A stretch of 63,378 nucleotides of DNA, the filler included, from Malassezia furfur (taxonomy: Eukaryota): assembly GCA_052055015.1 (NCBI GenBank). It is 16 parts of 16 records of this genome, joined end to end, with 100 filler letters (N's around TTAATTAATTAA, not from the genome) between each part and the next. Parts side by side here need not be neighbours in the genome. Positions count along the whole stretch, not along the records: positions 55,703 to 59,498 come from JBQJIT010000728.1; 15 more parts are not named here. One strand, 5' to 3'. Below are positions 1-63,378 of this stretch, piece after piece. A program made the position numbers and the translations under genes. Position 1 is the stretch's first letter; each line of letters starts with the position of its first letter. The notes under the pieces are model-generated. The model was not told where the DNA came from. It saw nothing but the letters and a program-made list of their open reading frames with translations, and made no database searches.

Positions 1-1468
1 GTGAGGTACTCGCTCGGGTTGAGGCGGTACGTGTTGATCATAAAGTCGCGGTAGTCCTTGTAGATCGTCGGCGTCTTGCTCCGGTTCTTGTTGTTGAAGA
101 ACTCGGGGAGCGAGCGGCGCTCGATCGCGTGGATGTGCCCCATGTCGAACCACGTTGCGTACGACGGGACAATCACCTCCTGCGTCTGCTCCGCGAGGTA
201 CTTGCGCGCGGTCTGCGCGACCTCGTCGGCGTCGAGCGGCGTGGCGTCCGCGGGCGGCGCCGGCGCCTGTGCATCGCCCGCGTCCGCCGCACGCACGGGC
301 AGCGGCGATGCAGGCGCGGGCGCGGGCGCGCCGCCCTCGGCAGGCAGGTTGCCGAGCGTGCCCGCGGCCACCGGCTCGCTCTCGTACTTTTTCCCGGGGA
401 TCGGCTGCGCACCGGACAGGTCGACGGGCGTCGCACCGACGGGGTTGCCGACCAGCAGCTTGATCCGCTTGTTTGCGGACTCGTCGGTGATCGTCTCGGG
501 CAGGTTGTGCTTGCGCGCGCGCGCGCCCTCGGGCGTCGGTGCGGGCGCGTCGTCCGTGTCGTCCTCCTGCTCGTAGTCCTCCTCGTTCATCAGCTCATTG
601 TACAGGTCTGCGTCGCGCAGCCACCGCGCGCCGATCTGCCACGCGGCCGCCCGGGGCGCAGGCGCGGGCTCCGGCTCCGCAAAGTCGCGGTCGGGCAGCC
701 AGGTGTCGTACGAGTCGGGGCGGTACCACACGTGGATCAGCACCTTGGACGCGTGGTGCGCCACCGTGCGGAAGTATTCCGACTCGGGCGGCTTTTCCGC
801 CGAGTGCGGATCGGCAATCGGCTCGCTCGAGGTGCGCAGGACGTGCGTCGCGTTTGCCGCGTCGGTCCACTCGCCTGTGGTCAGTGTGTTGTATGGTACG
901 TACAGCCCATGCGCGTGGCCAGCGTGCGCAGGTGCGTGGCCTCGGCCTCGGCCATGTCGGGTGCCGCGGCGAGGCGCACCGCCGGCAGCACCTGCGCCTT
1001 TTGCAGCGCGGTGCGGACGTGCGCGACGAGCGCAACGTACAGGCGGCGCTTGCCGGCGTCGCCAAAGTCCCACGTCGCTTCTCCGCGCTCCGCCAGGAAC
1101 GCAAACGCGGCCTGCAGCACGGCGTACAGCGGCGCGTCGGTGGTCAGCGGCGAAAAGTCGCTCATCGACGGATGCGTCAGCAGCACCGACGCGGGCAGCC
1201 GCAGCGGCTGCTTCTCGGCCTCGGTCGCGCCCTCCTGGTTGGCAGGCCGCGGCGCGCCGAAACCAAGCACCTTCTCCTGGAACACGCCGAGATCGTACAC
1301 AAACTTGGCGAGCTGCTTCCCGTCGAGCTCCGCGCCGGTGTTTAGCACACGCAGCGAGCGGCTGCCGAGGTACGAGACGAGCGGCGCCACCAGCGGCTGG
1401 AGCCGCGCATACACCTGCTCATCATGCAAGAGCCCCTCGTCCGGGAACCCGTTCACGTTGAGACTCAT
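1..1468 (-). CDS. RSC8: SWI/SNF-RSC core subunit SWI3/RSC8 (SMARCC family); 3' end truncated; intron 875-903 (29 nt)
   Basis: Minus-strand translation near 1-220 gives the SWIRM signature ([59 protein letters not shown]). A GTACGT...CTGAC-CACAG intron joins it to the upstream exon starting MSLNVNGFP at 1468. RSC8 vs SWI3 paralogue not resolved. Confidence 0.85.
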
Positions 1469-1586
1469 CGCGCACGACGCTCGTCGACCGGGGGGTAGGC
1501 GCGTCGCGAGCACGCCCGGCGGCGCGTGTCGGCCGAGCATCCACGTGCCGACGGGGCGCCGCGGTTCGCCTCCAGCGACGAACACG

Positions 1587-2004
1587 ATGGCTGGCAGCGG
1601 TTGGTACAAGCCGATGTTTGGGTTCCACCCGCATCGCCCCTCTGCTCTTCACCGCTACACGGCGACTCTGCTGGGCGGCACGATGTGGTTCTGGCTTTTC
1701 TACCGCATGAAGGAGGACGGGCCCGTCTTGCTGGTGCGTAGTCTCGGGCGATAAAGGACATGACTGACACGGCACGCTCGCTACGGACATGCAACGGGGA
1801 CGATGGGATACACATATGCATACTGGATGATGATGCTTACATGGATGTGCTGGACGACGATGACTTTTCCTTCTTGTTTATTTTTCTTCTCTCTCTCTCT
1901 CTCTTTCCCTGCTGTGTATATGCCCATTTTTTCCTGCCGCGATCTAGGGTTGGCGCCACCCTTGGGACCACCACGGTGACCACGGTCACGACGAGCACCA
2001 CTAA
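1587..2004 (+). CDS. NDUFB2: NADH:ubiquinone oxidoreductase subunit NDUFB2-like; exons 1587-1733 and 1948-2004
   Basis: MAGSGW...LGGTMWFWLFYRMKEDGPVLL spliced (GTGCGT...TAG, 214 nt) to GWRHPWDHHGDHGHDEHH*, matching the fungal NDUFB2 pattern MWF..FYR...DGPVLLG..HPW. Confidence 0.85.
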
Positions 2005-2478
2005 ACGACTCCCCTTGACCTTTTGCACAGCATCTGTAGTGCAGAAAAGGATACCTCGAAGTTTGTGCCGCGCACCGGTTTTGCACACGCACCGTGCGTC
2101 TAAAACGGACGTGCATCGCTCCATGTAGTCTTTCGCAAAGGCATGCTGCGCCATGGCATGCGCGCTATGTACCGCGCCGCATGCGCCTTGCGCACTTTGG
2201 TGCGTGCGGTGTCGTGCCCTGCTCAGCGGCGTTTCAGTGTCTCGGCATATTTCCTCGTTCCTTCATTGTGTGGCCCCTGCGGGGTATGCAGCACACGACG
2301 AAACAATGATCGCGACATGGGTCGCGAGCCAATCGAGCGGATGCCGACCGCATCCGTACGCGGTGCGGCGCGTGTACAGGTGATGTGACTTCGGTATAAA
2401 GACGGCGCGCGGCACGCCAACACTACGCACCAACGCGCCGGCCGCGACGACTGCGTTGCTGCGTTCGGCGAAGGAAGC

Positions 2479-3997
2479 ATGTGGCAAGCAAGCCCCCCCT
2501 CGACGCGGCCTGGGACGCCCAGCCGCAAGATGAGCGACAGTCTCTCGCGTGTGGGGACGCTGCAAGGCAAGCCGGAGTACGCACACACCGTGCAGACCGT
2601 GCCGTCGATCAGCAGCATCTCACTGAGCACCGCGTCGACGCGCCCCCTGCTCGGCCGCCTGACCGCGTCGCGTGCGAAGCACGACGAGCTGGAGAAGGAC
2701 GAAGAGGTGCTGTGCGGCTTCCTCAAAAAGAGCACCGGCCCGTGGAGCATCGCGTGGTGGGCGGACGCCGTGCCGAAGCACCGTGCGCCGCGCACGGAGC
2801 CCGGGCGTGGCTGGCGCCCGTTCAAGGTGATCCTGGCGCGCGGCACGCTCTACTTCTACAAGGTGCCGAGCGTGATGATCCCCGAGATCCGGAGCACCTT
2901 TCAGATCCGCGCGTCGGTGTGGCCCACGGAGCTGGACGAGGTCGAGGCGCCCGCCGCGTCGCTGGACGACGATCTGCCGCCGTCGGCGCTTGCGTCGAGC
3001 GACACCACCTCGCTCTTCCACGAGGCGCTGGTCGACACGGTGTGGGAGCAGGCCGGCAAGCACCCCGAGTTGCACCTCGTGCAGACCGGCGTGCTGCCCG
3101 CGAGCTGGACGGCGCGCATCGAGCACGCGACGGGCCCGGCGCTGGCGCACGAGCTCGTGTTTGGCACGCAGCGTGTTGCGGTGCACGCGTCGCCGTTCGG
3201 CCCCGCGGGCGACGCGAGCCGTGCGTGTGACCGCGACGAGCGCACGTTCCTGCACATTGTGTTTTACGCACTCGGCACGTCGTCGGTGCCGTTTGACGCG
3301 TTCCTGAAGCAGGTGCACGCGGCGCTGCTGCTCGCCGAGCGCCTCGGTGTGGTGCACACGGACGTAGGCTGCACGCGGCGCGTGTCGCTCTTCCTCGAGC
3401 TGCTCCTGTGGAAGCGCCCGCTGCTCCCCGGCGGGCACGAGGCCCTCTTTTTCCGCGAGGCCGAGGCGCTCGCGGCGGTGCTGACGCGCCTCGAGCCCGG
3501 GATGTATGTGTCGCTCACGCGCCAGTTTCGCGCGTGGCGCGACACCTACTGCGACTCGGTCGGCGCGCCGACCGACTGGGCGCACACCAAGGCGCCGCTC
3601 GCGCGCCGTGCCGCGCTCGAGCCGCTGTCCGTGTGCTGGAGCAGCGCGCTGTTCCTTGCGTGCGACCCGCTCGAGGTCGCGCAGCAGATCCAGTGCTTCC
3701 ACGCGGACCGCCTCGCGGCGTTTGTGTGCGCGCCCATCACGGCGTACCGCCTGGCGAGCACCGTGTCGGAGCCGCTGCTGCGCTCCTTCCGCTTCGACGC
3801 GTCGCGCCCGCACTGGCTCTCGCATGTGATTCTGCGCCAGATTCTCGTAGACGATGCGCCCGAGCGCCAGGATGGCGGCGAGCGCGCCGCCGTGGTCGCG
3901 CACTGGGTCGCCGTCGGGCACGCCGCGCTGCAGCTGCGCGACATGGCCGCCTGGACGGCGATCGCCGCGGTGCTGTGCTCGCGCCCCGTCGCGTGCG
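2479..3997 (+). CDS. PH-like plus RasGEF-domain protein; 3' truncated by gap
   Basis: 524-aa ORF with a PH-like strand (WRPFKVILARGTLYFYK) and CDC25/RasGEF-like segments (DPLEVAQQI; RAAVVAHWVAVG...DMAAWTAI). Confidence 0.6.
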
Positions 3998-4097
3998 NNN
4001 NNNNNNNNNNNNNNNNNNNNNNNNNNNNNNNNNNNNNNNNNTTAATTAATTAANNNNNNNNNNNNNNNNNNNNNNNNNNNNNNNNNNNNNNNNNNNN
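3998..4097. other. Artificial contig linker N44-TTAATTAATTAA-N44 (first of 15)
   Basis: Identical 100-nt linkers also at 8094-8193, 12143-12242, 16148-16247, 20138-20237, 24125-24224, 28111-28210, 32078-32177, 36045-36144, 39996-40095, 43904-44003, 47808-47907, 51706-51805, 55603-55702 and 59499-59598. The palindrome places stop codons in all six frames. Confidence 0.98.
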
Positions 4098-4960
4098 GGC
4101 ACCGACGCCCAGGGCGCCGCGACGCGCGCCGACGCGCTGCACGCCGCGGACGTGGGCGGGACGTGCTTCGTGCGCACCGACCAGCTCGACGGCGAGACGG
4201 ACTGGAAGCTGCGCATCGCCGTGCCGGCGACGCAGCGCCTCGCGGAGGACGAGCTGGTGAACCTCGGCGCGCGCGCGGTGCTCGTAGCCGGCCCGCCGTC
4301 CAAGGACGTGCACACGTTCGTCGGCACGCTGTCGCTCGCGCCGCCGGGCGACGCGCCGCTCGAGCCCTGGGCCGCCGCAGACGTCCCCCTGGCGGCGCAT
4401 GCGCACGTGACGCCGCTCGGCGCGGAGCAGGCGCTGTGGGCGAACACGGTGCTGGCCGCCGGGCGCGCGGTCGGCGTCGTGGTGTACACCGGGCGCGAGA
4501 CGCGCGCGGTGATGAACACGAGCCACGCGCAGACCAAGGTCGGCCTGCTCGACCTCGAGATCAACCGCCTCGCCAAGATCCTGTGTGCGGTGACGCTCGC
4601 GCTGAGTGTGACGCTCGTGGCGCTGAACGGCTTCCGCGGCAAGTGGGGCGTGTACGTGGTGCGCTTCCTGATCCTGTTCTCGTCGATCATCCCGATCTCG
4701 CTGCGCGTGAACCTCGACATGGGCAAGACGGTGTACGCGCGGCAGATCCAGGGCGACGCCGACATCCCCGGGACGATCGTGCGCACGAGCACGCTGCCCG
4801 AGGAGCTCGGGCGCGTCGAGTACCTGCTGAGCGACAAGACGGGCACGCTCACGCAGAACGAGATGGAGGTCAAGCGGCTGCACCTCGGCACGCTCAGCTA
4901 CGGGTGGGACAGTGTCGACGAGCTGCGCGCGCACCTCGCGGCGGCGCTCGCGCCCGCGGA
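4098..4960 (+). CDS. NEO1: P4-ATPase phospholipid flippase NEO1/ATP9, internal fragment (A domain, TM3-4, phosphorylation site)
   Basis: CFVRTDQLDGETDWKLR, VYTGRETR, ILFSSIIPISLRVNLDMGK, RTSTLPEELGRVEYLLSDKTGTLTQNEM. Similarity ends abruptly near 4950-4980. Confidence 0.9.
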
Positions 4961-6007
4961 CGCGGCGCCGGCCGCGGTGGAGGCGGAAAAGGCCGAGCTC
5001 GCCGAGCGCCTGCGCGTCAAGACGGAGGAGTGCGAGAAGCACAAGAACTTTGCGCGCACCTTCCTCAAGGACAAGCGCGCGGCCGAGGCGCAGGTCAAGG
5101 CGCAGACGGCGCAGATCGAGTCGCTCGAGCAGCGGCTTGCGGCGCTGGGCCCCGTCAAGCAGGAGGGCGCGCCGGGCGAGCAAGGCGAGAAGCAGGCGGC
5201 CTCGGGCGAGGCCCAGGGTACCTCTGGCGAGGCCAAGGGTGCCCCGGGTGACGCCAAGGACGCCCAGACCGCCGCGGGCGACGCCAAGGACGCCCAGACC
5301 GCCGCGGGCGACACCAAGGACGCCCAGGCCGCCCCAGAGGACGCCAAGGAGGCCCAGGCCGCCCCAGAGGACGCCAAGGAGGCCCAGGCCGCCCCAGAGG
5401 ACGCCAAGGAGGCCCAGGCCGCCTCGGGCGACACCGCCGCGGCCCCCGACGCCGCCCTCCACGCACGCATCGCCGAGCTCGAGGGCCTCCTCGCCAAGGC
5501 ACGGGAGCGCATCGCCGAGCTCGAGGCGACGCACGCCTCCGACACCGCCAAGATCGCCGAGCTCACGCAGCAGCTCACCGCGCCGGACGGGCTGCAGGCC
5601 GCGATCGAGGCCAAGGAGGCCGAGCTCAAGGCACACTACCAGCCGCTCCTCCAGTCGCGCTACGACGACGGCAAGCACGAAGCGACGCTGCGCAATACCA
5701 TCATGCTCAAGCAGCGCGACAACAAGATCACCAAGCTCACCAACGAGGTCCAGGAGCTCAAGGCGCAGCTCGGCGGCACCCCCGACGCCCCGGCGGCGGC
5801 GGGCCGAAGCCTGTGCCGCTGCTGCAGCGCGCCAAGCCCGCCGAGGGCACGTCGATCCGCGGCGCCGCCAAGACGCGCGGCGCGCTGTCGGTCGCTGGCG
5901 GCGCGAAGCGCAAGCGCGAGGGCAACGCGGCCGCCGCGGCCGCCGACACCGACGCGAAGCCCAAGGCCGGCGCGAAAAAGTCCAAGAACCAGGAGGGAGA
6001 GTCGTAG
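4960..6007 (+). CDS. Coiled-coil protein C-terminus, possibly nuclear basket Mlp1/Tpr-like; apparent frameshift near 5800
   Basis: Coiled-coil stretch (AEKAELAERLRVKTEECEK...RDNKITKLTNEVQELKAQL), then in a shifted frame GTSIRGAAKTRG...AKRKREG...KKSKNQEGES* (NLS-like tail). The Mlp1/Tpr assignment is a recalled resemblance only. Confidence 0.45.
5250..5429 (+). repeat. 30-bp coding tandem repeat, about 6 copies (DAK[D/E]AQ[T/A]A[A/P][G/E])
   Basis: Units such as gacgccaaggaggcccaggccgccccagag start at 5250, 5280, 5310, 5340, 5370 and 5400. Confidence 0.9.
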
Positions 6008-6029
6008 ACTGGGTCGTAGCTACCGTACA

Positions 6030-7807
6030 CTATTTGCGCGCGACACGGCGGCGGTGCAGCGTGGTGACGAGCGCCTCGTCGAGCTGCAGCACCGCGACGT
6101 GCAGCACGTCGGCGTCGCGCAGGTGGCGCACGTCGTGTGCCTGGAACGGCGCGGCACGCACCGGGTCGAGGCCGAGCACGCGCTGGGCGCACGCCAGCAC
6201 ACGGGTATACGCGCGCGGCCACGCGCCGCTGGGGTCGTGGGCGTACACGGGGTATGCCTCGCCGGCCGCGCCCGCCGCGGCGCGTCGTGTGCGTACAGCG
6301 CGGCGCGGTGCGCTGCGGCGCGTGCGTCGTCGGCGCGCGCGAGCGCCGCGACGTCGACGGGCCGTGCGTCGGGCGCGGGCGCACACGACAGCAGGTCCGT
6401 GATGCCGTCGCGGCGCAGGGCGCGCATCGAGGGGGGTATATAGGGCGGCGTGTACGTCTGCTCGACAAAGTCGAGGTACGCGTCGATGTGCGCGTCCGAC
6501 AGGCCGAGCAGGTCGACGTCCGTGTCCCACGGGCGCGGCGCGCCTGCGTCGCCGCCGGCGCCCTCGCCATGCTCCGTCGCGCGGCTCAGCGCGTCGAGCC
6601 ACGCGTCAAAGTCGGGCAGCGCCTGGAGCGGATCGGCGCGCGGCTCGCCGTCGAGGCCGTACCGCAGCTTGAGCACGACGACGACGGCGGCCATGAGCAT
6701 CACGCAGCGCGGGATCGCCGCGTTGCGTGCGTAGCTATGAATGCTGCGCGCGCGGCCCTCGCGCGCCTGGCGCGGCAGCTGCGCCGAGACGTTGCGCACG
6801 TGCATGTCGATGCGCAGGTGCGCGAGCAGCGCCTTGGCCGCGACGTACACGGGGGCGGGCAGGAGCATCGCGTGCACCATGCGCGCGAGCATCGGCGGCG
6901 CATTCACCTCGGGCCACACCACGCCAAAGTCGAGCGAGAGGCGCGTCGCAATGTCGGCGACGCGGCGGTGGATGTCCATGACGCTCGGCACGAGCTCCGT
7001 GTCGAGCCCCGCGTACGCCACATCGCTGTACGACAGCACGTCGAGCAGCCGCGCGGGGAGCACATGGAGCGCATGCAGGTACGGCAGCGTGCCCTGCTGG
7101 ATGTGCCTGCGTCAGTGCGCGGCGCCCACGTACGTGCGGAGCTGCCCGATCGAGATCGGGCACCGGCGGCGCACGAGCGCCAGGTACACGGTCGCGACCG
7201 TGGAGCGCAGCGAGACGAGGTCGAGCGACGCGGCGTGGTGCGCGGCGTCCGACCAGCGCTGGCGCCCCGTGCGCGGCATGGACGCGGGCGGCGGGTGTGT
7301 GGGGCGCTCTGCGGCGTCGCACGCGGCGTCGAGCGGCGTCGGCGGCACGCCCGCGCTCGACACGTGCAGTGCCCACACGGGGCGCGCGGCGGCCGCGAGG
7401 CCCTGGATGCCGTACAGGCGCTCGACGGCGGCGATCTGGTGCCGCAGGACGAGCTGGAGCGCCTCGAGCACCGCAAACGTCGCGCGCGCGCCATACAGGT
7501 ACGCGGCGTCCTGGTCGTCGAGCGCCGCATGCTCCTGCGAGCCCGGGACGACGAGCGGGGTGCGCCCGCGCGCGACCTTGCGCGCGAGGTACTGCCGGCG
7601 CCGGCGCTCGGCGTGTGCGGCCTCGCGCTGCGACGCGCGGTTCACGGCGCGCGCGCGCGTCGTGATCTGCGTCCCGAAGCCGTCCTCATCGTGCGCGGCC
7701 TCGACGCGAAAGTCGCGCTGGACGTGCCCCGCAGCGCACACCAGCTGCGCCGCGACCAGCCGGAAGCGCGTGCTGCCGCACACGGCGCACCGGCGTCGCG
7801 CTTGCAT
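6030..7807 (-). CDS. RRN7: RNA polymerase I initiation factor RRN7/TAF1B; intron 7107-7133 (27 nt); probable indel frameshift near 6275
   Basis: N-terminal zinc ribbon CAVCGSTRFRLVAAQLVCAAGHVQ, then LQLVLRHQI..., LMAAVVVVLKLRYGLDG. The C-terminus (GEAYPVYAHDPSG...) lies in another frame. Confidence 0.8.
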
Positions 7808-7922
7808 GACGCGAAGCTCGGCCGAACGTAACCCCACCGTCGGTGTGGAAATTGGGGCGCGGCGCGTGACGCATTCTGGGCTCGCGCCGTCCGGGGGAAG
7901 AGGAGGTGCGCGCTTGCCCACG

Positions 7923-8093
7923 ATGCGCCTTCGCTGGCTTGGTCTCGCCGTGTTTGTGTCGTGCGCCTGTGCCGAGCTTGCTGAGCGCGACACGCCCCTC
8001 TCGTTCTCCCTGCCGGACGTGAGCAGCGCCGCGAGCTCGTCGGCGGCCCCTGCGGCCGCGGCGGCTTCGTCGAGCGCCGGGGGCCTCAGCCTC
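7923..8093 (+). CDS. Putative secreted Ser/Ala-rich protein, N-terminal fragment
   Basis: MRLRWLGLAVFVSCACAE resembles a signal peptide and is followed by an S/A-rich region. Truncated by gap. Confidence 0.5.
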
Positions 8094-8193
8094 NNNNNNN
8101 NNNNNNNNNNNNNNNNNNNNNNNNNNNNNNNNNNNNNTTAATTAATTAANNNNNNNNNNNNNNNNNNNNNNNNNNNNNNNNNNNNNNNNNNNN

Positions 8194-8340
8194 CGCGGCG
8201 GGCGCGTAGTGCCGGACGGCGGCCGGCGCCGATCGGCGCACGGCGCACGCTGCGCGGTTTACGGCGTGCACCGGGGCGCATGAGCGGGCTGGTGTACTGG
8301 ACAAGAGTCCTGTTGCGGCATGGCGCTGTAGCTTCCACAT
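8194..8340 (-). CDS. N-terminus of a probable mitochondrial precursor protein
   Basis: MWKLQRHAATGLLSSTPARS...RRSAPAAVRHYAPAA is Arg/Ser/Ala-rich, has no acidic residues and has an R-x-Y-A cleavage-like motif. Runs into the gap. Confidence 0.45.
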
Positions 8341-8524
8341 CCAGGTGCGAATGGAAAAAAAACCGGCCTAGATGCGTACGGAGCGAAGGATGTGCCTTGC
8401 GTCTGACTCACACCCCCCCGCGGCAGCCTTTCCGCCGTTATCAGCTGCACAATGACTAAGCTGGAGCGATTCCCCCGCGATGCGCGTGCGCGATTGACGC
8501 GACGCCCTCCACACTCTACACGGC

Positions 8525-11500
8525 CTACGGAATGTCGAGGAGCGTCTTGAGGTTCTTGATGAGGCGCTTCTCCTCGGTGGACACACCCTCCCAGAAATGC
8601 GCCTTGAGTGCGTCGATGGATGCGCGACTGATCAGGGAGTAGATCTCGTCCTTCTCGTCGAGGTGCCGGCCGAACATCTTGGGCGCCTCGTTGAGGCCCG
8701 GCTCGATGCGCACGGCGACGCCTGCGCCGACGTCCTTTTTGAGCACGACGTCCTTGGCCTTGTGGTTGATCTCGAGCGAGGTCACGCGGCCGATGTTGAT
8801 CACCTCGCGCTTGCGCGTGGCTGGGTCGGTCTTGACGACACACAGCGGTGTGCCGACACGGAGCGAGCCGTCGAGGATGTCGCACCCGAGGATGATGGGG
8901 TCGCGTTTCGCGAACGCCGTGATGGTGCGCAGGCGGCACGGCCACACGGCCGTCGATGCAGCCTCACGCTTCTGGTTCTCGGTGATCTCCGCCTTGTACG
9001 CCATGAAGCTGTCGAACAGGTGGTAGATGATGTCGGCGGTGAACAGCTTGATGCCGAGCTCGTCGGCGAGGCGCTCGGCCTCCTTGTCGACGGGCACATC
9101 GAAGCACAGAATACACGCGAGCTCCTTGGCCTTTTCGAGCATCGTGGCGCAGCGCATCACGTCCTTCTTGTACACGGGTCCGATGTTGACGCCCGACACG
9201 GGGATCTTGCTCTGCTTGAGGAACTCGAGGAGCGCCTCGAGCGAGCCGAGCGTCGACGCCTGCACGCACACGCCGCGGCCCGACTTGTCGACGGAGTTGA
9301 GTAGCGAGGTGAGGTCGCTCATCACCTCCTCCTTCAGCACCTCTTCCTCGTCGTCGTTCTTGCACACCAGCAAGCGCGAGCCGGCGACGGCCTTGTCGAG
9401 GTCCGGCGCGGTGATCTTGACACCGAGTGCGGCCTTGACCTCCTTGTGGTGCACGTAGGAGCCCTTGATGCGCATCTCCTTCATCGGTTGCGGCGTGAGC
9501 AGCGCACGGACCTGCGTCACGATCGGCCCGTTGAGACCGCACACGACGATCTTGTCGCCCTCGCGCAGGATGCCGTTGGAGAGCACGACGTCGATCGTGG
9601 TGCCAAGACCCTCGATGACCTTGACCTCGAGCACGGTGCACTCCAGCTCGGACAGGTACATAAGGTCGTTGGTCATGCGCGTCTGCGTCAGCGACACGAG
9701 GAGCTGGAGCAGGTCGGGGACACCCTCGCCGGTGATGGCACTCGTGGGCACCAGCGACACGTAGCGACCCATGTTCTTGTTCTTGTAGTACAGCTCCGCG
9801 TTCAGGCCCTGCTCGGCGAACGCCAGAATGGTCTTTTGCACGCGCTCGTCAAACTCGTTGCGCGTGCCGACGCTCTGCTGCGCGAGCGACTTTTGGAACG
9901 CATTGTTCGGCGTCGCCTTCCAGTCGTACAGACGGTCCACCTTGTTCAGCGCGACGATGAACGGCGTCTTGCGGTCGCGCAGCAGGCGCATGCTCTCGAG
10001 CGTCTGCTGCTCCAGGCCGTGCATGATGTCCACCACGAGAATCGCAATGTTGCACAAGGAGCTGCCGCGCGAGCGCAGGTTCGTGAACGACTCGTGGCCC
10101 GGCGTGTCGATGATCAGCAGGCCCGGCACCTTGTACTCGAACGAGGCGTCGTCCAGCACGCGCGTCTTCTCTTTGAGCGCGTCGATCGGGAAGTAGGTCG
10201 CACCGATCTGCTGCGTAATACCGCCGGCCTCGCCGTCCTGCACGTTGGTCTGCCGCACCTTGTCGAGCAGCTTCGTCTTACCGGTATCGACGTGGCCCAG
10301 AATACAGCAAATGGGGCTGCGCAGGTTGTCCTTGCTGCGCTCTGCCAGCGCCTTTTCGTGCTCCTCGTGCAGACGGCGCTCGGCCGCATCGCGCCGCGCC
10401 TGCACCTGCTTCTGCGTGCTGGTGAGCTGCTCGTCCTCGGACGAGTCATCCGAGTCGTCGTCCGAGTCGGACTCAGACTCGGACTCATCCTCGGACGCCG
10501 GCTTGGCAGGCGCCTTGGGTGCGGCCGGGGACTTGGGCGCTTCGGCCGCCGGCTTCGCCGGCTTCGCCGGCGGCGCCTCATCCTCGGACGGGGCGTCCCA
10601 GTCGTCCTTCACGCCGTCGTCCTCCGACTCGGCGTCCCAATCGTCCTTGACACCGTCGTCCTCGCCGGCCTGCTCGGCGGGCGCCTCCTTGGCGGGCTCT
10701 TCCGGCGCGGCCGGCGGCGCCGGCTCAGGCTCGGGCGCGGGCGCGGGCGCAGCCTCCTTGGGCTTGGTGTCGTGCTTCTTCTTCTTGCGGTCATACGCGA
10801 CGCGGCTCTTGGGCTTCTCGCCGCCGCTCGGCTCCTGCTGCATACCGGCGACGGTGATGTTGTTCGAGGCGAGCAGGGCTGCCTTGCGTGCCTCGGCGGC
10901 CTTGAGCTCGGCGCGCTGCTTGGGCGTGAGCAGCTTGCCCTCCTTCTTGAGCTGCTCGCGCTTCGCACGCTCCTTCTCCTTGCGGCGCTGACGCTCCTGC
11001 TCCTTGCGCTCCTCCTCTTCGCGCTCGCGGCGCTCCTCCTCCTCGATCTTGCGCCGCGCCTCCTCCTCACGGGCCCGGGCCTCCTCCTCGGCCTTCTTCT
11101 GTGCTGCGATGCGTGCCTGCAGCGCTGCGACGGCGGCCGACGGCGGCTTCTTGGCGGCGGGCGCCGGCTCCGCGGCGGGCTTCTTCTTCTTCTTCTTCTT
11201 CTTCTTCTTGTCGGCCGCGGACGCGCCGCCCTCGTTGTCGCTCTCGTCGTCGTCCTTAGCCTCGGCGTCCGGCTTGGGCGCGTCCTCCTTGGGCGTGTCC
11301 TCCTTGGGCGCGTCCTGCGCGGCCTGGGCCTTCTTCTTTTCGGCCTGGGCCTTCTTTTTCGCCTGCGTCAGCCGCGCGGCGCGTACGCACCTTTTCCTTT
11401 TCCTTCTTGAGGCGCTCCTTCTCCTTCTTGGTCAAGAGCTGTGTGTTAGTCGCGCGTGCCGGTGGCGCGGCACGTACCCTGGGCGTCTCGACCTCGTCGT
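8525..11500 (-). CDS. FUN12: Translation initiation factor eIF5B; introns 11363-11390 (28 nt) and 11439-11477 (39 nt); true N-terminus missing
   Basis: [70 protein letters not shown]. The K/E-rich N-terminal region ([22 protein letters not shown]) is recovered by splicing. Confidence 0.95.
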
Positions 11501-12142
11501 CGGCGGCGGGCGCGTCGTCCGCCTGGCCGTCCGCGAGACGCACGCGCTTGTGTGCATCGGGTGCACCGTCGGCGGGTGCCTCCGCCGACGCCTCACGCTC
11601 CGACTCGGCGTGCGGCGCCGGAGCCGACGCGGACCGTGCGCGCTTGTGCGCGCGCTCGATCGTCGCGTCCACGAGGTCATGGGGCTCAATCGCCTCGCCC
11701 TGCTGCCGCGCGCTGTACCGCAGCCCGTTGGGGCGCCGTGGGTGCACCTCGGCGGCTTTTTGGCGCTCGGCCTCCTGCTTCGCGGCCTCTTCGCGCGCCA
11801 AGACGCGCTGGGCCATCCGCTCGCACTCGGCGCGGAAGGACGCGTCGATGTACTGGTCGAGCAGAATGGCTGCAAGGTTCTGCATTTGGCGCGCGCGGAA
11901 CACGCGGTCGGCGTCGACCTCGCGCGCCTCTTCGGCATTGGACACCATCTTTTGGATGTCGTCCATGAATGCGTCGCAGGTGAGGTAGCCGTTGTAGTAG
12001 AGCCGCTTTTGCATCTTGTCGAGGGACATGGTATAGATGGTAAAGTCGCGGTAGATGTACGGCGAGTCGTCGTCGGCCTGCGCGTCGGGCGCCGGCGGGG
12101 GGTGCGGCGGGCCGCCCAGCGCTACACCCTAAGGATACCCGA
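11500..12142 (-). CDS. YTA7: Bromodomain region of AAA-ATPase Yta7/ATAD2 (internal fragment)
   Basis: MSLDKMQKRLYYNGYLTCDAFMDDIQKMVSNA...DADRVFRARQM...FRAECERMAQR resembles the non-canonical bromodomain of fungal Yta7. Confidence 0.7.
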
Positions 12143-12282
12143 NNNNNNNNNNNNNNNNNNNNNNNNNNNNNNNNNNNNNNNNNNNNTTAATTAATTAANN
12201 NNNNNNNNNNNNNNNNNNNNNNNNNNNNNNNNNNNNNNNNNNCGCGCGACGCGACGCGCCGCCACTGTAACACTTTGCTACG

Positions 12283-13199
12283 ATGGAGGGTAGGTCGGCT
12301 CGGCTCAATGCAGGGTACGGAGACAATCCGTTTGGACAGAACTACTCGACGGGAGGCGGCAACATGGGTGGCGGCGGCTTCTTTGGTGGCGCCAACGGCA
12401 GCCAGGAAGGCGGGCGGGTACGTGGTCGCCAAGCTCACCCAGCGCGTCGGGACGAATTCGCTGCGCCCTGTGACGGTGCGCCAGGTACTGAATGCGTCGC
12501 AGCCGCACTCGGATGCGCCATTCACGTTTGACAATGCCGAGCTGAGCCAAGTCACCCTAGTTGCATGGATTCAAAACATCTCGCGGAATGCGACCAACGT
12601 GTCTTACACGCTCGACGACGGCACCGGCCAGCTCGATGTGCGCCAGTGGATCGACAACTCGATGGACGAGGGCGCCAAAGTCGACGAGTTCCACACGAAC
12701 GAATACGTGCGCGTGTTGGGCGAGGTCAAGTCGTTCAACAACAAGCGCAGCGTGACGGCGGCGTCGATTGCACGGCTTGAGGACCACAACGAGTATCTTT
12801 TCCACCAGCTCGATGTGATCTACACGCACCTTCAGCTGGCCAAGGGCAGTGGCGCCGTACGTGTTTTGACTGACGCACAGTCCAGCAAGGCCCCGGGTCT
12901 CAACCAAGACGCCTCGGCGTACGACGACGCCTCGGTGGCCATCGACGCCTCCTCCGCGGACTTGTCGCACTTGACGCCGCTCCAGCGCCGCATCTATGGT
13001 GCAATCACCGCCGAGGCACCCGACTACCCCGAGGGTGTCGACGTGCAGCAGATTGTGGCACGGTGCAAGAATGCGGACCCTGCGCAGATCCAGTGCGTTG
13101 CTTGCCTGCTTACCCAGGGACGCCATCGACGAACTGGCCAACGACGGGTACATTTACCAGGCCAGCGACGAAACCCATTACCTCACGACCGCTGGATAA
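12283..13199 (+). CDS. RFA2: Replication protein A subunit 2 (RPA32); introns 12290-12313, 12418-12442, 12857-12880, 13093-13117
   Basis: Gly-rich N-terminus, SLRPVTVRQV, OB fold (YTLDDGTGQLDVRQW; YVRVLGEVKSFNNKR), winged-helix tail (AIDELANDGYIY...DETHY). The two 25-nt introns are required for frame. Confidence 0.93.
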
Positions 13200-13442
13200 C
13201 GGCGCGACTCGACATCACGCGGGTCTTATAGTACAGGAGCTACACAGCGCGAGTGTCCATGGTGTAGGGAATATGCACATCGATAGACATGTCATACGGT
13301 ACGGTCGGAGGTGTGCCATCATCCACAACGTACTGCTCGCGCGTGGCGGCGCGCCTGGCAGTCTGTGGGCGCGTGGTCGACGTTTGAATGGATGCGGGGC
13401 GTCGCTCCTTCACCGCTCGTGGGGGCACCACAACCGCGCCGC

Positions 13443-13706
13443 TCAGTCAAAGAAGCGCACATCAGAGCGCTTGGGTTCTGTGTGAATGGGCGCAGGACGT
13501 ACGGATGAGCGGATGCAGCTGTGCCATGTACACACAGAACCACATCAGATAGCAACACGACAGCGTGAGCACGACGCTCGAGCGAATCAAACTGCATCAG
13601 TACAGACCACCTACACCTGGTTCGGACCCTTGGGCGTGCTCGTCCACGTCACTGCGCCAATGATCACCGCGACAATCAAGACCCAGATGGTCGTCCAGCC
13701 CGACAT
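13443..13706 (-). CDS. VMA9: V-ATPase V0 subunit e; introns 13592-13614 (23 nt) and 13478-13502 (25 nt)
   Basis: Spliced product MSGWTTIWVLIVAV...PKGPNQVLIRSSVVLTLSCCYLMWFCVYMAQLHPLIQPKRSDVRFFD*. It is missing from the ORF track as a single ORF. Confidence 0.92.
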
Positions 13707-13787
13707 GGTGGCTCGCAAGGGGACGCCCGCTGCGTCACGTGCTACGGGCCACGACGTGCGGCGCGCGTGTGGAGCAACGAGCGGGGG

Positions 13788-15371
13788 ATGGACCTGGGCC
13801 TGGGCCGCGTGCAGGCGCTGCTGCGCCGCGTCGGCTCGCCGCATACGCGCTTCCCGGTGATTCATGTGGCGGGGACCAACGGGAAAGGAAGCACGACCGC
13901 GTACCTCGATAGCTTGCTGACGCATGGTGTTGGGCTGCGGTCGGCGCGTTTCAACAGTCCGCACCTTATGCTGCCGCGCGATTGTGCGCGCGTGCACGGT
14001 GGGGTGCCAATCGATGCACAAACATGGGCATTGGCCGAGCAGCAGACACGCTCTGCGGATGTATCGGGTGGTGCATCCGGTTCGGACGCGCCGATCGACG
14101 CGACACCGTTTGAACTGCTCACCGTGCAAACGCTGCTCGCATTTACGCTGCTGCCGCCGGACGCGCGGCCCGAGGTCCTGGTGATCGAGGTCGGCGTGGG
14201 CGGCCGGCTGGACGCGACCAATGTGTTCCCTGCGGAAAATGTGCTGGCCAGCGTCATCTGTCCCATCGACCTCGACCACGAAAAGCTCCTAGGCGAAGGG
14301 CTTGCGGCCATTGCGCACGAAAAAGCGGGCATCGTCAAACCGCGAGGCTTGTGTGTTGTTGCGGACCAGCGGCGCACGCATCTTGCGCCCGGACGTGGAA
14401 TGCGTGCCGCGCCTGTCGAAGCGTCCATCTTGGCCTCGCTGCAGCAAACGTGCCTTCGACAGGACGCCCGCGTGGTGCCGACGACAATCCCCTACGACGC
14501 ATTGCAGCTGGGTGCGCCTCCGAGTGTGGCGGATATCGCGCGCCTGCGCGCGCCCGTGGCCTTTTCTTTGCCGCTGCACGGCGTCGGCGCGGCGGCGGAC
14601 CCGTGGTATGCGCCCGTTGAGGGTTCGGTGGATGTCCAGGTGGAAGCGACGCCAGCGCGGCTCACGGGCAGCACTACGGCGCTCCAAACGCTCTGGAGCA
14701 TTGCACACGACCGCAGCGAGGTGGGCCATGCAGACGCAGCGGCACGGCAGGCGATCCGCGATGCGATTCGCACCCAGCTCTTTGGCGCGGATGCGGCGTG
14801 TGCGGCGCGGGTGCAGGATGCGCTCGTGCGCTACGTGTGGGAAGGACGGAGCGAGTGGAAGACGCTGGGCGCGCACACGCCGCTGCTCCTAGATGGCGCA
14901 CACAACGCAGCGTCGGCGGCGGCGCTGCGGCTGTACCTCGAGGCATGCCTGGACACGTACGCGTCGACGGCAGCAGGGGCGTCGCCGTCGCCGCCTGTGG
15001 ACGTGCACCTCACGTGGATCATGGCGTTTTCCGAGGGCAAGGACCAGCGCGGCATGCTCGACGCGCTTCTGCGCGGCTGGCGCACGTCGGGTGCGTGGCG
15101 GTGCGTGGCACAGCGCGTGGCATTCGTGCCCTTTTCGACGCCGGTCGAAGGCATGCCGTGGGTGCACACCGCGGCGCCCGACGCGCTGCGCGCGACGCTC
15201 GCAGCGGCCCACGTGCCCGGGGTTGGCGCGGCGCAGGTGACGACGTGGGCGACGCTGCGGGAGGCGCTGGCGTGGGCCGTCGCGACGCCGCAGCCGGCGC
15301 TCGAGGTGGTGGTGGTGTGTGGCAGTCTGTACCTGGCGAGCGACTACTACCGGGATTCGTGCGAGGCATAA
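13788..15371 (+). CDS. FOL3: Dihydrofolate synthase / folylpolyglutamate synthase
   Basis: MDLGLGRV, IHVAGTNGKGST, FNSPHL, TPFELLT, IEVGVGGRLDATNV, LLDGAHN, VCGSLYL. Confidence 0.9.
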   Translation: MDLGLGRVQALLRRVGSPHTRFPVIHVAGTNGKGSTTAYLDSLLTHGVGLRSARFNSPHLMLPRDCARVHGGVPIDAQTWALAEQQTRSADVSGGASGSDAPIDATPFELLTVQTLLAFTLLPPDARPEVLVIEVGVGGRLDATNVFPAENVLASVICPIDLDHEKLLGEGLAAIAHEKAGIVKPRGLCVVADQRRTHLAPGRGMRAAPVEASILASLQQTCLRQDARVVPTTIPYDALQLGAPPSVADIARLRAPVAFSLPLHGVGAAADPWYAPVEGSVDVQVEATPARLTGSTTALQTLWSIAHDRSEVGHADAAARQAIRDAIRTQLFGADAACAARVQDALVRYVWEGRSEWKTLGAHTPLLLDGAHNAASAAALRLYLEACLDTYASTAAGASPSPPVDVHLTWIMAFSEGKDQRGMLDALLRGWRTSGAWRCVAQRVAFVPFSTPVEGMPWVHTAAPDALRATLAAAHVPGVGAAQVTTWATLREALAWAVATPQPALEVVVVCGSLYLASDYYRDSCEA

Positions 15372-15434
15372 AGAAGATCTATACTAGGTTTACATAGACA
15401 TACAAGCGCCGCGCGGCGCTGCCCCCCGTGCTCC

Positions 15435-16147
15435 TCACGACGCGCCCGGCGCGTCGGCGTCGCCGCCGTAGGGGGCCGCGTGCGAGTGCACGGGCTGCGC
15501 CCAGAACCCGACGTAGGCGGGCGCTGCTGGGGCGTGCGACGATGTGTCGGCGGGCATGGCGTCCGGCGGCGGATCCGGCGCGCCGTCGTCCATGGCCACG
15601 AGGTCGCTTGCCGTGACGCTGTTGCTGCTGAGCAGGCTCGACGACACGGCACGCGCGGTGCGGTGGCGGTTGCGCAGGCTGAGCTGCCGTGCCATGTTCC
15701 ACGAGGTGAGTGCACTGACGTGGCGCTGCGCATACGTGTCGCTGCCCGCGTCGCGCTCCTCGCCGCGGCTCGGCCCGGGTGGGAGAAGCACCGGGCTGTT
15801 GGGCACGTGGATGCCGAGGTCAAAGTCGGGCGCGCGCGCAAGCGCCTCGGGCGACGCGCCGTTGGGCGAGCGGCTCGGCGCGGGCCACGATGCGGCAATC
15901 ACCTCGAGCACGCCGTGCTCCTGCACGTCCTGCACCTCGTGCTCGCGCAGCGTCGTCGTCGTTGGGTCGTTCTCATGCACGTTGAGCGAGCCCGCAATGA
16001 TGGGTGGCGGCAGCGTATGCCCCGGGAAGGCGGCGCCCACGCGCGGCGCCAGCACGGGGCTCGGCGCGTCCGAGGGCGGGGCGGTGCCGGGTGCGCTTTC
16101 GCTCGCGTCCGGGTCGAGCGTCTCGACGCTCGCGGCGCTGACGCCGC
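15435..16147 (-). CDS. Hypothetical protein, low-complexity C-terminal fragment
   Basis: Open frame from the gap to a stop at 15435 with coding-like codon bias. No recognised domain. Confidence 0.45.
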
Positions 16148-16247
16148 NNNNNNNNNNNNNNNNNNNNNNNNNNNNNNNNNNNNNNNNNNNNTTAATTAAT
16201 TAANNNNNNNNNNNNNNNNNNNNNNNNNNNNNNNNNNNNNNNNNNNN

Positions 16248-16440
16248 CCGACATAAACAGGCACACGGACAGCACCAGGAAGGCGAGCACATGCCCATTC
16301 CCGCCGGACGCGAGCAGCAGCCCAATGAGCGTGATAAACAGCCCGTAGAAGGCCATGTTCATGATCCGATGCGTCGGCGTGTTGACGCCCTCGTGGAACA
16401 CGCTCTCCCACACGCTCTCCAGCGCCGACGTCACACCCAT
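16248..16440 (-). CDS. PKR1: V-ATPase assembly factor Pkr1, N-terminal fragment
   Basis: MGVTSALESVWESVFHEGVNTPTHRIMNMAFYGLFITLIGLLLASGGNGHV matches the Pkr1 pattern W.S.F..G...N.H followed by TM helices. Confidence 0.8.
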
Positions 16441-16492
16441 GGCGGCACAGCACGGCGTGCGAGGGTGCTGAGTCAGCACTTTTTGTTCGTCC

Positions 16493-17698
16493 ATGCGTTG
16501 GTTCCTACAGGGGTCGGAGCGCCGTGCCGCGCCCAGCGTGCATGTCGACTGGTCGCTGTACGGCGGCATGGAGGAGACGGCGCCTGGCGAGAAGTATACT
16601 CCGGCTGTGGCGGTCCCCGGGAAGCCATGGATGCCGTCGATTGCCAAGGCGCCGTTGCCTGACGACGACTTTCTGTGGGCACTCAATGAAGAGCCGCACC
16701 GCACGCGGCGCCTCGCCATCCTCAAAGCGCACCCCGAAGTGAAGAAGCTCATGGGCCACGAGCCGTTGACAAAGTATGTCGTGATGTCGGTGGTCCTGCT
16801 CCAGCTGGGCCTGGCCTGGGCAATGTACGCCTACCATATCCACCCGCTCGACTGGCGGTTCCTACTGACCGCGTACGTGATCGGTGGCACGGCCAACCAG
16901 CACATCTTTTTGGCGATCCACGAGATCACGCACAACCTCGCATTTAAGAGCATCCGCGCCAACCGGATCCTGGCGATCATCGCCAATCTGCCGATTGGCA
17001 TTCCGTATGCGATGCTGTTCAAGCCGTACCACATCGAGCACCACAAGCACCTCGGTGAGGACGGCATCGATACGGATATGCCGACGCGAGTGGAGCTGTA
17101 CTGCCTCAACAATGTGCTCGGCAAGGCGTTCTTTGCCACCTTCCAGCTCCTCTTCTATGCGCTGCGCCCGGGCTTTGTGCGCGTGCAGCGGCTGACCAAC
17201 TGGCATCTGCTGAACCTCAGTGTGCAGCTCGTGTTTGACGCGGTTCTATTCGAGGCTGCGGGCCGGTCGTGGACGCCGCTTCTCTACCTCCTCGAGAGCT
17301 CCTTCTTTGCGGGGTCGCTGCACCCCATGGCGGGCCACTTTATTGCAGAGCACTACATGTTCAGCAACATTGAGCAAGAAACCTGGAGCTACTACGGCCC
17401 GCTCAACATCTTTTTGTACAATGTCGGATACCACAACGAGCACCACGACTTCCCGTCTGTGCCGTGGACGCGCCTACCTGCACTGCACCGCCTTGCGTCC
17501 GAGTTTTACACGGTTTTGCCTTACCACACGTCGTGGACCATGGTGATCCTCGAGTTCATCTTTAGCGACCACTCCGGGATGAACATGCGTGTCAAGCGCA
17601 AGCACACTGGCCCGGATCCCTCGAAAGAAAAGCCCATCGAGGACGACCCCAACAGCGCCGGGTGGGAGCTACGCGAACAGCCCGTGCTGCGTACCTAG
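16493..17698 (+). CDS. DES1: Sphingolipid delta-4 desaturase
   Basis: DFLWALNEEPHRTRRLAILKAHPEV and His boxes HEITH, HIEHH, HNEHHDFP. Confidence 0.95.
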   Translation: MRWFLQGSERRAAPSVHVDWSLYGGMEETAPGEKYTPAVAVPGKPWMPSIAKAPLPDDDFLWALNEEPHRTRRLAILKAHPEVKKLMGHEPLTKYVVMSVVLLQLGLAWAMYAYHIHPLDWRFLLTAYVIGGTANQHIFLAIHEITHNLAFKSIRANRILAIIANLPIGIPYAMLFKPYHIEHHKHLGEDGIDTDMPTRVELYCLNNVLGKAFFATFQLLFYALRPGFVRVQRLTNWHLLNLSVQLVFDAVLFEAAGRSWTPLLYLLESSFFAGSLHPMAGHFIAEHYMFSNIEQETWSYYGPLNIFLYNVGYHNEHHDFPSVPWTRLPALHRLASEFYTVLPYHTSWTMVILEFIFSDHSGMNMRVKRKHTGPDPSKEKPIEDDPNSAGWELREQPVLRT

Positions 17699-17743
17699 TG
17701 TGAAAGTAGTCGGTCATCGGGCCATCGGGCACCTCTCTCCACC

Positions 17744-19300
17744 ATGACCCCACTCCCGCCTTGGCCTCCGCACGAACTGGTTGAGGATGCGCGCAATGCG
17801 TCGGTGACGAGCGATGCGCGCGACTATGCGCTGTCCCACGGCCTGGTGTACCGTGCGCTCCCCGCGCATCAGGGTGAGGACCCGCCGCAGGACACGACAA
17901 TCCATGCGCCGCTGACGCTGCTGCCGACGCCGTTCCCGCGGCACCTGTTCGAAAAGGCGATCGAGCTGCAGCCGCTGTACAACACGCTGTACGCACGCCT
18001 CGCGCTTGACAATGAGTTCATCCGCACGATCATGGAGGACTCGGTCGTGCACGTCGACGACTTCCAGGCGCGTCTTTACCACATCTGGCGCACGGTGCTC
18101 GACGAGGGCCTCTCACAGACGACGCAGTCCGGCTTGTTCCGCTCAGACTACCTGATGCACACGCTGCCCAACGGTGGTATGGAGCTCAAGCAGGTCGAGT
18201 TCAACACCATCTCGGCGTCATTCGGGCCGCTGTGCACGCGCACCTCGGCCATGCACCACTTCCTTCTGAACAAGGGCGGCTACGAGGCGCTGCACCCCGC
18301 GCTCACCAAGGAGAACATGCCGACAAACGAGGCGCTCGAGACGTTGGCCGCAGGCCTCGCCGACGCCCACAACCACTACATCGAAGAGCTGCGCAACCAA
18401 ACGCGCACGCTCAAGCCTGTTGTACTCTTCATTGTGCAGGGTAACGAGCGGAACACGTTTGACCAGCGCGCCATCGAGATGGTGCTCATGGAGAAGCACG
18501 GTGTGCCGGTGATCCGCGCGACGTTTGAGCAGCTCGCCAGCATGGCGTCGCTGCACGGCAGCGAGCGCATCCTTATGATCCAGTCGCCCGTGAGCCATGC
18601 GCCTGTCGAGGTGTCGGCCGTGTATTTCCGCACAGGCTACTCCCCCGAGGACTATACGGGCACGGCGTGGGACACGCGCTTGATGCTCGAGCGCAGCCAT
18701 GCGATCAAGTGCCCCACGATTGCGCTGCAGCTCGTCGGCTCGAAAAAGGCGCAGCAGGTGCTCTCCGAGCCGGGCGTGCTCGAGAAATACATTGGCACCG
18801 ATGCGGACAAGCTGCGTCTCTCGTTTGCCGAGATGTGGCCCATGGACCCCAACACGGAGCTCGGCAAGGAGGCACACCGCCTCGTGCGCGCCCACCCAGA
18901 GAACTACGTGCTCAAGCCGCAGCGCGAGGGCGGTGGCCACAACATCTACAAGGAGGACATTCCGCCTGCACTCGATGCCATGGAGAAGCGCGACAAGGAG
19001 CGCGAGGCGCGTGGCGAGGACAGTGTCAAGGAGTGTGAGGCCTACATTCTGATGAGCCTCATCAACACGCCGCCGGACCGCGGCAACCTCTTCCTGCGCG
19101 CGGGCCAGACGAGTGCACACGCCGAACTCGTGCGCGACACGGTCAGCGAGCTGGGTATCTACGGCACGGTGCTCTTCTCGCCCGAGGACATGACTGAAAG
19201 TCGCTCGGGCGGCTTCCTCCTGCGCACCAAGTCGCGCGAGAGCAACGAGGGCGGCGTCGCCGTGGGCTACAGTGTGATTGACACGCCGTTGCTGGTATAG
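17744..19300 (+). CDS. GSH2: Glutathione synthetase (eukaryotic type)
   Basis: HAPLTLLPTPFP, FRSDYL, KQVEFNTIS, ERNTFDQ, VLKPQREGGGHN, SELGIYG, EGGVAVG. Confidence 0.96.
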   Translation: MTPLPPWPPHELVEDARNASVTSDARDYALSHGLVYRALPAHQGEDPPQDTTIHAPLTLLPTPFPRHLFEKAIELQPLYNTLYARLALDNEFIRTIMEDSVVHVDDFQARLYHIWRTVLDEGLSQTTQSGLFRSDYLMHTLPNGGMELKQVEFNTISASFGPLCTRTSAMHHFLLNKGGYEALHPALTKENMPTNEALETLAAGLADAHNHYIEELRNQTRTLKPVVLFIVQGNERNTFDQRAIEMVLMEKHGVPVIRATFEQLASMASLHGSERILMIQSPVSHAPVEVSAVYFRTGYSPEDYTGTAWDTRLMLERSHAIKCPTIALQLVGSKKAQQVLSEPGVLEKYIGTDADKLRLSFAEMWPMDPNTELGKEAHRLVRAHPENYVLKPQREGGGHNIYKEDIPPALDAMEKRDKEREARGEDSVKECEAYILMSLINTPPDRGNLFLRAGQTSAHAELVRDTVSELGIYGTVLFSPEDMTESRSGGFLLRTKSRESNEGGVAVGYSVIDTPLLV

Positions 19301-19325
19301 GACCGTAGCCAAAATACATGGGCCT

Positions 19326-20060
19326 TTAGCGACCCGTGCTCTGCAGAAGCTCGAGCTGCCGCCGCTCCTGCGCGAGCTCCTGGTCGAGGAGGATGAGCTC
19401 GCGGTCGATCTCGCTGCGGCGCTGCAGGAGGCGCTCCTTGTACTGATCGTCCGACAGCGGTACGACGATATCGTGCCGTTCCAAGAAGCGCATGAGCGCA
19501 TTGCGCGACGGCGCCGATTCCTGCGGCGCGTCCGGTGCCTTTGCTGCTGCGGGGGCTTCCGTGGGCGGTGCTTGCGCCGGTACGGCATGCGTGGGCTCAC
19601 TGCACCCGTAGGTTGACAAGGTGTTAGCCACCAGCATGATCTCGTTGCTGATCAGCTGCACACCAGTGCACAGGCCCGCAATGGTGAAAATCCCGGACAC
19701 CACCGGCCGGCGCAGGAAGGCGGCCGCGATGGCGCCCATCGTCCCACCGGCAAGGAACGTCGCGCGCAGGTTGTGCATGTGCGGGCCCTCAGAATGGGGC
19801 AGGTTGCGGTTCAGCACGGGCCGCACGACATACTCGCGGATGGCTGGGTGAGCAGGGCACGTACCAAAGAAGCCGAACGAGAAGGCGAGCCATCCCTTGG
19901 CGAAGCGCACACCAAGGACCGGCGGAGGCACGGGCCGGTTGGTGAGGACGCCAGTGGTGATGCCCACAATACCGCCAGCAAACGTGCCCAGCACCGTGCC
20001 GCCGGCGACGATGACCGGCGCGTTCGGTGCAACGAGCGGCGCAGCGTCCGACTCGGCCAT
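19326..20060 (-). CDS. Hypothetical membrane protein (Gly-rich TM helices, C-terminal coiled coil); probable 21-nt intron 19844-19864
   Basis: 244-aa ORF with several hydrophobic GxxxG segments. Contains GTACGT-GCCCTG-CTCAC-CCAG; removing it gives FFAIREY. Confidence 0.65.
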   Translation of the reverse strand: MAESDAAPLVAPNAPVIVAGGTVLGTFAGGIVGITTGVLTNRPVPPPVLGVRFAKGWLAFSFGFFGTCPAHPAIREYVVRPVLNRNLPHSEGPHMHNLRATFLAGGTMGAIAAAFLRRPVVSGIFTIAGLCTGVQLISNEIMLVANTLSTYGCSEPTHAVPAQAPPTEAPAAAKAPDAPQESAPSRNALMRFLERHDIVVPLSDDQYKERLLQRRSEIDRELILLDQELAQERRQLELLQSTGR

Positions 20061-20237
20061 GGTGGAGGCGCGAAGGTGTTGACCACGTGATGAAGCCGGG
20101 CACTGACGTCCGCTTTGGCGACGATGGTGCGTACCGANNNNNNNNNNNNNNNNNNNNNNNNNNNNNNNNNNNNNNNNNNNNTTAATTAATTAANNNNNNN
20201 NNNNNNNNNNNNNNNNNNNNNNNNNNNNNNNNNNNNN

Positions 20238-20752
20238 GCATCGACGACGTGTTTGCGCTCGCCGACGCGCTGCCGGACATGCGCGCCGAGGAGCGCGACG
20301 CACTCCTCCAGCTCGACAAGCGCCAGCTCGCCGACGTCGCGCGCTTCACCAATGCCTTCCCGTACATCGAGGTCTCGTTCACGATCGACGACGCCGACGC
20401 GCTCGACTCGACCACCCCGATCGTGCTCCACGCGACGCTCGAGCGCGACGCGGACGAGGACGAGACGGACACCACCGTCCTGGCGCCCTTCTTCCCGTCC
20501 AAGAAGCTCGCCGCGTGGTGGCTCGTCGTGGGCGATCCGGGCAGCCGCGCGCTGCTCAGCATCAAGCGCGTCACCATCGCGCACTCGGTCCAGGTGCGCC
20601 TCGAGTTCACGCTGCCGCCCGGCACGCACGACCGCCTGAAGCTCTACCTCATGTCGGACAGCTACGTCGGCGCCGACCGCGAGCTCACGATCGAGCCGCT
20701 CCAAGTCGCCGAGGGCGTCGAGGACGACGACGAGGACAACGAGGATGTATAG
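20238..20752 (+). CDS. BRR2: U5 snRNP helicase Brr2, C-terminal Sec63 domain fragment
   Basis: LADVARFTNAFP, VLAPFFPSKK...WWLVVGD...LLSIKRV, LYLMSDSYVGADRE and an acidic tail. Confidence 0.9.
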
Positions 20753-21114
20753 CATGCGCCTGCATCGTGCCGTAGACCCAAGCGAGGATCCGAGCTATAC
20801 GAGGACTATGTGCGGCAAAGATAGCCTTGGCGGTGGGCACGCCACGTCGCCGCCCGCCGCGCCGCCGCGCCGCCGCCGCTGCGCAGACACACACACCGCT
20901 CGAGCGCATGTGCCCCACCGGCCGCACGATCCCAGACGTTCCCACTCCCTCTTGGTCACGCGATCCTCTACGAAGCATGGGGTAGCATCACCTCACCCAC
21001 ACGCACCTGTGGGGAGAGCCAAGGTCGGCTCCACGTACCCCACAGTGTCAATGTCCTGACTAAGCTAGGCGCGTGCGTGTGGGGATCGGCGACCATGCGC
21101 CACGTCACGCGACA

Positions 21115-21730
21115 CTACAGACGCTCGTCAAGCATCATGGGCGCCGCGACCTTCGCACGGGCCTCGGCACCCAGGAGCTTCTCGACGATCGCGAGCGCGA
21201 ACACGAACGATGTGCCCGGGCCGCGGCTCGTGATGAGGTTCTTGGCGACGACGACCGCCTTTTCCTCGTACGCATAGGCTGTAGGTTAGTGACGCTCCCC
21301 CTGACGTACCCTCCTGGAGCTGCTCCTTGACGGACGGGTGGCTCGTGATCGGGCCGCCGAGCCCGATGCCAGCGTGCAGCGGCGCAAGGGAGCCGGCACA
21401 GATCGCACCGACCACCTTGTTGGCGTCGTACGTAGACTTGAGCATAGACAGCACCGCCTTGTCCTGCGACAGGATGTTGGCGCCGCCTGCGCCGCCAGGC
21501 ACGACGATGGCGTCATAGGGCGTGTCGTCGAGCTGCGCCAACGTCGTATCGGGCACGATTTTCACGCCGCGCGCCGCAGTGACGTACCCCGCCTCGGGCG
21601 TGTTGGGTGTGCCCTCCGCCGGGACGTACACCGACTGTGCGTCGATGCCGGCGCGAACGAGCACATCGTACGCGATGGCGAACTCCATCTCCTCCGTCCC
21701 CTCGGTCAACAAGACTAGTGCGCGGACCAT
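21115..21730 (-). CDS. DJ-1/PfpI family protein; intron 21279-21309 (31 nt)
   Basis: GTEEME...DVLVRAG, YDAIVVPGGAGGA, GAICAG (nucleophilic Cys), TSHP, and after splicing LITSRGPGTSFVFALAIVEKL. Confidence 0.92.
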
Positions 21731-21925
21731 GGTGGTGCACGGACGCAATTTCACGTGATGAACTGCAGGGTAGCGGGGCCGCGCGGCGCGGCCCCGCGGA
21801 GTAAGAGGGGGTCGCGCGGCAATTTTGTTGGGCGGCCGTGGCCGGGCGCGCGCAGGGACGCCGGCCCAAATTTCGCGGCGCGAAACTCAGACACAGCTTC
21901 TTGCATCTGCACCTCTCTATTCCCC

Positions 21926-23987
21926 ATGGTGAACCACAAAGCGAGCGTGACCGTTAGCGGCGCAGATGGTAGCTCGGAGCAGGTTCATCGTTGCTTCCTG
22001 ACGCCGGACAAGCTGCTGGAGCGGCCGGCGGAGGGCATCAACACCATGGTGGACCTCCTCGAGGCGTCGCGGAAGCGCAACGGCGCCAAGCGCATGATCG
22101 CTACGCGCGAGATTCTGGACGAGCTCACCGAGGAGAAGAAGGTCACCAAGAAGGTGGACGGCGAGGATGTCGAGGACACCAAGAAGTGGACGTACTACGT
22201 GCTGAGCGACTACACGTACATGACGCTCAACGAGATGTGCGACCTGATCAACAAGTTCAGCAACGGGTTGATGGCGCTCGGCCTGGACCACAAGACGCGC
22301 TTCAACATCTTTGCCTCGACGCACGTCAACTGGCAGGTGGTCGCGCAGTCGTGCTTCCGCTGCGGCATCACCTTCTGCACCGCCTATGACACGCTTGGCC
22401 CGAGCGGCCTGCAGGTCTCGCTCGAGGAGCCCGAGGTGGTCGGTGTGTTTACCAACGCGGCACAGCTGGGTGTGCTCGAGCAGGTGATCGACAAGACGCC
22501 GCTTGTGCGCGTCGTGATCTACGACGGCGAGGCGGACCCGGAGGTGCTCGACCGCCTCAAGCAGAAGATGCAGGGCCGCTCGCAGGTGCACCTGGTGCGC
22601 TTCGACGAGGTGCTCAAGCTCGGCGCCCGCAACGGTGCCCAGCGCCACAAGCCGCACGAGGTGAAGAAGGACGACGTGGCGTGCATCATGTACACGTCCG
22701 GCTCGACGGGTCCACCCAAGGGTGTGATTCTGACGCACGCCAACCTCGTCGCGACCGTCGCTGCGGTGGACCTGCTCCTGAGGGACTACCTGAGCGACGA
22801 CGACTCGGTGATGGCATACCTGCCGCTCGCGCACATCCTCGAGTTTGTCGTGGAGTGCTTCATGCTCTACCGCGGCCTCGCGCTCGGCTACGGCCGCGTC
22901 AAGACGCTCACGTCGGCGAGCGTGCGCAACTCGAAGAGCGACCTGATGGCCTTCCGCCCGACGCTGCTCGTCGGTGTGCCGGCCGTCTGGGAGCTGATCC
23001 GCAAGGGCATCTTGACCAAGGTGCAGTCGTCCAGCGCGGCCAAGCGCAAGCTGTTCGGCATGAGCCTCTGGTCGAAGCGGAATCATGTCCCCGGCCTGTC
23101 GCAGCTCGCCGACGCCGTCGTGTTCCGCGCTGTGCGCGAACAGACCGGCGGGCGCCTGCGTCTCGCGCTGTCGGGCGGTGCGCCCATCTCGCGGGCTACG
23201 CACGAGTTCCTGCGCCTCTCGCTCGTTAACATCATCCAGGGCTACGGTATGACCGAGTCTTCTGCGTACGTACCCACTTCCCCACTGACCCAGCATGTGT
23301 GCCATCCTCACGCCCGCGTTCTTCAAGTACGGCTGCGTCGGCGTGCCGATGCCCTCGGTCGAGATCAAGCTGCGCGACGTGCCCGACGCTCGTTACTTCT
23401 CGACCAACGACCCGCCGCAGGGCGAGGTGCTGATCCGCGGCCCGTCCGTCACGCACGGGTACTTCAAGCGCCCGGAGATCACCGCCGAGACGTTCACCGA
23501 AGACGGCTGGCTGTGCACGGGTGACGTCGGACAGTGGAACGAGGACGGGACGCTGTCGCTCATCGACCGCAAGAAAAACCTCGTCAAGCTGCAGGGCGGC
23601 GAGTACATTGCGCTCGAGCGCCTCGAGTCCGCGTATAAGTCGTGCAACATCGTGACGAACTTGTGCCTCGTCGCCTCCTCGGACGCCAAGCAGCCCATGG
23701 CCGTCGTCTTCCCGCGCGAGGACGCGCTGCGCTCCGAGCTCGCCGCGAACGGTCTCGGCAAGTACGAGCATGAGGAGCTCGAGACGCTGTGCCACAACAA
23801 GGAGGTGATCAACTTTGTGCTCAAGGACCTCAACAGCGTCGGCAAGTCGAACCAGTTCGCCCCGATGGAGATGCTCCAGAGCATCGTCCTCGTCCCTGAG
23901 GAGCTGCCCCTGACCGCCGCGCAAAAGGTGCAGCGCAAGGAGGTCGAGAGCAAGTACGGCGATGCCATCAAGAAGGTGTACCCGTGA
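21926..23987 (+). CDS. FAA1: Long-chain fatty acyl-CoA synthetase; intron 23266-23293 (28 nt)
   Basis: CIMYTSGSTGPPKGV, YLPLAHILE, QGYGMTES, GWLCTGDVG, IDRKKNLVKLQGGEYIALERLE. Confidence 0.93.
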
Positions 23988-24224
23988 GTGCGCCCCCCCC
24001 GCCCCACATTCTACGTAGATATGTTTATGGCCTTTCTATTTTTCCGAACGCCGCCGCGCCGACCGCGGCGTCCCAGGCGTCGCGCCTCCTCCGGTGCGCA
24101 GCCGCCGCGTGGTGCGCGCGCGCGNNNNNNNNNNNNNNNNNNNNNNNNNNNNNNNNNNNNNNNNNNNNTTAATTAATTAANNNNNNNNNNNNNNNNNNNN
24201 NNNNNNNNNNNNNNNNNNNNNNNN

Positions 24225-25479
<1,255 letters not shown>

Positions 25480-25510
25480 CGTCGTCGAAGCCAACTGACA
25501 AAGCCTCCAC

Positions 25511-26749
25511 ATGACCATCCCCCGCCGGCTCCTGGGTGCGTCGCTGGCCTGGCGGGTGGTGTGTGTGTCGCTGCTGCTCGTAGCGGCGCACGCACAACAG
25601 GCCTTCGATACGTCTGGCGAGCTCGTTCAGTATACGTTTGCGCAGCATGTAGACGAAGCCGCGTGGAATACGTGGGCCGTGCCGTTCGTGCGCTGGGATA
25701 CGGTCTACTTTGTCGCTGCCGCCGCGCACGGGTACACGTACGAGCAGATGCTCGCGTTCCAGCCCGGGATTGTCGCCGTGCTGCGTGCCGCGGGGCACGC
25801 CGGCGCTTCGGGTGCATGGAGCGCGACGCGCGCCGTCGTCGTTGGCACCCTCGCGGCGAACGCTGCGTCGACGCTCGCGCCGCTCCTCCTCTTCTGGGTC
25901 GTGCGACGTTGGACGACGGAGCGCGTGGCCGAGTCGGCGGCGATGCTCTCGATCCTTGCGCCGGCCAGCACCTCGGCGCTGTCGGCGCCGACACCCGAGC
26001 CGTTCTTTGCGCTGTTTTCGCTGCTTGGCTTCCTGGCGCTCGGCCCGGCGCCAAATGCGTACGCGCGCCGCGCGCTGGCCGCCGCGCTGTTCGCGGTCGC
26101 GACATGCTTCCGCGCGAACGGCGTGCTGCTCGCGGGCTACCTCGTGTGGGACGCGGCGTGGGCGACGCGGCCGCCGAGCGCACGTGTGTGGGTGGGTAGG
26201 ATCGTGGGTGTGCTGCCGCTCGTGGCGCTGTGTGTGCTGCCCTGGGCGCTCTTCCAGGCGTGGGCGTATGCGCGGCTGTGCACGAGCGGCACGATCTCGC
26301 CGTGGTGCACGGCGCGTGTGCCGCTGGCATACAGCTACGTGCAGTCGACGTACTGGGACGTGGGTCTGTTTCGGTACTGGACCGTGGCGCAGGTGCCCAA
26401 CTTTGTGCTGGCGGCGCCTGTGCTGGCGGCCGGTGCGGCGGGCGTGAGCGCGTACGTGGCGCGCGTCGGGCCCGGCGCGCTCGCGCGTGCGGTGCTCGTG
26501 CCGTGGCGGCGCACCGAGGTGGTAGGCCTTGCGCTGCTTCCGTACGCACTGCACACCGCCGCGCTGCTTGCGCTGCTCCTGTTTGCGAGCCACGTCCAGA
26601 TCGCGCTGCGGCTGTGCACGCCCGGAGGCATGCCGTTTGTGTGGTATACGGCGGCGGCGGTGTGTCCGCCGCGCGCGGCGCTGCGCTACCTGTGCCTCTA
26701 TGGCGCGGTCGCTGGCGTGCTGTATGCCGGGTTTTACCCCCCCGCGTAA
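25511..26749 (+). CDS. GPI18: GPI mannosyltransferase II (PIG-V)
   Basis: FDTS, RWDTVYF, GYTYEQMLAFQPG, FRANG, YSYVQSTYWDVGLFRYWT...PNF, HVQIALR, FYPPA*. Confidence 0.92.
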   Translation: MTIPRRLLGASLAWRVVCVSLLLVAAHAQQAFDTSGELVQYTFAQHVDEAAWNTWAVPFVRWDTVYFVAAAAHGYTYEQMLAFQPGIVAVLRAAGHAGASGAWSATRAVVVGTLAANAASTLAPLLLFWVVRRWTTERVAESAAMLSILAPASTSALSAPTPEPFFALFSLLGFLALGPAPNAYARRALAAALFAVATCFRANGVLLAGYLVWDAAWATRPPSARVWVGRIVGVLPLVALCVLPWALFQAWAYARLCTSGTISPWCTARVPLAYSYVQSTYWDVGLFRYWTVAQVPNFVLAAPVLAAGAAGVSAYVARVGPGALARAVLVPWRRTEVVGLALLPYALHTAALLALLLFASHVQIALRLCTPGGMPFVWYTAAAVCPPRAALRYLCLYGAVAGVLYAGFYPPA

Positions 26750-26755
26750 TGTACA

Positions 26756-27568
26756 TTAGGTAGTCGGAGCCATCTCGATGCTCTCGGCGTCGCCCGGCTC
26801 GAGCGTGGGCTCGCGGAAGCCGACGCGCATCTCGCGCTGGATCGCCATGCGCTCAGCGAACAGGATGCACAGACTGGCGTGCACAAACATCACCGTCCAC
26901 CAGTACAGCGACACGGGCAGGGCGCCGGCGACGTACGAGGTCACGATGAGGTGCAGCAGGTGCATGGTGCACACAAAGTCGAGGACGTGGGTTGGCTTGC
27001 GCACGAGGTAGTACAGCACCTGCACGTCGAAAAACACGGTCAGTGCCCACGCAGCGGTGATGGCCCAGCCGCGGCGGCTGTCGTGGGTATGCTGCCACTC
27101 CCACTGCTCGAGCTGCAGCTCTTGCAGCGACACGGCGCTCGTCGCCGGCACCGTGAGCACGCTGTTCTGTGCCGGCCCCGCGTCCGACTCGTTCCACACG
27201 TACGCGGCGGGCGGCAGTGTCCGCACGGTGCCCTGGTCGCTGAGCCAGAGCGTGCCGGCGGTCCAGTTGGCGACGGCCGCGCTCTCCTGGGGCGTGAACG
27301 CGGCAGGCTTCGTCGTGTTCGTGGGCGTCTTGGCCCAGTCCCATGTCGGCTGGCTCGCGAGCTCGCGCCAGTCGATGAGCATGCCGACCTGGGCCGGGCC
27401 GCCTTCGAAGCGCAGGGCGGCGCTCGCGGTGAAGATGGAGAGCAGGGGTGGGACAAACGCGGCGAGCAGGATGTAGTGGATGCACTGGATCGCGCAGATC
27501 TGTGCGACGATCCGCAGCGGGTCCCACCCGTGCAGCGTCGACGAGAGCCGCAGCTCGGCGAGTTTCAT
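26756..27568 (-). CDS. SYS1: Golgi membrane protein Sys1
   Basis: WDPLRIVAQICAIQCIHY, LVRKPTHVLDFVCTMHLLHL, LPVSLYWW, ERMAIQREM. Has a long inserted loop after TM1. Confidence 0.85.
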   Translation of the reverse strand: MKLAELRLSSTLHGWDPLRIVAQICAIQCIHYILLAAFVPPLLSIFTASAALRFEGGPAQVGMLIDWRELASQPTWDWAKTPTNTTKPAAFTPQESAAVANWTAGTLWLSDQGTVRTLPPAAYVWNESDAGPAQNSVLTVPATSAVSLQELQLEQWEWQHTHDSRRGWAITAAWALTVFFDVQVLYYLVRKPTHVLDFVCTMHLLHLIVTSYVAGALPVSLYWWTVMFVHASLCILFAERMAIQREMRVGFREPTLEPGDAESIEMAPTT

Positions 27569-27595
27569 CGTCGTGGCCAGCAACCTCCACCTGCG

Positions 27596-28078
27596 ATGCT
27601 TCGCGCGCTGACGATCCAGAACCGGCAGGGGAAGGTGCGCCTTGCCAAGTTCTACGCGGCGTACACGCCTGCCGAGCAGGCGCGCCTGCTCGCCGACGTG
27701 CACCGGCTGGTCGTGCCGCGCGACCAGCGTGCGCAGAGCAACTTTGTCGAGGTACGCTGCGCCCTTCTCACCCGCCCAGTACCACGACCACACCCTTGTG
27801 TACCGCCGGTACGCGGGCCTGTACTTCTGCGCGTGCATCGACGCAGAGGACAACGAGCTGGCGTACCTCGAGGCGATCCACCTGTTTGTCGAAATCCTCG
27901 ACGCGTACTTTGAGAATGTGTGCGAGCTGGATCTCGTGTTCTACTTCTACCAGGTGCGCGCGGTGCTCGACGAGGTGTTCCTCGCGGGCGAGATCCAGGA
28001 GACGAGCAAGTCGGACGTGCTTGCGCGCCTCGAACAGTGTACGTCGCAAACGCTCATGCAGTGGGGCGGCTCGGCTAG
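27596..28078 (+). CDS. APS2: AP-2 adaptor complex sigma subunit; introns 27752-27779 (28 nt) and 28039-28061 (23 nt)
   Basis: IQNRQGKVRLAKFY, SNFVE/YHDHTLVYRRYAGLYF, DNELAYLEAIHLFVEILD.YFENVCELDLVF, LAGEIQETSK. Confidence 0.93.
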
Positions 28079-28210
28079 CTACGGGCAGACGCCTGGCGCG
28101 CACGGAACGANNNNNNNNNNNNNNNNNNNNNNNNNNNNNNNNNNNNNNNNNNNNTTAATTAATTAANNNNNNNNNNNNNNNNNNNNNNNNNNNNNNNNNN
28201 NNNNNNNNNN

Positions 28211-30944
28211 GCGCGGCAGGCGCGGCAGGCGCGGCAGGCGCTGCGGGCGGCGGCGTTTGTGTTTTGGGTTTGATCAGCTCGGGCTTGTGCGAGTCGATCT
28301 TGGCGGTGCGGAAACGCGGCGCATGCGTCGGCTCCGGACTCATTTTGGCCTCGGCGGTCGGCGCCGGAGCCGGGGCCAGGGCGTCGGGAACAGGCGACAG
28401 CGGCGCGGGTGGCGACGTCGGCAGGGGAACCTTCTCAGGCACGCCGTTGGGCGCAGCACTTGGCTGCGTCGTCGGCGCCGCATCGGGAGGCGCTGCTGTC
28501 GCTGGGGCTGCTGCCGGCGACGGCACTGGGTCGGTCGACGACTCGGTTGGCTCCTCGGGCACGCTCGATCCCTCTTGTAGGCTTGCATGCGCCGAAAAGT
28601 TGCGTGAGGTGCGTGCCGCGCGCTCGGCACCTTGTGTCGGACGATACGACAACGAGACGTGCCGGCGCAGCGGCGAGCGGGCGCCATGCAGCTGCTCGTA
28701 CTGCGCGGCACGGCGGCGAAGGCCGTCGGAAGGCACGTCGGTGCTCTGTAGCGAGCTGCGCGAGATGCGCTGGTCCACGAGACTCGCGCGACGGCGAATA
28801 GGCACATTGCGGAAGGGGCTAAGCGCCTTCATGTCGGACTCCTTCGCCTTGGCGTGCATGAGCGGCGGGAAAAGCTCCTCGTAGTGCTCGACAAAGTCCT
28901 TGACCAGCAGCGTGGGGTACTTGGCGTACACCGTACTTGGCCGATCAACACTCGGGCGCAGGATGGAGCGCCCGAGTGACAGGCCGAGCTTGGCCGTGTA
29001 GATGTGCGGGTCGTCGTCCGTAGGCGTGTCTTTGATGAGCTTGTACAGATGGGCAATCCATGCGTCCAGACACGCGAGATGCAGCTTGGGCAGGCGCGCT
29101 AGCACGCCGTGCAGCCCCTGGACAATCGGCGTGGCGATCAGCGCGGGGTCCACGTCTGGCTGTGCGCGCTGTGCCTCGAACCGGATGTCAGCCGCGTCGT
29201 AGATCTCGGCAATCTCGTCCCAGAAGCTGTACGGGAGCAAGGGCGTGTCGAGCTCGAGCGCCCACAGCTTCACGGTGGCCGCCAGCACGGGCGCATCAAC
29301 GGTGTCGAGCAGCTTATCGACGCCCAGCTCGCTCTGTGCACTCTGCGCGCTTGCGTGTGCAATGAGCCGCGCGCGCAGGGCGTGCGTCACATGCAGCGGC
29401 ACGTCGTACAGCCAGATGCGCCGCTGTTCGGCGTGGACGACGGCTGCCGGCGCATCCACCGCACCCGACGGAATCCACCGCGCACGGTCTGCGTACGAGC
29501 GCTGCAATGCCGAGAGCAGCGCGTGTAGCACAGGCGGCAGCGTGGGCATTGCGAGCACGCTACCCGGCTGGCCCGTGCGCAGTTGCGACTCTTGCGCAGC
29601 AAGCGCCGCGCCTTTGGCCGTCGACACGAGGTCCATTCCGAAGCCGGCGCGCGCGACGCCTGCGACGGCGTTCAGGTCGTCGTGGTAGTACGGGTGGAAG
29701 ACGACGGGCGCGGGGCGGAAGGGGCCCGTCTTGTACTCCTGCATGAGGAACTGCACATGCGTGGTCGGCTGCAGCCGTGCGGCGAGCAGCGCCGTACGCT
29801 CCATCGACGCCTTGCCGTCCTCTTCCTCGGGGGCCATCGCGCGGTTGTATGCGTGCACAACGCGCTGCAGAGCCGTCACACGGTCACTTTCCCAGCGTTG
29901 CAAGTTTTGGTACTGATGAAAGAGTACCTGCTCTGCGCGACACCGCAGTGCATCCAGTTGCGCAACGGCCTCCTGGTACAGTTGCTCAGCGACCTCCGCT
30001 TCGCGGCGCAGACGGACGTGCCGCGGGTCGGCCAGTCCGCTTACCGCTGCACGCACCTGTGCCAGCGTCGAAGACTCGCCCATCTTGCCGACCGCGCGCG
30101 TAAGGTAGGTCGACAGCCGGCTCGACGAGCGCTGCAGGCCGGGCGCTGCCGACGCAGCGTCGGGTTCAGCAGGCGCTGCAGACTTTTCGCTGGCTTCGTC
30201 AGCGCGGCGCTGCTTGAAGCCAAATTGCTGCCGCAGCGTCTCGCGGCGCTGTAGGCGCTGGGGATCGAGCGGCGCTTCGCTTTCCGCCTCACCCTCATCC
30301 TTGCGTGGGCTTAGCGACAGGCGGCGCGTGCTGCTCGCTACGTCGTCCACGGCGCGTGGCGGCGTCGCATTGGTGTGCGCACCCGGAGCAAACCGCGCAT
30401 CGTCTTCGGCCTCGTCTGCGAGACGGCACTTGGTTTCGTACGCCGTGCGCAGCCGCGCAACTTCCGAGTCCTGCTTCTCCATCGCGCTGAGCGCCTCATC
30501 CACCTTATCATAGCTCTCCTGCACACGCTCGGCATGCGCAGTGACCCACTCGGAAAAAGGAAGGACGATTGTCGCTTCCATCTGCTTTGCGGCGCGCAGA
30601 CGGCTGTCCGCCTGGCTCGTCGCAAATTCGCTCACGAGCAGGCGCAGCGCACGGGCGGACGGCGTGGCATTGCTTTGAATGCCACCGCGCGCACTCGACG
30701 ATGCACCGCTAAAGAGCGGCTCGGATGTGCGCACCGGGTCGGGGACGTGGCCGAGCAAGCGTGCCGCCTCGCGTTCAACCTCGGCACGGTGCTTGAACAG
30801 CGCCAGCACCTCGTCGTTCTCGTCGAGTCCGTCCTGGATGTGCGTGTACAGCACCGTTGCACCTGTGCGGTAGTCCGGATACGTCCAGAACGATGACGCA
30901 AACGTCGGGTGGTACCCGATCTCGAGCTGCGCTGGCGAGGTCAT
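28211..30944 (-). CDS. RGD2: F-BAR plus RhoGAP protein of the Rgd2/Rga8 family; 3' truncated
   Basis: FASSFWTYPDYRTG (FCH start), YKTGPFRP...FGMDL, RRIWLYDVPL, VKLWALELDTPL. Confidence 0.8.
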
Positions 30945-31063
30945 CGCTCCGTCTCCGTGCACGCACGGCAAGACACGATGCACCGCCTGTGCGCACCCCA
31001 GCCGCCCTCCACGCGACACCCGCCACGTGGTTTTCGTCCGACTGCTTCGCGCCCGCCGCTGCG

Positions 31064-31719
31064 ATGCCGAGCGGAACACCGAGCGCGTCGGTGTATGTGA
31101 AGAACATCAACACCAAAGTGAAGAAGGAGGGTGCGTGCACATTACTTACACAGAACTCCGCGCTCAGCTCTACGATTTGTTTGGCAGCTATGGCAAAGTG
31201 CTGGACGTCGTCGCGACGCGTGCGCCCGGCATGCGTGGACAGGCGTTTGTTGTGTTTCGCGACATGCAGAGCGCGACATCGGCGCTGCGCGGCCTGGATG
31301 GGTTTGAGTTCTACGACAAGCCTCTTGTGCGTGCGCATCGACTGACTCAGGTGATCGAGTATGCCCGCAAGAAATCCTACGCATCGCTCGTGCAGGAACA
31401 CGGCCAAGAGGCGCTGCTCAACCCCGGCCTGCTGAGCCGGATCAGCGAGGGCACTTTGCCGCCAACGACCAAGGTCACCTACTCGCACGCGCAGGCAGAT
31501 GCCGAGGGGCAGGACAAGAAGCGCGCGCGCGAAGAAGTGGTCAATGGTGCGGCGCCCGTCGCGGAAGAGGTACGGCCGGCCAAGACGCAGCGCACCGAGT
31601 CGGAGGCAAAGCAGGCCAACAACGGCAAGGAGGACGAGGAGGACGAGGAGGACGATGGTAGGTCATGCGTCATGCAACTAACAACAGCCATGGAAATGGC
31701 CGACTCGGACGACGATTAG
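31064..31719 (+). CDS. U1A/U2B''-family snRNP RRM protein; introns 31131-31153, 31327-31350, 31658-31687
   Basis: VYVKNINTKVKKE/ELRAQLYDLFGSYGKVLDVVA...MRGQAFVVF...ALRGLDGFEFYDKP...YA. Single RRM followed by an acidic tail. Confidence 0.88.
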
Positions 31720-32491
31720 CTCGGATACCCATAGACCACAGAGCTACGATCGTGTGCGAAGTTGTGCAAGATTTTGGGGAGCAAGTACCACACCAGGGTG
31801 CTGCGTATAGGCCGTGTAGAGCTGGTGTACACCACGGCGTCGTACACAGTAAGACTGGGGCACGTTGGCCGGCGAAGCGGCAGGGTGCGGCAACCCGCAA
31901 ACCAGCCTGCGTGTCGTGGCACTACCCATGGTTTGCGTCGCACTGTACGGTTCGTGCCGATGGCCACGCTGTAGGGCTTTCTCTCATGAGCGTAGCAACA
32001 GGGCCTTGTGCAACTCCCCTCTTCGCTCGGCCCACGTAGACGCAATGACTATGCATTTTTGATATCAGGTATTCACTNNNNNNNNNNNNNNNNNNNNNNN
32101 NNNNNNNNNNNNNNNNNNNNNTTAATTAATTAANNNNNNNNNNNNNNNNNNNNNNNNNNNNNNNNNNNNNNNNNNNNCAGGCGGTGGAGGGGTGCTAGAC
32201 CAGGGGCTGTTGGGCCGGGGGCTTGGCGGGCTAAGGGACTGCTCAGCCTGCGCAGCCTTCGGTGCCTGTGGGGCCTACGGAGCCTACGGGGAGGGGCCGG
32301 CGCTCGCGGCTGCTTCGAGTGGAGGCGGCCCAGAGCCGCTGAGAAGCAGAGGGTGGAGGCGGCCAGAGCCGCAAAGGTAAAAGAGGGGTGGCCCAAGTGG
32401 GAATCATACATACATCATCCTACGGAGCGCCGGTGCCACACAATCGGCACGGCGCGAGAGCAAGCACGCACACGGCACACACGCACACCGC

Positions 32492-34741
32492 TTACAGGTG
32501 CGCGGGCAGCGCGACGCCGGGCGCGGGTGCGGACTGCTCCACGCCCAGCTCCTGTGCAATGTTGCGTGCCACCCCCCGAGCGGTGCCCATGATCGTGAGC
32601 ATCGGGTTGACGCCGGGCGCCTCGGGCAGCGCGGAGCCGTCGGCGACCCAGAGGTTGCGAGTGCCACGCACGTGCCCCAGCGGGTCGGCGGCGCTGTGCT
32701 TGGCGTCGCCGCCCATGCGGCACGAGCCCATCTGGTGCGCGGAGCCGAGGAGCGCGTGGATGGAGGCGAAGCCCTCCTTGGCGACCTCGTCCTGCCACTG
32801 GCGGAAGCCGGGGTGCATAATGTCGCCCTGCGGCGGCATCGTCTCGAACGGGTAGCATCCCGCGATCACGTTCGACGTCTTTTCGGGCGCGGGCGCAGGC
32901 GTGGGCGTGACGAACGAGCGCACCTTGGGCTGGCTCGTGGCGATCTCGACGGCGCCTGCGTTCATGTGGATCTCGGTGGCGCGCAGGACGCCGGCGATCA
33001 TGCTGCGCTCGTCGTACTTGCTGAGCTGGTACTCGATCTCGGGCTCGCCGTGCGCGTTGAGCGTGATGCGCCCGCCGTAGCGGTCGCGCACGATGATGAT
33101 CATCGTGAACGAGTGGCGGTAGCGCATCGCGCGCTCCTTGTGCGCGAGGCCGGACTCGAACGGCGTCACGGCGTTGTACAGGCCCGGGAGCGAGGCGATC
33201 ACCTCGACCTTGGCGCCCCACCCCTGCGTGTCGACGAGCTCGGCGGCGTTCGAGACGGTGGTGAGCGCACTGCCCTCCCACGGGTTGACCGGGAAGTCGT
33301 AGTAGCCGTGCACGAACGCGACGGGGTGCAGGAACAGGTTGCGCCCGATCTGCCGATTCACCTTGAGCTCGGGCGTGCGCAGGAGCACCGCGGGCGTGTT
33401 GAGGCTGCCCGCGCTCATCACGACGGCCTTTTTCGCGTGGAAGCGCACGGGCCGCCCGTCGATGCGCGCCACGACGCCCGTCGCGCGCCCGCGGTCGATC
33501 ACCACGCGCTCCACGTCGTAGTGCGTCGCGAACTGCGCGCCGTGCTCGGCGGCGTCGCGCAGCCACGTCTGCACGCTGCCCTGCTTGTGCCCCGACGGGC
33601 AGCCGACGGCGCACTTGCCGCAGTAGTGCGTGTGGCCGCCCGTGTTCTGCGGCACGGCGTTCACGGGCTGCCCGCCGCGCAGCCCGCCGATGACGAGCAG
33701 CGAGTTGGCGCGGTTGTGCTGGATGTGCTCGGCGCTGGCGCCCATGCGCTCAATGCACGCGTCCAGGTCGTTGGTGAAGAGGTTCGTCGCAAAGTACGGC
33801 ACGCCGTACTGCGTCGCCCACGCGCGGCGCACAAAGTGGCGCGGCTTGAGCGTCGCGGACCAGTTGATTGTCGTGCCGCCGCCGAAGCCGGCGCCGGCGA
33901 GCACAAAGATGGAGCCGTCGGTGCTCGGCACGAGGCCGAGGCGCTCGTGCATCTGCTCCATGCCGAAGCGCTCGATGCCGTGCATCTCGGTCGTCGGCAC
34001 GTAGATGCCCTTGTCGATCACCGTCACGCGCAGGCCGCGCTGCGCCAGGTAGCTCGCCGCGACGCCGCCGCCGCTCCCGGAGCCGACGATGAGCACGTCC
34101 GTCTCGTGCTCGAGCACCGAGCCGTCCGGCCCGGGCTGCAGCGTGCGGTTCAGGAAGGTGTACGGGTACGGCTCATCCGCCGGCTCCTGCTTGCCGTCCG
34201 GCGGGTTCATCCAGTCCTCGGCGCCGGTGGGGTAGCCGATCGCCTCGAGCGCCGCGTCGCTGCCGCGGTAGAAGGTGACGATGATCAGCCCCTTGAGCCC
34301 GGAGCCGCCCTGGCGCAGCAGCTTCAGCCGCGACGCCTGCCAGCCGACGAGCGCCGCCTCGCGCTCCTTGCGCGGGATGTCCCACACGGGGCCCACGCGG
34401 CCGAACAGCGGCACACACCCGAGCCGCGTGGTCATCAGGTAGAGCAGCAGGTTCAGGCGCCGCTGCACGCCCGTCGGCACCGCGATCGTGACCATCATCG
34501 CGAGCCAGTTGGCCATCTCCGGGTCGTCGGAGAACTTCAGCGACGCATACCGCTCCGCGCGCTCGCGCTGCGCCGCGTCGATCGTCGGCGGGAGGCTCGC
34601 CATAAACTTGGCGTGCTCCTCGGGCGTGAGCGACGCAATCACTGCGTCGCCCATCGCGTTCACCGCGCGTTTCTGCGCATCGCTCCAGATTGCACTCGCA
34701 TAGTCGCGGTGGATGTCTACACTGAGGTCGGTCTCCCCCAT
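32492..34741 (-). CDS. FAO1: Long-chain fatty alcohol oxidase (GMC oxidoreductase), C-terminal PTS1-like AHL
   Basis: DVLIVGSGSGGGV, GGGTTINWSA, HYCGKCAVGC...KQ, IGRNLFLHP, SAHQMGSCRMG, VADGSALP...GVNPMLT. Confidence 0.9.
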   Translation of the reverse strand: MGETDLSVDIHRDYASAIWSDAQKRAVNAMGDAVIASLTPEEHAKFMASLPPTIDAAQRERAERYASLKFSDDPEMANWLAMMVTIAVPTGVQRRLNLLLYLMTTRLGCVPLFGRVGPVWDIPRKEREAALVGWQASRLKLLRQGGSGLKGLIIVTFYRGSDAALEAIGYPTGAEDWMNPPDGKQEPADEPYPYTFLNRTLQPGPDGSVLEHETDVLIVGSGSGGGVAASYLAQRGLRVTVIDKGIYVPTTEMHGIERFGMEQMHERLGLVPSTDGSIFVLAGAGFGGGTTINWSATLKPRHFVRRAWATQYGVPYFATNLFTNDLDACIERMGASAEHIQHNRANSLLVIGGLRGGQPVNAVPQNTGGHTHYCGKCAVGCPSGHKQGSVQTWLRDAAEHGAQFATHYDVERVVIDRGRATGVVARIDGRPVRFHAKKAVVMSAGSLNTPAVLLRTPELKVNRQIGRNLFLHPVAFVHGYYDFPVNPWEGSALTTVSNAAELVDTQGWGAKVEVIASLPGLYNAVTPFESGLAHKERAMRYRHSFTMIIIVRDRYGGRITLNAHGEPEIEYQLSKYDERSMIAGVLRATEIHMNAGAVEIATSQPKVRSFVTPTPAPAPEKTSNVIAGCYPFETMPPQGDIMHPGFRQWQDEVAKEGFASIHALLGSAHQMGSCRMGGDAKHSAADPLGHVRGTRNLWVADGSALPEAPGVNPMLTIMGTARGVARNIAQELGVEQSAPAPGVALPAHL

Positions 34742-34851
34742 GGCCGTTCTACCGAAGCGCCCCCTGCGCTCGCCTGGCTCGGCGCGCTTATCCCCGCGCC
34801 TGCACCCCACACTCTGGGCAGCCGGCGCCGCCGTTGTCACGTGCCATCCGC

Positions 34852-35803
34852 TCACGCGCGCGTGGGGCGGCGGCCCACCCAGGGCCACGGCCACGCCTCC
34901 ACCCCGGTGGGCGCATGTGAATCCGGGCGTGCATACAGCGCGATCGGGCGCCGGAAGCCTGCGCACGGTCAGCACACACGTGCACAACGTACCATAGCCC
35001 GTGCCGGTCGCGACCGTGCCGAGCGGCACGAGCCCGACCGTCTCCATCACGAACGCCACGTCGTCGGGGCGCAGCTGCAGCTGTGCGTACGCCGCGCGCA
35101 GCGTGCGCGACACGGAGCGTGCCTGGTCGTACGACGCCCAGGGCTGCACCTCGAGTGCCACGATGCCGCCCGGCACGACGCACGCCGCGAGGCGCGCACA
35201 CAGGCGCACGAGGCCCGCGTCGCCCGCGTTCAGGTGCACCCACTTGGTGAGTGCAAAGCTGGTGTGAGTGCGGCGCGCGGCGTACCATAGGATCAGATCG
35301 TAGCCGCGCGCGTCCTCGGCGGCGAGCGCCGCGACGCCCTCGACCCAGTCGCCCGCGTGCAGCGCGATGCACCCCGGGAAGCCCGCGGCGCCGCGCGGCG
35401 GGAGCGGCAGCGGCCCGTACTGCGCCGCGAAGCACGCGGGGAAGTAGGCGGCCGCCTCCACTCGGCCGTGCGCGTCCGGCTGCGTGCGCGACCACGCGGC
35501 GCGCACCGCGGCGTGTGCGTCGTGGATGAGCTGTGCGTCGATGTCGACGCCGACGGCCATGTCGAGCGGCGGGTCGGCGAGCTGTGCGAGCTCGATGAGC
35601 GGCTTTGCGGCGTTGCAGCCGACGTCGAGCACGCGGCGCGGCGTGCGGCGCGGCGTGTGTGCGTACCACGCGAGCAGCGCGGCGATGCGCACGTCCACGC
35701 GGCTCACGCCGACGTCCGCGTCGCCGCCCGCGCGCGCGGCGCGCGCGCTGCGCATCCCATAGTAGTGCCGGAAGTTGCCGTGCACCGGCGGCGGAGGGGC
35801 CAT
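34852..35803 (-). CDS. BIN3: Bin3/MePCE-family RNA methylphosphate capping methyltransferase; introns 35259-35285 (27 nt) and 34959-34992 (34 nt)
   Basis: HGNFRHYY, VLDVGCN, GVDID..LI, LILCFALTKWVHLN.GD.GL, LEVQPW.SY, and GFRRPI after splicing. Confidence 0.88.
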
Positions 35804-36144
35804 GCGCCGCGGCGGGAGGAGGGGCACGTGACCGCTCGAAGACGGCCGCGCGGAAAAATTTTTGGCGCTGCCTTTGCCACGCGCCATTGCGGATTCTTGC
35901 CTGGGCCCGCATGATGGCATCGAGTGCGATGCGCGTATGTCTCTGCGCGCCCCGCGCGGCGCACGCAGGTGTGAGGCGGGCGCCCGGCGCGCCCGTGCTG
36001 CCTGCGGCGCTGCGCTCCGTCCGTGCGTACGCGGGCGTCTCGGCNNNNNNNNNNNNNNNNNNNNNNNNNNNNNNNNNNNNNNNNNNNNTTAATTAATTAA
36101 NNNNNNNNNNNNNNNNNNNNNNNNNNNNNNNNNNNNNNNNNNNN

Positions 36145-37607
36145 ACGCCGCCGACTTCCGTGGCGAGGCGGTGCGTGCGCTGCTCGCGGCGGTGCCCGAT
36201 GTCGCGGCGCTCGCCGCGGGGCTGCGCGCACAGTTTGTCGCGGGCGACGACGGCTCGTTTACGCCCACGCCCGGCACCGACGCCGCGTACGACGACGCGG
36301 AGGCGGCGGTGCACGCGGCCGAGGCGCGGCTCGAGGAGGAGCGCAAGGCCGCCGCGGCGACGCTCAAGCTCGCGCTGCGCGACGTGCCGTGGAAGCACGT
36401 CGGCACGAACGAGATCTACCAGCTCGAGGTGCCCGCGCGCACGGCGGTGCCGGCGCCGTGGATCGTCATGAGCCAGACCAAGGCGGCGAAGCGCTACTAC
36501 ACGCCGCGCGGCAAGGAGCTCGTGCGCCTGCTCAAGGAGGCGCGCGAGACGCGCCTCGCGGCGGTGCGCGCGTTCCAGGACACGGTCTATGCGCAGTTCC
36601 GCGCGGAGCACGCGACGTTTGCGCGCGCCGTGCGCACCGTCGCGCAGCTCGACGCGCTGCTGAGCCTCGCCAAGAGCAGCGCGGCGCTCGGTGCGCCCGC
36701 GTGCCGCCCGCGCCTCGTGTGGCGCGACACGGCGCACTTTGCGTTCCGCGCGCTGCGCCACCCGTGCATGGCGCCGAGTGCGCTGAGCGGCGCGCCCGCC
36801 GAGTTCATCCCCAACGACCTCGCGCTCGGCGACACGCACGAGGAGGTGATGATTCTCACGGGGAGCAACATGGCGGGCAAGAGCACCACCGCGCGCACCG
36901 CGGCGACCGCCGTGATCCTCGCGCAGCTCGGCTGCTACGTCCCCGCCGAGGACGCCGAACTGGCGCCCGTCGACCGCATCGCGTCGCGCATGGGCGCGAA
37001 CGACCAGCTGTTCCGCAACCACAGCACGTTCATGGTCGAGATGCTCGAGGCGTCCAAGATCCTGCGCGACGCGACGCCGCGCTCGCTCGTCATCATGGAC
37101 GAGCTCGGGCGCGGCACGTCGACATTCGACGGGCAGGCGATCGCCTACGCGGTGCTGCACCACCTCGTCGCCCGCACGCGGTGCCTGTGCTTCTTCATGA
37201 CGCACTACGCGACCATCGCCCAGAGCCTCGACACGTACCCGCGCGTGTGCAACCGGCACATGCACGTGCTCGTCGACGACGCGGCGCGCCACGTCGTGTT
37301 CACCTACCGCCTCGTGCCGGGCATCGCCGAGTCGTCGTACGGCACACAGGTCGCACGCATCGCCGGCGTCCCGGACGCGATCTGCACGCAGGCCGCGGCG
37401 ATCTCGGCGCGCTTCTTTGCCGAGGCGCACGCCGCGCAGGCCCAGCGCCGCACGCGCGCCGTGCCGCTCGAGACGCTCAGCGACTTTGCGCGCCTCGTGG
37501 CGCTCGCGCACGACGCGTCGGCCGCAGGCCGCACCGAGCTCGCGCTGCTCCTCGCTGCGGCCCAGCACCACCTCGCGACGCCCGCGCCCACAGCCGCCAC
37601 GCCGTAG
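36145..37607 (+). CDS. MSH6: Mismatch repair protein MSH6, C-terminal part
   Basis: YQLEVP, SQTKAAKRYYTP, LRHPC, FIPND, LTGSNMAGKST, DRIASRMGAND, STFMVE, DELGRGTSTFDG, THY. MSH6 rather than another MutS paralogue is inferred from these motifs. Confidence 0.88.
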
Positions 37608-37792
37608 CTTGCCTGCCCCGCGCCCACCGCCCGATCCCCGCGCCGCGCCCCGCGTTGCACCGCGCCGCGCTGCGTCGCAATTGGCGCCAGGACGCCACGT
37701 GGTAGATACCGCACGTGGCTCGATTGCGCAAGCGCCGACGCCGCCGGTGCGCCGCAGGTGCACGTAATTATGCCCGTCACGCCCCGTCGGCT

Positions 37793-39995
37793 ATGGACAA
37801 GGTGGGTGGTGCACGGGACCGGCGCGATGCGGCGGCCGACGGCGGCGCACGCACGCCGCTCGACGAGCATGCGCGACGGCTCGTGCAGCCCAACGCGTGT
37901 ATCTTGCGTCCCAGCGCGGAAACGGCGCCACGCGCAGGCACCGGCCTCGGCCTCGGCCTGACCACGGCGCCCGGCGCAGCGCCCGCGCCGACCTCGTCGA
38001 CGTCGCCGGGCGTGCCGACCGTGGACGTGTCGCCCGTCGCGCACCCCGCCGACGCGATGAACACGCCCAACGTCTCGCCGCCGCATGCGCCCGTCGACTG
38101 GGACCTGATGGCGAGCCTGGGCTTGTACGCCGAGCGCCCCGCGACGCCCGACCACGCAAGCCCGCTCTTGCCGATGGGCGACATGCTCACGGCGCTGCCG
38201 AGCGCCGCGTCGGCGAGCGAGAGCAGCTACTTCCCCGTGGCGCGCTCGTCGAGCTTGCGTTCCACCAACTCGATCCGCAGCCAGCGCAACTGGAGCGAGT
38301 TTGATGGACACCCCGTGTCGCCGCTGCCGAGCCCCATGATCCGCTCGATGCGCGACCCGCACGACTCGCCGCGCGAGCTGCACAGCCCCGAGATGCCCGC
38401 GAGCCCCAGCGACGGGCTCAGCAAGACGCAGGCCTTCTTCTCGCCCGGCGCCCACCCACCGCCGCCCAAGCCGCCGCAGAACCGCAGCGCGGCCATCGCG
38501 CGCAGCGCGTCGAGCCGCACGCCAAACACCGGCACCGACGCACAGCCGCGGCGGCAGCGCGCGCTCAGCTCGCCGCACCACACCCGCACCGAGACGCTGC
38601 CGGTGCCGAGCGGCGCCAGTGCGGCGCTCGCGGCGGCCGCGGCACCGTCGGCCACGCCGCCTGCACCGCACGCCGCGTCGTCGCAGGTTGAGCGCCTCTC
38701 GCCCGCGCTGCCGATCGAGCGCAAGGCGTCGCGGCCGACCGCGCGGCACTTTTACGGCCCGTCGATGACCGTGACCAACGACTCCATCGTGCCGTCGACG
38801 TCGCCGCCGCACGCGCCGGTGCCCGAGCCCACGCCCGCGCCCGCATCCGCGCCCATGCCCGAGGCACCTAGCGAGCGCGACGCGGCGCCCGAGGGCGACC
38901 ACCTCCTGGACGCCGTCGACCACCCCACCGAGCAGGAAGACGAGCAGGCGGGCCGCGTCGGGCCGTACCGTGTCTTGTCGCGCCTCGGCACGGGCGCCTT
39001 TAGCAAGGTGCTCCTCGCCGAGCCGCTGGGGCCGCCTCAGGGCCGCGTCGCGTTGAAAATGATCGCGTGCGAGCCGTGGAAGATCGACCGGCGGATGCGC
39101 GTGAGTTGGGTGCGCGAGGCCGAGGTGCTTCGCCACATTTCGCACCCCAACATTGTGCGGTTTGTGAACGCGTTCCGTACGCCGCACCACTATACGCTCG
39201 TGCTCGATGCGGTGGACGGCGGCGAGCTGTTTGACCTGCTGGCGCACCACCACGCGGCGATCGCCGAGCGCGAATGGCTGGTGCGCCGCATCTTTGGCGA
39301 GCTGGCGGGCGCAGTCGGATGGATGCACGCCAACAACCTCGTACACCGCGACATCAAGCTCGAAAACATCATGATGACGCGCACGCTCTTTGCCGCGGGG
39401 CATCCGCCGCTCACCCCTGCGGCGCTCGGCCCGATCCCGCTCGTGAAGATCACCGATTTCGGCCTCGCGCGCTTCATCCACGCCGATCAGCTGCTCGAGA
39501 CGCGCTGCGGCAGCGAGGAGTACGCCGCACCGGAGCTCATCATCGGGAAAAAGTACGACGGGCACAAAACAGACGCATGGGCGCTCGGCGTGGTGTTGTA
39601 CGCCCTGCTCACGGGCGGCCTGCCCTTTTTGCAGTCCAGCACGCCGTCGGCCGCCGCCGAGGCGCACGAGCAGCCCACGCGCGAGCGCCACCACGGCGCC
39701 GCGTCCGCCGCCGAGCGCGAGGCCAAGAGCCGCAAAACACACCTGCTGCGCATCGCCAAGGGCGAGCTGGTCTGGCCGCAGCACGCCAACCATCTCGCGG
39801 AGAGCGCTGCGTCGCCAAACTACGAGCCCGCGCTGCGCCTCGTCACACCGCAGGCACGGCACATTACGCAGCGCTTCCTGCGGCGCGATGCGGCGCGGCG
39901 TGCGGCATGCTGGGAGCTGTGGCAGGACCCATGGTTCCTCTACGGGAGCTTTGCGGCGCCGCAACCGGCGCTGGCGCCGACGCCGAACGACGACG
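37793..39995 (+). CDS. Ser/Thr protein kinase (CAMK group, Prr1-like) with long disordered N-terminus; 3' truncated
   Basis: LGTGAFSKV, VALKM, HRDIKLEN, DFGLAR, TRCGSEEYAAPELI, DAWALGV. Confidence 0.88.
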
Positions 39996-40095
39996 NNNNN
40001 NNNNNNNNNNNNNNNNNNNNNNNNNNNNNNNNNNNNNNNTTAATTAATTAANNNNNNNNNNNNNNNNNNNNNNNNNNNNNNNNNNNNNNNNNNNN

Positions 40096-40519
40096 GCCGC
40101 CGACGCCGCGCTCGGGCACGCCGGCGGGCGGCGGCTTTGGCGCGCCGCCCACGCCGCAGATGGCGCAGAAGCCCGGGTTCGTGCACCCCCGCGGCGACCG
40201 GACACACATTGCGCCGCAGCTGCGCCCCGTGGCCGACACGCTGTCGGGCGAGGTGCAGCGCCTGCACGCGATCAATGCGCAGCCGAAGCGCATCCTCGAC
40301 GACGCGGACCGCCGTGTGCAGCTGCTGCTTGACCTGCTGAACAACGGGCTGGTGGAGGACAGGCTCACGCCGCTGCTCCTGCAGCTTGCGCACGCGATCC
40401 GCGCGCGCGACCAGCAGGGCGCGCTCCAGCTGCACGTGCAGATCGCCACGATGGCGTCGGGCGACCTCGCGACGGCGCTCGTGGGCGTCAAGTTCTTGAT
40501 CGCGAAGCTGAATACGTAG
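40096..40519 (+). CDS. SEC31: COPII coat protein Sec31, C-terminal fragment
   Basis: Pro-rich linker then HPRGDRTHI...KRILDDADRRVQLLLDLLNN...ALQLHVQI...GVKFLI. Confidence 0.8.
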
Positions 40520-40701
40520 CGGGAACCTGGTTTGTGTGTGTAGTGGGCGCGTGCGGCGGCCGCGCGTGGGCGGTGTGGCGCGTCGTGTGCGCGGCGGCGC
40601 GTCCTGAGCGCCGCAGCGTGCCCGGCATGGCCTTGGGGCGCGCCCCGGTCGGCCTCCACCCTCCACCCACCGACGCTCCGCGCCGCACGTCCGCTGCAAC
40701 G

Positions 40702-43700
40702 ATGGCGCTCGGCGAGGACGGCGGCCTGGCCCTCGATATCGCCGCGTCGTCGCCGCCGCACTGGCAGACACGCGAGGCGGTGGGCGACACACATGCCGAT
40801 GCGACGCCTGCGACGCCCATGTTTGAGCTGGGGCGCGTGCAGTATGCGCTCCCCGCGCCGCTCGTCCAATTTGCCGTCGCGTCGAACAAGATGGTGCTGT
40901 GCATGCACGCGGCCGGCAGCACGGACGGCACACTGCTGCGCCTCGTGTGGGTGGACCTCGACGATCCTACTCGCACGCACGAGGGGCTCGTGCCGATGCC
41001 CCCCACGGCGCGTGCGCAGCCGCGCGCGACCGCGCAGGGCTCGCGGCTGTTTGTCGACCCCAGCGCCGAGCACGCGCTCGTGTGGCTCACGAGCGGGCAC
41101 ACCTACTACTGGACGCCCGCGCTCGCGCGCGCACGCCTGCTTCCGCGCCTGTCCGGCCTCACGCTCACGGCCGTCGCGTGGGGTCCGGCGGAGCTGACCC
41201 CCCGTGCGTCGCTCGGGGCAGCACCAAGTGGACGGCGGTGGGTCGTGACGCCCCCCATCCTGCTTTGCACGGCATCAGGCGAGGTGTGGGAGACCGTGTG
41301 TGCGGTGCAGGTCGCCGCGCCCTCCGCGCCGGGGCCGGCGCCGCGCACCGACTTCTTCGACCGCCTCGCGCGCAAAACGACGGGCGCACATGCCGAGTAC
41401 ACAGGGGCGGTCGAGCGCGACGTGCGCCGTGTGTTTGTGCTGAGCGACGCGCAGCCGATCGTCGGCGCCGCGTGGGCACAGCCCGCGGAAACGGCGTATA
41501 TCGTGCTGGCGACCGCGACACGGCTGTACGAGTTTAGCGGCGGCGCACGGCACGACGACGGGAACGAAGCACCGGCCAGCGTACTCGATGCCGTGTTCCA
41601 GCCGTACCGCGACACGCTGCAGACGCACCTCAAGATTGAGCTCCCTAGCGAGCACGACGCCGCGTCGCTCCTAAGCACGACGGCGGGCGCCGCGGCGCCC
41701 GATCGGCGTGCGCTTGTGTGGCACACCGGTGCGGGGCTGTACCATGCGCAAGTGAACCTCGGCGCACGCGCGCAGCACGACTTTCTCGAAAAGGCGGGGC
41801 TGCTCGCCTACTCGCGCGGCGTACCGCGCTTTGTCGCCCGCACGGCGTTCCACTGGGTGCTCGTGTACGCCGACCGGATCCGCTGCGTCCACACGCTGGA
41901 CGAGTCGGTGTCGTGGGACGCGCCGCTGCCGCTCGCGCCGCACGAGACCGTGCTGGGCGTGTCGGTAGACGCCGTGCACAACTCGTGCTGGGTGTACACG
42001 GCGACCAGCATCCTTGAGCTGATCGTCACCGACGAGGCGCGCGACGTATGGCGCATCTGGCTCACGCGCGGTGTGTACGACGACGCGCTGGCGTATGCGC
42101 CGGACGACGCCGCGCGCGCCCAGGTGCTTGCGGCCCAGGGCGATGCGCTGCTGCGCACTGGCCACGCCGACGACGCCGCAGCAGTGTATGCACAGACGCG
42201 CGAGCGCTCGTTTGATACGGTGGTGCTCGCGCTTGTCGCGCGCGGCGCGCACGACGCGCTGCGTGCGTACGTCCAGCGCCGGCTCGACGGTCTGCGAGCG
42301 AGCGAGAAGACGGCGCGGCTGATGCTAGCGACGTGGCTCGTCGAGCTGTACCTCGGCGCCATGGACCGTGCTGAGGATGCGGGCGCCGAGGCGGGGGTGG
42401 CGACCGAGGCGGCACACGGGAGCACCCAGGACGCCGCGCCGGCATCGTCCGCGACGCTGGGCGCCCTGGAGGACGGGCTGCGTACGCTCTTTGCCTCGTA
42501 CGCCAAGGTGCTCGACCACAAAACGACGTATGCGCTTCTCGCGCGCCACGGCCGCGACGACATGTGGCTCGCGTACGCCGAGGCGATCGGCGACACGCGG
42601 CGCATCGTCGCGCGTGCGATTGAGCGCGCGGCCTACGACGAGGCGCTGCGCACGCTTGCGGCGCACGACGATGTCGCGCTGTACTACGTCTTCTCAGTGC
42701 CGCTCATGCAGCATGCGCCAGCGGCCACGGTCGCGTGCTGGAAGCGGCACACGGGGCTCGACGCGGTGCGCCTCATCCCCGCCCTGCTGCAGCACCGCGC
42801 GCCGCAGGGCGCCGCGGACGTCGCGGTCGACTACCTGACGCACGTCGCGTACGAGCAGCGCAGCGAGGCCGTCGCCGTGCACAACCTGCTGGTCACGCGG
42901 CTCGCGGCGCGCGCCGCTGACGCAGCGCAGCCCGACACGGTGCGTGGCGCAGCGCGCGACGCGCTGCAGGCGTGCATCGAGGGGCGGCACACGGGCGGCC
43001 GCGTGTACTTTGATTTAGACTATGCGCTACGGCTGTGCGCGCGGCATGCGCTGCACGACGCGTGTGTGCGCCTGTACGCGCGCATGGAGCGCCACGAGAA
43101 TGCGGTGCACCTCGCGCTCGAGGCGGGCGACGTCGACCTCGCGTGCCGCTGCGCGGAGCTCGCGCCGAACCGCGACGTGCGCAAGAAGCTCTGGCTGCAG
43201 TGCGCCGCACAGGTGATCCGCACCGAGCACGGCGTGCAAGACGCCATGGCCTTTTTGCAGCGCACGTCGCTGCTCACGCTCGAAGATGTCCTGCCGCTCT
43301 TCCCCGACTTTGTCGTGATCGACGGCTTCCAGGACGAGATTTGCGAGATGCTCGACACCTACGTCCAGCGCATCGACGCACTCAAGGCCGAGATGGACCG
43401 CACGACGTACACCGCCGACCATATCCAGCGCGAGATCGGCGCACTGGCGACACAGTTTGTGCACCTCGACGCAGGGCAGCCGTGCGAGACGTGTGGCGCA
43501 CCGCTGCTCCAGCGCCACATGTACCTCTTCCCATGCCACCACGGCTACCACGCCGACTGCCTCACGCGCGAGGTCACACAGCACCTCCCGCCGCGCCGCC
43601 TGCGCCGCCTCCTCCAGCTGCAGGCGGAGCTCGAGGCGTACACGCAGCCCGCCGCGGACGCCGACGACGCCACGCAGCCATCGACGCCGAGCCGTGCACA

Positions 43701-43903
43701 GGGCCTTGCGGGCGCCGCAGGGTGGGGCGCGCTCCGCCTCGACAAGCTCCGCGAGCATGTACGGCCACAGGCGATCGTCGACGCGATCAGCACCGGCTTC
43801 AGTGTGGGCGTCGCGAGCGGGCGCCGCGTCCTTGCCCCGCTCGATCCGTTTGCCGAGCCGAGCGGCGGCGCACGGCCCGCCCAGGCGGCCGCCGCGCGCG
43901 CCG
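40702..43903 (+). CDS. PEP3: HOPS/CORVET subunit Vps18/Pep3; 3' truncated
   Basis: LFVDPS..H, TAFHW, WVYT...ELIVTDEARDVW, LATWLVELYL, LEDVLPLFPDFVVID.F, C-terminal RING CETC...FPCHHGYHADC. Confidence 0.92.
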
Positions 43904-44003
43904 NNNNNNNNNNNNNNNNNNNNNNNNNNNNNNNNNNNNNNNNNNNNTTAATTAATTAANNNNNNNNNNNNNNNNNNNNNNNNNNNNNNNNNNNNNNNNN
44001 NNN

Positions 44004-44852
44004 CGGCCTGCGCCGCCGCAGCACCTGCTCGCGAGCGAGCCGGCGCCGTACCTCGGCCTGCAGATGCCGCCCGCCGCGCGGGGGCAGCCGGCGCCGACGG
44101 GCGGCGAGTATGCCGAGTATACCAGCGGCGCCTATGCGCCGGGCCCGTCGCGTGCGCCGCGCATGCTGCCGCTCCCGCCCGACGCGGGCGCGCCGCTGAT
44201 GGAGGCGCCCGGTGCGCCGTACAGCGAGTACGCCGCGTCGCACAGCTACGCCGACTCGTCGCCGTTCGAGACGCACGAGGTGCTCACGCAGAGCTCCACG
44301 AAGCAGACGCCGCGCAGCTCGCGCGGCTACGTGCCGCTGCCCGAGCCGCCGATCCAGATGACGCACGTCGCGACCGAGTACGTGCAGCCGGAGCCGGGCT
44401 ACTACGACACGCCGACCTACCAGCAGGAGGTGGCACACTATGCGGACACGAGCCGCGACCTGCGCCACAAGACCTCGACGCGCTCGCGCGCCTCGGGCCT
44501 CGAGCGCAACAACAGCCAGCTGTCGCGCGTCGACAGCATCGGCGCGGGCGACCACCGCCGGCACTCGCGCAAGCTGCCGCAGCCGCCCGTGCCGCGCATG
44601 ACCACCTCGGAGCGCATCCGCGCGCTGCGCAGCGTCACGCAGGAGACGTACCTCGACGACCCGCCGCTCGGCGCCGACGCGGCGCAGCCCGCGCCGCCGG
44701 TGAGCGTGCAGGGACTGAACGGCGCCGATACGCTGAGCTACCCCGTGCGCGAGGAGCACCGCTACGCCACGCACTATGGCCAGACGGGCCCGTACGGCAA
44801 GCGGGCCGTCGCGGGCTCCGACGTGTCCAAGCACCGCTACCACCCCATCTGA
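44004..44852 (+). CDS. Hypothetical low-complexity protein, C-terminal fragment
   Basis: Open frame from the gap, P/S/Y-rich, ending KHRYHPI*. Confidence 0.55.
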   Translation, partial: RPAPPQHLLASEPAPYLGLQMPPAARGQPAPTGGEYAEYTSGAYAPGPSRAPRMLPLPPDAGAPLMEAPGAPYSEYAASHSYADSSPFETHEVLTQSSTKQTPRSSRGYVPLPEPPIQMTHVATEYVQPEPGYYDTPTYQQEVAHYADTSRDLRHKTSTRSRASGLERNNSQLSRVDSIGAGDHRRHSRKLPQPPVPRMTTSERIRALRSVTQETYLDDPPLGADAAQPAPPVSVQGLNGADTLSYPVREEHRYATHYGQTGPYGKRAVAGSDVSKHRYHPI

Positions 44853-45061
44853 CAAGGCCCCCTTCCTCGACCCAGACGACACGACGACATCGGGCGATCC
44901 TGCTCACACACGCATTCCCGTTCTCAGACTTTTTTCGGCGTTGTGCAGTACATGACAATAGTCGCTGTAAATGAACCCCTTGTATTGCGCGTCGTGCCGC
45001 GTGCGCCCCGCTGTGCCTTCGTGCGCGCCGCGCCCGGCGGACGGGGCGCGCGCCGCACGCG

Positions 45062-46561
45062 ATGTGGAGGCTGCGTCCGCCCGCACCACGGCGTGGGGGA
45101 CTCTGCCGAGGCGTGCGACGGCGCATGCCGCTTCCTGCGCTCCGCTGGACCGAGCTGCGTGCGCCCGTGGACGCGGCGAGCCGCCGCGTGTCGGAGCACG
45201 AGGTGCTGTGTGCCGACGCGGCGGCGCTGCCGTCGACCGTCGGCGTGTGCGTCGCGTGGAAACCGCCGTCGCACACGCGCCGCCGGCGCATCGGTACGTG
45301 GCCCGCTCACCCAGACTTTCTCGCATGCCTCCCGGAAGAGCTGGCCATCTATACCCTGTCGCTGCTGCGCGACCACGCGGACGTGTTGCGCGCCGCGTGC
45401 GTGAGCCGCACCTGGCACCGGCTCACGGCCGACCCGACGCTCTGGCGCCTGCTCCTCGTGCACCACCCCGGCTGGGGCGTGCGGTGGGACCGGCTGGCGC
45501 GCGCACCACCCAGCGTGCGTGGCGCATGGCGTGCACTGTACATGGACCGCTACGAGCTCGAGCGGCGATGGCGCGCGCTGCAGACGCTGCGCCGCGACGG
45601 CGCACCGCCTGCCGCGTTCCGCCCGGCGATCGTGCGCCTGCGCGGCCACACAGATAGCGTGTATGCGTGCTGCATGGACCCCGCGCACGGCACGGGCGGC
45701 GCGGGCTACGTCGTGAGTGGCTCGCGCGACCGCACCATCCGTGTGTGGGACGCGGCGTCGGCGGCGTGCGTCGCGACGCTGCACGGGCACGGGGGCAGCG
45801 TCGTGTGCCTCGCGCAGCACGGCGACGTGCTCGTGAGCGGCAGCTCGGACGCGACCGCGCGCGTGTGGCGCCGCGGCGGCGCGGGCGCGCCGCACTATGT
45901 CCTCGCGCACGTTTTGCGCGGGCACACGGCGGGCGTGCTCGACGTGGCGTTTGACGCGCACTACATCGTCACCGCGAGCCGCGACACGACCGTGCGCGTG
46001 TGGCGGCGCACGGACGGGCGCCTCGTGCACGTCTACGACGCGCACCGCGGCTCGGTGAACGCGTGCAGCGTGCGCGACGGCCTCGTGGCGACGGGCGCGG
46101 GCGACGGCAGCATCTATGTGTGGCGCATCGACACCGGCGAGACGCTGTGTGCGGTGCACGAGCCGCGGTGCGGCGTCGCGTCGATCGTGCTCGCCGGCGC
46201 GTGGCTGCTCGCGGGCAGCAGCGACCACACCGTGCGGGTGTGGTGCGTTGCGCGCGGCGCGTGCGTCGGGGCGTTTGCCGCGCACACCAAGCTTGTGCGC
46301 GCGCTCGCCTACGACCCCGCGCGGCAGCTGCTCGTGAGCGGCGGGTGGGACCGCACGACGCGCGTGTGGGATCTGGCGCAGCGCGAGGCGCTGCGCGCGC
46401 CGGGCGCCACGCCGCCGCTCGTCGTGTGCCTGAGCATGCACCAGGCGCGCATTTTTGACGTGGCGCTCGACACGACGCGCGTGCTGAGCGCGTGTGAGGA
46501 CGGCACGGTGTGGGTGGCCGACTTTGGGCACCAGGGCCTCGCGAGCGACCTGTTCGCGTAG
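45062..46561 (+). CDS. F-box/WD40 repeat protein; probable 21-nt intron 45294-45314
   Basis: F-box (DFLACLPEELAIY...ACVSRTW...LWR) and about 7 WD repeats (GHTDSVY, SGSRDRTIRVWD, TASRDTTVRVW, SGGWDRTTRVWD). Confidence 0.9.
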   Translation: MWRLRPPAPRRGGLCRGVRRRMPLPALRWTELRAPVDAASRRVSEHEVLCADAAALPSTVGVCVAWKPPSHTRRRRIGTWPAHPDFLACLPEELAIYTLSLLRDHADVLRAACVSRTWHRLTADPTLWRLLLVHHPGWGVRWDRLARAPPSVRGAWRALYMDRYELERRWRALQTLRRDGAPPAAFRPAIVRLRGHTDSVYACCMDPAHGTGGAGYVVSGSRDRTIRVWDAASAACVATLHGHGGSVVCLAQHGDVLVSGSSDATARVWRRGGAGAPHYVLAHVLRGHTAGVLDVAFDAHYIVTASRDTTVRVWRRTDGRLVHVYDAHRGSVNACSVRDGLVATGAGDGSIYVWRIDTGETLCAVHEPRCGVASIVLAGAWLLAGSSDHTVRVWCVARGACVGAFAAHTKLVRALAYDPARQLLVSGGWDRTTRVWDLAQREALRAPGATPPLVVCLSMHQARIFDVALDTTRVLSACEDGTVWVADFGHQGLASDLFA

Positions 46562-46863
46562 GCGGCGCGCCGTGTGCGGCGCGCCGTGCGCGGCGGCGCG
46601 CACCTCCACCGCCGCCTCCACTCGGCCGCGCCGGCGCGGTGGGCAAATAGATCGTAGTCGGCGCGCTGATTGGCCCGAATTGCTGTCGCTGCTGTGGCCG
46701 GCCCCGCGGTACTGGGGTGGCGTGGGCCGGGGTACGGCCGCCCCCCCGCGCGCCCCGGGGCCAGGCGTTCTTTCCGACGCCCGGTGCGAGACGAGTCGCG
46801 ACCGACGCTTTTCTCGTTTGGACGGCGGGAGCGTGCAGCGAGCGATCCACACGCGCGCCTACC

Positions 46864-47807
46864 ATGTCCCAACCCATGCGTACGGCGGAGCAGGCGCCGA
46901 AGCCGCCGCCCAAGTCGCGCCGTGACCTCGGCCGCCTGCTGGGCCGCTCCGGCCGCGGCGGCGACCGCAAGAGCAAGCACCGCACGTCGCAGTACGTCGA
47001 GCCCGTGGTGCACGGCGCCGAGGACGAGGCGCTCCCCGCGAAGCACATCGACGTGATCGATCAGCTGGACATCTCGGGCGTGCACGGCGCGAGTTGTACG
47101 TCCCCCCTGCGGCTCACCCAGTGTTCCACCACGACTCGCCGTACGACGCCTGCTCGCCCCACGTGAACCAGACCTCGAACCGCAAGGCGCCCATCCGCGC
47201 CTTTGGCTCGTCCGCGGACCCCGTCACGAACCAGATGCTCGCGTCCCACCAGCGCGGCGGGCGCACCATCGAGCCCGGCGCCGACGACTACCGCGGCCAG
47301 CGCGCGACGCAGGCGGGCGGCCACGACCCCTTCCAGCACCGCGCCGAGCCCGACTCGCAGAGCTCGATCGGGCTCGAGCCGCAGTACGACGACGCGAACC
47401 CCAACGCCGAGTTCTTTGGGGTGGCCGCCGAGCCGTGGCAAGACTTTGCGACGCCGTCGCAGGCCAACGCGCGCGCCTACGCCGAGGACCAGCCGAGCGG
47501 GCGCTCGAGCCGGAGCAGCACGTTTGCCGACATGGAGACCTACCTGCGGGGCACGCCGCGCACCAATACCACGCCGGCCGCCGGCGGCGCCGCGCAGGAG
47601 GCCACGGCGTCGCGCGCGAACGAGGTGACCTTTGACGACGTCACGCCCACCACGCCGCCCACGCGCAAGGGCACGCTGCGCGGCGCGGGCACGAGCCGCT
47701 CCAAGAGCCTGCTCGGCCGCTTCCGCCGCCTGCGCGTCGAGCCCGACGAGCCCGAGCTCGACGAGGCGCCCGCGGCGCAGCTGCGCCGCAACCGTACATA
47801 CAGCCCC
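46864..47807 (+). CDS. PAL1: Pal1-family cell morphology protein; intron 47096-47121 (26 nt); 3' truncated
   Basis: HIDVIDQLDISG...LFHHDSPYDACSPH.N...KAPIRAF, the Pal1 family signature. Confidence 0.85.
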
Positions 47808-47907
47808 NNNNNNNNNNNNNNNNNNNNNNNNNNNNNNNNNNNNNNNNNNNNTTAATTAATTAANNNNNNNNNNNNNNNNNNNNNNNNNNNNNNNNNNNNN
47901 NNNNNNN

Positions 47908-49064
47908 TGCGTGCGCATGCACGCGACCTCGTCGAAAAGGTCAAGGCCGAGCAGGAGCGCGCGGACGCTGCCGAAGAGCGCGTGCGCGAACTGCGCCGCA
48001 CCGCCGAGGAGAGCCGCCGTGCGATCATGCGCCTCTCCTCGTCCAAGGCGAAGGCGGAGGCGCAGCGCAGCGACGTAGACGCGGACCAGCCGCGCCGCCC
48101 GGGCAGCAGCCTGAGCTCGCTCACGAACCGGCCGCTGTCGGCGCTCAACTTTGACGACGGCGAAGAGACGCGCGGGCTCAAAGGCCTGCGCCTCTCGAGC
48201 GGCAGCTCGGTCACCTCGCCGACGCCGCCAGCGGTCGAGGCGTTCGGCAAGGACGACGACGCGTCGACGCGCAACTCGGCGACGACGACGCCCGCCGAGA
48301 CGCCGGAGCTGCCGCAGGGCGAATTTGCGCCGCCGCGCGACGAGGAGCCGCCCACCTCGAACGAGACGGTCAAGGGCGAGGAGGCGGCCGCCGCGACGGC
48401 GCATGCGCCCAACGCGTTCACCTCCATGTTCGGCAAGTCGTCGTCGCTGCTGCGCCCGACGTTTTCGTCGCTGCTCCGCAAGCCGCTGCCGACGGCGCCC
48501 GCCGAGGCGTCTGCGGCGGTGCCGGCGCCTGTGCCCGCCGACGGCGAGGAGGCCGCGCCCGAGGCGGTGTCGCGCGCGGACCTCGAGCGCGCACAGGCCG
48601 AGCTTGCCGAGCTGCGCACGCAGTTTGCCCTGCTGCAGGACCAGCTCACCGAGTCGCGCGAGGCCGAGCAGGCGAGCGAGATGCTGATCCGCTCGCTGCG
48701 TGAGTACATTGTCAACTCGCAGGACGCGGGCGGCAAGGAGGCCGTCGCCGAGGCGCCCACTGCCGAGGCGGACGTCGCTGCCGAGGCGATGGTGACCGAG
48801 ACGATGGCCGCGCCCGAGGCGGGCGACGTCGCCGAGACCGGCGACGTGGCGGACGCCGAGCCGCAGGCGGATGCGGAGCCGCAGACGGATGCGGAGCCGC
48901 AGGAAGACGCCGCAGCCGAGGCGGAGGCCGAAGCCAAGGACGAGGCCGAGGCGGAGCCGAAGACCGAGGCCGAGGCCCAGGACGAGGCAGACGCCCAGGC
49001 CGAGGGCGATGCCAAGGACGAGGCGGACACCGACGAGGCCGAGTCCGCCACGGACCTGTCCTAA
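47908..49064 (+). CDS. Coiled-coil protein C-terminal fragment with acidic Ala/Glu/Asp repeat tail
   Basis: Coiled coils (ELRRTAEESRRAIMRL; ESREAEQASEMLIRSLREYI) and a degenerate DAEPQ/EAEAE repeat at about 48850-49050. Confidence 0.65.
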
Positions 49065-49089
49065 ACTTGTATAGGCGCGCATGTAGCGT

Positions 49090-50974
49090 ATGCTTCCTTT
49101 CCCTGACCGGCGGCGTTGCCCCACCTCCACCTACGACGCGATGTTGGCCTTCGTGTCGCTGGCGCTGAGCGTCTATGCGCTGGTGACCTATCTGCTGCGC
49201 GGCGCGACGCCGGCGCCCGCGTTCGATGCGGACGCGGTGCCGATCTTTATGCGCGCGCCCTCGCAGGGGTACGCGCCCGCGTTCCCGACGCACGGCGCGG
49301 CGGGCGCCGTGACGTGCGAGGTGGATGTGTGCTCGTACGTGGGTGCTTATCTGCTGTCGAAAGGCGGCTCGGCGAGCGATGCCGCGACGGGCGCGTCGGC
49401 ATGCGTCGGCGTGATCCACGCATACCACTCGGGCATCGGCGGCGGCGGCTTTGCGCTCATCAAGACGAACCAGAGCGAGCCGGTGATGGTCGACTACCGC
49501 GAGACGGCGCCCGAGGACGCGCACCGCACCATGTTTCTGAACAAGTCCAAGGAGGAGATGTTCCACGGGTACGTCTGTGGCTGACGCAGGGGCCTCGCGG
49601 TCGCGGTGCCCGGCGAGGTGCGTGGGTGGCAGGCGATGCATGCGCTGTACGGCCGCCTGCCGTGGGCCGACGTCCTTCAGCCTGCGGTCGAGATTGCGCG
49701 CCGCGGCTTCCGCATCCCGCCGCAGCTCAAGTACGCGATGGACACGCTCGGCGACAAGCTGTGTGACGCGCCGCGCCTCGGCGACGCCTACTGCCCCGGC
49801 GGCGTGATGAAGGAGCTGGGCGACACGGTGCGGCTCCCCGAGCTGGCCGACACGCTCGAGCAGATTGCCGTGCACGGCGCCGACGCGTTCTACAGCGGCC
49901 CGATCACCGAGCGCACGGTCGCGACGGTGCGCGAGCGCGGCGGCATCCTGGACCTCGCGGACCTGCAGCGGTTCCGTGTGCTGTTCCGTGCCGCGCAGTC
50001 GATCGACTACCGCGGGCGCTACCGCATCTGGTCGACGACCGCGCCGAGCTCCGGCGCGGTGCTCCTGTCGGCGCTGCGCACGCTGGAGAACTACCCCGAC
50101 CGCCCGTACGACCGGCACGACGTGCTGCAAACGCACCGCGCGATCGAGGCGGCCAAGTTTGCGTACGGCGAGCGCACGCGGTACGGCGACCCCGCGTACC
50201 TGTCGAACGTGTCGGCGTACGAGCACAACGCGCTGTCGTACGAGGGCGGGCGCAGGCGTTTCACCAAGATCGACGACACGCGCACGTTCCCTGCGGCGTA
50301 CTACAACCCGTCGTACGAGGACTCGGGCGAAGACCACGGCACGTCGCACATCAACGCCGTGGACGCGTCCGGGATGGCGGTGAGCATCACGACGACCATC
50401 AACCTGTGGTGGGGCAGCCTCGTGCAGACGCCCGACGGCATCTTGCTGAACGACGACATGGACGACTTCAGCACGCCCGGCACGCCGAACAAGTTTGGGT
50501 ACAAGCCGTCGCCCGCGAACTACATCGAGGCGCGCAAGCGCCCGCTGTCGAGCATGTCGCCGCTGTTCATCGAGTCGCTCCCGAGCGGCGAGACGCAGCT
50601 CATCGCGGGCTCCGCGGGCGGCTCGCGGATCATCACCGCGAACCTGCAGATGGCGTACACCTTCCTGTCGCACCACGGGCGCGTCGACATGCAGGAGGTG
50701 ATCCGGCACCCGCGCTGGCACCACCAGCTGATGCCCGCCGAGACGTTCTTTGAGTACGCGATCGCCGAGCTGCCCGACGTGCACGGCTACAGCAATGTGT
50801 ATGTGGCTACGTTCCTGACGCAGTACCGTCGCGGGCCTCGCCGCCCTGGGGCACACCCCCGCGTGGATCATGCCCGGCTCGTCGGCCGCGCAGGCGATCC
50901 AGCGCCTCGCGAACGGCTCGTGGGCGACCGCGAGCGAGTCGCGGCAGCCCGAGGCGCGCGGCGGCGCCGTGTAA
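49090..50974 (+). CDS. ECM38: Gamma-glutamyltranspeptidase; introns 49569-49589 (21 nt) and 50799-50823 (25 nt); start could be 49141
   Basis: HSGIGGGGF, DYRETAP, GGLAVAVPGE (after splicing), HGTSH (autocleavage Thr), LNDDMDDFS, KRPLSSMSP, GSAGGSRIIT, and an N-terminal TM segment. Confidence 0.93.
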
Positions 50975-50979
50975 GCCCG

Positions 50980-51705
50980 CTAGTAGCGCAGCGCGCGCAT
51001 CCGCATCCGCGCAAACACCAGGCCGGCGAGCAGGCCGCCGACGTGCCCGACCGAGTCGATGTGGTTGTCCTGGCGCGGGAAGCTCGCCGAATACAGCTCG
51101 TACGCGAGGATGCCCGCGACGCACATGCGCGCCGGCACGGGCACCACGTAGAACAGCAGGAAGAGCGCATTCGGCCGCATCGCCGCAAACGCCGCCAGGA
51201 TCGCATACACCGACCCGCTCGCGCCGAGCGACATGGTGAAGCGGCGGCGGCGCAGCGACTTTTGCTCGCCGTGCAGAATCGGGTCGACAATGTACGGCCA
51301 CGCGAGGCTCGTCAGCGACGCGGTGAGCCCCGCACCGATGTACAGCGTGAGCATCTGCGGCGCGCCGATGATGGGCAGCAGCGCGGGCGCCGTGAACGCA
51401 AACGTCAGCATGTTGAACGCAAAGTGCGGCATGTCCTGGTGGCTGAAGCACGCCGTGAGTAGCGTCCACCAGCGCCCCTCGCGCAGGTTCGGCTCGCCGG
51501 ACGTAAAGTTGCGCATCATGAAGCGGTACAGGCGCAGGTCGCCGAACCGCGTCGCGCTGTCGCGCGCGTACCACCACACGCCAAACACGGCGGCGTTGAT
51601 GCCGAACAGCACAAACAGGATGGTTGACGACGGCGCGCGCGGCGCGCGCTGGAAGGCGGCGCGCGTGGTGCGGACGCCGCGCGTGGGCAGCAGCGGCGCA
51701 TGCGG
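50980..51705 (-). CDS. PCP1: Mitochondrial rhomboid protease (Pcp1/PARL-like), C-terminal part
   Basis: GRWWTLLTACFSH...HFAFNM, SLGASG (catalytic Ser), GHVGG (catalytic His). Confidence 0.85.
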   Translation of the reverse strand, partial: PHAPLLPTRGVRTTRAAFQRAPRAPSSTILFVLFGINAAVFGVWWYARDSATRFGDLRLYRFMMRNFTSGEPNLREGRWWTLLTACFSHQDMPHFAFNMLTFAFTAPALLPIIGAPQMLTLYIGAGLTASLTSLAWPYIVDPILHGEQKSLRRRRFTMSLGASGSVYAILAAFAAMRPNALFLLFYVVPVPARMCVAGILAYELYSASFPRQDNHIDSVGHVGGLLAGLVFARMRMRALRY

Positions 51706-51969
51706 NNNNNNNNNNNNNNNNNNNNNNNNNNNNNNNNNNNNNNNNNNNNTTAATTAATTAANNNNNNNNNNNNNNNNNNNNNNNNNNNNNNNNNNNNNNN
51801 NNNNNCGCGTCGCAGGTGGGGAAGTATGCGGCATGCGCGCTGCAGGTGGCGCGTGGCGCTGCGTGCCGTGCGTGGCGACGGGCGCGCGCGGCGCGCCCTG
51901 GTCAACCTGGGGCGCGCTGTGGGGTGCAGACGGGCGCAGCGGGCACAGCGGGGGCAGCGGGGGGTGCGG

Positions 51970-54524
51970 CTAGGCTACATAGTGGTATACATGGCGGTCG
52001 TCGGCGCGCTGCACGCGTAAGCATCCGGCGCACGGGGCGCATACGTACCTCGAGGAACTCGCGCTCGAGCAGCGCCTCGATCCGCTTCTTGATCAGCGCG
52101 GGCGTCGGCTGGAAGCGCGGTAGGAGCTGGCGCACCACCTCGTTCACCAGCTCGTTGTGCGCGAGCGTCTTGCGGCTCTTCATCACGCGCACGATGCACG
52201 CGTCCACCTGGTTCTTGCGCTCCTCCTCGACCTTGGCCGTGGTCTCCTTGCGCTCCGTCGGCGTCTCGACCTTGGCGGCGACCTGTGCAATTTTGATGCG
52301 CGCCAGCGGGCACGTAAACGCCGAATGGAAGTAGAAGCGGTCCGTAGACAGCACGTCGCGCCCACGCGGCTCCTTGCGCAGCACCTTGTACTTGGCACAC
52401 GCAAGGCTCTGCAGCGTGCGCTGCAGGTCCGCGTCGCCGATCTGCGTGCGCTGCTGCAGATCCGCGTACGTGAGCGCCGTGTCGTCGGGCACGTCGGAGA
52501 ACTGCAGCAGCACGAGCAGCGCGTACGTCGACACCACCAGCTCGTGCGTGCGCGCGGCAAAGCGCACGCGCACCTCGGCTGAGCCGAGCTGCGGCTGCCA
52601 CGTCAGGACACGCCCGCGGTGCCGCGTGTGGTAGTACGCCTCGAACGTCGCGCACGCCTCGCGCAGCTCCTCGGGCCAGACGACGGGCGTGGTGGGCGCA
52701 CTCACCGGCCAGTAGATCGCGGTGAGCACGTTGACGTGCATCGCAAACGGCAGCGTGCGCTGCTCGCGCGCGAGCGCATTCTGGAACGCGGCGAGCGTCT
52801 CGTGCGAGAGCTTCATGTCGTTCAGCATACCCTGCAGCTTCTGCACGTAGCCGTGGCCGCACTCGACCTTGAGCTTGGCGATCATGCCGCGCTCCGCGTC
52901 GTCGGACACCGAGCGGCCGTGCAGCAGGCGGCGCGTGAGGTGCAGCTTGTAGTAGCGCTCAAACAGGTCCTTTTCGTGCACGAAGCGGAACACGGTGATG
53001 GTCTTGTGCAGCACGGCGTCCATCTCGGCGTCCGACAGCGCCTTGGCACCGCGCTTCAGATGCTCGTCAATGTACAGCGAGATGAACTCGGGCGCACGGG
53101 GGTTCATGTTGATGAACGAGTCGAATGCCTCGTTGATCGCCGCCTCACACGCCTTGTCGTGGTGGAAGCTCGTGGCAAGCACCTCGTCAAAGCGCGTCTT
53201 GAACGCCAGCACATCGTCGACCCACGCCATCGCCCGCTCGGCGCTCGGCGCGGCGTGCGCCGCCTCGTTGATCGCGCGCCCACGCTCCGTGGCGTACGTA
53301 CGCATCGCCTTGTTCATCACGCCGAGGCCCGTTGGGACCAGCTGCACGAGCCGGTACATACGCTCCAGCTCCGCACGCCGGTCCGACTCGAGCAGCGCCA
53401 CGACGCCGCCGTTGGGCATCCCGACGACCGCCTCGAGGTGGTCCGCGAGCAGGTGGCGCTCGAGCGTCGCACGCAGCGCCGGCAGCGTCGCAATGCTCAG
53501 GCACGCCGCGACGCGCGCCGCCTCGTCGGTGAGCCGCCGCTCAGCCTGCTCGAGGTAGTACGTCGCGTCCTGCGCGGCGAGCAGGCACACCGACTCGGCG
53601 CGGTAGTACTCGGCCGTGGTCGCGAGGAAGAGCGGCGCAAACGCCGCCTCGTACACGGTGCGCCGCGCCGCGTCGGGCACGCCGGGCGCCGCAGGCTGCG
53701 TCAGCGAGAGCAGCATGTCTGCGACGCTCTTGAGCGTGCGCCGCTCGACGGACGCGCCCTGCCGCTCGCAAAAGACGTGGCGCAGCAGCGTGACGAGCAG
53801 GTTGGCGAGCATCGGCGCGCGCTCCGAGCGCACCACCGTGTCGCGGAACACGTCGAGGCCCATGTCCCAGATGGGCTGGGCGTGCCGATTCGGCACATAC
53901 ACGCGGTCCTAAGCTGTCAGCACACACACCATACGTACCACGTATTTCAGCACGTCGCGCAGTTTGCCCATGCACGCACAGTGGTCGTCCCACACGCTCG
54001 TCAGCGCGCCAAGGAAGCGCTCGCCCGCGGGGATGCTCGCGAGGATCGCAGGCGTCTCCGAGCTATCGGGCAGCAATCCAAGCACCGCCGCAAGCGAGGC
54101 GTCGTTTCCCGGCGCGCGCGCAGCGTCGCATGCGTCCTGAGCGCGGCGCGCCGACGCGGCGTCGAGCGGGAAGAGCGGCACGAGCTGCTCGGCGACCTGG
54201 CGCGCGAGGTGCTCGGCGACCTGCTTGCGCACGCCCGTGTAAAGCATGTCGCCCTGCTGGTTCTGTGTGTTAGACGAGGGGGGGAGGGCGGCGGCGACGT
54301 ACGAGGATCAGGTTGTAGGCGTAGCGGTAGTGCTCTTCGTAGCTCAGCTGCGAAATGTTGTGCGACTGGATCTGCTTGATCGCGACAAGCAGGCGCGCCC
54401 ACATATCATCGACGGACAGCGTGAGGCCATGCTGCGTGTGAGTGCGTGTGCGACGTACACTGCGCGGCGCCCGCAGCCGCTGGCTCCGCACGCCGACGCG
54501 GCGCGACTGCCCCGCGGCGCTCAT
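51970..54524 (-). CDS. CUL3: Cullin-3; introns 54432-54458, 54263-54302, 53909-53938, 52009-52048
   Basis: SQLSYEEHYRYAYNL, PEFISLYIDE, EKDLFERYYK.HL, LKVECG, IVRVMKSRK (neddylation Lys), IKKRIE.L.EREFL, YHYVA*. Confidence 0.93.
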
Positions 54525-54601
54525 CGTGGTGGCGTCCGGTCACGTGCCGAGTGTTGTTCTCGCGCAGCGCTCGCGCCGGTCGGTTTGTGGGCTTGGCGTG
54601 C

Positions 54602-55602
54602 ATGGCGCGGCGCGTGGGGATGTGGGAGGAGCGGCGTACACGGCTGTGTGCGCCCCTCTTCACGCCCGAAGTGCACCGCGCAGTGAGTGCTCTGGCCACC
54701 TACCTTGCACACAACGACGCCGCCGCGCGTCTCCTCGCGCGCCAGCTGCCCGCAACCGCGCGCGAGGCCCAGACGGTCGGCGAGCTGCTCGACGGCGCGC
54801 TCGCCATCTTATGGCACAGCCAGCGCATCCCGCGCACCTCGCTGGCGGGGCAACTGTGCAGCGAGGCCCTGCCGCGCCTCGAAGAGGTGCGCACATACGT
54901 GCTGTCCGAGCGCGACTTTGCCGCGCTATCAACGCTGCAGCACGGCGCAACGGGCACCGTCGAGGTGGTGCGCTGCAAGTTCGACCGCCGCCTCTACGTC
55001 ATGAAGAGCATCCTGAAGGGCGTCGCACGCCGCGAGGCGTACCGCTTCTCGCCCGTGTTTGAGAGCCGGCTGCTCGCGCACGACAACGACGCCGACGCGC
55101 CGTGTACGCCGTACCTGCACGCCGCGTTCCAGGGGCCCGGCTCGGTGCACCTCGTGATGGAGTACTTCCCCGCAGGCGACCTCGACTCGCTCCTGCGTGC
55201 CGCCGCCGAGGCCGAGCCGGGGTACCCGGGCAAGAGCACCGAGGGCGGCCTGCTGCAGGAGGCGTGGGCCATGCGCTATGCGTGCGATATGGTCGCCGCC
55301 GTCGGCTGGCTGCACGGCCTGCAGTTTGTGCACCGCGACATCAAGCCGTCCAACTTTCTGCTGCACCGATCCGGGCGCCTGCGGCTGTGCGACTTTGCGA
55401 CGTGTGCGCCCTTTGCCACGTTTGGCACCGAGCGCCGCGTGCTGCAGTTCTACACGCAGCGCCCCGCGGGCACGTGTGACTACATTGCGCCTGACATCCT
55501 GCGGTGCGAGGAGCAGCGCATCCTCGCGACGTGCCCCTCGCCGCTGGGCGCCACGTCGCCGAGCAGCACGTCGGCGGCCGGCGGCGCGCTCGTCCCCGGC
55601 GC
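54602..55602 (+). CDS. AGC-group Ser/Thr kinase; 3' truncated
   Basis: LQHGATGTV, YVMKS, LVMEYFPAGDL, VHRDIKPSN, LCDFAT, GTCDYIAPDIL. Confidence 0.82.
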
Positions 55603-55702
55603 NNNNNNNNNNNNNNNNNNNNNNNNNNNNNNNNNNNNNNNNNNNNTTAATTAATTAANNNNNNNNNNNNNNNNNNNNNNNNNNNNNNNNNNNNNNNNNN
55701 NN

Positions 55703-55858
55703 ATCCGCGTGGGGCAGGACGAGCAGGCGCGCACCGAGCCGGAGGGGGCGCGGCGGCGGCGCGCGGTGGCGCGCGCCAACGATGCGCTGCCTGCGACCCT
55801 GTACCGCGCCGATCCGCTGGAGCAGCAAATGGTAGCGACGCGGTATTTGCTCGAGTGA
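55703..55858 (+). CDS. C-terminal fragment of an unidentified protein
   Basis: Open frame from the gap ending ...ADPLEQQMVATRYLLE* 7 bp from the convergent MATE stop codon. Confidence 0.35.
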   Translation: MRVGQDEQARTEPEGARRRRAVARANDALPATLYRADPLEQQMVATRYLLE

Positions 55859-55865
55859 TTTACAA

Positions 55866-57590
55866 CTATACATCCTCTGCGTCGCCCAGGGCCATGCGGC
55901 GGTGCATCTGGTGCATCACCGCGGACCAGTCGGTGCGGTGGACGTACCACAGTGCGGCCGCTGCGCCGTACACCAGCGCGAGGGTCAGGCCCCACCACAG
56001 CCCCGCGAGGCCGAGGTGCGGCGGGCCAAACGCGAGCAGCAGGCTGACGGGGATGCCCACGACGTAGTATGCGGTGAGGTTGATGCCTGCGCTGAGCGAC
56101 TGCCGCCCGCAGCCGCGCAGGATGCCCGCGGCGATGCCACAGATGCAGTCCGCGAGCTGGAACAGCGCGAGAATCGGGAGCACGCTCGCGACCATGCGCA
56201 CCACGAGCGGGTCGCTGCTGAACAGATAGCCCCACTGGTGCCGCGCGAGGAACACCAGCGACGAGTTCACGAGGCCGATCGCGAGCGCGAGCAGCAACGA
56301 CGCATACGCCGCGCGGCGCGCCTCGGCGACGCTGCCCATGCCCAGCATGTTGCCGACGCGCACCGAGGCGGCGACCGCTGCGCCGTACGGCAGCTGGTAC
56401 GTCACCGAGGAGGTGATCAGCAGCACGGACTGCGACGCAAGCGTCGTCGTCCCCAGTGCGGCGCTCACCAGCCCGACGATCTCCCACGCCCACCACTCGG
56501 TCGCGATGCTCAGCAGGCCGGCCAGCCCCAGCGAGAAGCACACGCGCAGGCCCGACGCGTCAAACGCCTTGCGCGACCAGCCCGCCCAGGTGCGTGGCTC
56601 GGTAGCGACGCGGCACTGCAGCACACACAGCGCGGCCATGAGCCACATGGACAGGGCGCTCGCCGCCGGCGCGCCGAGGAAGCCGAAGCGCACCCCCGGC
56701 GGGCCCCACACGAGCAAGTAGTTGGCGAGTGCGTTGAGCGGCGACACGACCAGCAGCACGACCGTCGGCGCGTGCATCAGCCCCTGCGCCTGCAAAAAGC
56801 GGCGGCACAGCTCGAAGATCGCGTGGCCGGGCAGGCCGAGCGCGAGCACCGACAAAAACTGGCGCGCCTTGTGCGCGATCTCGGGCTCCTGGCCCAGCAG
56901 GAGCAGCAGGCGGTCCGCGTAGAACCAGACGGCCATCACGAGCGGCATCACACTGAAGACCATCACCCCGACGCGCTGCGTCCAGAGGCCCATGAGCTGC
57001 GGCTGCCGCGTGTACGACGAGGGGAGCAGCGTGTCGAGCGCGGTAATCAGGCCGCTGATCACGCTGTAGCCCGTGACGTTGGCCGTCATGCCCGCGAGCG
57101 ACGCCGCGGCGAGCTCGACGGTGCCGAGGTGCCCGAGGCTGAACACGGACACCATCGACAGGCTCAGCTCGAGGATATGCGTGCCCCAGATCGGGATGGT
57201 ATAGCGGCTGAGCAGACGCAGCTCGTCACGCAGCTTCTCCTGCTCGCTGCGCGGCGCCAGCCCCCCGGCGCCGCCAGGCGACGGCAGCGGCGAACGGCCG
57301 AGCGTGCCGTAGTCGGGCGTGTCGCGCAAATCGACCGGCGTCGGCGCAATCGGGATGCGAGGGTCGTGCGGCGGCGCAAAGGGCGCATGGGGGTCCGGCG
57401 CAAGGATCGGCACCGCCGCCTCGTCGCCCTCGCCGGGCGAGCGCACGACGCGCTGCGGCCCCAGGAACGACCCGACAAGGAAGTCGGAGAGGCCCGAGCG
57501 GTGCGACGCGCCACTCACGGTGTCCTGTATGCTGTCTTCATCCTCCGTGTAGTGGTGCGGCGGCACCGGGATCGGGCGGCCATGCGACAT
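55866..57590 (-). CDS. ERC1: MATE-family multidrug/ethionine resistance transporter
   Basis: LGHLGTVELAAASL, ALDTL, RFLQAQG, EWWAWEI, SVRVGNMLG, GILRGCGRQ, YYVVGIP. Confidence 0.9.
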   Translation of the reverse strand: MSHGRPIPVPPHHYTEDEDSIQDTVSGASHRSGLSDFLVGSFLGPQRVVRSPGEGDEAAVPILAPDPHAPFAPPHDPRIPIAPTPVDLRDTPDYGTLGRSPLPSPGGAGGLAPRSEQEKLRDELRLLSRYTIPIWGTHILELSLSMVSVFSLGHLGTVELAAASLAGMTANVTGYSVISGLITALDTLLPSSYTRQPQLMGLWTQRVGVMVFSVMPLVMAVWFYADRLLLLLGQEPEIAHKARQFLSVLALGLPGHAIFELCRRFLQAQGLMHAPTVVLLVVSPLNALANYLLVWGPPGVRFGFLGAPAASALSMWLMAALCVLQCRVATEPRTWAGWSRKAFDASGLRVCFSLGLAGLLSIATEWWAWEIVGLVSAALGTTTLASQSVLLITSSVTYQLPYGAAVAASVRVGNMLGMGSVAEARRAAYASLLLALAIGLVNSSLVFLARHQWGYLFSSDPLVVRMVASVLPILALFQLADCICGIAAGILRGCGRQSLSAGINLTAYYVVGIPVSLLLAFGPPHLGLAGLWWGLTLALVYGAAAALWYVHRTDWSAVMHQMHRRMALGDAEDV

Positions 57591-57742
57591 GGGCAGCGCA
57601 GCAACACGTCGTGGACGCTCGCGGGCGCGATCGCCCACGGCGCGCGGCCGGCGCGCGAAGGCGGCCACGTGACCTTTTTCGCGCACAGGGCCCCCGCGGG
57701 GGATGGCCGGCCCGGAAGGTTTCGGCTTCGCACTGCAGCACC

Positions 57743-58636
57743 ATGAGTCCTCCTGTCTCGGGCAAGTACAAGGAATCGGCCACCGCGCGTCTGCTCGGCT
57801 CGGGCACGTCAGGCATCGCCGAGCTGATGGTGTTCCACCCCGTGGACACCGTCGCGAAGCGCCTGATGAGCAACAAGGACCGCACGCGGTCGCTGACGCA
57901 GGTCATCTTCAAGGATAAGGCGAGTGCCGGCCTGGGCACGCGCTTCCTGAGCCTCTTCCCCGGCCTGGGCTATGCGGCAGGCTACAAGGTGCTCCAGCGC
58001 ATCTACAAGTACGGCGGCCAGCCGTACTTCAACGACTACCTCACCGCGCACCACAAGAAGCAGTTTGAGAGCTGGTTCGGCGAGCGCACGGGCAAGAGCG
58101 TGATGGCCGCGACCGCCGGCTCGCTCACGGGCATCGGTGAGGTGGTGCTGCTGCCGCTCGACGTGCTCAAGATCAAGCGCCAGACGAACCCCGAGTCGTT
58201 CCGCTCGCGTGGCTTCCTCCGGATCCTCGCGGACGAGAACGTCAACCTGTACCGCGGGTGGGGCTGGACCATGGCGCGCAATGCGCCCGGCTCGTTTGCG
58301 CTGTTCGGCGGCAGCGCGTTCACGAAGGAGTACATCTTTGGCCTGAAGAACTACTCGGATGCCACCTGGACGCAAAACTTTGTCGCGTCGATCGGCGGCA
58401 GCGTCGCGAGCATCACCGTCGCCGCGCCGCTCGACGTCGTCAAGACGCGCATCCAGAACGCCAACTTCGAGTCGAAGGTCGGCGGCGTGACAATCATCAA
58501 GGAGATGCTCAAGAACGAGGGCATCACGGCCTTCTTCAAGGGCCTCACGCCCAAGGTGCTCGTCGTCGGGCCCAAGCTCGTCTTCTCCTTCACGCTCGCC
58601 CAGTCGCTGATCCCGTGGTTCGGCAAGTATGTGTAG
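57743..58636 (+). CDS. GGC1: Mitochondrial GTP/GDP carrier
   Basis: ESATARLLGSG, FHPVDTVAKRLMSN, SLFPGLGYAAGYKVLQRIYKYGGQP, LPLDVLKIKRQTNPE, ARNAPGSFALFGG. Confidence 0.96.
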   Translation: MSPPVSGKYKESATARLLGSGTSGIAELMVFHPVDTVAKRLMSNKDRTRSLTQVIFKDKASAGLGTRFLSLFPGLGYAAGYKVLQRIYKYGGQPYFNDYLTAHHKKQFESWFGERTGKSVMAATAGSLTGIGEVVLLPLDVLKIKRQTNPESFRSRGFLRILADENVNLYRGWGWTMARNAPGSFALFGGSAFTKEYIFGLKNYSDATWTQNFVASIGGSVASITVAAPLDVVKTRIQNANFESKVGGVTIIKEMLKNEGITAFFKGLTPKVLVVGPKLVFSFTLAQSLIPWFGKYV

Positions 58637-58696
58637 ACTATGTACAGCCGCCGCATGGATCGGGTATCTGGTGTGTGAGCAGGTCCCATCGCAGCA

Positions 58697-58809
58697 GGGT
58701 CCCTCAGTAGAAATCGTTGCATCACGCTAGGCGCGCCAGGCCTGCAGGCGAGCAGGCCCTTGAGGCACGCCCGCTCAGGCGCAAATTACAAGTACCATCC
58801 TTGGGACCC
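58697..58809 (-). ncRNA. Box C/D snoRNA, U16/snR87-like (18S rRNA 2'-O-methylation guide), intronic
   Basis: Perfect 7-bp terminal stem GGGTCCC/GGGACCC; degenerate C box AGGATGG; guide GTAATTTGCGC directly before D' CTGA, complementary to conserved 18S GCGCAAAUUAC; C'-like GTGATGC; D box CTGA next to the stem. Lies in a GTACGT...CTCAC-ACACCAG intron (58668-58824). Confidence 0.8.
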
Positions 58810-58824
58810 ACGAAAAGCACGTAC

Positions 58825-59498
58825 CTAGTTGCCCAGCAGCGCGAGCGCCTGTGCCTCTTGCTCGGCGAGCGTCGCGGTGCGTGCGCGCTTGGGCTGCGGC
58901 GGCGCGGCCTCCTCGTCGGAGGCGTCGCCCGGCAGCACCAGATCCGGCAAATCGTCCACGTCGAGCTCGCCGCCGGCGAACTCGGCGACGGGCGCGCGCG
59001 TGCCGTTCGCCTCGGCGAGCTGCCGCTCGATCTCCTTGGCGCGGCGCTTCTTTTCCTGGCGCTTGCGCTTCGCGCGCTCCTTGTCCACGACGTCGGCCTC
59101 GGCCATCCGCGCGCGCTCCTCGGCCTCGTGCGCAGCGATCTGCGCCGCGACGTCGCCCTGCTGCCGGAAGGCCTCCTCGTTCTGCAGCTCGTACAGCGAG
59201 CGCGCATTGCCCTCGTCGTCAAACACGATCTTGTCGGCCTTGCCGCGCTTGCCGGCGGCGGCCATCGCCTTCTTGCTCTGGCCCTGCAAGATCTGGCGCT
59301 TCGACAGGTCGTGCGACGCGGGCGCCGACGCCGCCTCGTCGAGATCGTGGCCCGCGCGCTTCAGCGTGAGCAGCTCGCCGTCGTCGTCGTCGATGTCAAA
59401 GCCCGCGTCGTCCGAATCGACCATGTTGGCGTAGTGCGCACTCAGCACGGTGTTGTTCGTGCGGCCAAACAGGCGGTCGTGCTTGGTGCGCACCTTGG
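58825..59498 (-). CDS. DBP4: DEAD-box rRNA-processing helicase Dbp4/DDX10, C-terminal fragment
   Basis: VRTKHDRLFGRTNNTVLSAHY, LLTLKR.GHDL, KIVFDDEG...LYEL, ADVVDK..AK.KR.EKK, EQEAQALALL. Confidence 0.85.
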
Positions 59499-59598
59499 NN
59501 NNNNNNNNNNNNNNNNNNNNNNNNNNNNNNNNNNNNNNNNNNTTAATTAATTAANNNNNNNNNNNNNNNNNNNNNNNNNNNNNNNNNNNNNNNNNNNN

Positions 59599-59630
59599 GC
59601 GGCGCCGGCAAAGGACGCAGCCAGCGCCGG

Positions 59631-59681
<51 letters not shown>

Positions 59682-60708
59682 ACGCCGCGACGTGATTCAG
59701 CGCCACGTGGCACTCAAGTTCCTGCTGGCGGGCGGCATTGCGGGCGCCGTGAGCCGCACGGCCACCGCGCCGCTCGACCGGCTCAAAGTATACCTGATGA
59801 CCTCGCAGGAGACGCAGGGGCCGCACGCGCCGCACTCGGCGCGCGTCGGCTTTGGCGAGCTGGCGCGCGCGTTCGGCGCGATCTACCGCGACGGCGGCCT
59901 GCGCGGCTTCTGGCTCGGCAACGGGCTGAACTGCATCAAGATCTTCCCGGTACGTGAGTTGGCTGACGCAGGAATCCGCGATCAAGTTCTTCAGCTACGA
60001 GACGTCGAAGCGCATGTTTGCCAAGTACCTCGACAACGTGTCGGACGCGCGCGACATCAGCGGGTTCAGCCGCTTCATGAGCGGCGGCATCGGCGGCATC
60101 ACGAGCCAGCTAGGTACGTCGGCGCGCGCCGCTCCGCTTACCCAGCCATCTACCCCATCGAGACGCTCAAGACGCGGCTCATGTCGAGCCAGACGGCCGC
60201 GAGTCCGGTGCGTGGCCTGGCGCTGCTCGCCGACACCGCACGCACCATGTATACCCAGGGCGGCTTCCGGGCATACTACCGCGGCCTCGGCGCGGGGCTC
60301 GTGGGCGTGTTCCCGTACTCGGCGATCGACATGTCGACGTTCGAGGGGATCAAGCTGTTCTATCTCAAGTACACGCACAAGGAGGACCCGGGCGTGATCC
60401 CACTGCTGATGTTCGGCAGCATCTCGGGCAGCGTCGGCGCCTCGACCGTGTACCCGCTCAACCTGATCCGCACGCGGCTGCAGGCGTCGGGCACGCCGGC
60501 GCACCCGCGCCTCTACACGAGCTTCTTCGACGCCGCGGTGCAGACGTACCGCAACGAGGGGCCGCTCGGCTTCTACCGCGGGCTCATCCCCTCGCTCGCC
60601 AAGGTCGTGCCGGCCGTGTCGATTAGCTACGTGGTGTACGAACAGGTGCGTACCCTGCCCACCACCAAACTAACCCCGCAGTCCAAACGCTACCTGCATG
60701 TGCAATAG
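59599..60708 (+). CDS. SAL1: Mitochondrial ATP-Mg/Pi carrier (Sal1/SCaMC), carrier domain; introns 59950-59971 (22 nt), 60114-60145, 60646-60681; 5' truncated
   Basis: LLAGGIAGAVSRTATAPLDRLKVYL, FWLGNGLN..KIFPESAIKF, IYPIETLKTRLM, GVFPYSAIDM, YPLNLIRTRLQA.GT..HP. An (GAC)11 poly-Asp run lies at 59647-59679. Confidence 0.9.
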
Positions 60709-60957
60709 CCCCGCGCCCCGCGCACAAGCTAGCGTTCGCGGGGCCGGCTGACGCACGATGCAGCCAATCGCGCGCGGCGACGCACCGGTGATCCGGCTCA
60801 GCGCTGCGCGATTTGTCAGCGCCCTCGGCTGACGGAACCGGCCCTGCGCGTAGGCCGGCCGAGGCGGGGGACGGCCGCGGCCAAAGGCAGGGGCAGGATA
60901 AAACCGCTCGCATCCCCGCAGTGGGATTTGCAACCGACCCCTCTTCCCCCGGACAGG

Positions 60958-63125
60958 ATGAGCTGGACCGAGACCCTCGCGATGGAGACGCTCCAGAAGG
61001 AGCGCGAGAACCCTGCGTTCGATGTGCACGCCGTACGTATGCCCCGGCCGCAGCCCCACTCACCGTGCAGATGGCGGTCGCCAACCACGGCAGCGAAGAG
61101 GCGCTCGCATTCAAGAAGCGCGTCATGCTCGAGCTCGAGCGCGACCCGACGTTCTTCAACGACGACTTCTACGACCTGACCAAGGATGAGCTGCGTGAGC
61201 GCACCATCATCAAGATGCACTCGATCCTCAACTGGTTCACCAGCGAGAGCCTGGACGACTTCCAGGCGCGCCTCGCGGTGATCAGTGTCGCGGACCCCGG
61301 CTTCTGGACGCGCTTCGGTGTGCACCTCGGCCTGTTCTCGAACGCGGTGCGCTCCGGCGCAACGTCCGGCCAGTTTGCCTACTGGATGTCCAAGGGCATG
61401 CTCAGCGTGCGCAACTTTTACGGCTGCTTTGGTATGACGGAGCTCGCGCACGGCAGCAACGTCGCCGGCCTCGAGACCACCGCGACGCTCGACGAGAACA
61501 CGGACGAGTTTGTGATCCACACGCCCAACCTCGGCGCGACCAAGTGGTGGATCGGCGGCGCGGCGCACTCGGCGACGCACTGCGCCGTCTTTGCGCAGCT
61601 CATCGTCAAGGGCAAGCGCTACGGCACCAAGACGTTCATCGTGCCCCTGCGCGACCCCGAGACCTACCGCCTGCTCCCCGGCGTGACGATCGGCGACATC
61701 GGCAAGAAGATGGGCCGCGACGGTATCGACAACGGCTACATCCAGTTCTCCTACGTGCGCATTCCGCGCGCCTACATGCTCATGCGCTACTCGCAGGTGA
61801 CGCGCGACGGCCAGGTGTTTGAGCCGCCGCTGCAGCAGCTCACGTACGGCGCGCTGCTCCAGGGCCGCACGCTCATGGTGAACGACTCGGGCAACATTGG
61901 CAAAAAGGCGCTCACCATCGCCGTGCGCTACGCCGCCGTGCGCCGCCAGTTCAAGTCGGACCCCAAGAACCAATACGAGACGCAGCTGCTCGACTACCCC
62001 ATCCACCAGCGCCGCCTGATGCCCCTGCTCGCACAGGCCGTCGCGTTCGGCTTCACCAGCCAGGAGCTCATCCGCATGCTCGCCGCCACGAACCAGGCAC
62101 TCGACGCGCTCGAGCCGGGCGACCCCAAGCTCGAGCAGACGCTCGAGCTGCTCAAGTCGACGCACGCGACCAGCGCGGGCCTCAAGGCGTTCTGCACCTG
62201 GGCGACGCTCAGCGCGATCGAGACGTGCCGCCAGGCGTGCGGCGGCCACGGCTACTCGTCGTACGTCGGCCTGGCGCCGCTGTACAACGACTTTGCCGTG
62301 CACTGCACCTGGGAGGGCGACAACACCATCCTCGCGCTGCAGTCCGGCCGCGCGCTGATCTCGGCGTACCAGGAGTCGAAGAACGGCAAGACGCAGGGCG
62401 AGGCGCTCGACTACCTCAACCGCCTCGACGAGGTGCTCAGCGCCAAGTGCACCTCGCTCGACGAGCTCCACTCGCTCCAGGGCATCGAGAGCGGCTTCAA
62501 CACCGCCACGGCCTACTTTGTGAAGCTCGCCGCGGAGGAGTACGACGAGTACATGAGCAAGGGCATGACGCGCGAGCAGGCGTTCGAGCAGTGCTCGCAG
62601 ATCCGCTTCGTCGCGGCCAGCGTGCACACGGCGCTGTTCATCTTCCGCCAGTTCCGCCACGCCGTCGAAAAGATGCCCGAGTCGGACGACGGCGTGAAAA
62701 AGTCGCTGCAGACGCTCTGCGAGTTCTACGGCCTGTGGCAGATCGAGGAGAAGGGCGCCCTCTTCCTCCGGTCCGGCTGGCTCTCCTCCGAGCAGTTCGA
62801 CCACCTCGCCCGCCGCGTCACGGAGCTCTGCGCCGAGACGCGCAAGTTTGCCATCCCGCTCATCGACTCGTTCGAGTACAGCGACTTTGTCATCAACTCG
62901 CCGTTCGGCCGCTACGACGGCAACGTGTACCAGGAGTACTTTAACATGATCCGCCGGAATAACCCGCCGCTCAAGCCGCACCCGTACTTTGAGCGCCTCA
63001 TCAAGCCGCTCATCCAGCGCCCCATGCCCGAGGTCGAGGACCTCGACGAGGCCATCGGCCTCGACGAGGAGATCGACGAGATCCAGGCAGAGCGCCGCGA
63101 GGCCGAGCAGCAGTCGAAGAAGTAA
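60958..63125 (+). CDS. POX1: Peroxisomal acyl-CoA oxidase; intron 61033-61070 (38 nt)
   Basis: GCFGMTELAHGSNVAGLETTAT, KWWIGG, DIGKKMGRDGIDNG, YAAVRRQF, CRQACGGHGYS, TWEGDNTIL. Confidence 0.95.
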
Positions 63126-63378
63126 ACGCGGCTCGCGCATCGCGCCCCGCCTCCTCTCCCCGCACGCGCCGCCTGCGGGAGGGGGGGGAAGGGGGGCGAC
63201 CTTTCCCTCACCCCACCGTTGGGTCCTCTTACCGCTCTGCTTGTCTTGTGTGGTAGGACGCCACGCGTGCGTGCGTCCATATATACATAGTGTGTGACAC
63301 GAGGTGCATCCTCCCGTGAACCGTGCCGCCGCCGCCGCGCCGCGCCGCGCCGCACCCGCCTCGCCCGCGCCAGCGTCC

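What the first reader, a model, noticed from the sequence alone, without database searches (positions are those of the whole stretch)
58668..58824. U16/snR87-like C/D snoRNA hidden in a 3'-UTR intron that begins at the DBP4 stop codon
Seen: on the minus strand the DBP4 stop is followed directly by a donor (TAG|GTACGT). A CTCAC branch and CAG acceptor close a 157-nt intron, far longer than the 21-40 nt introns elsewhere. Inside are a GGGTCCC/GGGACCC stem, two CTGA boxes and the guide GTAATTTGCGC. Established: this guide pairs with conserved 18S GCGCAAAUUAC. The D'+5 rule points to the first A after GCGC, which I recall as the U16/snR87 site (human Am484, yeast Am436). Inference: an 18S-processing helicase hosts an 18S guide RNA in a non-coding 3'-UTR intron, which would couple their expression. 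The C box (AGGATGG) is unusually degenerate. The ORF track cannot show this element.
Basis: partly seen in the sequence, partly recalled or inferred. Interest (0 to 1): 0.75.

Follow-up and report, generated by a model that had tools for sequence, protein, structure and literature searches.

The report
Guide RNA in helicase tail intron
In skin yeasts of the genus Malassezia, a small RNA predicted to guide one chemical mark on ribosomal RNA sits in an intron just behind the stop codon of a ribosome-building helicase gene; the RNA is of a known type, but its host and position look new.

Summary
Real feature. Every element is at the stated coordinates. The guide pairs with this genome's own 18S at 432-442, and the D'+5 rule gives A436, the yeast snR87 / human U16 site. 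The host is DBP4 of a Malassezia furfur-like genome with two homeologous copies. The second copy keeps 109 of 113 snoRNA bases, with a compensatory stem change, while the spacers diverge. All 11 Malassezia-like DBP4 loci among 80 metagenome loci keep a donor 2-23 nt after the stop, the boxes, the guide, the hairpin and a branch/acceptor; 0 of 69 other fungal loci do. Against: no Rfam hit here; one orthologue reaches SNORD16 below threshold; no RNA data could be examined. Corrections: the AGGATG C box is usual in this genome (18 of 20 candidates), and VPS5 also hosts a 3'-UTR-intron snoRNA, so functional coupling to DBP4 is unproven. 3'-UTR-intron snoRNAs are known from Drosophila mfl, and this scan noted a similar layout at CCT4 in another genome.

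The parts
58825..59498 (-). 3' part of DBP4 (DDX10/HCA4) coding sequence, ending in TAG at 58827-58825; the 5' part is cut off by the contig end and N linker
   Evidence: The homeolog ORF is 782 aa with DEAD, Helicase_C and CTE_SPB4 domains. The best named hits are DBP4 of Malassezia furfur and other Malassezia, and their C-termini end at the same place.
58668..58824 (-). Predicted 157-nt 3'-UTR intron
   Evidence: Orthologous introns of 152, 154, 155, 155, 197 and 384 nt. Not seen in RNA.
58819..58824 (-). 5' splice site GTACGT; the AG of the stop codon supplies the exonic AG
   Evidence: GTA[CT]GT lies 0-23 nt after the stop in 13 of 13 Malassezia sequences.
58697..58809 (-). Predicted box C/D snoRNA with terminal stem, 113 nt (98 nt from box C to box D)
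58803..58809 (-). 5' arm of terminal stem; pairs with 58703-58697. The pair 58806/58700 is U-A here and C-G in the homeolog
58795..58801 (-). Box C, AGGATGG
   Evidence: Same place reads ATGATGG in 2 of 5 related lineages and AGGATGG in 3 of 5; aligns to box C of the SNORD16 model
58779..58789 (-). D' guide, 11 nt, pairs with 18S 432-442; base 58783 (D'+5) faces A436
   Evidence: invariant in 9 of 9 aligned sequences
58775..58778 (-). Box D' (CTGA)
   Evidence: Invariant
58726..58774 (-). Internal two-part hairpin between D' and C'
   Evidence: Lower helix: 5 of 9 pairs with changes on both sides. Upper helix: 7 of 9 pairs invariant (alignment fitted to the structure; one search gives the unfitted count).
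58744..58757 (-). Extra-pairing element (upper helix 5' strand and loop), complementary to 18S 422-432 just 5' of the guide site
   Evidence: Best of 5155 rRNA windows for this copy; loop register 7 of 7 pairs here, 6 of 7 in five relatives
58719..58725 (-). Box C' (GTGATGC)
   Evidence: TG[AC]TG-like in relatives
58704..58707 (-). Box D (CTGA); no conserved guide before it
   Evidence: Invariant; longest rRNA match upstream is 8 nt or less and differs between lineages
58668..58680 (-). Branch motif GCTCAC (branch A at 58676) and CAG acceptor
   Evidence: 12 of 13 nt kept in the homeolog; branch plus YAG in all lineages
58637..58667 (-). Non-coding 3' exon before it overlaps the convergent gene; starts with ATACCC
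   Evidence: 31 of 31 nt identical in the homeolog
57755..58636 (+). Convergent mitochondrial carrier gene; its stop is 31 nt from the acceptor
   Evidence: Pfam Mito_carr; same neighbour in 11 of 11 Malassezia-like loci

Best explanation
This is the Malassezia counterpart of the U16/snR87 box C/D snoRNA, encoded in a spliceosomal intron in the 3' UTR of DBP4. Shown by sequence: boxes, stem, hairpin, guide, splice signals and their conservation. Inferred: RNA polymerase II transcribes DBP4 through the stop codon into the intron; the spliceosome removes it; box C/D proteins bind the lariat; debranching and exonuclease trimming release an RNA of about 100-113 nt; its D' guide pairs with 18S 432-442, its hairpin loop adds pairing just upstream (422-432), and fibrillarin 2'-O-methylates A436. 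The Dbp4 protein is the same whether or not the intron is spliced, so the intron is probably kept to release the snoRNA. Helicase mRNA and guide come from one transcript; whether that pairing is itself selected is open.
For: Target in the genome's own 18S is A436, the snR87 site in yeast and U16 Am484 in human. Of 9 exact copies of the 11-mer in the genome, only the two homeologs are followed by CTGA. Homeolog: 109 of 113 nt kept, compensatory U-A to C-G, spacers diverged, donor, branch and acceptor kept. 11 of 11 Malassezia-like loci in 5 lineages keep the whole layout. Donor-like motifs are rare after stops otherwise: 5 of 220 putative stops in this genome within 30 nt, and 3 of 53 other fungal DBP4 ends within 60 nt. 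76% of cells paired versus 34-49% for slid controls. The L021 orthologue aligns end to end to SNORD16 at the expected place and strand. Extra pairing next to the target is a described snR87/U16 trait. The same script finds a guide for SSU A968 in an IMPDH intron, matching yeast Am974/snR54 (site; the IMD4 host is recalled).
Against: No Rfam match for this copy at E <= 10 and none for SNORD16 or snR87 at this locus in the genome search. The orthologue's match is 22.9 bits, E 5.1, against a threshold of 45, and 4 of 5 orthologues tested gave no SNORD16 match. No RNA reads, small-RNA data or methylation data were examined. The guide plus box alone is within chance. Two of five covariation measures do not beat shuffles, and related sequences inflate the others. 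Terminal stems of relatives differ in place and are short in one lineage. The extra-pairing element ranks behind about 5 other rRNA sites in 3 of 6 lineages.
Confidence: 0.86

Rival explanations
1. The snoRNA is real and intronic, but is made from a separate spliced non-coding transcript whose promoter and first exon lie inside the end of the DBP4 coding sequence; DBP4 mRNA contributes little.
For: This genome has snoRNA candidates in tandem introns of an apparently non-coding transcript (L104/L180). Transcript starts were not observed.
Against: The donor is 0 nt from the stop and box C is 23 nt further on, so any DBP4 mRNA with a 3' UTR must carry the donor. The donor stays tied to the stop in 6 of 6 lineages.
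Confidence: 0.06
2. The snoRNA is cut from an unspliced 3' UTR or read-through RNA, as reported for a Plasmodium snoRNA, and the splice signals are rarely used.
For: A precedent is described for Plasmodium PFS9 (passages). No junction reads were seen here.
Against: Donor, branch and acceptor persist while the spacers between them do not. The D box to branch distance is 26-44 nt in 5 of 6 lineages, like the genome's other intronic candidates (where 15-50 nt was a filter).
Confidence: 0.05
3. The element is a conserved cis-acting structure of the DBP4 3' UTR, or of the antisense carrier transcript, and the rRNA complementarity is incidental.
For: No Rfam hit. An 11-nt match plus CTGA arises by chance in 21 of 60 simulations. 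The convergent gene is always adjacent.
Against: The invariant columns are exactly box C, guide, D', hairpin and D, in C/D order on the DBP4 strand. The target is a known methylation site. No better snR87 candidate was found in the genome.
Confidence: 0.03

Closest known systems
snR87 (yeast) / U16 = SNORD16 (vertebrates); Rfam RF01216, RF00138; family CD_10 of the fungal snoRNAome (PMC5824354)
   Same: D' guide to 18S Am436/Am484, internal hairpin between D' and C', extra pairing next to the target.
   Different: Below Rfam thresholds. Box C reads AGGAUGG. D' is a perfect CUGA, whereas the yeast D' is called non-consensus. Yeast snR87 is listed as monocistronic and U16 as intronic; here the host is a DBP4 3'-UTR intron.
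Drosophila minifly/Nop60B 3'-UTR intron snoRNA cluster (PMC1821038; abstract and section 7 read)
   Same: C/D snoRNAs in 3'-UTR introns of a ribosome-biogenesis gene, one per intron.
   Different: There: a cluster behind alternative poly(A) sites, about 70 nt from the acceptor. Here: one snoRNA, a 157-nt intron at the stop codon, D box 36 nt from the acceptor, in a fungus with very short introns.
Fungal RPL7/snR39-59 and NOG2/snR191 host pairs (PMC8476143; passages read)
   Same: Intron kept in intron-poor fungi, Malassezia included, because it holds a snoRNA; host and guest act on the same ribosomal subunit.
   Different: Those are widely conserved (82% and 72% of fungi) and concern the large subunit. 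This one is non-coding, concerns the small subunit, and was found only in Malassezia-like loci. 'DBP' does not occur in that paper's main text.
Plasmodium 3'-UTR snoRNA PFS9 (PMC2656528; passages read)
   Same: [quoted passage not shown]
   Different: Not flanked by splice sites in that report, and about 600 nt from the stop.

Membership tests
Box C/D snoRNA | Box C (RUGAUGA) near the 5' end | tested here: met
   AGGATGG: two deviations, GA-U-G core intact; ATGATGG at the same place in 2 of 5 related lineages; AGGATG in 18 of 20 intronic candidates of this genome
Box C/D snoRNA | Box D (CUGA) near the 3' end, with internal D'/C' | tested here: met
   D and D' invariant in 9 of 9 aligned sequences; C' GTGATGC here, variable in relatives
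Box C/D snoRNA | Terminal or external stem bringing C and D together | tested here: met
   7 bp with a compensatory change in the homeolog; 4-8 bp stems at differing places in relatives
Box C/D snoRNA | Guide of 10 nt or more to rRNA directly before D or D' | tested here: met
   11 of 11 nt, the longest perfect match to SSU or LSU
Box C/D snoRNA | Stable small RNA bound by Snu13/Nop56/Nop58/Nop1 that directs methylation | not testable with these tools
   No RNA data could be examined
U16/snR87 (defined by target site) | D' guide to 18S Am436 (yeast) / Am484 (human) | tested here: met
   D'+5 faces A436 of the genome's own 18S, counted from the start of the Rfam match; sites
U16/snR87 (defined by target site) | Extra base-pairing next to the target site | tested here: met
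   18S 422-432; best of 5155 windows in 3 of 6 lineages, behind about 5 sites in the other 3; trait described
Rfam RF00138 SNORD16 / RF01216 snR87 (formal membership) | Covariance-model score at or above the gathering threshold (45 and 37 bits) | tested here: not met
   No hit for this copy; one of five orthologues gives 22.9 bits, E 5.1. Not filed as a formal Rfam member; filed as the target-defined counterpart.
Intron-encoded snoRNA | Lies between a donor and a branch/acceptor of a host transcript | tested here: met
   13 of 13 Malassezia sequences
Intron-encoded snoRNA | Intron actually spliced, and snoRNA dependent on splicing | not testable with these tools
   No reads could be examined

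The most novel reading that the evidence does not exclude
Malassezia keeps a hidden layer of snoRNA-releasing introns in 3' UTRs (DBP4 and VPS5 found so far), missed by coding-intron surveys and by Rfam because of a lineage-wide AGGAUG box C. At DBP4 the intron is a regulatory link: one transcript yields the helicase that helps fold the 18S 5' domain near the U14 site and the guide that binds 18S 422-442, next to the U14-guided Cm414, and splicing also joins the stop codon to an AUACCC (Khd4-type) decay element, so splicing sets helicase and guide levels together.
Probability: 0.15. Interest if true: 0.7.

Novelty: new variant of a known kind. Interest (0 to 1): 0.42.

Why it matters
It gives a concrete reason for a long non-coding intron to survive in a fungus whose introns average about 30 nt (M. 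sympodialis). It extends the 'introns kept because they carry snoRNAs' argument to 3' UTRs. It shows a snoRNA that Rfam misses and a box C variant (AGGAUG) that dominates this genome's candidates, which affects how Malassezia snoRNAs are annotated. Because the protein is unchanged by splicing, the locus allows a clean test of whether host-snoRNA pairing matters: the intron can be moved or removed without touching Dbp4. It does not add a new RNA class or mechanism.

Tried and rejected
Rfam scans of the region, the whole window and the 126-nt element gave only unrelated chance matches. Genome searches with RF00138 and RF01216 found nothing at this locus. A second (D-box) guide was rejected: best matches 8 nt or less and not conserved. 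The RNAalifold consensus paired the guide with C' and missed the terminal stem; I used a hand-set structure instead, so the pair counts lean towards it. The model built from 9 of the Malassezia sequences matches them by construction, and its sensitivity outside Malassezia has no positive control. Viral and prokaryotic collections gave nothing. U14 was not securely found in the genome (E 0.13), so the neighbouring U14 site rests on the yeast numbering and C414 in the genome's 18S. ATACC after stop codons is only weakly enriched: 13 of 220, with permutations at 12, 11 and 11, so a Khd4 link is not claimed. The bacterial promoter scan does not apply to a fungus. One search opened an unrelated paper and was not used. 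Supplements of PMC5824354 could not be read, and they may already list Malassezia snR87 coordinates. Ten literature searches showed no paper on a DBP4-hosted snoRNA or on Malassezia 3'-UTR snoRNAs in their listings; most subscription papers are outside the library.

Full report
Setting. The window is a chain of contigs of about 4 kb joined by N linkers. The genome is 13.7 Mb in 1856 contigs and holds this locus twice, at 100% and 91% identity. The protein upstream of the finding has DEAD, Helicase_C and CTE_SPB4 domains in the full-length second copy. Its best named relatives are DBP4 of Malassezia furfur and other Malassezia, which end at the same C-terminal motif. I read the genome as M. furfur-like with two homeologous subgenomes; the hybrid interpretation is from my own knowledge.

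Observation. All stated elements are present. I add a C' box (58725-58719) and a two-part hairpin (58774-58726). The body folds at z = -3.7, and 0 of 200 shuffles fold as well. The guide is the longest perfect match to the genome's own rRNA, 11 nt at 18S 432-442, and the fifth base before D' faces A436. Papers give Am436 for yeast snR87 and Am484 for human U16 (passages of PMC5824354, PMC5199042 and PMC8817022). This match alone is weak: 21 of 60 simulated windows contain an 11-nt rRNA complement before a CTGA.

Rfam. Of five orthologues scanned, one (L021) aligns end to end with SNORD16 at the expected place and strand, at 22.9 bits, E 5.1, against a threshold of 45. The alignment covers box C, the guide, the hairpin loop, C' and D. 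I therefore call it the target-defined counterpart of U16/snR87, not a formal Rfam member.

Conservation decides it. In the homeolog, 109 of 113 snoRNA bases, 12 of 13 branch-acceptor bases and 31 of 31 exon bases are kept, but only 2 of 9 and 7 of 16 spacer bases; two of the four changes turn a U-A stem pair into C-G. A metagenome scan with a DBP4 C-terminal alignment confirmed 235 of 303 stretches and kept the best 80. Eleven are Malassezia-like by nearest protein and by the same convergent mitochondrial carrier gene, and they fall into five lineages. All 11 have a GTA[CT]GT donor 2-23 nt after the stop, AGGATGG or ATGATGG, the invariant guide with CTGA, the hairpin, box D and a branch with YAG; the introns are 152-197 nt, and 384 nt in one lineage. 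For comparison, a donor-like motif follows 5 of 220 putative stops in this genome within 30 nt. With a hand-set structure, 76% of cells pair against 34-49% in slid controls; 3 of 5 measures beat all 500 shuffles and 2 do not (85% on the model-fitted alignment). Shared ancestry inflates these counts.

Range. None of the other 69 fungal loci gives a significant match to my model (best E 1.5). In the 53 where I located the C-terminus, none has the guide within 500 nt; 49 had at least 300 nt downstream, 2 stops are probably mislocated, and 16 loci were set aside (13 without the motif, 3 truncated). No smut or Exobasidiomycete was nearest hit for any of the 69, so the insertion date between Malassezia and its sister groups is open, and the model has no positive control outside the genus.

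How it most likely works. Shown: anatomy and conservation. Inferred from established snoRNA biology: the intron is spliced from DBP4 pre-mRNA, the lariat is debranched and trimmed to the protein-protected RNA, and the D' guide directs methylation of A436. A second element in the hairpin pairs with 18S just upstream of the guide site, either as 10 pairs with a bulge at 422-431 or from the loop at 426-432. This site is the best of 5155 rRNA windows in three lineages and behind about five sites in the other three. Extra pairing is described for snR87/U16 and raises methylation in other yeast snoRNAs (passages of PMC3116282). No D-box guide is conserved. The stop codon lies in the upstream exon, so the protein does not depend on splicing.

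First, box C. Of 121 distinct donor-plus-A[GT]GATG matches examined (from 98 and 25 hits), 20 have a D box before a branch and acceptor; 16 of these have an rRNA guide of 10 nt or more (29 of 400 in shuffles), and 18 read AGGATG. The survey covers only three donor types and 12-22 nt spacing. Second, coupling. Dbp4 is thought to help fold the 18S 5' domain around the U14 site (review PMC9196750, passages), and U14 guides Cm414, close to the region this RNA binds, so host and guest fit. But another candidate, with a 15-nt guide to LSU C687, lies in an intron 29 and 57 nt after the stop of a PX/Vps5 sorting nexin in the two homeologs, a host unrelated to ribosomes. Other hosts are coding introns of IMPDH, OLA1-like, eIF3k-like and PDCD2-like genes (names from my reading of the translations). 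The DBP4 pairing may be selected or may be a convenient transcript.

Comparison and novelty. snR87 is reported from all fungal lineages analysed except Microsporidia. snoRNAs in 3'-UTR introns of a ribosome-biogenesis gene are described for Drosophila minifly (abstract and section 7 of PMC1821038), a 3'-UTR snoRNA for Plasmodium, and snoRNA-bearing conserved introns for fungal RPL7 and NOG2. Ten searches listed no report of DBP4 as a host. I saw listings and selected passages, not whole texts, and could not read the supplement of the fungal snoRNAome, which may hold the Malassezia coordinates. Verdict: a real, genus-conserved new variant of a known arrangement, untested at the RNA level; interest 0.42.

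Noticed in passing
L151 minus strand from 2043 and L152 minus strand from 2356 (G000:C89, C105): Second 3'-UTR-intron C/D snoRNA candidate: 126-127 nt intron starting 29 and 57 nt after the stop of a PX/Vps5 sorting nexin, with a 15-nt guide to LSU C687.
   Followed up: partly
Own genome: L104, L106, L110, L121, L133, L135, L138, L144, L152, L156, L170, L180, L181, L216: A set of intronic C/D snoRNA candidates that mostly escape Rfam; AGGATG is the dominant box C (18 of 20 candidates, 8 of 9 guide families). Two related lineages use ATGATG at the DBP4 locus.
   Followed up: partly
L224 (G000:C502), Snu13: Snu13 is very close to yeast Snu13 but has Val for Ile in the RPVI motif. I recall this residue lining the pocket for the flipped-out box C base; a link to the U-to-G box C shift is speculation.
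   Followed up: partly
window 58667-58662 (-); L021-L023, L026-L028 just after the stop: The mature mRNA would read stop-ATACC in 3 of 6 lineages, with the intron before ATACC here and after it in the others, as if the intron slid by 8-10 nt. AUACCC is the Khd4 decay motif of Ustilago maydis (PMC10450656, passages). Enrichment after stops is weak.
   Followed up: partly
window 58634-58667; L026-L028: The convergent mitochondrial carrier gene ends 31 nt from the acceptor here and directly at it in L026, so its 3' UTR probably runs antisense into the snoRNA intron. The carrier appears to have a short last intron in four lineages but not here or in L026 (my reading).
   Followed up: no
L104 1501-1770 / L180 (G000:C3, C245): Two back-to-back introns with no exon between them (acceptor AG directly followed by a donor), each holding a C/D snoRNA candidate (SSU U1225, LSU A2645), in an apparently non-coding transcript.
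   Followed up: no
L024 3768-4151: In this lineage the intron is 384 nt, the terminal stem is weak, and an 8-bp external stem in the flanks may replace it.
   Followed up: partly
window 58688-58682 (-): A second GGGACC just before the branch motif could pair with the 5' stem arm; it is absent from the homeolog.
   Followed up: no
whole window: Contigs of about 4 kb are joined by N linkers with a TTAATTAATTAA core, so gene order across linkers is not real.
   Followed up: yes
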